The notes below the pieces were generated by a model, which did not search any database, was not told the DNA's origin, and was given only the letters and a program-made list of their open reading frames with translations. The translations under genes and the position numbers were made by a program. A stretch of 63,770 nt of DNA, the filler included, from Hyphochytrium catenoides (taxonomy: Eukaryota; Protista; Hyphochytriomycota): assembly GCA_900088475.1 (NCBI GenBank). It is 15 parts of 15 records of this genome, joined end to end, with 100 filler letters (N's around TTAATTAATTAA, not from the genome) between each part and the next. Parts side by side here need not be neighbours in the genome. Positions count along the whole stretch, not along the records: positions 23,597 to 40,075 come from FLMG01003238.1; 14 more parts are not named here. One strand, given 5' to 3'. Shown piece after piece: positions 1-63,770 of the stretch; positions within the stretch are counted from its first letter, which is position 1; every line of letters starts with the position of its first letter.

Positions 1-255
1 CTCTCTCTCTCTCGCTCTCTCTCTTTTTCTCTCTCTCTCTTCCTTACTTGCTCTTCCCTACTTTTTCACGCTTTCTGACTCTCACTCTCACTCTCTCTCT
101 CTGTCTCTCCCTCTCTCTGTCTCTCTCTCTCTTTTCTCTCGCTCTCTCTCTGTCTCTCTCTCTCTCTCTCTCGCTCTGCCTCTGTCCCCCTCCTCCCTTT
201 TTCACGCTTTCTGACTCTCTCTCTCTCTGTCTCCCCTGTCTCTTGTTCTCAGCCT
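1..255. repeat. (CT)n low-complexity tract, representative of dozens of (CT)n/(GA)n tracts in the window
   Basis: Seen directly in the sequence. Confidence 0.95.
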
Positions 256-1978
256 GATGGCCGCTTTCGACGTAACCTCTTCGCATTATTAAGAGTGCCA
301 ATCTACCTTTCACGTATTTTACCTTCCAGTATACTCCAATCCTTAAATATATCGCTCAGTGGAAGGATAAACACTTGTCCATTGTTACTGAGGAGGCTAA
401 ACACGGGTAACGAACAGTGTAGCCTCCCACTCATTGTCGCATTTTCCTAAACCTAGTCAAAATCTTGACGAAATCTGTTCCTACTGTAGATAGGGAGAAA
501 TGCCCTGCAAAGAGCCAGAGTGTATCTCATTCCGTCCAAAAAGGCTCACAGCGCCGCGAGGGAAAGAGACCACAACCGCTCCCTCTCTCCCCCTCCCCTC
601 CTTCACTACTAAGAAACGCAAGCCACAAACAAGCCTGGAAAATGACACCACAAGTGGCGTGAGGGACATATCTTAGATGAGACAGTGGGTGAGGCTCGCT
701 CAGTATCTAGCCATGGGGTTTGCTCACCCACAATCTTTTCCCATTGCCAGTTCGTGCCCAACTAAAAACTTTGGCAGCATTATTTTAGATTTATCGGCTT
801 TCTTGGGTGGACCTTCCAAAATAATGAAAGTTTCATTTCGTATCCGTTCACCTGATGATGTGCTAGACCCCGAAAATAAAATAATTGCGTTCACCACAAG
901 ACAACCAGAGCGTGTGGCATATTCTCAGGTAAATGACTATAACCTGAAAGCTGGTTAGAAAGATCATAAAAGGTTAATCTCTAGGTAAAACAGAGCGCCA
1001 CTGCTGTCAAATAACTATACCGTGCGGCGTATTCTCAGATGAGTTCGGTTAGGCCTTTCGAGAAAACGGATTAGGATTAGGTTTGATGCCTAAAAAAGCG
1101 AGGTCCAGGGTGGGCATGCCTTGTCAACAGTTCGGCTGGCGGCCATCTTGCAGGTCAGCAGGGAGAGAGNNNNNNNNNNNNNNNNNNNNNNNNNNNNNNN
1201 NNNNNNNNNNNNNNNNNNNNNNNNNNNNNNNNNNNNNNNNNNNNNNNNNNNNNAGAGAGAGAGAGCGTGGTCTAGGGAAGGAAAAGCCAGCAGAATGAGG
1301 TCGATTTACTCGTTTTCTGTCTCTCTGTCTCTCGCACTCTGTCTCTGTCTGTCTCTGTCTGTCTCTCTGACTTCCTCCCTCTTCTTTCTTCTCCTTTCCA
1401 CTCTCTCTCTCTTTCTCTCCCTCTGTCTCCCTCTCTCTCCTCTCTCTCTCCCCTCTTCTCTCCCGCCTCTCTCTCTCACGTTTCTCCAGCGTTTCTTCAT
1501 CATCGCCTTTCCCCAGACTTTCTTCCCTTAGTCCGATCAGTGGAAAGCAAGCTTCCGTCATCTTTGGAGGGCGCCCGCACTTGTGCTGGAAGCTGGAGGA
1601 CAGGACCGACCAATTAACTTCATGATCTTTGTGCCTGCAGACTGCAGACTAAAGACTGACGCGCACTGAGCTCTGCCATCAACCTCGTCGTTCCTTCCGT
1701 TCACTTCTCCTCTTGGACGCTTCTTGCTTCCAATCTCTCTTTCTCTCCCAGCGGCCCCATTAGCTTGACGACGCTGGTTTCCTGTCCTTATCCATCATCG
1801 GCAGGAGGACGTTCTCCGCTTCAAAGAAAACGCTCTTCTCTTCTATCTGTGGCGGTCTCTGAACAGAGTCTCGGTCTGCACGGTTTGTCTGTCTCTTTCT
1901 TTCAAAGCTCTTTCACCTTCTTGGTGACCTGCACGCTGTCTCTTTGTGCGCGACGTCGTTGATCCTAAGCCTGGAACC

Positions 1979-4908
1979 ATGACAACGCCCGGCGTGCCAT
2001 CCGCAGCTCTTGATAATACCGCTACGGAGCCAAATCAGGGCGCAGACATCTCTGTGGCCATCTCCGATGTGGACTCTTCTTCGATTGTGAGCCCTGCCGC
2101 TCCCTATAGAAATCTACAGAGCACAATCGGCATCCAGCCTTCTCCGGCAGCACATTCTAGCGTGTCTTTTGAGGGAGACATCCCTCGCCGATCGTCTTCT
2201 GCTGCTTCTCCTACCTCCAGAGCTCGGAGGAGAAGTAAAGCAAAGGATGAGAGCGTACCTGAAGGCGTCTATCAGGTTGGCTCGCTAACTGTTTGTCTCT
2301 TGGACCGTCTGCTCTTCTCTCCTGACTGATCTTCTCTATCTGTGCCCCTCTCTGTCTCCATTCTCTCGTGACTGTTCCTCTCTACCTTACTACTCATCAA
2401 GGCTGGCCTGCTCTTCTAACGCTCTCATCATCCTGCGTCTTTCTCTTCTTTCCCATCTTGTACCTTTTGCCCTTGCACGGTTGCAGATCAAGCATCGTCC
2501 TCCTAAAGCCGCAGATTTTGAGAAGTGGCAGGATGATGACAATCTGGCGGTGATGCAGACGCTGCACAAGCCTCGTCTGGGCATAAAGACCGTCTATTAT
2601 AAGCACCAGATACAGAGCTATTCTATCGCAGACGCGACCAAGTTTGGCTCTATCTTCACTATCCGCGGTACATTTCTATGGGATCGCTTTATTTGGCTCC
2701 AAGTGCTTGTCCTTCTCGTCATCGCCTTCATAGCAGGCCTGGTCTCATGGGGAATGCTAGGTAAGACCATGCCTCTGTGTCACTCTAGCGTAGCTCCGTA
2801 GTCGAATGTCCGCTCTCAGCTTTCACTCTGTCTGCTACCTTCTCCCCTTGTGCCCTTGGTGTTTCTGTTATCTCGCGTGCTTCCATGTTGACATCGCCCA
2901 GTCAGCCACGCCTTTCTTTGCATTCTTCTTGCCTATCGTCTCCTTACAAGGGAGGGACAATGCAAGTTCCTTTATCTATCACATTGCTCGCTGTTCCTAG
3001 GAAGTAGATTATGTTCTATCGTGACTCCTGGCAGGAACTCTGCTAACGGTGCTGTCCTTGCTCTCTTGTCCGACTGTCTGCAGAGTTGGGGCTCAAGCTT
3101 GACTACAATGTGGTCTATAACTTCTACTCTCCCTTCACCAAGCTTCTCACGTACATTCTCTCTCTCTACGTCTCGCTCGGGCTAACACGCTGGTGGTCCA
3201 TCCGGACCTTTCTCACTAACTTCTGGGGCTCTTTCCTGAACATTGTGATGTTTGTGGGCACCTACATTCCCCCTGACTCGGATGAGAACATTAAGATCAG
3301 GCGCACTGTCATTCGCTATGGATTGCTTTCTCATGCGCTGCTGTACAAGGCCTCTCAACATAGAGACGAGGTACTTTAGTCAGCTTTTCACGCTGTCTCT
3401 CTCTTTCGGTCTCTCTCTCTCTCTGTCTGTTTCGCTCTCTCTCTTTCTCTCGCCCGCTCCCTCTCTCGCTCTCTCTTTGGCTCTCTCTTTGGCTTACACT
3501 CTCTCACACACAAACACTCCGTGTTCCGTAAGCTCTCTCGCAACTTCCGTCAATGAACTTTGAAAACTAAGTACGCCTCTGATTGGTTCTAGGACTTTGA
3601 TGATCTGGTCCACCGTGGCCTCGTAACCCCAGAAGAGATCCATCTCTTGGCTGGGAGAGAGGCGAAGGCCCAGGTGGTGACCACTTGGGTGGGACAGATC
3701 CTTGAAAAACAGAGAGTAGCAGGGAAGTACGTTGCAGGCGTCACCATCCCACTCTTTCAGACGCAAGTCACGAACTGGCAGAGCTCGATAGTGAACTCTG
3801 TCGCCTTCAGAGTGACCCAGCTGCCGTATCCTTATGTCCATCTGATCACCTTCATGACCAAGGTCACGCTCATCCTCATGGCTATGTGCTTTGGCGGTGC
3901 TGTGGCCATTGTTTGGTACAACTCGGATGCGAAGATCACTCTTGGGGCCAATGTTCCTACCACCGGCACTTTGGTGCTAACCTCGGTAAGGAAGCGATGA
4001 GTGGTGGCAGAAGGAGACAACGGGACGGCGTGTGAAAGAGGGAAGGAGGGAGAGAAAGCGGGAGNNNNNNNNNNNNNNNNNNNNNNNNNNNNGAGAGAAG
4101 GCGAGGAGCAGGTATGGCAGCGCGAGGGATGGGACTAACCGATGAAGGCAATGCGGAGCTTGGGAGGTTAATAGGGCTTGTTTTGACCAACGCGAGATGG
4201 CCTAACATAGCAGGTCAATTTTGCACCAATAGACATAACTGGTCTAACTCTTTCCTGCTCTCTCTCTTCTCTTTCTCTCTCTTCTGCCTCTCGCTTTTCA
4301 CTATCGGGATGGCGAAGTTTATCCTTTTGGTTGTGAATAGTCTCTTCTTCCAGGGGCTACTCGACCTTCAGCGTTACATTGAAGACCCATTCGGTAGGGT
4401 GTCATCGTTTAGGTCTTTCCACTTCTCTCTTCCTTCTTCCTCAGCATGTGCAGTTTGTGCCTGCGTCTCTTGCTACAACTAGTGGTCTCTCACATCTTTC
4501 CCCCATCTCTCTCTCTCTTCTCCCCCCGCCTTAGGTGATGACGTGATTGACTTCCCTGAGTATGGGTTCCACAGTCGGCTGAAGAAAGAGGCCGAGACAG
4601 TAATGAATGGCGGCAAGGCCTACGACGAGCTGAAGGAAGCTTACGCCTACAACCCCCTTCCTAAACCTCCAGCAAAGCCCGTCCTCAACTCTCAGGTTCT
4701 CTCTCTCCTGGAGTCGCTTGGTTATGGAGAGTATGCACCCATTTTTGCGCAAGAGAAGATCATATATAGTGACTTGGCTAGCATGGACGGCATGATGGTC
4801 CATTCCTTAGGAGTCCCAGTTGGTCCTGCATTTAGTCTCGCCAAGGCATTCAAGAAGCTTCCTCAGAACTTTGAGGACTTCGGCGTCCCTGGGCTTGTGA
4901 AGCTCTAA
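1979..4908 (+). CDS. Bestrophin-family channel with C-terminal SAM-like domain, paralog 1 (exons 1979-2275, 2487-2760, 3084-3370, 3593-3985, 4318-4393, 4535-4908)
   Basis: GT-AG joins keep one frame. Bestrophin-type motifs LGLTRWWSIR, TQLPYPYVHL and IEDPFGDDVIDFP. C-terminal VLSLLESLGYGEYAPIFAQEKI..DL..M....VHSLGVPVGPAFSLAKAF fits a SAM pattern. Exon phases match the paralog. Confidence 0.88.
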
Positions 4909-6406
4909 TTGTTTTCTTGTGTCTGGTGCTCTATGCCAGCAGACTCTGGCTGTCATCAACGACAGTATCGTCAGATTACCTCTGATCTGATATAAAGAAC
5001 TGGCGACCTCTAGGTGGGCGTTCATAAGATGTTCTAACTAGGCGACGCACGATGAGTGTTGGCTGGTATCTCATTCGCACTGTCAGAGCAAGAGGTAGAA
5101 GTGGTAGGATAGCTCGTAGCTCTATTTGTAACTAAGCAAGCGTGAGCTCAACCAAAATTTCTTGAATTAACTAGATGCCAACTCCATCGAGTCTAAGCGA
5201 ATAACACATCCTCAACGTTCGATGCTACTCTCCTGGCGCCTATCACTACGCCCCTACCATCTGCGTTGTCTATCTTTGGCCCCCATTGATAACCCTAGAT
5301 CTCAAACCATCCCTGGGTCGCTTCCGTGCTTCTGTAAGAAGGAGATGCCCATCATGGGTGACATCGATCTGTACTAATAACCCATTGCTCTATCTGTTCG
5401 TAGAAACCCGTGGAAGATCACTGCAGTAGGATCCCTACGGACCCGAGCTTTATCAGCAGGCAGGATCCCTATGGACCGAGCTCTATCAGCCTGCCTGTGA
5501 GGAGGAACTAGCCAGTCAGCTCAGCCCCAGAGGCAACTGCGATCTTCACATTGGTCAGCCCTATAGAACTACCGTTAGTGTGGCTGGGAGCTCAGACAGA
5601 CAAAGGATCGAAGATCTGCCAAATCTCTGGATTGTGGTGTCGCTGGCGGCGAGGGATGGCACCTGGTCTGGCTCTCTGGAGCCGCTAACGGAGCAATTAC
5701 GGTTGCTGTTCGTGACCAGAATGTGGGGCTGTGAGTACTACAGGACAAACTACCACTAACATTCTATAGTCTAAGAACAATACTACTACAGCAGGAGTGT
5801 TGTAGCGGGAGTTCCACTCTGAACTGCAATCTTAATTGGAAATACTCGCTCCTAGCTTGGAAACGTCATACTACTACAACGCACACCAGTTCTGAGAATA
5901 CAACCCCTTCCAAAACCAGCTCTCTGTAGTATGTACTTTGGAGCGAGTGTACTACAACGACGCACACGGTCCAGGACAGTTATTCTCACAGTGGCTCTGA
6001 GGCTGGTCCCCCGCACCACTGTCCGCCCTTCCCAATAATCTTCATCTTCATCTGCAAAAAGCTTCATCTGAAAGCTTCAATCAAACTTCGTCAGAGCTCG
6101 GTCAATGGAAGCTTGCTTGGGGTATCATCACGGTCCTTTCTATCACAAGGCTCTGTGCATTCAAGTTTATACTGTCAGGTCTAAAAGCCTAGCATCCCTC
6201 GGTCGCCAATCTTGAGTCGTTAGATAGGTGCCTTCCGTGATTTGCTTCTTATCACCATCGCAATTCCCCTGCGAATCGAAGCGACGATCATGCTTGTGAA
6301 GCTACTCGGAGTATAGAAGATATACTTCGCCTATTAGGAGCTGCGCTAGCTCTCTTTCTGAAGAAAGCGCGAAATCTCTCGTGCCTCAGTCTGCACTCTG
6401 ACCACC

Positions 6407-8619
6407 ATGGCCGGTAGGGAAGACGTGAGCCCGGGAACGACCACTTCTCATCCTGTGAGCAGTAGTGCTCAAGATAGCCTTCACGCTAGCTCAGATCTGG
6501 AGCGAGCTGCAGCGCTCACTCTGCCGAGCCCAAACTCTACCCCTGTAAGTAAGAAGACATCCTCTGCAGGAGATTACGGCGAAGACGCTGTGCTCTCAGT
6601 CCAGAGGTCACCATCTCTGCACTCTAACAGCTCTTCTACTAGAGCAAGAGCCAAGAGTAAGGACCTCAACCTTATCTCCCCAAAGGCTGCCCTGCAGGTA
6701 AAGGCAACATTCTGATTGTCGTGGGATTCTTCTGAGCCATACCATTCTCTTCGTAACCATCATTGCGCTATATCTCTCTCTCTGTCTTGCTCTTGCTGTG
6801 CACGTCTCTCCTATCTAGCTAGTCCTTTAGTGACATTTTGCCCGTCTAACTCTCCTCTCCGCTGTGTTATCGCAGATCAAGCACCGTCCTCCCAAGGCTG
6901 CGGACTTTGAGAAATGGCAGGACGATGACAGCCAGGCGGTGATGCAGACGCTGCACCAGCCTCCTCTAGGCATCAGGACAGTGTATTATAAGCACCAGAT
7001 ACAGAGCTATTCTATCGCAGACGCGACCAAGTTTGGCTCTCTCTTCACTATTCGCGGTACAATTCTATGGGATCGCTTCATATGGCTGCAGATCGTGGTG
7101 CTGGTTGGCATCGCAGCCATAGCAGGACTGCTTACGTGGGCACTTCTAGGTGAGCAAACCCATATCCCTCTCTACTTTTGTCCTTCTTGTCTTCATAGCA
7201 ACTCTTTGTAAAACTGCCCCTGCCTGGTTTTTGCTGGACATGCTCACTCAGTCTTCATGCTGGACGATGTCGTCCTTTGTCTCTTTGATCATTCTGTGGC
7301 TGTTCCCCCATCCTGTCCAAAGCATAGAGCCCAACTGATGAAAGACTTTATCTGCTGCAGCGCTAGGGCTGAAGCTGGATTTTAACGTCGTGTATAACTT
7401 CTATACGCCTTTCAGCAAGCTGCTCAACTACATTCTGTCGCTCTATGTCTCTCTCGGACTCACGCGCTGGTGGTCCATTCGGTCCTTCTTGACAACGTTC
7501 TGGAGCTCCTTCCTCACTTTTGCGACGCTTGTGGGCACCTACGCACCTTCCACAACAGAGGCGAATGTAAAGCTCAGAAAAAGAGTTCTGAGGTATGGCT
7601 TGCTGTCGCATGCCTTGCTTTACAAAGCTTCGCAGCACACTGATGAGGTGAGAGATTAAGCGTAGCGCCTCGAACATCGTGCCTTGTCCTGCATCTTCAG
7701 TGCGCGGGGCTTCTTAGCTCCACTTTCGTTCTAATATTCTTACGCTGATTCAGACTCGTACTTGGTACTGAGCATTCACCTCATACCCCATATAGCGGCT
7801 TGTTTCCTTCTCCGCCCGATGGGTCAGAGTGCTCATCCTCTCTTCTAGTGCGTGTGTGCTGTTTATTTCTATTAAAGTCTCCTTCCCACATCTCTTAGCT
7901 TCCTTCCCCATCACTCTGATGTTAGATCGCACTTATCATATCGTGGATTTTCTGCAGGACTTTAGCGACCTCCTCCAACGTGGTCTCATCTTGCCCGAGG
8001 AGATCCCTCAGCTGGCAGGTAGAGAGGCAAAGGCCCAGGTAGTGATCACGTGGATAGGCGAGCAGCTTGAGCTGCACGGTGCCGCTGGAAAGTTCATTCC
8101 AGGCGTCGCCACACCGTACCTTCATGCTCAGCTCATCAACGTCCAGAACTCAATAGTGAACTCTGTCGCCTTCAGAATAACCCAGCTTCCTTACCCTTAC
8201 GTCCATCTTATCACCTTCATGACGAAGGTGACTCTCATTCTCATGGCATCCTCTTTCGGGAGCGCCCTCTGTGTTGTCTGGTACACTCAGGGCGTGAGGT
8301 TTGACGTGGCCACTGTTTCGAAGATTCCTACGGTTGGCACTTTGCTGCTGACATCGGTACGCGGTGCTGGTTTTACTTCTCCATTGAGAGAGAAGGCTGC
8401 TAACTGTGTCTCTCTCTCTGCTTTTGCCTTCATTTGTATGACTTAATGACCTGAATGGACTGTGGCGGCTGCAGAGTATTCTGCTGGTGGTCAATTCTCT
8501 CTTCTACCAAGGTCTTCTTGACCTTCAGAAGTATATCGAGGATCCATTCGGTAAGCAAAACTAGTCCACCGTCTAGCATATGGACATGCTTTCTCGGTCA
8601 TACTTTTATTTGTCTCTTA

Positions 8620-8652
<33 letters not shown>

Positions 8653-9081
8653 CTGCCTCTCCCCTGTCTTTTATCGACGTTTTTGCCTCTTGGTCTCCAT
8701 TGCTGAACATGCTATGCTCTAGGGAACGACGTGATTGACTTCCCGGAATACGGCTTCCATAGTCGGCTGAAGAAAGAGGCAGAGGCGACGATGGACGGCT
8801 GCAAGTCGTATCAGGAGCTCTTGAGCGAGCCCGCGTCTCCTATGGAACCTGAGAATGACCCTGAGGTTATCACGGTCTTGAAGACGCTGGGGCAGCTGGA
8901 GTACGCGCCTCTCTTCGCCAAGCAAAAGGTTCAGTATAACAGTCTGGCCGGCATGGACGGCATGCTGATCCACTCTATGGGAGTTCCGATCGGCCCAGCC
9001 TTTATTATGGCAAAAGCTTTCAAGGAACTGCCTCGAGGATCGGATGACGGCCCTAAGAAGAGTGAGCTAGTGAAGCTCTAA
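6407..9081 (+). CDS. Bestrophin-family channel with C-terminal SAM-like domain, paralog 2 (exons 6407-6697, 6876-7149, 7361-7647, 7958-8356, 8475-8550, 8723-9081)
   Basis: Same intron positions as paralog 1, with identical lengths for exons 2, 3 and 5 (274, 287, 76 nt). Motifs LTRWWSIR and IEDPFGNDVIDFP. SAM-like VITVLKTLGQLEYAPLFAKQKV..SL..MDGMLIHSMGVPIGPA. Confidence 0.88.
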
Positions 9082-10131
9082 TATTTTATAGCTCCAATCG
9101 ATCTGTGTGCGTCTCTTCCTCTCTCTCTCTCTGCTCCGATGTAGTCTACGGCAAAGGGTGCTGCTCTCTCTTTTGTTCTTGCCTGTCAAATTTCATCGTG
9201 AAGGAGAAAGGTAGCTATCTTGTCCAGCAACATAACCAATAATACTTTGACGATTATACTTTCTTATGGACAAGGTCTATTGAGAGGATGAATCCTCTGG
9301 GAGGAACTTCCTGACCTCTCTTGCTCTTGAGAATAACCCCTAACACCAAGCTATGTGTATCTATCTTATCTCTACTCATTCTCCAGTCTCTCTTCTCGCG
9401 CACCGCGTTGCGCTTGTGTCCTGCGTGGTCACACGTCAAACTATGACAAGGAAAGAAAGCGATGCTTTCTAAGGGACAGAAAACGATGTTAAGTAGCTTA
9501 GGGGGCAGACGCAGCGCTGGCTAGGAAGAGAGAATCAAGCAGTAGAGGACACAGCTTTCAAAGCAAGAAGGACCAGGACAAGAGGAGCAAGTCTGGGTCC
9601 GCTTGTCTGAAAGAAAGAGAAAAGGGATCAGAAGCTGGACTTCTATTTCTATGGCTTGTGGGGAATGTGGGTCGAGCTGCAGACCTGGCTCTTTCCGTCC
9701 CTGTCTCTTGCAGCCGCTCTGTTGAAACATAGCCCGCGGGTCAGAGAGGAGAACTTAGTCAAAGTCAGCTGCATGTCCATTGCCACGCTTTGGCTGTGGG
9801 GCCAAGCACTGCTCGGTTCTCCACCAAGAGTCTCTTTCCTTCCTTCCCTCTCTCTCCTGTTCCTTATCTTTCGGAACTCGAAAGAGATCCAGGAAAGAAA
9901 CTTAAGAGAGCAGGTTGTCTTTTCTCGATAGCTACCAGGCTTTGCCTATGGAGAAGGTTCACCTGCCCTGCAAGTCAGTGCGGGAAGGGCGGGTGACACA
10001 AGGGTCATCGCGGGTGGCGAAGCAGCTGGGAAAGCTAAGGAAGCAAGTATCCCAGAAGAAAGAAGAGAGCCTGTCAAGGTGCTGATCCTCTTCTTTCTGC
10101 GTCTCTGTGCTTCTTCAGCCAACGGACCGCA

Positions 10132-10231
10132 NNNNNNNNNNNNNNNNNNNNNNNNNNNNNNNNNNNNNNNNNNNNTTAATTAATTAANNNNNNNNNNNNN
10201 NNNNNNNNNNNNNNNNNNNNNNNNNNNNNNN
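10132..10231. other. Assembly linker N44-TTAATTAATTAA-N44, first of 14 (others start at 12003, 15675, 19107, 21439, 23497, 40076, 45231, 47658, 51376, 54272, 56730, 58427, 62576)
   Basis: Identical 100-nt spacer with a six-frame stop cassette. This is an artificial scaffold joint. Confidence 0.97.
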
Positions 10232-10509
10232 ACAAGGCACAAAGAGAGCAGCACTGTTCCAATAAATCGGGCTCGAATACTCATCTCTTTTGACTTAGGG
10301 CAAAAGGATTCCACTCTCTCTTCAGCTGTTTTACTTTGACAAGGTTGAGGATCCTCTGGGCCGTCAATCGTAGTCTTTGACTTACGAGGTGGAGAAAGCT
10401 GTGCCTGGACTCACGCAGATTGGCGAAAAGCTTGAAAGATGATCGCCTCGGGTGGTCGAGAAGGAGTAGTGTTGAAGGCAAAGTTGGGAGGAGCTTATGC
10501 CGATCGAGT

Positions 10510-10540
<31 letters not shown>

Positions 10541-11323
10541 GGACAGCGAGAGGGAGGGCGAGAGAGAGAGAGAGAGAGAGCAGACAGGAATCGAAGTCTG
10601 AAGGAAAGAGAGTGAGCGGAAGTCGGAGAAAGAGCCGGGAGATGATTGACCAGAGATGAGAAACATGCGGAGGGTTCCTTGTCTTCTGGTGGGACGCTAG
10701 GGGTATGGAAAGCGAGGACGCAGTCATACATCTGCAGCAACAGTCACCTGAGGTAAGACCCCGGCAGCATCTAATGACCTCATCATGCGCGACACAGATC
10801 AACCTTCCAGGCGGACTGGACAGCATGTACCGGCTCTCTTTCTTCCCTTCATTCACTAGAAGAAGAGGTGTCACTCCTTCCGCCGCCATTTTTCTTATTC
10901 TTCCTCTCATCGACTCGATGGACCCGTACTGTCCCGTCTGGGGCAACAGAGTTTGCTGATGTCCACACAATTAGTCAACCTTACATTGACTGAATCGTAC
11001 TACTAGGACAGACACATGGACTCTTGAGGTGTAGCATCCTCTTGGCAGGATCGCCAGTTCTACAACGTCGGCACTTCTACTATCGAGGAGGCGGTTCTGA
11101 GTCAGCTTCTACAAGGAGCAGTTGCGTTGCTGGACGGCTGGTCTTAGTCTGTAGAACTAACCTTTTGCCCTGTCTCCTCTTTGGTCTGTCTTCCAGTTCG
11201 CCCAGTGCTTGTCCTTGTTCTACGCCTCTGTACACTATCGCTATCCCTTCTGCTTAACTCTGCCAAGGTAGCAGAAAACTCTAGGCAAGAGGTGAGAGAA
11301 GAATGAAGATAAGCCTTTATTAT

Positions 11324-11740
11324 AAACCGGGAGATTTGTTGGTTCGTGGCTTCTCCGCCTCATGTCAGCATACGGCCTTTGATGTGTCTGTCACGGACTC
11401 GCTGCAAACTAGAACCCTTCCTTATGTAGCAGTCCACGCTGGTTATCAAGGTCGTTTGTCTGAACAGGCGAAGTTGAAGAAGTATGAGGCACCTTGCCGC
11501 GCTGTAGGGCTGCAATTTTTCCCATTGGTTTGGAAGTCCTTTGGGTGCTATGCCGGGCGTCGTTGATGGTGTGAGAAGAAATCTGGTGAAGCTTCAATGT
11601 GACCGCTCTGCTCTTGATGCTTCTCGGCAGCTTGGGCGATGGTCCCGTTTGGCCATGGTTTTACGCCTTCACACGAGAGTCTCTATGGCGATTCATGAGG
11701 AAAATGCGCTTCACATCTTGAGGCGTATTCCTCTTGAGCA
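11324..11740 (+). mobile_element. Degenerate C-terminal restriction-like endonuclease (RLE) region of a CRE/R2-type non-LTR retrotransposon
   Basis: KPGDLLV...FDVSV...EQAKLKKY...FFPLVWKSFG, then after a frameshift near 11540 RVSMAIHEENA. This matches the P(G)D..D(V)..K..KY..F.P...E..G..R.S.A....NA pattern of RLE elements. Confidence 0.65.
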
Positions 11741-12178
11741 GTTGGACCCTTCTCTTGCTGGCCTCGCGGCGTTTGAAGTTGATGATGATGACATTGTGGT
11801 TGACGGTTCACCTCCTCCTCCTCCTTCTCCCCTTATTATCACTGAGGAGATCAATTATGATTCTTCCTTTACTGATGATGAGTGTGGAGCGTGCACGATG
11901 TGAAGCTGCGTTCAGTTCTTCCCTGATCTTTTTACCCAGGAACATCTGCAACAACGGTACTTGTGCCGCTTTGTGTGGTGACGGCTTCCAATCTTCTCCT
12001 GTNNNNNNNNNNNNNNNNNNNNNNNNNNNNNNNNNNNNNNNNNNNNTTAATTAATTAANNNNNNNNNNNNNNNNNNNNNNNNNNNNNNNNNNNNNNNNNN
12101 NNTCTCTCTCTCTCTCTCTCTCTTTCTATCTTTCTCTCTCCCTCCTACATTTCTCACGTTCTCGCTCTCTCCTTTCAG

Positions 12179-14180
12179 TTTGGGATCTTCTTTCTTGCGG
12201 GTCTACTGCACGGAGAGCTCCACCATGTCCTACTTACCGCTGTCCAGGTAATCGCTCTCACCCTCCTCTCTCATTTTTTCCTCTTTCTCTCCCTTTCGTA
12301 TTTCTCTTTCTCTCTCTCTGCGCGACGATCTTCTCTACTTCTCTCAGTGAAAGCGTTACGCCATCTCCCTTACTTTGTCCGGAGTATCTCTCTCCCTCTC
12401 TCTCTCTTTGTGTCCTCTTTCTCTCTCTCTATCTGTAGTGCTTACGGCATTCTGGACCTCCGTCTTGTCATACTGTCTCCTTACTTCAGTTTTCTCTTTC
12501 TCCTCTCTCCCTCTCTCTCTCTCTCTAACTCTCTCTCTCTCTCTAACTCTCTCTCTCTCTAACTCTCTCTCTCNNNNNNNNNNNNNNNNNNNNNNNNNNN
12601 NNNNNNNNNNNCTCTCTCTCTCTCTCTTTATCTCTCCAGTACTTTGTCCTTCTTCCTTCTTTTGTGAACATCATGGGCGTCTACTCTTTCTCCAACCTTC
12701 ACGACCTCTCCTGGGGCACTAAAGGCCTCGAAGGTGGCGCTCCAGAGGGAGAGGGAGGGCACCCGCCGCCTCCTCCAGTCAAGAGAGAAGGAGAGAAAGA
12801 CGGAGGAGAGAGAAAGGGAGAAAGAGGACAAGAGAATAAGAGCAATGCCGGGAAAGGTAAGAGAGGGCAGCAGGGGAACCGAAAAAAGAAAGAAAGAGAG
12901 AGAGAGAAAAAGAAACAGGAGAGAGAGAGACCGCAAAAGCCCAACAAGTCTCGTCCTTGTAGTCCTCGTCTCTCTCGCTCTTGGCTCCCCTTCTAGTTGT
13001 TTACTTCTCTCTCTCTGTCTCTCTTTCCTTCTTTTTTTCGCTCTTTCTCTCTCTTGTCTCTCCCATCCGGCTTGCCGTCTGCTGATCTCACTTGCTTCTC
13101 CTCCTTCTTTTTCCTCTTCGCGCTCTCTCTCTCTCTCTCTCCTCCGCGCCAATCTTATAAATTGGTCATCTCTCTCTTTCATTTTTTTTTTGTTGTTCCT
13201 CTATCGCTCTTTCTCCTACCGTCTCTTTTTTCCTTCTTGCTTCTCCTCTCCCGCTATTTCTCCTTATCATTTCTATTCCTCTCTCTTTCTTTCCTATTTC
13301 TTACTCTCTCTCTCTTCTCTCCCTTTGTCTGTCTCTGCCTGTCTCTCTCTCGCTCCCGTCGTGGTCTCCTCTCCTGCTGCCTTCCCCTTTCTCGACTCTT
13401 CATCCTTCATCTCTCCCTCTCGCTCTCTCGCTCGCTCTCTCTCTCCCTCTCTCTCTCTCTCTTGTTCTCTCGCTTTTTTCTCTCCCCCTACCATCAGAAG
13501 AGAGAGGTGCCGTAGCGGACTTGGTAGAGCAGAAGAAGAGAGAAGAGGCAGCCAAGTCTCTCTCTCTCCAGGCAGAGCAGCAACTGAAAGACAACTTCCA
13601 GCTCTTCCGCTCCTGCTGGCTCATGCTCTTCGTCGCGTCGAACGGCCTCTGGGTCTGGTTATGTGCGCTCTATGTGGGACCAGGGTGGTTCCTCTTCTTC
13701 TCTACAGCTTCCGTGGTGGTCTTTAACACAATTAGGTGCGCCCCTTTGGGTTTAACGCTTAGGTTCTCCTTTGTTATCTTTACCTGTTGCCTCTTTCTCT
13801 TCCTCTCGCTCTCTCTCTCTCTCTTCCTCTCATTCCATCCTTGTGTTCGGTTATTACTCTCTCTGTTTCTGTCTGCTGCGCTATTTTGTTCCTCTACGTC
13901 CTAACGTTTTCTCCTCTCTCTCCCTCGTTGTCTCTCTCTCTCTTCTAGGATGATTGGCTCTACCCTCTTCCTCCTCTCTCGCGCCCTGCGCTCTGACGCT
14001 CTTATGCACATCTCTAAACCTGCCGGATACGAGAAAAAGAAGAAAGAGAAGAGAAAGAGCAAGAGAGAGAAAGACGGACCAGCAAAGAAAGAGAGAGACA
14101 CAACCAAAGAAGAGACGCCTGTGAACGTCTACACGCCTCCGCAGAGAAATAGCGTCGTTGTCCAGGAGCTAGATCCTTAG
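12179..14180 (+). CDS. CHS: Chitin synthase, 3' part (exons ~12179-12247, 12640-12857, 13498-13735, 13949-14180); 5' part outside the scaffold
   Basis: LLHGE...[30 protein letters not shown] is the chitin-synthase HD(V/L)SWGTKG motif. C-terminal F..FRS..L....N and FN..R..GS TM block. Splice phases are consistent. Confidence 0.88.
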
Positions 14181-15039
14181 GAGGAACCGCAGGAGAGACC
14201 AGCGAATGGTGGGAAAGAGAGAGAGAGAATCATTTCTTATTATTAAGTTCTCTCTCTTTCCCCTGTTCCTCTTCCTCGCTCCCTGTCACATTGCTTACTA
14301 GACGTGCAACCGAGAGAGGTAGAGAGAAAGAAAGAGAGGAGAGACAGCAGGAGAGATAGGAAAGAGAGAGAGAGAGAGAGTAAAGCGTACGGAAGACCGG
14401 ATGGACACAGAGATAGAAGGGGAAGGAGAGAAGACTGTAGGAGGGGGTCAGTAGTCCAAAGGGAAGAGAGAGAGGGAGAAAATGCAAGGAGAGAGTGTAT
14501 GCAAATACGGAAAGAAAAGATATGAGAAGGGGAGCGAAAGGGAGAGACAGAGGGCGAGAGAGAGAGAGACATGGGGGGAGAGGGGGAGAGAGAGGGAGAG
14601 AGTGTGACAGAGAGAGGGAGAGAGAGAGTAGGAAAGAGAGAGTGGGAGAGAAAGAGAGAGCGAGAAAGAGAGATGGGGAGAGAGAGCGCGAGAAAGAGAG
14701 AGAAAGAAAGAGAGAGAGAAGAGAGAAATGGCGGGGAGGAAGAAAGAGTATACACTAGCTGATGGCCACCTTGCAACGTGGAACAAGAGAGAGAGAGAGG
14801 TTGCTGTCCGCCTAACTTGGGAGTGCGCGGAGCTAAAGAAGCACGAAGCGCGGGAGAGAGAGGACACGTACGTGACAGCTGGAAAGGGTCAGGAAAGCAG
14901 GAAAACAGTCTTTGCTCTTGGCAGGCAACATCTATCGGCGTATTTAGAGACAGAAAGAGATCATCATAGAGACGCAGAAAGGCAGGAGCAACAACCAGAA
15001 GAAGACGTTTGATTGATTGCTCTTTCTGCCGCGCGGTTC

Positions 15040-15374
15040 CGTCCGCTGGAGAAGCTAACGAAATACACCGACGTGACAGCTGCTTACTGCTGGAGCGCCG
15101 TCGACGCAGCAGCAGCGGAGGAGAAGAAGTAAATGACTGGGAGAGGGTGCGGCAATGGACTGGTATAAGCTGTACTAGGTCAAGGATGATTGAAGATCAC
15201 TGATGGCGAACGGACCGGAGAGAGGAACGTAGCAGTCAGCCAGCAGGACGTCCGCTGGAGAAGCTAACGAAATAGACCGACGTGACAGCTACTTACTGCT
15301 GGAGCACCGTCGAAGCAGCAGCACCGAAGTATAAGCTGTACTAGGTCAAGGATGATTGAAGATCACTGATGGCG
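15040..15374. repeat. Local direct duplication (15040-15208 and 15249-15374; the second copy lacks ~45 nt), with a partial third piece near 15514
   Basis: CGTCCGCTGGAGAAGCTAACGAAATA... and GTATAAGCTGTACTAGGTCAAGGATGATTGAAGATCACTGATGGCG each occur twice. Confidence 0.9.
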
Positions 15375-16074
15375 GCATCAGGCTCTCAGGCATAGCGCGT
15401 TAGAGAGTAGCTCTAACACATGTGGCGTGTGGGAGAGAGGAAGGAGCGTTGGAGACCCAGACAGAAGATGTCAATGAGAAGAAGGCCAGGCAGGTAGCTC
15501 ATCAGGACGGGAGGAGGAACGTAGCCGGTCAGCCAGCAGCCAGCAGGCCCTGACGATGATGATTGATGATGGATGATGGGCACAGTGGCTCCTGTGATCA
15601 GGGAAAAACTGTTCCCTCCCACATCCAAATGTACTTTTATTTAGTTACTGGTTGGAGAAACTAAAAAGCGGAGANNNNNNNNNNNNNNNNNNNNNNNNNN
15701 NNNNNNNNNNNNNNNNNNTTAATTAATTAANNNNNNNNNNNNNNNNNNNNNNNNNNNNNNNNNNNNNNNNNNNNCTGTCCCATACCTGCAGGGAGTAAAG
15801 GACCCAGACAGGAAGCAACCGCGAGAGAGGAATCTTTAGCGAAAGTATAGGAAAAGAAGTGACAATGAACAAAGGCTAGACTAGATGACAATAATAGAGA
15901 GATCCACATAGCTAGCTGTTTCTTGACAGAAAGGTGAAGACGAGGAGGAGAGCAAGAAAAATGTAGCCAAGGTGAGCAGAGCATTAGAGATTGAGACTAA
16001 GCTTGTGGCCAGCTTTTCTTCTCACTATAGGCAGTTCCCCTTCTTCCCATTCTCCTCTTCTAATGACAGCTGGC

Positions 16075-18014
16075 TTACATTGTTACAAGTTCTACAATAG
16101 AGGCGAGGATGCTGAGTCCAATGGTAATGCTCTGCCCGATGTACGCATTGTCTACCATTTCTATGAGGTAAGCAGCCACATAACCCAGCAAAGGCCCTGC
16201 AGCACCAGCTCCCTAACCCAATGCAGAGTGGCAGGAGCGATAGGGCAGTCAGACATAGAGTTAGACAGAGGATACAACAGAGCACAGAGGATAAGTCGAG
16301 AGAGGCAGCGAGGTCTATCACTTTCCTCATATCATACAGGAGAGTAGCTGGTAAAATAAGTACATTAAGAAAGAGTGAAGAAAGAAAGCAAAGAGCAAAA
16401 GGCAGTAGATGTAGAGAGGCGCCGTCAGCTAGGGATGAGAAGGGCTGGCTACATGGAAGTCAAGCAGAGGCAGACAGAGAGAGAGACGAACAAAGAGAGA
16501 CAGCACGAGAGAGACAGACAACATACAGGAGCGACAACACGAAGAGGAAGAGTGCCCACACACCATGGCAAGCAGCACTCCAAAACTAGCAATGATGACA
16601 AGATGAGTTCGGTCCGATTCTGTCAGTTTATGATACCGCGAGCTTCCCGGCCTGAAGAATGTTAGGATCAAAAGTGTCAGGCTGAAAGCTAACCAGGAGA
16701 GCTGTCGCAGACTGCGATACCTCTCTTGCGGAGTTATCTTGCTCTTCACCTTCTTCTTTCTGTTTTTCAAGGTAAGGCTTTGATGGACATAGCGGAGGAA
16801 CTTCACCCCCATCCTCTCCAGAGAGCCCAAGCGATTGATGATGTGATTTTGCGCTTCCTCTTTGTAGTTTGTGATGACCAGAGGGAGAGAGTGATGAGAG
16901 GCAAAGAGGATAAAGATGCAATATAGTGAGAGATAAAGAGCCAGCACTAAAGATACATAGCTTGGGCTACGGGCTGAAAGAAGAGAAAGAAACTTCGAAT
17001 GAGGATGGGGAGTGGGGAAGCAACAAGGGAAGAGAGAGAGAAAGAGAGAGAAGTACCGACTCACCACTGATGGAGGAGTCACTGGGCAGCATGAAGGATG
17101 GTAGGTTGCCGAGGTTATCGATCAGATACTCGTGCTCCTTCTCCAGCACGCCCTCCTTTATTGTCGCTGATAGAAATTCTCCCCAGCTAATGATCTCGTT
17201 TCCGTCCACGTTAAGGAGAGAAATGACTCTCTCTACCTCGTCATCTTTGATACCTTTCCCGAGCTCTATCAGACGCCCACGAAGCTCCTGCATTTGGCCC
17301 AAACAAAAGGTGAAGCAGGCAGGGGAGGAACAAGAGACAATTGGGTTGAGACCGCACCCCGTAGACGCTTAAGAGTGCACGGCCCTCGCGGTAAGAGATT
17401 GGAGTAAAGAAGGAAAAAGCTTGCTTGCTGACTCGTACAAGGACTTAGAAGTTATATGTCATATCAAGAAAAGAAATGCATGGGAACAGCCAAGAGGAGG
17501 GCATGAGGAAGGAGGCAGCTAAGCTTAGGTTAACTGAGACAGCCGAAAAAGAAGGAAGAGTGGCGACGAGAATTGGTAGAGAGAAGTGAGTCCACGTTGA
17601 TCGAGAGGAAGGCTTGGAGAAGATTAAGAGTTAGAATGACCGAGAGTGGACATCGAAGTCAGCACCTGGCAGCTGATATTGCCGCTGTTATCAAAGTCAA
17701 CAATGCGGTAGATTCTCTTCATCCGCGTTGCCTTGCCAATGTTTAGGCTGATCAGGTCCGAGACAGAGGCGGGACAGGACGATTGGAGGATGGCTTCCAA
17801 CACTGGGAGGACCTCTTCGGCGCTGATATGACCTTCTGACTCATTTCGGTCAAATAGCTGAAAGATCTGTTCGGAAGATGCAGATAAAGGATAACGAGAG
17901 AAGAGAGGGTAAAGGTTAATAAGTGAGTGAGGCCGTAGGGGAGAGACCAGAGACAGAGAGACAGAGAGAGAGAGAGAGACAGAGAGACAGAGAGAGGGTG
18001 GGAGAGAGAGATCG

Positions 18015-18053
<39 letters not shown>

Positions 18054-18398
18054 GGAGAGGGGGAGAGGGAGAGGACTTGGAGAAAACGTCCGTTGCGCTT
18101 GAGCTTGTTTATGGGACGGCCTATGAACGAAAAAAAGAAGAGCGCCCAGCCAAAAGGAGAACGAGGATAGACGGTTTGCACCTACATGGCGTGGAGAGTA
18201 ATCTTCTATCTTGAGAACCAAGAAAACGAGAGAGAGCTCCTCAAGAGAGAGAAGGTCGTCTCCTTTGATGTTGCAGATCTTCAAGGCGTGGTGGGCGTGT
18301 AAACGAAACTCTTTATAGAGACTTTCAGCCAGGCGGAGGGAGGGCCCGCAGCCTCCGAAGGGAAAAATGGAAGAGCGGTGGCGGCGGGCATCATCCAT
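16075..18398 (-). CDS. Multi-exon EF-hand protein with C-terminal hydrophobic segments (exon boundaries partly uncertain)
   Basis: EF-hand-like loops IFQLFDRNESEGHISAEE, IVDFDNSGNISCQE and LLNVDGNEIISWGEF. Downstream exons encode WLAFSLTLLILTFF, LVIIASFGVLLAM and ITIGLSILASIVELV. Confidence 0.6.
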
Positions 18399-19206
18399 CC
18401 TCCTCTCCCTACGTCTCCCTCTTACCTCTCTCTCCCTATTGCCCTCTGTCTCTTTCGTCTCTTGTCCTTCCTATTTCAGAAGGGATGGCCAAGCTGGATC
18501 TCCTCCTCTTAGTCTCACATCTTTCTTTCATCAAGCGAGGAGGCCTACGAAGAATTCTTCAAGGGATCTGACCAAGGTGCTGCTGGAGCTGTCATGCTAA
18601 CTAGACCTCTTTCTCCTCCACTGTCTCTCCTCTTTTATTCTCACCAGCTCGGTCCTACGGGCTCAGCTGACCTGGCAAAGCTTGCGGGTAAGAACAAGAA
18701 GCTGCCACAATTTGGCGCGACAGACGACAGGAAGTCATGTCATCACGCATCATCGGCTCCATCCCTCCATAGCCGAGGGAGAAGAAGAAGAGAGAGACTG
18801 TATGCTGGCAGAAAGGGCACCAGGCTCTGGATTGTAGAAGATATCGGCAGGCGAGAGCGAGCGACAGATTTGGATGGAGAGGAAAGGAAATAGACGTTTC
18901 AAGCAGGTCAGTAAGTGCGGAAGAGGCAAGACAAAGGAGCATGCAGTAGACAGTGAGTGGAAAGAGCGTACATCGAGGCAGACAAAAAGATATCTCCTCC
19001 CCACAGAGAAGAAGATGAGGACAAGAGGATAAGAAGAGAAAACGCATAGCATAGCAAGCGAGCGGGAAGGCAGAGGCTGAAGGAGAGAGAGAGAAAGAGA
19101 GAGAGANNNNNNNNNNNNNNNNNNNNNNNNNNNNNNNNNNNNNNNNNNNNTTAATTAATTAANNNNNNNNNNNNNNNNNNNNNNNNNNNNNNNNNNNNNN
19201 NNNNNN

Positions 19207-20169
19207 GATCTAGGGGAGTTAGAATATTACTTGGGCATCCAAGTAAAGCGGGATGGAGCTGCTAGGAAGATTTACCTTCGGCAGTCGAAGTATACTACCG
19301 AGATCTTGGAGCGCTTCAACCTACTTGATGCCTACCCCAATCCTATCCCAGCGATACCTAAGACGACGTACTTGCCCAAAGCTTCTACCATTCCTCTTTC
19401 TGATGATGGCGCTGACCGGTTGGCTCGCACCCCTTACCGTCAAGCAGTGGGCTCCTTGCTGTACGTCATGGTGTGCACGCGGCCTGATATCGCTTATGCG
19501 GTACAAGCTGTGAGCCAACACGTCACTGACTTCCGCCACGTTCACTGGGAGGCTGTCAAACGTATCTTCACCTACCTGAAGGCCACCCAAGACTACTCCT
19601 TGTGTCTAGGGGGAGATACCCCTATCCAACTCGTTGTTGTCCAGGCTGATGCTGATTGGGCTAGTGACCCAGCTGACCGCAAGTCTATCACCGGCTATTT
19701 CTTGAGCCTCAACGGAGGTGGTTTTGCATGGAAGTCAAAGAAACAATCTCTCAGAGCGTCGTCAATCACGGAAGCGGAGTGCGTCTCTCTTTGGTCCGCA
19801 AGCCAGGTCGCAGAGCACTTCAGTGTGTTCCTTGGCGAGCCTGGCTTCTCCAACCAGCTGCCCATCCCTGTTAATCAGGACAACCAAAGCGCAATTGTCC
19901 TCTGCTCCTCTTCACGACCAAAGTCAAAGACTTTAGATGTCAAGCACTGCGTCCCGCAAGAGAAGGTCGCCAATGGGAAAATTAAGCTGGTCTATACTCC
20001 CTCTACAGCTATTATGGTAGCCGATTGCCTCACCAAGCCTTTACCTGCTCCTCTCTTTCGGACACTGCGTCCTCACCTTGGAGTGCTCCCTCCTAGTGTC
20101 AGTACTCTTGCCACTACTACCCACCTAGCTTCGTCTGAGGGGGAGAGAGTGAGTGAGAGCGACAATTAG
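19207..20169 (+). mobile_element. pol: Ty1/copia pol 3' end (RT C-terminus and RNase H), LTR family A
   Basis: DLGELEYYLGIQV, PYRQAVGSLLY, TRPDIAYAV, ADADWA..DRKSITG, TEAEC, DNQSAI, ADCLTKPL. Confidence 0.93.
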
Positions 20170-20226
20170 GTGAGTTAATTCGACCCTCACCACTGATGAT
20201 CCAGAGAAGCTAGGTATGAGGGGGAG

Positions 20227-20565
20227 TGTTGAGTGCTACTGTGTTCGTTGTCAGTAGTACAGTAGTCACTCTCTATACACACCTAGCTCTCAGGGACATA
20301 GACGTTACGGGTACACCAGTGTTATGGGAAAGAGGGATGTGAGAAGAATTTCCAGAAGAACACAGGAGCAGCAGAGGAGAGATAGATGATGAGGGAAGCT
20401 GGGCCGAGGAAAAGATCTCGAGTCCAGACCAGGCTCTCAGGAATGAGTGATCATTCCGAGAAATCTCCACACACATCAAAACCAAGTCCCTTTGTTATCA
20501 TTGCATCTAGATTGTGCTCATACAGAAGCTTCAGGCATTGCCACCCATCTCTGTAAAGTTCATCA
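20227..20565 (+). mobile_element. 3' LTR, family A (339 bp, TGTTGAG...CATCA), preceded by a polypurine tract
   Basis: PPT GAGGGGGAG immediately upstream, TG...CA ends, near-identical reverse-complement copy at 53778-54115. Confidence 0.9.
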
Positions 20566-21189
20566 GAGAGGAAGTCCCTAGGACGTACAGGTGGCTCACT
20601 ATAGAGCCAAAGGAGGGAGGGAGGCTTTGGAGAATCGAAGAGATCAGGATTGTCTCATAAATGTCCTGCTGGTTCTCTTTCTTCTTTCTCCTTTCGAAGA
20701 TAGGCTTTAGAGCCTCTGTCCTCTGTTTCAGGGTGGTCATCAGGTGGGATCTCAGAGAGGTGGTGCCTCCAGAATCAAACCTGGAGTTGGTGATCTCCTG
20801 AAGACGCCTGAGGACGTTGTCCCCTCCCTTTCCATCCATCTGCTCCTGTAGTTTGAGCCATCCCGCGTACGCTGATCTTGCCCTTCCAGCAGCGACAGGA
20901 GCTCATCAGAGACTAGGGGAACCAGTTTGTTGATCGTCTTCCGATCAATCTTCTTCCGGTTCTTCTTGCTTGTCTCTGTGAAATTCTTACTGGTGAGCGG
21001 GTCTTTGCCATCAGCCAGCAGTGTCTGACTCTCATCCTCGATGTAAACGAGGAGGTCTAACTCATCCAGGTAACTTCGAACCCGGCTTGACCAGATAGAA
21101 TACTGGTCCTTGCTGTGTAGAACAGCGATGTTGTGCGGATGAACTCCGCCTTCCTTTGACGTCATTGTTGGATGTGACAGGATCGTCAC
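20566..21189 (-). mobile_element. gag: Copia gag 5' portion (frameshifted), interrupted at 20566 by the plus-strand element
   Basis: YSIWSSRVRSYLDELDL (copia gag N-terminus) and ILQSLPPSFGSIVSHL (UBN2-like). It follows the PBS and 5' LTR on the minus strand. Confidence 0.8.
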
Positions 21190-21259
21190 TCTAGCAGCTC
21201 AAGTGAGAAGAGGAGAAGCAACAGTCACGACCAACTGCGAGTGTGGGCCTAACATAACC

Positions 21260-21410
21260 TGATGAACTTTACAGAGATGGGTGGCAATGCCTGAAGCTTC
21301 TATATGAGCACAATCTAGATGAAACGATAACGAAGGGACCTTGGTATTGATCTGTGATGGAGATTTCTATGCTCTCAGTCCTGAGAGCTATATGGACTAC
21401 AAGCTGGCAA
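21260..21410 (-). mobile_element. Diverged 3' part of a 5' LTR, family A, followed by a PBS-like GGTTATGTTAGGCCC (minus strand, ~21245-21259)
   Basis: TGATGAACTTTACAGAGATGGGTGGCAATGCCTGAAGCTTC is the reverse complement of the LTR end at 20565. Confidence 0.8.
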
Positions 21411-21538
21411 GCTTAACTACCCAAGTTTCAGCTCTAAANNNNNNNNNNNNNNNNNNNNNNNNNNNNNNNNNNNNNNNNNNNNTTAATTAATTAANNNNNN
21501 NNNNNNNNNNNNNNNNNNNNNNNNNNNNNNNNNNNNNN

Positions 21539-22968
21539 CGTCCAACTCCGCGCTGAAGCAGTCTCCAATCTTCTTCATCGCGTTAAGCTCCAGGAGCAAC
21601 TGGCAGAGTCCAGGAACGAGGGCAGTTTCTGAAGGAAAGAACAGGCGCGGCTCTGGTGTGCTAGCAAAGAGAAGAGAGACTTCCATGATATCAACACGGC
21701 TCTCTCTCTCTCCTCGTTGAGAGCGAGACGTTAGCTTAGCGATGTGCACCGCGACAGGAAAGTCTTTCCCGAGAGAGAGAGAGGCGGCTGCCCAGAGGCG
21801 GAGAGATCGATGAAGAAGGCGGACGCGATGTGATTGGAACCACATGGAAGAGGCAGGAAAGAACTGGACAGAGACTTCTGTTCCAGGAAGAACGTCGAAG
21901 AGTTCTTCGAGGAAGAGATGTTCTCTCTCCAGAGGAACTGGATGGTCATCTTCTGGACTGTGGAGTGAGAGAGAGAGTGGGGGAGAAAGAGAAAAAGAGA
22001 GAGAGAATGAGGGAGAGAGAGGCAGACAGAGAATTACGGGAGAATTAGTGAAATGAGGAGGAGAGAAGCAAGAGCTCCTGCTGGCGACGCAGGCAGGAGC
22101 TTGAGGGAACAATCAAAGGCAGGAAGAAAGAGGCTAAAGCTCTCCGGGATCAAGAATCTCAGAGTATCCGTGTTTGAAGAGGGAGAGAGAGCGCGAGAAG
22201 AAAAGGGATAGAGGAATTCGCGGAGAAAGAGAGAGAGAGGGGAAGTGCTAAGAGAGGACCAGCAAAAAGAGCGAGGGAGAGAGACAGAGGGAGACAGAAG
22301 CAGAGAAGAGAGAGAGAGCAAAAAAGTGACACAGAGAGAGAGAAAGAGACACAGAGAGAGAGAGAGAGAGAGAGAGGAAATAATGGAGAGAGAGAGAGAA
22401 GAGAGAGAGAGACTCACAGTTGGTCCTGCACCAGATTGTTGAAGATTCTAAGGATGTGGGTCCGGTTGTGCAGCTGACAGAGATGCGGGAGAGACGCCAC
22501 CATGTCCATCCCTAGCTCCAGATCCTCCTGCGCCTCCAGTTCTGGGTAGAGAGAGAGAGAAAGAGAGCCACGCCCTTCGTAGAGAGGAACGCTACGCGAG
22601 AGCCTGTTGGACTGCAGGAAGAGAGCCATCCGAGAGAGAGTTTCTTGCTCTTCCGGAGAGTTCAACGGAGAGAAGGAACACTTCCCTGTCAATGGGAAGG
22701 GTAAAGATGTTAAGAACAAAAGGAAGTCGTTGGAATCTTGGTAGGGAGAGAGAGATAGAGAGTCAGAGAGGGAAAGAGGAGACAGAGAGAGAAAAGACGA
22801 GAGAGAGAAAGAGAGAAAAATAGGACAGCAAAGGAGGAAGAACTAAAAAGACACCAGAAAAGAAGGCCGTGCCTCCGAGGAATTGCTGTTCAAACATACG
22901 AGGAAAGGAGTAAATGAGTCTAAAGACCTGTGAATGAAGCGACAGAATACAGAGAGAGAAAGAGAGAC

Positions 22969-23024
<56 letters not shown>

Positions 23025-23480
23025 CAAGAGCAACTGCGACGAGAGCGGGAGCAAATTGTGCATAACAATGGAACAAACACACATCGAGAAAAGGAAGATA
23101 CGACGAGAAGAGAGACAAAAGAGAGAGAGAGAGAGAAAGAGAGAGAATGAGAGAGTCTGATGGAGAGCCAGAGCGCAGACCTTGAGCATTGCAGGTATTT
23201 GCTACCGCTTGGCGGGCCCAAAGGATGAATAAAAGAAAGAAAGAGATGTGGGCCGTCCACTTCTGTGGGAGCTGCTGTTCCAAGCTAAGACGCGTCATTC
23301 TCTCTGTCTCTTTGACTTCTCTCCTGTCCTCTCTCTCTCTCACCCTTTCTTCGTCTTCCTCTGTCTGCTCAGGGCTCGCGCTGATGATTTCACTTTGTAG
23401 ATGATGGGCTTCCTCCTTCTTTTCCGTCTTTTCTGGAGCGGTGAGATCTTTTGCTCTCTCTTGCTTTGCGATGGTAGCTT
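21539..23480 (-). CDS. Internal exons of an unidentified protein (approx. 23181-23480, 22418-22685, 21539-21953)
   Basis: Complex-composition open frames bounded by CT-rich introns with AG/GT ends. No recognisable family motif. Confidence 0.45.
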
Positions 23481-24832
23481 ATTCCTTTCTCTTCGCNNNN
23501 NNNNNNNNNNNNNNNNNNNNNNNNNNNNNNNNNNNNNNNNTTAATTAATTAANNNNNNNNNNNNNNNNNNNNNNNNNNNNNNNNNNNNNNNNNNNNAGAG
23601 AGAGAGAGACAGAGCGAGAGGGAGAGAGAGAGACAGAGCGAGAGGGAGAGAGAGAAAGAGAAAGAGAGAAGAGAGAGAGTTGGTCTGTCAAGTTTTCGAA
23701 CCACTTCCCGCCCTATTTTCTCTGGTGTGTACGGTTAGCGGTTCTCGCTAACGGCTAGACATCTGAAGGTACGTAATATCTAGGGATTGCAGAGATAGCC
23801 GTTGAGGCCGTTAGTGGTTCATTGGCGGGAAAGGAGAGAAAAGGAGAGAGAAAGAAAGAAAGAAGGAGAGGAGAGAGAGAGAGGAGAAGAGAAGACAGAG
23901 AAGACAGAGGAAGGAAAAGAAGAATGAGAAGAGATGAAAGAGAAAAGAGGAGGAGAGAGAGAGAGAGGTGAAAGACAAGAGAGATGGAAGCGAGAGAAAG
24001 AAAGGAGGAGGAGAGAGGAGAACAATAAAAAGAGAACAGAAGAGAATGAGAGAAGAGAGAGAAAAAGCAAGAGACGAGACAGAACAGAAAGAGTCGTGCT
24101 ACTCTGCGGAGAGAGAGAGAGAGAGAGAGAGAGTAAAGAAGAGAGGAGAGCGAGGTTCTTCTCTACCTCGTCGAAGTGTCGGTCGTAGTAAAGGTCTAAT
24201 GAAGCCAGAGAGAGCTGCATCGTGCTAGGCCGAGACATCCTTCGAGCGCCTAACCATCGAGAGGTTGATGACTCTCATGTCAGTGTGTTCCTTCTTCTTC
24301 TCCCTTCTTACCTCTTCTTCAGAAAGCTGCTACGCGTCGTCGTCTGCTCTTGCTGCCGGCTCGGAGAGCCCACGCAGAGCACTGAACCTCTTCCTCCATG
24401 ATCATCTTTGACCGATGGAGAGACCGAGATGGCGTTGGCTGTGAGGAATCACTGCCACGTTGTTGAGGACTGAGTACCTGTGCCGTCCTCCATCCTCCGA
24501 AGCTGTTCCTGGCCGCTACTCAGGAGTCATCTCTGCTCCTCACGCACTGGATACGCCTCGTTCTGTCCATCCAAAGCCATCATCGCTCATCAGCAGGATG
24601 TAGACAGTGGCAAGGCCTAGAGCAGCACACGACCTGGCCAGTCTCCTCCTCGGCAGTAAGACTGGATGGCAGACGTCCTAGGCACAATCTTAGAGGTAAG
24701 GAGATTAGAAGAGAAGAACGGCATCCGCGACCCTCATCTCTGTCATCTGAAGAAGGATGAAGCTCTGCCTGGACAAACTCTGAAGAAGGACGGTGATCAA
24801 GGCTCAACTTAACGGGTCAGCATGCCAAACAT

Positions 24833-25124
24833 TAGAGCTTACTTCTTCCTCTTCAAGCGATGTGAGCGGAGGAGCTGCGGATGCCAAACAACTCTTCAAA
24901 GGCCAGCATTTGCCCGGCAAGGCCGCCCCCCGATAAGGCTAAGAAGGTCTACGTCCCGGAGGCCAGCGGACGTCTCTTGGTCTCAAGGTTAATAGATCTT
25001 AGCCTTTATCCTTGGCCTGCGCTGGACGGTCAATCCGTGCTCACAGCTTCTCTTTAACCTTCTGAAGAGTTGTTTGGCATCCGCACGCGGCTCACAAGGC
25101 TTGAAGACGAAGAACTAAGCTCTA
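24833..25124 (+). ncRNA. Long fold-back hairpin, candidate pre-miRNA/hpRNA
   Basis: 24876-24898 pairs perfectly with 25063-25085 (23 bp). Lower stem 24833-24867 pairs with 25090-25124 with few mismatches, and further inner stems are present. Strand is inferred from G-U pairs in neighbouring hairpins. Confidence 0.55.
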
Positions 25125-26350
25125 GACTATTGCTTTCATCGTAGGCAAAAGAAGAAAGACGTCTAGGATCGGCGGAGAGAGAGACTCTTCCTCACTTTGC
25201 CTGCCTCTTCCTCTATCATCTGCCTACCACTACGTTGGATTTGAAAGATCCACGCCGGGCTTGCAGGTCATCAAGAGTAGATCAAGAGCGGCCATCACCT
25301 GCTCAACATAAACTTCTTCTTCTTCATCACAGAAGAAGAGGACAATCGAGATGAAGCAGCTCCTTCCGACGTTCGAGCCTCTGCAGAAGAGCCAGTGATT
25401 GCCTTCTTCTCCTTCAGTTAACATCCACTTTATCCTGAGCGATAGGACTGATGCTGCTCCGTCTGATGAGCAAAGCTGAAGGATTCTCAGCAACGCGCAC
25501 AGGTTATAGCTATGTCTTTTGTTCCAACGGAGCTCCTGCGGCACCTTTTTCTTCACCAGCCTCTTTCTTGCTTCCTCTGTTCTTTCCCCTTTTTCTCCAT
25601 TGGCCAGGCCTCCAGCCTCTTTGTCTGTGGCACATCGTGTGTCTCTCTCTTTCTCTCTTCTTCTCTCTCCCACTGTCTGTCCGTCTCTCTCTCTCTCTTT
25701 GCCTTGCTGGCGCGTCTGTTTGACATGAGACAGGGCAACCAGTAGTGTTCTTTTCTGGTTTATAGCTTAATATCCTCCTTCTAAACTCCCACTTGCCCTT
25801 CTCTCTTTCTCTCTCTCTTCAGTCTCTTATCAAAACCTCTTTCTCCGAGAAGGAGGAAGAGAGAAAGAGGAATGGGAGAGAGAGAGCTAGGGAAGAGGGA
25901 TGATCCTACTTTAAGAGAGAGAAGAGAGGAAACTTGAACAAAATGAAGGGAAAAAAACTGCCTCAAAAACAAACGCCCACCAGGAAGTGACGACTCCTTT
26001 CTTCCTCTGTCTCCGTCTCTCTTTCGTTAGAGGCTCTTTCCTTCTTTCTCTCTTTTCCCTCTTTTCTCTCTTCTTCATCGCCCTACAAAGAAAATCCAAG
26101 TGATTCCCGTGTCTCGGCGGGGTAAAAATGCAAAACAGGAGAGTTTTTCTCAGTCCTCTCTCTCTCTTTCTCTCAATCTCTTTCCCTCGTAATAACTCAG
26201 AAGTTCCCCCAACTGCCCCTGACCTCGCCTTCACCTTCTCGTTGTCCTTGTCTGTCTTCCCAGTTGTTGCCTACTTCTCCCTTTGTCTCTCTTTTTCTCT
26301 CTCTCTCTCTCTTTCTCTCTTTCTGTCTTCTTCCTCCGTCTTTCCGTCCG

Positions 26351-27442
26351 TCACATAAAGAAATGCTGCTGGTGCAGTTGGTGCTGCTGTGGAGGAGGAA
26401 GACTGGAAGTTGGCGTCGGAGGTTGACCAGGAACAGAAGAAGAAGGAGAGACGCCCATTGTGGGCTGAGAAGAGAGAGGGAGAGACGAAGAAGACGCAGA
26501 AGAGAAAGAAGACGGCACCGGGAGAGACGAGGGAAGAGGATATCCTCCTCCACCTCCTCTTCCCGTCATTGTCCCTGTAGGAGAGGGAGAAGAGGGAGAG
26601 GGAACAGTGGTCGTGTTCTCTTCATCCACGGGGAGAGCCGCACAGGAGAGAGAAGAAGGAAAGCCTTGTCCGTCTCTCACGAGAGAGAGCATGAGACAGA
26701 CAGAGGTCGGCTTTCTCTTCAGCATCCACTTGAGCGTGGAGAAGATGACAGAGCTACTGCCCTGGACCAATTTCCTCAGCATTTCCTGAAGATGCGTGCT
26801 CTGGGTAGGGAGACAGAGAGAGAGAATGCTCTGTCCGCAGATGAAAGAGGGAGAAGAGACAGAGAGAAGAGTGAGAAATTGCTTATTGCAATCGAGAAAG
26901 AGTCCGTCAAAGGAGCAAATTGCCATAGGAACCGCACAATCTTGGAAGAGATTGTGAAATGTTGCGCTGGTACCGCGAATGTACGTGGAAGAGAGTTCTC
27001 CCGCAACTCTCTCTCTTTCTCTCTCTCCTCCTCCTCCTCCTCCTGCCCCTGAGGGGGCGGTGATATTTGCGGAATCACGGGGAGAAGAGGAAGGATTGGG
27101 GAGAGAGGAAGCAGGGAAGAAAGCTCCGGACGAAGAAGAAGAGAGAGGAGAACGCGCAGCTAACATCGCAGCTGGAGAACCGCCTGGCCAAAGTTGGGCC
27201 CGCGCGTAGAGGTCAGGGGAGAGGAGAAATGAGGGGAGAGAGGGAGTAAGACCCGGGAGAGAGAGAGAGAGAGAAAGAGAAAGCAGGTATGCGAAGTTTA
27301 ATAGGGAGAGAGAAAGAGAAAAGGGTAATTAGTGCTTCGTAGGGAAAACTTGAGAGGAGAATAAAGCGCAAAGCTTGAAGTAGAAACAGGGCCGAGGACG
27401 CAGTCGAAGTGAAAGAGAGCAGAAAAGAGAAACTAGGACAAT

Positions 27443-27490
<48 letters not shown>

Positions 27491-28799
27491 CCGTAGAAGG
27501 GAGACTAAAAACCATGCGAGACGGGCAATAGACACGACGATGCGTAGATAATAGAAAGGGAAGAGAGAGGGAGAAGGAACAGGGTGTAAAAACGACAGAG
27601 AGGAAGACAAAGCTGATCATAAAGAAAGAAGGATAGTAAGATGAAGAGGTATCGGAAGAACGGAGAGAGGCAGGAAAGAGAGAGATGGAAGAAAGAAAGA
27701 GAGAGACCGAGAGAAGAGGACAAGGACTAGGACTAGACAAAAAAAATGAGCTCTGCTCACCAAGAGTAACTTGCTGCTTGAAGATCTCCAGGTGGTTGAC
27801 TTTCCTCTCCAATTCTGCGACGTACTCCAGCGTGGAAGAGAGAATGTGATGTTTCTCTCTCCTGACCACGCAGCCCGCCGTCTCCAGTCTTCCTCTCAAT
27901 CTATGGAGGAGGTCGGTGATCCTCTTCATTCTCTTTTTCTCTCTCAGATTGTGAATCTGTTTCTTTGTGAGGGCTTTACTGTCTTCCCCTCCCTCTTCGT
28001 CGTCCTCTCTCTCTCTTTCTCTCCCTCCATCTTCTCCTCTAGAATTAAAGGAACGGGGAGTATCGTCGTCATTCCCGTCATTATCATCGTCAGAGTCCTC
28101 ACCATAGCCTTCATCTTCTCCTCTTTCTCTCTCTTTTCTCTCCTCAAGAGAGAGAGAGACACGACTGCCCTCTCCCCCGATAATTCCTTTCCTTTCCTGG
28201 TCTGAAGGAGCAGGAAGAGGGGGAGGCACCGTAGTAGAAGAGGAGGAAGATGAGGAAGAGCCTTTCCTATAGATTTTCCTATTTGGTGCACCGTTCTCTT
28301 CTCTCTTCTCTGCTACTCCTCCTTTCTCCTCGGTACTAGGCCTTCTGTCTCTTGAAACTTCTCTCTCTTCCTCTCTCTTATTTCCTTCTCTCTCTCCTTC
28401 TGTCACAACCTCCACTGGGCGCTTCCAAGGAAGAGGAGCAGCAAAGGAAGAGGCAGGTGGCGGAGGAGGAACAGAGGAGGGCTGAGAAGAGAAAGAGGAA
28501 AACGATGCGCCGGAGAGAGAAGGAGAGAAAAACATTCTCTCCCCTGCTATTCCTTGAGCTGGTGGATAGGCTGAATTAAGAGGAAAGGCTCCTCCTCCTC
28601 CTCCTGGTAAGCGAGAGAGAGAGAGAGAGGGAGAAGAAGAGAAGAGACTTCCTGCTGCTGGTCCTCTCACAGCTGAGGGAGGAAGATTCTGGAAGGAAGC
28701 GGCGGTGGGAACCATGAAGCCCGTCAGAGAGGGAGGAAGACGCCGAGAGAGAGGATTGTCTCCCAAAGAGAGAGACGCAGAGCCCTGTGTCATACTCAT
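26351..28799 (-). CDS. bHLH-PAS transcription factor (exons 28799-27761 and 27183-26351; start codon uncertain)
   Basis: bHLH KKQIHNLREKKRMKRITDLLHRLRGRL...REKHHILSSTLEYVAELE. PAS-like FHNLFQDCAVPMAICSFDGLFLDCNKQFLTLL. Phase-1 intron with GTGAGC donor and CAG acceptor. Confidence 0.85.
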
Positions 28800-28868
28800 A
28801 CTGGGCGGATGGGAGAGAGAAATGTTTGTGTGTGTGGGCGGGAGAGAGAGAGAGAAACACGAAACACC

Positions 28869-28918
<50 letters not shown>

Positions 28919-29056
28919 GAGAGAGAGAGAGCAAGAGCAAGCGGGAAGCAGAAATGGGGGAATGCAGGTGAGCTTTTAGCCGTGGAGCGGATTAAGCAAG
29001 GGAATGAGAGGAGGACTAATAACGGAGAAAACTGTGTGTGTTCGTGTGAGTGAGAG

Positions 29057-29088
<32 letters not shown>

Positions 29089-29436
29089 ATGTCGGCGGCA
29101 AGAGAGAGAGAGAGAGTCCAAATTTCCACGAGCCTATTGGCACCTTAACAAACCCCTGTTCTCTCTTTGACGAAATACAGCGCTCGCTCTCTCTCTCTCT
29201 CTTCTGCTCTTTCTCTCTCTCTTCCTCTCCATCTTCCATTTTCCATCTCCCTTCCTGAGGCTCGTCTCCTTACCTTCTATTGCCCATCAACTCCGCAGGC
29301 GGCTGTCGCGGTTGAGGTCCCTCTCCTCCCATCATCACACTCCCCAACATCAGAGCGCCACCACGGCGCCGGGAGAAGACACCGAGATCTGGAGAAAGAC
29401 AATGTCAGGAAGAGAGACCAAAAGAAGAAAAGGAAG

Positions 29437-29478
<42 letters not shown>

Positions 29479-29963
29479 AACACAGGGACAAGAGACAGAG
29501 AGAGGTGTTTATTAGTACTTTCTCTGTTTCAAATATCCCGTTCAGCCCCTTTTGCCATGATCTCACTATGTTTTCATAAACAAGAAGAAATAGAGAAGGT
29601 GACAGATGTATCCCGGAAGAGAGAGACACCGAGAGAGAGAGAGAGAAAGAGGGACAGAGAGAGAGAGAGAAAGAGGAAAGACAAGCATCTCCAACATACC
29701 TGTCCTTCTCCTCCTTTCTTCTCCTGTCTTTGTCTCTTTTTTCTGATGTTCCGTCTTCGGTCACCGCTGCTTTGCAAGAGGAAACCTTCCTCTCCTTCCG
29801 AGCTCATCCACTCCAGCGATTCTGCATCTTTGACTCTCTTCTTCTATTTCTCTTTTCTTCTTTTTTTCTATTGAAGCTTCCAATCCGTCTCGACCAAGTT
29901 TCTTGAGCTCCTACGGCAAAGAAAGAAAGAACATCGGAAGAGACCAGCCGGCTTATTAGCAAA

Positions 29964-30011
<48 letters not shown>

Positions 30012-30168
30012 CAATTGAGGACGGGATGCAGCAAGGTGAGAACAGTGACCAGGCCTTCATTCAAACAATTCTGCAGTCCAGAAGACAAAGAGATACTGAG
30101 CTCACACACGCAGAGAAAGTGGAAAAAGAGAAAGAACCAGAGAGAAGAGAGAAAGGGAGAGGAGATCA

Positions 30169-30210
<42 letters not shown>

Positions 30211-31764
30211 GTAAGGAAAGGCTCGGCCAGATTCACACCTTTTTCAGATTGATCACCCGCCAGCGCAACTGTGCCGCTCAGCGAACAAACGAGTCCCTCG
30301 ATTCCTTGATCTGCGTTCTCTTTCTCTCTCTCTCTCCTACTACAGCGCAGGATCAAGGGCAGAGAGAGAGAGAAACACAAAGAGGAAGAAGAGGCGGAGA
30401 AAGACGCACGAACTGAGATCTGCCGAGAAAGAGCGAGGGAGGAAGAGAGAAATGGGCCCTCGCCGGTCTTTCTTGTTTCCTGATCTGCTAGCCACACACC
30501 AGTAGTCTTTGAGAAGAGAGAGAGAAAGAAAGAGAGAGGAGATGAGTATGTGATGACAAGAGAAGAAGAGAGAAGAGTTTTTATGCCATACAACGAATGC
30601 TGCACGGCAGGTCTTCTTGGTCTGGCTTGAAGAATTCCAGCGCAATGAGGATGAGAAGCAGGAGAGAGAGAGAAAGGGAACAGAGAGAGAGAGAGGGAAG
30701 AGAGAGAGAGAGCAGAGAGAAAAGATAGACAGAGAACGTACACAGCTTGGTCTGGAAGGTAAGGATGGAGTCAGGAGAGACGAGAAGAGGTACAAAGGCA
30801 AGCAGGAGGGGTTAAAGGTTATGATGGGAGGAGCATCGTAGAGAGAAGCAGACAAAAACCGAGAAAGAGAGAGAGACAGAACAAAAGAGAGAGAAAAAGA
30901 GAGAACAGCTGAAGAGAGGAGAGACCCAAATCTCAGAGGAGGCAGAATGATCGAAGAAGGTGGTTGGTTGACGGTGATCAGCAGGCGAAGATGGCGAAAG
31001 AGCTAGCCATAAATGCTCCGTTCTTAACAGTTGAAGGGGAACCAGAACCGAGGAGAGAGAGAGAAAAGAGAGAGAGAGAGAGACAAGACTGTCCCCCTGA
31101 CCCAGTTGGTCCAGTCTCTAGATTTATTCCCTGGGCCGTTCTTCTGTCTCTTCTCTCCTCGTCCTTTTCCTCTTGTTATGTCAGTCTCTCATTCTTCTCT
31201 CTCTCTGGCGCGCTCTCTCGATAGCTCTAAAAAGAAAGAGCTCACTCCACTCTCTCTTTCCTCTTTTCTCTCTCTGTCTGCGTGGCTGCATTCTCTCTCT
31301 CTTCCAGATAAATGTGAGGCACAATGACTGTGACGTCTCCCTCGCTCTCTCTCTTGATTTCCGTCCTAGGGACCCTCTCGCGGCTTCTCCTTTCTTTCTG
31401 TCTTCACCTTTTTTGAGCTTTGGAATCTCTCTCTCTTTCATCATTTATGAGAGACGCTTATGCACAAGACGAGGTCCCACTCCGTCTCTCTCTCGCTCTT
31501 TGTGATGGTTTCTTGCTCACCCTCTCTCTCTTCTTCTCTCTCTCTCTCGTTTCTTTCTTTCTCTCTCCTTACTCCTTATTTTCTCTCTCTCTCTTCCAAC
31601 TCCTCTCTTGTATCTCTCTCTACGTCTCTCTCTCTTCTTTTACAAATAATTGCTGCAGGATGAGGAGCTGGGTCTTGGACTAAGCTGATGGATGTAAGGG
31701 CAACTTCTCTCTTTGGAAACCACGTTATAAGGCTGCCGTCCATCATCTTTCCTATAGGAAACTC

Positions 31765-31801
<37 letters not shown>

Positions 31802-31961
31802 TTTTTTTCTCTTACAATAGTCTTCCCCTCTGTGGCTTTGGTTCTTGATATCTCTTCCAAGACTCTCTCTTGCTTCGTGACTGCCTTTCGGGTGTCAGTT
31901 GAATTGATGAGTAAGCGCATGGTAGGAAAGAGAAACGAACAGAAACGCAATCACAGTAAAA

Positions 31962-32002
<41 letters not shown>

Positions 32003-32471
32003 GAGAGACAGAGAGGGAGAAGGAGGACCTCTTACTCTCTGCAGAGACCAAGAGAACGGAGGCGACGAAAGGGAATGAAGTAGACAGAGAGAGGAGAGAG
32101 AGAGAGGAGAGAGAGAGAGGAGAGAGAGAGAGAAGAGAGAGAGCGAGGGAGAGTGTACATAAGACGTCTCTCTCTTGTACAAATAGAGTCTAGGGCACCC
32201 AAAGAAGGAGGGACAAAGGCCTGACGGACACTCTCCTCGCATGTCCAAAGGCTGTGCACGAAGGCTCGGCTGTTGGGAGCCCTCTCTCGCCAGCTGACGA
32301 TCTGATTCTTCACAGTGCATGGGAGGAGAAAGAGAAAGAAATAAGAGAGAGAGAGAGAGAGAGAGTGTGATCAATGAGAGAAAGAGAGAGGAGGAGAAGA
32401 GAGAGAGTGAGAAGAGAGAGTAAACGAAGAGAGATGAGATACCTCACTAGGAAAAAACAGGTGAAAGAGGT

Positions 32472-32517
<46 letters not shown>

Positions 32518-35500
32518 AAAGGAGGGTGTGAAGGTCCAGGGGAAGGAGGTTGGAGGGGTGGGGGCGTTGGCGAGGAGCAAAGAAGCGGAACGTTTGTACC
32601 AGGAAACAGAGAAGACGAAGAATTCAAAGAAACAGCAGGAGAGAGTGCTAAACTAGATATTTGGATAAGGGAGAGAGAAGCTAACAGGATGAGACAGAGT
32701 GACAGAGGGAAGAAAAGAGAGAAGTAAAAGAGAAAGAGAGAGAGAGAGATACTCACGAGGAAGAGAGAGAGAACAAGAGAGAGAGAGATGAGAGAGAGAA
32801 CAAGAGAGAGAGAGAGATGAGAGAGAGACACAGAGAGAGTGAGAGAGAGAGAGAGAGAGAGAGAAGGGGAGAGGGAACAGAGAACAAGCACCTAATGATG
32901 GGATATCGACTCGGTTAAGACCTGCTTTTGCTCTATCGTCCCACCTAATTGTATGCGTAGTCACGTCAAATGGGCTCTTTCATGGGTTATTCGCCTTTAA
33001 AAGGGTTAGAGGTTAGCTCTAATGGTTTGAACAATCTCAGTCCGCCCATGCAAGAAATAAGCATAAAGGCGACTATGCTTTCCATCACCACATTCAATTG
33101 ACTCAATACTTCAACTCCTTCAATAAATGAATCTTTCCATAGGGCCTTCCACTGTAATAATTATAGGATTTAATTGAAAGGTTTCATGGTCCCTGAACTA
33201 AATCCACCGTTTCTGCACAGTTGCAGGTTGCAGCGATGAAGCCAAATGCTATTCTAAATTCAGGGGTTCACGTCTTATCATATTCGGAATATCTGCAGGT
33301 GTGAAAACGGTTCCCCCCACGTGTACAGCAGGGGGGACCGCTCACCCAACATGGCGGCCTTCACGATTCAAGGCCCTTCTTCATGGAGGTGGGTGGGCCC
33401 ACATCCGGAGGACCGCGGTGGGTGGGGAAGAGAGTGCAAAGAAAGGAAAGAAAGAGGGAAAATGAAGAAAAAGAAAGAAGAGAGCCGATGATAATATTGG
33501 GAAGTAAAGGAAGAAGAGTAGGACGAGGGAGATAGACAAAGAGAAAGAGGCAAAGCGGGGAAGGGAAAGATCAATAGACGAAGGGAGGCGAAGAGAGGGA
33601 GCTTGAAAGGAAGGAGAGAGAGAGAGAGAGAGGGAGAGAGAGAGAGGAGAGAGAAGGAGAGCGAGAAAGAAACTGTGTTGGTCACGTTTCCCTCCCAGCA
33701 GGTACAAGTAGTAGTTATATCTCACTCCTCTTTCCTCTCTTCCTACTGCTGCTGCTGCACGCTGATGTAACCCTAACCCTAAGCCCCACCTCTGCTCATG
33801 AGAGGAAGGTAACCCAAGAACAACAAACAGCAAAAAGGAGGATAAGCACAACTCAGCAGCCCGCGCGCGGGCTCATTCCACTGCCTCCTCATCACATCAT
33901 GCAGCAGCCAGCAGCAAAGGAACAAGCAGGAGGAGAAAGACATCGTGGAAAGAAGACTTCCTGGCGCGATGAGAAGAAGAAAGAAGACAGGGGGAGAGAA
34001 GAGAAGACGAAAACGACGGACAAAGAAAAGATCTGTTCATTATTATATAGCAACCTCCTTACTACCTTGGTCGTTCAGGCTCCTTCGAACTGCTTTGTTA
34101 TCCTCCTCCTCCTCCTCACACAGAGCTGATGCGTGTCCTCTTCTTCTATGTACTTTTGATCATCTGCAGTAAGTGGATGCTGCTCTTTTTTTTTTATCAG
34201 AGCTCGCGAGATAGAGATGGCTCTCATGATGATGGCGATAATGATGCCGCGCCTTCTTCGCTCCAAAGAGAAGCTTTGCGCTGCTCTTCCGTCCCTTTAT
34301 TATCCTTGCATCTGTCCGCCACCTCACGGTCTTCTCTTCTCTCGTCCTGTCGACTTTTCCTCTGTTTCCTCCATCATATTATCCCGCTGATGAGCAACAC
34401 GAGGGCCTGCTTCTTTGTTCCTACTATCTTCTCTTCTCTCTTATCACGTCTTCTGATCTGAAGCATGGGGAGAGAGTGGGAGAGGAGAGATCTCATCGAT
34501 CTAGACCCCGAGAGAGACTGCTGCCCGCTACGGGTGGTAGTAGAGGCGTTAGGGAAAGAAGAAGAGAAGAAGAAGAAGCGTATGCCTCACGACAGCGGTA
34601 ATAATGACTGGGAGTGAGCTTGCCAAAGCTCTGGATGCTGGGAAAAGGCGCAAATGCCATCTCCCTCAAGACTAAAGGGCCTCCGCAATAGCGGCGCCTT
34701 CTTGTTACCAAGAAGAGAAGAGGGAGAATGGCTGCCCAACGTTATTTATGGCTCACTGGCCTCAGCTTGACCGATGAGGTTGTCAGGCAGCAGTAGTGCC
34801 ACTGTCACCTCCTCTAGCATCGTGGTGTCATATCCCCGTCTCTTCCCTTTCATCGGTTGAAAGCTCATCAGCTTCTTCCCTTCAGACTGACGATCTGTTC
34901 AATGAGAAGCCGAGCGGGTCATGAAGGAGAGTGAAAGGTGCAACCTTTGTCTGCATCTTGGCTGGCCAGGCGACAGAGGAAGACTTAAGACGGAGCGCGC
35001 GCAATAGCACTTTCTAAGTAAGAGAGAAGTTTATCGAATTGACTATGGAAGGTAAGGAGAGCGTGTCTCTCCCAAGAGAGAAAGCCTAACTGATATTGCA
35101 ATGACAGAAGAAACAGGATCATGCAAGAGAGATTGTATATAAGCAGCAGCCGAGGAGCATGCGGAGATTAGGAAGAGAGCAAAAAGAGAGAAGAAAGACA
35201 GGAGAATCCTTCCTGAGAGCCACCTGTTGACCCTTCCAGTCAAGACTACTCGTGACTCTCAGAAGAGAGAAGAGCTGCATCTCCTACACTGACCGATCCT
35301 CATCCTGCGCTCAGCGTCGCCAGTGGGGATGTGTCTGCTTGGATCTTCTGAAAGATATGTGAGACAGCGATGGGACTAAGGTCATACAAGGGCGCCGCAT
35401 GATGAGGACAAGCTCTGTAAGGATAAACGAGGGACGAAAGGAGGAATGCACCACTGGCAAGGCAGCTCTTATTTATAAAGAAATGTGGGGCAGCGGTTGG

Positions 35501-36110
35501 TCTCTCTCTTCGAAAGTGGACCATCAATGCTCTCCTTCCGCGGGCAGGCAGGCAGGGAGAGGATTGACAATTAAGGACGAGTCTAGGAAAAGGGGAAGGG
35601 ACGACTATCGACTGCGCTCAGAATTTGAAGATCTCTCTCCCTACGTAAAGAGAATAAGCTGCCTGACAAAGGTGGATTGAGGAGAGAACTGAGAGAGAGA
35701 GATAGAGAGAGAGAACTTAGCGAGGTTATGCTTGGAGCGGTAAGAAGAAAGAGAGAGAGACGGGAAGAATAAAGACATCCTCCCTCTTCTTCAAGCCGCC
35801 TCTCGTTGACATCAAGGAAGCTCTCCCATGTCCTACACTTGGCTAACGCGGAGAAAGGCTGTCCGAGACACCTGCTGCAAGTGATCCCTTCCTTTCTGGC
35901 TCTTTTTTCTCTTTCTATTATTTTCCCAATTTCCACCTGCTGCGGGCGCTATTCTCTTCTTCCCTTGGCTCTTCCCTAGAGCTCTGAGGGCGAAAGAAGG
36001 AAACCGCTTTGGTCCAGGAGCTTCTGTCCTTCTTTCTGACCAGTACTTCGTCTCACTCCTTTGTCCTTCTTACTTCAAACTCAGGCATTTCTTCTCTCGT
36101 CGATCTCTCT

Positions 36111-36156
<46 letters not shown>

Positions 36157-36280
36157 TCATACCTTCCCCCTCTTTGTTCACCGAGGGACTCTCTCACTCT
36201 CTCTCCTCTTCCCTCGCTCCTTCACTTCTTCCTACCCAGTCCCATGTTCCACCTAGCTTGCCCAGTTCCCGGTCATTGGT

Positions 36281-39200
36281 CTATTCATCGTCACCTATTC
36301 GCACGATATTTTCCGTGGATTTCTTGAGCAGGTACAGCTCTTCTTCCTCCAGCGCGTCCGCGACGCCGAGGTGCAGATAGTGGGTCACACAGGACTCGAA
36401 GAGAATGTAAACGAAAAGAAGAGAGAGAATGAAGAGAATTGTCTCCCAGTTATTCATCGGGAGAAGAAGGCCCAGGAGAAGAGAGAGAGAAGAGAGACCA
36501 TCCAAGACCCACCAGGCCATCTTCAGCCAATAATGCGGATCCTCTCTCGAGGCAGGTTCGTAGCCCCAGTAATGCGTCCCACGGATGAGACAGATGATCA
36601 TCTTCGCGAGAGAGACGCTGCAACAGAGCAGCGCCTTCTCCACTGGATCATACTGGCCGTCCGCAGCCGGGTCAGGATGGACCGGGATGGAGTCGAGGCT
36701 GCGCTTGACTCCCACGCTGATGAGGAGGATGGAGGCGGCCAGGATCCAGTGGAGATAGAGATAGGAGACGCCTCGGAAGGAGCTGCGTCGGAGGGCGTGC
36801 CTGAGAGAGAGAGAGACAGAGAGAGGGAGAGAGAGAATGGGGGAGAGAGAGAAGGAGGACGAGAGAGGGACAATTCGGGGAAGGGAAAGATGATGGAGAG
36901 GGAGAGAAAGAGAGAGACAAAAAAAAAGAGAGAGAAGAGAGATCAGAGAAACAGAAGGGGTTAGGAAAGAGGCAGACAGACAGACAGAAACTAGAGAGAA
37001 AAGCGTGAGAGAGAGGGTGGGAGAGGGAAAGAAGGGAAGAAGGAAAGGTAGAGATAGGAAGCGAATGGTGGGTCCGTGGTCTAAGTCAATGTGTGACGAG
37101 AAGAAGAGAGAAAGACTTTAATATGATTAACGCAGAGAGGGAGCATGGAGAAGAAATGGAGAGAGAGAGAGGAGGGGGGAAGAGAGAGAGAGAGCAGTCT
37201 GAGTGCTCAGCGGGCTCAGAGGTGGGGAGCACGTACTGGTCTTTTGGCGGGGAGCCGAGATAGTACTGGAGACAGATCAGGTAAAGGATGGCGCTGGTCG
37301 GGGAGAGAACGTTCACGAGCAGAAGATAGAAGTGTAAGGGAGAGAGAATAATTAGCTGTCTTTCCTTGGTCAGAAAGAGCATCAAAGGTGAGGAGTGACG
37401 TACACCAGAGAAGCAAGAAGAGAGAGAAGAGAAGAGAGAGAGAAGCTAAAAGGGAGAAAAATGCAACTCTACTACTAAAAAGAGAGAGAGAGACAAAGAG
37501 ACTGGGACAGGGAGAACGAGAGGCAGAGACAGATGAAGAGAGGACGGAGAGCCAGGAAAAAGGAAGAGGAGAAGAGGTAGAAATAGAGATCGAGGAAGAG
37601 AAAAGTGACCTTGTTCTCCTTTCGACGATACAATCAGACCAAAAAGAGAGAGAAACATAAGAGCGGGAAAGAGAGAAAGGAGAAATAGAGAGAGAAACAG
37701 ACAGAGAGAGGAACAGATAAAAGAAAGACAGAAAGAGAAAAAGACAAAGAGAGGGAGAAAAAAACAAAGAGAGAGAGAGAGAGAGGGAGAGAAAGAGCTC
37801 CTCCGTCCGACGACTTACAAGCTTCCAAACAAGACTTTGGGATAGTTCCGCTGAAAGTGAAACTTCCTGGTAGTGAGGGCGACGAAGCTCTCTCCTAGCG
37901 TTAACATGATAAAGCAGCCGTGTCTCTCTTCCGTGTGATCGATGTGAACAGGGATACGAGCCGCTTTCTCCGCGCAGAGAGCAAAGAGAGGAATCACCAG
38001 CGCGTCTACCACAGTCACGGCGATGAGAAGAGAAAGTTGAGAGAAAGGAGAGAGAGAGAAATACGCGCAGAGAGAGAGAAGAGAGACAATGGCTGCATGC
38101 AGAGCCATGAGAGAGGATTGGAATCGAGCGCGCTGGACGTAGAAAGAGACGATGAGATACTTGGTGAGCAGTCCCAGGCGGGCGACGAAGAGAGAGAGAG
38201 AGAAATACTGCAGCATGTCGAGACCGTCTTTCGTGAAAAGAACCATGCCTAACACGCCTATCGGTGATGGAGAGAGAGTGTGAGAGAAAGGGAAAGCAGA
38301 GTGAGAGACCGAGAGAGAAACAGAGACCGAAGGAGCCAAACAGAGAGAGGGGGAGGTAGAAAGAGAGGAGCGCGAGAGAACGACTTTAACAAATGAGCTG
38401 AGAAAGAGAACGGGTGGGCTGGAGAGAGAGAGAGAGAGAGAAGGGAAAGAAAGACTGGATTTTGAAGAGAGCGAAGGGAGAGGGAGAGAGGAGAGAGAAT
38501 AGGCCATCATCCGGGACTTCCAGCCCAGAAACATGATCGGGGGAGAAGAAAAACGAAAGAAGAGAGCGAGGAGGAGATACGAGAGAGCGGCACATAGCGA
38601 CATCACAAGTGTGGAACAGAAAGTTGGTTGCAAAGAGAGAGAGAGGGATAAGAGGAAAGAGAGAAAAAGATGGCCTAATTGCGGGAGAGAGAAGACAGAG
38701 AGCAAAGTGAGAGAGGAAAGAGAAAAGAGAGCCTGACCTGCCATGTGAAGGAAGAGAAGTGCTTGGAACTGCAGCGTGTCATCAACGCCAAAGCGTGTTC
38801 CATAGTCGAGGACCCTCATCCACATCCACCAGAAGAGAGAGAAGAGAAGAAAGAAGACGCCGAGCCCCTCCCAGCAGAGATGTTTCGAGAAGAGATCCGT
38901 CAGCTGCGAGGCACCCGCGACATAGAGAAGATCATAGTAGAGCTCGATCCAAGACGCCTAGTAGAAGAGAGAGAAGAGACAAGAAGAGAGAGAACAGACA
39001 AGAAGAGAGAGAAGAGAAAAGAAGAGAGAGAGATTGGCACAGAGAGAGAGACAGAGAGAGAAGAATGAGAAAGAGAAAGAGAGCGACAGAGAGACAGAGA
39101 GACATTTCATAAAGATGCAATCAGCTCCCACGCCGACTTGGTGTCTCCTCTCTCTCTCTTGATTTCAAGCTCCTTCTTTTCTCTCTTTCTCGTTACATTT

Positions 39201-39450
39201 CTCCATTGTTGTTCCCAACTGTTCTTTCCCCTGGTCTGAAACCTATCTCTTACTGTCAATACCCCCAGTTCCTTCTCTGACTAGCCAGATGCAAGACTCT
39301 CTCTCTCTCTCTCTCTCTCTCTCTNNNNNNNNNNNNNNNNNNNNNNNNNNNNNNNTCTCTTTCCTCTCTTACCCCGTGCTCGGAGTCCACGTCCCAGTCC
39401 ACCTTCAGCCGAGGTGGTCCCCAGATCCTTCGCCAACTCAGCTTCGGCAT
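36281..39450 (-). CDS. LtrA (low temperature requirement A) family membrane protein, multi-exon
   Basis: The spliced product gives HG-ASWIELYYDLLYVAG, YGTRFGVDD, HTEERHGCFIMLTLGESF and QHALRRSSFRGVSYLYLHW, all LtrA-type motifs. Confidence 0.85.
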
Positions 39451-42400
39451 GTCTCTTTCTTCTGAGAAAGAGAGATTTCCTTCTTCCTTTCTCCGTTTTA
39501 CAAATCTCTGTCTGGAGGAGGAAGAGGTAATGATGATCGGAAGCTGCAGGAGAGAAGAGAAAGCAGGAAATGAACATAGAGAGAGAGAGAGAGGAACAGT
39601 GGAGGTGAACGGAAGGGGATGGCAAGACGATATTGGAGAAGAAGAGAAAGAGAGAGAAAGAGCACCCTCCTGCTGAAACAAAGAGAAGAGAGAGAGAGGG
39701 GGCAAGAGAGAAAGAGAGGGGGGGCGACGAGAGACAAAGCTCGAAGTTGCCTCTCTTTTTTCCTCTCTTTTCTCCCCGATACAGACGCAGCTGTCTCTCT
39801 GAACACGAGATAGAACAAGCGTTATGCAAGTCCTTAGAAGACAGGAAATGACAGCGAAGGGATGGACAGTGGAGAGAAAGAAGCAAGGAAGAGGAGAGAG
39901 AGGAGAGAAAACGAGAGAGAGAGAGGAAGGGGGAGGAAAGAGAGAGAAAGGGGGAGAAAAGAGAGAGAAAAGGACAATAAGAGTTGAAAGAACAGCTCTT
40001 GAAATGGTGTCAGAGAGGGACGAAAGAACAGAGAGAGGAAGAAGAGCAGGAGAGGAAAAAAGAGAGAATGAGAGANNNNNNNNNNNNNNNNNNNNNNNNN
40101 NNNNNNNNNNNNNNNNNNNTTAATTAATTAANNNNNNNNNNNNNNNNNNNNNNNNNNNNNNNNNNNNNNNNNNNNCGAGGACCGACCGTCAACACGACTG
40201 AGGTAAATGTTTTCCATGTTGCAATCGAGGAGGAGGCTCGAACAAGCCCTGAACTGGTTTTAATAAGTAGCTAGTTATGGCACATACAGACGACAGCGAC
40301 GGAAGGGGTGCGGGGCATGCATGCAAGCCCAATGCTTATACTTACTTGTGGAATGATTAGCTTACCATCAACAAGTAACCTTGCGCGTTTGGTTCATGCG
40401 GGCAACAAGCTTTGAACTTTGTGCACTTGGTTGTGACGGCAGCGTTGATATATCCTATTGGTTATAACTATTATGCCAGACGGGTATATATAGTGGGATG
40501 ATTCCTGATCAAGTCCATCACCACACCTTGTTGTCGGGCACTGTCCCTGCTGCTGCTGGACTGAGAGCAATATACAATACAAAGGAAGACGCTGCAGAAG
40601 TAAAAAGAAGAGATCATCAGAGCGACGAGGAGTAGTAACGTCTCTTTCTTCTTCCATCTTCAACTCTTCTGCTGTCTAGGGACAGCAGACTTCATCAATT
40701 GAACATTCAGCGTTGTAGTAGTGCCCAGGAGGAGTGTTCGAGGAGATGGTCGTCGCCGCGCCATGCCTATCTATTCCCATCGCTCGCTCCAGCTCTCAAG
40801 ACAGAGAAGAAGAAGAGCTCGGGCAGCAGCAGACGCCAGCTTGTTGCAGGTGCTTGCTGCTGGTGTTGGAGAAGGAGGAGGGCTCCTCCTGCAGAATAAA
40901 AAACATGCAAAGAAGAAAGAAACGCTCCATCAAGCTGGGGGGGCAGCTTCAGTGTTGCTTTGTTTATTTATGAGTTTGTACAGTTTTTTGATGTATACTC
41001 TCTTCTCTCTCTCATAGGCTCATAGGCCCCAGAGCAAACCACCACAAGTTAATAAACGCCGAATTTCTTTTTATTTTTTAAAAACAAGATAAAACGACTC
41101 TCTCTCTACTACTGAAACAAAGGCTCCCAATTTATAATCGCCAAATTAGCGTGTCTAATAAAGCTCTAATAAAAGCCCAACTTAACACACTAAAAAATTG
41201 ACACTGTAACGGACATCTGTAGCGTTACCGGCTCTCTGTTGCGCCTTGATAACAGGTGGACCAGCCAAGACAGCTCGAGAGAATAAAAAGTTACAGCGAT
41301 CTTCTAGGAATCTCTGCTGCTCGCTCCCTCATCAGCGAGGAGGAGGGGACGATGATGTGTCGTCTCCACCACCTGCTGCAGTAGGAACTAGCAGCTTTCT
41401 ACCGACAGTCTTCAGGATAGAGCAGAGCAGCTCCTTCTCCTCCTCCGGAGATGACATCAGGCAGTTCATTCGACCAAGGAGGAGGGGGAGGAGAGGGGAG
41501 GGAACAAAGAGGGAGCAACTGGGACAGAAAGAACGAAGAAGCAAGAAGAAGGCCCACCGCCACCCTTCTCCTTCTACCTTCAGACAAAAGCAACAAACAA
41601 ACAGCAGCCTGCAGAGTGGACAGTGAGCGAAGCTTTCTTCTCCTTCACCCTTATCCTCCTTCCTTCCCGCCTCACTTTGATTTGCAGTATCCAATAACCT
41701 GTTTGTTGTTGGGCTGCACAGACCATACAACAGCAATTGATGTGTCTTGATAGCGTAAACATCAGAGAATCAAGGCACGGCAATAAGCAGGGCAAAGCAA
41801 CATCATCAAACCCTTCACTATGTTAACTTGGTCATACTTAGTAATAACTGACGCAACTTATCTTCATGGCAAACTACGTTGCTTTCTTCCCTCTGTCATA
41901 AGCATCACCCACCAGCTATTACTTCTTGACAACAGAACCCCTATTCTTCTACAATCTCTTCAATCATGATGGGGAAGACGATGAGTATGTTTGCACCATC
42001 ATCATACCAATGGAACAACACTGATCATCTAATGTTAACAACAGTCCTGCCACCAAAGGCTAGCATGTCTTCTTCTGCTTGTATTACTACGTTTCTGGCT
42101 GAATGAAGAAGGCTGTAAGTCTTAGGGAGCAGTAGCAAGGTCTGCCTCAGCTGCCTGTGACGCAAAGCCATCGCTAGTCTATCCTTTTTACCTCCAACAA
42201 GCATTGGCCAGTTTTCTACCTCCTTGCGTTTCCATTGTCGTGGGTGGTGGAGGGTGGGCGGCTACGTCAGGTGCTACCTCCAAGAACAGAAATTTGAACT
42301 CTTTCAATTACCAGTGACGTCCTACCGCCACGAGGAACGACTTTGCAGGGTACTCGATTAACTCCTAACGCGGTTCAAGAGGCGCAGAATAAGTTAACAG

Positions 42401-42604
42401 GAGTTGGTGCCGATATGCTGTTATCTTGGGAATGTCTTCCTCCAGCTTTTGATCGATGACCTTCAAAGGTTCTGTGCGGAGACTTGATCTCTAATAGACA
42501 GCTTCTTGCCCCCTGTGTGGCGTTGTCGATGACATAATAAGAAATTGGAAGGATGATGCGCTACCTTCTTTAGGAGTGTTAGTCCCTCGACAATTCTTGA
42601 CAGC

Positions 42605-44980
42605 ATGGCGGCTTTAGGTGAAGCTCTGCCATCAGGTCCTGGTCACATCCGCCGCGCCTGCTCTTCATATCATGGATCGTCAGACCTCTGCCCGAGTACC
42701 TCCCTGCGCGGCTTGCATGCGACGGCATTGCCGCTACAACGCTCTTGCCTTCTCAGGCTTCAGGGGTCTACAAGAGTAAGCTGCGCAGATCAAGACCATA
42801 CATAGGTACCGTTATGCGGCAATCACAATCTTCATCATTCTGCTGGATAAAGATGAGGTTGCTGATGCAAAATCTACCGTGCTGGGTAAAGTATCAGCTT
42901 TATGCTTTGCTGTATACATTCCTGCAATATCCTTGGTGGAGTTCCACTTGGTGCTACTGCTGAGATTGCTGAGCCAGTTTGAGGGCTGGTTCTTTCTTCT
43001 TCAGTGTCTGCCCGCTACTGCATTCGATTACTGGCATACTCGAACGTGCGCAGTGGATCTTACGAACGCGGAACTGGGATTGCAGAGGGCCTAGCTGTCA
43101 TGTCCTGCGTTCCACTAATCTGCGACTCCATTCCACAGCTGGGGACCGCAAAGTTTGCGACTGCATCTGGCATCGTGGTGCTGATGCTGACATCATTCTC
43201 TATGATCTGGTAAGCAATCAATTTGCTGAGGGCTGGTAATAGCCATCTTTTGAGTGCTGAGAAATTTATCTCTTTGAAGTTGTTCTGCCATCTGATCCTG
43301 CTGCACTCGCCATTTCTCTTTGATGACCTACCCAATACCGATGAGTAGTGATTAGGGCACACCAAACCGTGTCAGTAGCTCCAGCCTCGCTTTGGGTTGC
43401 AAACGATCTACTGCTGATTTCCTGCTCTATGATAGGAAAGCAAGGCAGCTGTATTTTGAGGATGGCTATTACCAAGGCATGCATCAGACCCATTTCACCA
43501 TCATCAAGGTACCAGTCCGTCCTTGGCTCATCGTGGCGGACTGTTTGGTCGTTATCTCTGCACTTCATCTTGTACCAATGTGGAGGAACTATTGTGAGGC
43601 GTCTTCGTAGGGGTAGGGAGGTTCTCCGTTTCATGAGGATTAAATGGCCTCTGGAGATAATAGATGCGACTGGTCAACCTACTGCGGCACCAGATCTTTC
43701 ATCATGTCCTCACAGTGCAGCTGAGAAACCATGCCAACCAAGTCAAGGAAAGGACAAGCACAGCTCAGCTATCCCTCCATCTGGAAATCGCATAGCTAGT
43801 ATTTCTTCTTCCAGCGATACAATCTGTCAAAGGCCTGAGGAGGAAGCACCAGCAACAGGGTAAAGTACATCAAAGATAGCATGAGCGAAGTACTTTGAAC
43901 AAGCTGACCCCTCCTATTGCATGATAGACGTAAAGGCATGAAGAAGAGCTACAAGATTTCGGCAGTGCAGACTGCTTGCCACTTGCATGCAAGTGACCAT
44001 CTTTGGGGTTAACTGATGAAGAGCTGTACGCTATCCAAAGCCCACAAGAAGACTCATCCACAGCCCTCATCTGCAGGGCCGGCTTCCCCAAAGCATCCAG
44101 CGACAAAGGGTATGGACAAAGAGACGACAAGTTGCGTTTTCAGCCTATATGAGCGGGAGCACTGGCTGTCGGGAGCTGCCGTTCTCGGCCTCGCGATTCA
44201 AACCGCTGCTGCCGTAGCCACCAGCGGCCCACAATCGGGGCTAATCGGGTTATGCTTTTTCGTGTCCTGCTGCCTCAACGTTGTCCTTCTCTCGCGCGCG
44301 CATCCCCAGTTTCTCATACACCTCGTGAAATCCTTTGATTTCATCGTCATGATTCCCTCCAACCTTGAGTTCTTATTCTGCGCTAGCGCCCTGCTACGCT
44401 GGGATAGTAGGTATGTAAAGCCTGCAGTAGCCTGAAGTTGACTTCCTCCTGGCTCGATCAGCTAAGTGTTTCATCATTTTTTCTCATTCTCTATCGTACG
44501 TCTTGACTCTGGAAGAACCGATCTCTGTGACATGAGGGATAACCATATGCTACTAGGTGCTGGGTGCTAGGTTCCATCGCCATGACTGTAATATCGTTCA
44601 TGGTCGTGCAGGATACCGTCATCATACCCGTAAGACGAAGGAAGCGGTACATATCAGCTCGCATTGCTTCTTGTCTTGGAGGCCTGTCGCGGGTCTACGT
44701 ACTTTTAGAGGCAGGCGAAGCTGATGATGGGATAAAAAAGCCATGGGTCCCCAGTCTGGTACTACCAGCGCTCAGGTCTCCTTTAGGCCTGGCTCTGGAT
44801 GCTTTAAGCGCAGTCGCTATGTACACTATCAGAAGCTTATTGAGCATAGCAAGAAACCCTAGCCAACTAGTATCAGTAGTCTCGCAGGTGGAGTTCCGCA
44901 TTGAGCGTGAAACCATTAAGGCACCGTCTACAGACGAGGGAGTAGTAGAAGATGGGGCCCGAGCCTCCATTTGCTCTTAG
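42605..44980 (+). CDS. Uncharacterised multi-pass membrane protein with two related halves, possibly degraded; boundaries approximate
   Basis: Repeated motif LLLRLLSQFEGWFF and FLIHLVKSFDFIVM...LLRWDSR, C-terminal RNPSQLVSVVSQVEF, hydrophobic segments. The first half has stops or frameshifts I could not fully resolve by splicing. Confidence 0.4.
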
Positions 44981-45400
44981 AACCAACGATGCTTACCCAG
45001 CCAGAGGCGGAGGCTCTCCGCTATCGCAGCTTCTCAATCATGACAGGCTCCACACAATTCTTCTCTGGCGTCCATCTGAAAGCGTGACAATCCAACTAGT
45101 AGTTCCTAGCTGCTTCTTGCTTTTCTTCTCCTCCGATGGATGACGCCATGGGAGGGTAATGGTAAGCAATTGACACCCGTTAATGTTGACTATGGCTTCT
45201 GTAAGCGTGAGCGCACAAACTGAACTCTGTNNNNNNNNNNNNNNNNNNNNNNNNNNNNNNNNNNNNNNNNNNNNTTAATTAATTAANNNNNNNNNNNNNN
45301 NNNNNNNNNNNNNNNNNNNNNNNNNNNNNNTGCTATGATGGAATAGCAGAACTGATCGAAGAGCATTAAGAGAGACTAGGTAGAAGAAGAAGAGTCATTG

Positions 45401-47657
45401 CTATTGTCTCACCTGCTCACAAACGTGGACCAGACGATGTAGCAGGATATCTAGTATAGAAGATGGAAAGGCTTCTTCGAGAGCCACCATTGCCATGATC
45501 ATCTCGTCTACAAGCTTATTGGCCGTGGCCACAGTGATCGTCCTTGAAAGCATCAGCTTATAGGCGTCAACGAACTTAAACCACGCCATTCTTTGCTTCT
45601 CCCCAAGCCACCCTGCGACTCCGGAAGCCTGAAGCAGATTTTACCGAATGCCTGTCAGGAGGAAGAGAGGCAAAAGGCCGAAGAACATACTGCGTCAGAA
45701 TTGGTGCTACTTCCTACTACTATACATGTTAGATCGTGCTAAATTCACCAAACAATAGTCATCAGAGGTGTCCATCTGAACAATGCGCTTCTTCCTTACC
45801 TCTATAAAACCCATATAACCGGCAGTCCTCAGACCTACCGGCTCGTCATCAAATATCATTCGCATCCTGGAGGACTGGATATCTGGATTCAGTTTCCAAG
45901 AGCGAAGTTCCTTCGCAATTTGCTTGACGGCAACTCTAGATAGAACTGACTCATGTTTATCTTCTCCTTCCTCTGCCTCAATCGCGTTCTTCCCATCAAG
46001 CATTCGATTCACCATACTTCGGCCGACATTGAGCTTATGCATCGGATCTGCACCTGTTAGAAGGAAGAAGAAGAATAGAGAGAAGAGGTCAGAAAAGAAG
46101 ATGAGCTCCATTAGAGGAGGGTTGTGAACAGTGCTGCAAGCTATTTTTGTCCTAGTGTTCTAGTAGCACCTAATGTAACCAAGCCCTGCACAGAAAATAG
46201 AAGAAGTCGTGATACTACTAACCACCTAGAAGNNNNNNNNNNNNNNNNNNNNNNNNNNNNNNNNNNNNNNNNNNNNNNNNNNTATCGTCACGGATTAAAT
46301 AGCATATAAGAAAGAGATAGAGCTCCGTCCCTCTTTCACACTTCTTTCTTGAGCCCGAGTTCTTTTGTTGTGGGTGGTCCTTACTATATAGAGCTATTTT
46401 ATGTGCCTCTGCCGCCATCTTGCCTTCTTTCCTATCCCGTTTCTTTCGAGCAAACCAATATTGACAGTAAAATATAGCACTGACGTTGCATCTCCTTATG
46501 GGCTGCAGAAGAGCTTTACCTACCTACCTTTACTTCGTGTAGACTGTAATGTTCATGAGAGACTCGCNNNNNNNNNNNNNNNNNNNNNNNNNNNNNNNNN
46601 NNNNNNNNNNNNNNNNNNNNNNNNNNNNNNNNNNNNNNNNNNNNNNNNNNNNNNNNNNNNNNNNNNNNNNNNNNNNNNNNNNNNNNNNNNNNNNNNNNNN
46701 NNNNNNNNNNNNNNNNNNNNNNNNNNNNNNNNNNNNNNNNNNNNNNNNNNNNNNNNNNNNNNNNNNNNNNNNNNNNNNNNNNNNNNNNNNTACCTACCTT
46801 TACTTTGTGTAGACTTGTAATGCTCATGAGAGACTCGCCGATATTCAGGCAACTTAAAGATGTGGAGGTCAGGGTATATCGTCTTATTGAATTGACGATC
46901 ACGGACGCCGATAGCAAACTCGCAATCTCCACAAGCACTCCCCAAAGAACCCTGGCCAGTAAAGCCATGAATCTGGCAGAAAGAAGAGGGGTGCGAAGGC
47001 AAAAGACCAAAAGGGGGAATAGTTTACGGCATGGAGGAAAAGAGCCAACGACGGTAAAAAGAAGGGAGGGGTTAGTAAATATGAAGGTAAAGCAATCAAG
47101 GTAATCCCCATGCTTTTTGACGACGTTGCTCGTTGGGCAGCATGATGGCTGATAGTGAGAGAAAGAGAGCTCCAGAAGAGAAGAGAAGAGTAATGATAAG
47201 AAGAAGAGGAACATAGAAGAGGCCTCAGGCGCCGCGGAAGATGAGCGAGTAGCAGTAAGCAAGGAGATTCCACACCAGTCTGTGAAACAATTCAAAGAGT
47301 AGCAGCAGAGACTGTTCGAGCACTCGTCGTGGGGATTGTCTACATGTCAAGCTCTCACTACGCCAGAGAATAATAGCAGCAAGCAGGTCTAGAGTGGCGA
47401 GCACCGTATAAGTACCTTAGCATTCGCCGGGTGATCCAAGGACTGGAAGATTGGATAGACCTTGCAAGTTCTCAGAATAGGCTGGATCTCTTCCTCGCGC
47501 AAAAAATAGCTTTCGTACTGAAAGCCATGCGTTTGTAGGTAGAGCAGCTCGTCCACAATTGGTTCAAAGTAGGAATTCAGGTCCATCTTTTTTGTTGCCC
47601 TTGGAATCACTGTCAGCAAAGGCATCCACTCGGCCTTTATGCGTTCCGAATGAGGAA
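45401..47657 (-). mobile_element. CACTA/EnSpm-type transposase fragments
   Basis: LLTVIPRATKKMDLNSYFEPIVDELLYL..G...DHPA (Transposase_21-like), ADPMH, and LEEAFPSSILDILLHRLVH (DUF4218-like), in the expected order on the minus strand. Confidence 0.8.
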
Positions 47658-48398
47658 NNNNNNNNNNNNNNNNNNNNNNNNNNNNNNNNNNNNNNNNNNN
47701 NTTAATTAATTAANNNNNNNNNNNNNNNNNNNNNNNNNNNNNNNNNNNNNNNNNNNNAGAGAGAGGAGAGAGAGAGAGAGGGCGGGATGAAGCCCAAACA
47801 TCTGACACAGCAAGAAGGTAGCCGCTAACGGTCTCTTTCAACAGTAGTTCAGGCTTCGGTTCTGATTGAAAGGAAGCAACTTTCTCTCTCTCTTTCTTTC
47901 CCATGTCCTCTCTCTCTCTCCTTGTCTTTCTTTCTCCTCTCTCTTGGAAGCAGGACGGTTAAAGATCCTGACTCCATAAGGGAAGAGACGATAGGGAGAA
48001 AAGAGAGAGAAAGAGAGAGAGAGAGTAGGAGGAAGATGTGGAACTCAACAAGATAGAGACTGTCAAGAACAGAGAGAGAGAGAAAAGGACCCTTTTTATT
48101 CTAGAATATATTACAACGGTAGTACAATGACAGTGACACTTAGAGAGTCTCTCTTCCTTTCTTTCTATTGACAGGAAACTAAAGAGAAGATGGTCGTTGA
48201 GAACAAAGATATAACGCTTGGTTAGAGAATCATAAAAGAGAGAAAAGAAGAAAAGAGAGAAAGGAAAGTGAGAGAAAAAGAGAGAGAGAGATGGGAGGAA
48301 GAAGAAGTGTCCCACCGTCAGGATTCTGACGGAATCAATGCCTGCTCCCTTTACCGCTCCGTCTAGCGATGGAAACCCATAGCACTTACTGCCTCACG

Positions 48399-48440
<42 letters not shown>

Positions 48441-48597
48441 AAGAGAGGGGAGAAGAGAGAGAGAGAGACCGGTGGGACTTGCTGGATTCGATATGCATAG
48501 GGGAAAACGAAATGAAGACAAGGTGGACGCAAAGAGAGACATTCCTTTGGCCCCTCATCTCTCTCTCTCTCTCTCTCTCTCCTGCTCTCTTCCTCTT

Positions 48598-63770: not shown

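Follow-up and report, generated by a model that had tools for sequence, protein, structure and literature searches.

A 292-nt inverted duplication with a near-perfect 58-bp stem as a plausible source of hairpin small RNAs

Description

An inverted duplication at positions 24833-25124 of the window (the whole 63,770-nt stretch of DNA that was analysed, along which all positions count) forms a 292-nt fold-back of non-coding DNA with a G+C content of 53%, and its duplicative origin, the geometry of its fold and its uniqueness within the 16.5-kb piece that carries it (23597-40075) are demonstrated here. The reading that we lean towards, with limited confidence, is a decayed inverted duplication whose transcript, if one is made, Dicer would cut into heterogeneous hairpin siRNAs; the hairpin is a plausible, not a demonstrated, small-RNA source. 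The element is one well-formed inverted repeat of a kind that most eukaryotic genomes contain, and whether it is a regulatory hairpin, a decaying duplication or a transposon relic is a distinction that cannot be drawn from sequence alone. Should small RNAs come from the stem, it would offer a clean, single-copy entry to RNA silencing in a barely sampled eukaryote.

Geometry of the fold-back

The outer arms, each 66 nt, are identical at 56/66 positions (85%), and the stem totals 58 bp (31 + 23 + 4), interrupted by four mismatched positions, one 8x4 internal loop and one bulge. The parts of the element, none of which is assigned to a strand, are as follows.

24833-25124, no strand: whole inverted-repeat (fold-back) element, with a minimum free energy of about -150 kcal/mol on either strand, the best fold of the piece and the sole copy in it
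24833-24867, no strand: lower stem, 5' half, pairing with 25090-25124 (31 bp, four mismatched positions)
25090-25124, no strand: lower stem, 3' half, pairing with 24833-24867
24868-24875 (8 nt) versus 25086-25089 (4 nt), no strand: asymmetric internal loop, in the minimum-energy structures of both strands
24876-24898, no strand: perfect 23-bp duplex, 5' strand (100% inverted repeat)
25063-25085, no strand: perfect 23-bp duplex, 3' strand (100% inverted repeat)
24899-24902 with 25058-25061, no strand: 4-bp continuation of the helix beyond a 1-nt bulge at 25062
24899-25062, no strand: interior, 164 nt, 56% G+C, a weakly structured multiloop
About 24932-24944 / 24995-25008, no strand: residual co-axial inner inverted repeat within the interior

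An initial annotation had described 24876-24898 as the exact reverse complement of 25063-25085, in complex sequence and not microsatellite, with a basal stem below it in which all mismatches are symmetric, and the analysis bears out each of these points. The core repeat is exact over its 23 nt, no chance match to it is expected (0 in 100 shuffles, at up to 3 mismatches), and its sequence is complex. The basal arms, 35 nt each, are 89% complementary, with 31/35 positions paired; the four positions that differ in this lower stem are all transversions, giving symmetric C.C, C.C and G.G+A.A oppositions on the + strand. Differences between the arms of the stem are few in number and clustered, and at the internal loop the alignment of one arm with the other contains a 4-nt indel plus substitutions. 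Every 21-nt register of the core duplex is free of mismatches, and lower-stem registers have at most 4, all symmetric.

Folding energy

Folded as RNA, the 292 nt reach -150.2 kcal/mol on the + strand (z -11.7, 0/200 shuffles as good) and -151.1 kcal/mol on the - strand (z -10.5), and as single-stranded DNA they reach -83.7 (z -12.2). The hairpin is retained when 601 nt of context are folded, and it is the lowest-energy segment among 634 windows of 300 nt scanned across the 16.5-kb piece. The next-best of these are GA/CT low-complexity pairings and not complex sequence, and the hairpin is the sole long inverted repeat of complex sequence in the piece. Its energy index (MFEI) is 0.96 at 53% G+C; this value and the 292-nt length fall in the range of plant precursors, and both would be the same for any long inverted repeat.

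Origin of the inverted repeat

An inverted repeat composed of 23 perfect base pairs and a 35-nt stretch at 89% cannot arise by chance, and it is therefore securely the product of a duplication. The interior carries a second and weaker trace of symmetry. Folded alone, 24899-25062 has a z of -1.9 on the + strand (5/200 shuffles as good) and -0.6 on the - strand, and the minimum-energy structure shows it as a multiloop whose longer 3' side carries small side hairpins. Within it lies the inner pair at about 24932-24944 / 24995-25008, perfect over 10 bp and longer if a 1-nt bulge is allowed, whose axis is 10 nt off the outer axis. A co-axial inner repeat of this kind (10 bp perfect, at most 15 nt from the axis) occurs in 0.3% of shuffled interiors, and the palindrome trace in the interior is non-random. 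The extension of the rod by further pairings above the duplex, as described earlier, is weak, and the interior is a multiloop and not a rod.

Because the interior retains this co-axial 10-bp trace, the element was probably once palindromic over its full length, and substitutions and indels have since eroded its centre; an unrelated core flanked by two terminal repeats is probably the poorer account when set against a once-full palindrome. A still larger palindrome that would include the GA-rich left and CT-rich right flanks was considered and rejected, the flanks having no colinear matches of complex sequence.

Selection and strand

If differences are placed at random in the 66 columns, a clean run of at least 23 arises with P 0.14 when the ten differing columns are independent, and with P 0.54-0.69 when the differences are counted as the four or five mutational events that the ten columns appear to be. 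At these probabilities (0.14-0.69), the perfect 23-bp run is expected from so few differences between the arms, and there is no sign of selection on the duplex. A strand signal is likewise absent. The mismatches in the stem are transversions, and consequently there are no G:U pairs that would favour one strand; the + and - strands fold equally well, and therefore a transcribed strand cannot be proposed.

The initial annotation also drew attention to the U with which both strands of the duplex begin. This is true of the duplex as delimited, but it follows by construction from a blunt T...A palindrome, and real Dicer products carry 2-nt overhangs. Three apparent arguments for a miRNA are in this way removed: the perfection of the duplex, the U at its 5' ends and the rod described above it.

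Possible hairpin siRNAs from a decayed duplication

In the sequence of events that we tentatively prefer, a local inverted duplication created a palindrome of about 290 bp, the centre of which has probably decayed by substitutions and indels while the outer 66 nt of each arm stayed 85% alike. Transcription of either strand, alone or as the tail of a neighbouring mRNA, would then produce a 58-bp near-perfect RNA stem, which a Dicer-type enzyme would be predicted to cut into mixed duplexes of about 21-24 nt, resembling hairpin siRNAs and not one miRNA/miRNA* pair. If the hairpin lay within an mRNA, cutting the stem would destabilise the mRNA in cis as well, a consequence reported for 3' UTR hairpins of Chlamydomonas. 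We count in support of this reading the extreme stability of the fold on both strands and its persistence in context, together with the single copy in the piece, the lack of a 3-, 4-, 8- or 9-bp duplication at its borders and the lack of any ORF longer than 58 aa across it. The stem, near-perfect over 58 bp, is clearly longer than one small-RNA duplex, as in hpRNA and inverted-repeat siRNA loci, and its few, clustered differences, with no mark of selection, would fit a young hairpin better than a refined miRNA. A perfect duplex within a 58-bp stem is commoner in young hairpin-siRNA loci than in a precisely processed miRNA.

Hairpins of this general form are known from other systems. Drosophila hpRNA loci and Arabidopsis IR71-type loci share with the element a single-locus inverted duplication, a stem much longer than one duplex and few mismatches; they differ in that their stems are usually hundreds of bp long and their targets or parent genes are known, whereas the element has 58 bp and no visible parent or target. 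In Chlamydomonas, DCL3 cleaves hairpins in UTRs and introns, and the outcome is miRNAs, siRNAs or only destabilisation of the mRNA (PMC4817775). The DCL3 precursors of Chlamydomonas reinhardtii, which lie in UTRs, introns and non-coding RNAs, are like the element long fold-backs with an extended near-perfect stem (PMC4817775), and in both cases the hairpin is non-coding sequence by or within a protein-coding unit, so that effects in trans and in cis are conceivable. The C. reinhardtii loci differ in being backed by small RNAs, mRNAs and Dicer mutants, whereas the element is known from its sequence and its membership of a 3' UTR is putative; C. reinhardtii is moreover a green alga, and by no evidence is the host of the element one.

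A possible inert palindrome

A doubtful alternative keeps the same origin by inverted duplication and gives the element no RNA role at all: it would be a slowly decaying DNA palindrome and at most a site prone to cruciform formation or rearrangement. Much of what was found is compatible with it, namely the missing sign of selection and the 23-bp run that chance would leave given the differences, mismatches that are transversions and not G:U-compatible transitions, an equally significant fold as single-stranded DNA and a neighbourhood with no targets. The interior has decayed as well, and such decay is expected for palindromes that are destabilised at the centre. What speaks against inertness is location and length. 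The region around the element contains genes, one of which ends 1.2 kb away, and read-through transcription is common near gene ends; a stem of more than 50 bp, if transcribed, would normally be diced given RNAi, as organisms with RNAi normally do with transcribed stems of that length.

Copies, flanks and a possible transposon origin

An unlikely explanation, on present findings, is that the element is a copy of a MITE or foldback transposable element inserted downstream of a gene, with any hairpin RNA a by-product. Small size, long terminal inverted repeats, no coding capacity and a position at a gene end are typical of MITEs, and the element has all of these: it is 292 bp long, its terminal repeats are 66 nt (56/66 identical), the longest ORF crossing it is 58 aa and it lies near the end of a gene. 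The flanks of the element read CCAAACAT and GACTATTG. A TA bounds it at both ends and could be a 2-bp duplication, as left by Tc1/mariner-type elements, yet this TA itself lies within the palindrome and for that reason is uninformative on insertion. Target-site duplications of 3, 4, 8 or 9 bp are absent from these two flanks.

Searches for relatives also weigh against a transposon. No second copy of the 23-mer occurs in the window at up to 3 mismatches, and blastn at word size 7 against the 16.5-kb piece returned only self and arm-to-arm matches, and neither another copy nor a fragment. Exact searches for the 23-mer in collections of metagenomes, viral genomes and prokaryotic genomes came back empty, and so did a search of the metagenomes with a degenerate pattern of the terminal repeats. 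The element is not A+T-rich (G+C 53-56%), and the palindrome trace in its interior is less usual for elements in which terminal repeats flank an unrelated core. Compared with Stowaway- and Tourist-like MITEs and with miRNA hairpins derived from MITEs, it shares a length of about 300 bp, the absence of coding sequence, long terminal repeats, nearness to a gene and a miRNA-like fold, and it differs in having no informative target-site duplication, no other copy seen in the piece, no A+T-richness and no canonical terminal motifs.

A possible miRNA gene

The initial annotation had likened the fold-back of about 290 nt to long plant or algal miRNA hairpins, and as a statement about structure the likeness is real (292 nt, MFEI 0.96, mismatch-free 21-nt registers). 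On that basis the element could be a true plant- or algal-type miRNA gene, from which Dicer would excise one dominant 20-24-nt duplex that loads into Argonaute and acts on a target elsewhere in the genome; we consider this improbable. The 2018 criteria of Axtell & Meyers reportedly limit a precursor to one fold-back no longer than about 300 nt, its two duplex strands lying on opposite arms. By these criteria the duplex may contain up to 5 mismatched positions, of which no more than 3 may be in asymmetric bulges, and must enclose no secondary stem or large loop; both strands must be sequenced as 20-24-nt RNAs with a 2-nt 3' overhang, precisely and in replicate libraries. The element is 292 nt long with one dominant stem on either strand, and the registers of 24876-24898 / 25063-25085 have no mismatch or bulge. 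In algae, a miRNA precursor can be a long hairpin, whether it lies in a UTR, an intron or a non-coding RNA (PMC4817775).

Several points count against the miRNA gene. Searches with the covariance models of Rfam 15 gave no match at the gathering score, for miRNAs or otherwise, and none over 24833-25124 even at E up to 5; a tRNA search gave none. The sequence of the hairpin core had no match in the literature that was searched. No near-complementary target for any 21-mer of the stem, at up to 4 mismatches, is present in the 16.5-kb piece. The internal loop sits directly under the 23-bp perfect helix, and the base-to-loop rule of plants places the first cut 15-17 bp above an internal loop; such a cut would miss the ends of the helix and fall within it. 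Finally, several overlapping products would be favoured by a stem of 58 bp. The sequence itself gives a miRNA no advantage over the other readings, be it a hairpin-siRNA source, a transposon relic or an inert palindrome: there is no strand signal, no sign of selection, no curated family match and no near-complementary target in the piece.

Young plant MIRNA genes are said, in the model of Allen et al. from 2004, to arise by inverted duplication of a target gene. The element resembles them as an inverted duplication that is still near-perfect and has decayed mainly outside one duplex region, and differs in that its arms have no similarity to any coding sequence within the piece.

The bHLH-PAS neighbour

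The hairpin is located in an island of about 1.3 kb of complex non-coding sequence and starts 1,227 nt downstream of the stop of a minus-strand gene of the bHLH/single-PAS type, whose exons were searched separately and not as a joined protein. Its layout is a bHLH ORF, then an ORF with a single PAS domain, then a short tail.

26351-28940, - strand: transcription-factor gene with bHLH, single PAS and a Ser/Pro/Gln-rich tail
27807-27965, - strand: bHLH (Pfam HLH, E 2.9e-7, above the curated cut-off)
26618-26962, - strand: PAS domain (three PAS models, E 5e-4 to 5e-3, all just below their cut-offs)
26351-26353, - strand: stop after the short Ser/Pro/Gln-rich tail (end of the ORF)

Word-index protein searches found no relatives of the bHLH and PAS ORFs. 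A single PAS domain with a short C-terminal extension is described for the RITMO1-like bHLH-PAS proteins of diatoms, dinoflagellates, ciliates, cryptophytes and others (PMC6600994). Judged by its predicted domains, the neighbouring gene has the architecture described for RITMO1-like proteins.

ORFs that cross the hairpin do not exceed 58 aa and have no credible family match. Next to the hairpin, an ORF of 147 aa at 25230-25673 (-) was considered as coding and rejected: it belongs to no family, BLASTP showed no likeness to PAS, and its recognition in a protein atlas is low. AATAAA, ATTAAA and TGTAA do not occur on either strand between 24200 and 25800. Because the hairpin lies more than 1.2 kb beyond the last recognisable coding ORF, its placement in the 3' UTR of the bHLH-PAS mRNA is only a possibility. 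We give little credence to the further proposal that a young miRNA-like gene sits in an extended 3' UTR of a RITMO1-like bHLH-PAS mRNA, where Dicer cleavage would yield small RNAs and at the same time determine, in cis, how much there is of a putative rhythm or clock regulator; if true, it would extend the 'UTR hairpin' mechanism of Chlamydomonas DCL3 to an unrelated eukaryotic group and might be an example of a bHLH-PAS transcription factor controlled in cis when Dicer cuts the tail of its transcript.

Sequences resembling the arms upstream of the hairpin

A 21-mer within 24705-24728 matches the 3' strand of the core at 16/21 positions, with the blocks GAAGAG and GGCATCCGC exact and, between them, six central positions of which five differ. 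The layout would look like a bulged target or mimic site for a small RNA from the 5' arm, with an alignment no better than that of shuffles. The 10-mer ATGCCAAACA at 24822-24831 is identical to 24881-24890 of the core, which is not above shuffled controls. A third, diverged copy of the arm upstream of the hairpin, made up of 24705-24728 and this 10-mer, was rejected, 42/500 shuffles giving a local alignment as good.

The rest of the piece

The piece at 23597-40075 is eukaryotic, with a G+C content of about 50% and introns that have canonical GT-AG borders and (CT)n polypyrimidine tracts. It is very dense in GA/CT microsatellites throughout, and uninterrupted purine or pyrimidine runs of at least 15 nt make up about 24% of it. 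Opposed GA and CT tracts give many long hairpins of low complexity, for example 29186-29258 with 29405-29477, which rival the candidate in raw folding energy; a naive hairpin scan of the genome would be flooded by them. A run of 31 N at 39325-39355, inside the piece, is an assembly gap or a masked stretch, and ORFs that cross it show X.

A second gene was recognised in the piece, coding for an LtrA-like membrane protein.

36368-38957, - strand: LtrA-like (PF06772) membrane-protein gene of at least three exons, by tblastn with distant homologues
About 38957-38736, 38288-37818 and 36802-36368, - strand: exon-like blocks of this gene, by tblastn

The intron from about 37817 to 36803 (-) has a GTAAGT donor and a (CT)n-AG acceptor. 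With the LtrA-like exon as query, an exhaustive HMMER search retrieved only 36 representatives at E up to 0.001, 27-40% identical, and a word-index protein search with the ORF was without matches. Those representatives that are named come from chlorarachniophytes (Partenskyella, Bigelowiella, Amorphochlora), a green alga, an ichthyosporean, an oomycete, a choanoflagellate and Rigifila. This is the only neighbouring gene that gives database matches, the closest of them at most 40% identical, and from such scattered relatives at 27-40% it follows that the lineage is poorly sampled or that its proteins are absent from the collections searched.

At 23680-23835 a small island of complex sequence lies between GA tracts and contains the short inverted pairs TTCCCGCC/GGCGGGAA, which we take to be E2F-like, and CTAACGGC/GCCGTTAG, which are presumably Myb-core-like. 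As RNA the island is not significantly structured (z -1.2), and it may be a promoter region.
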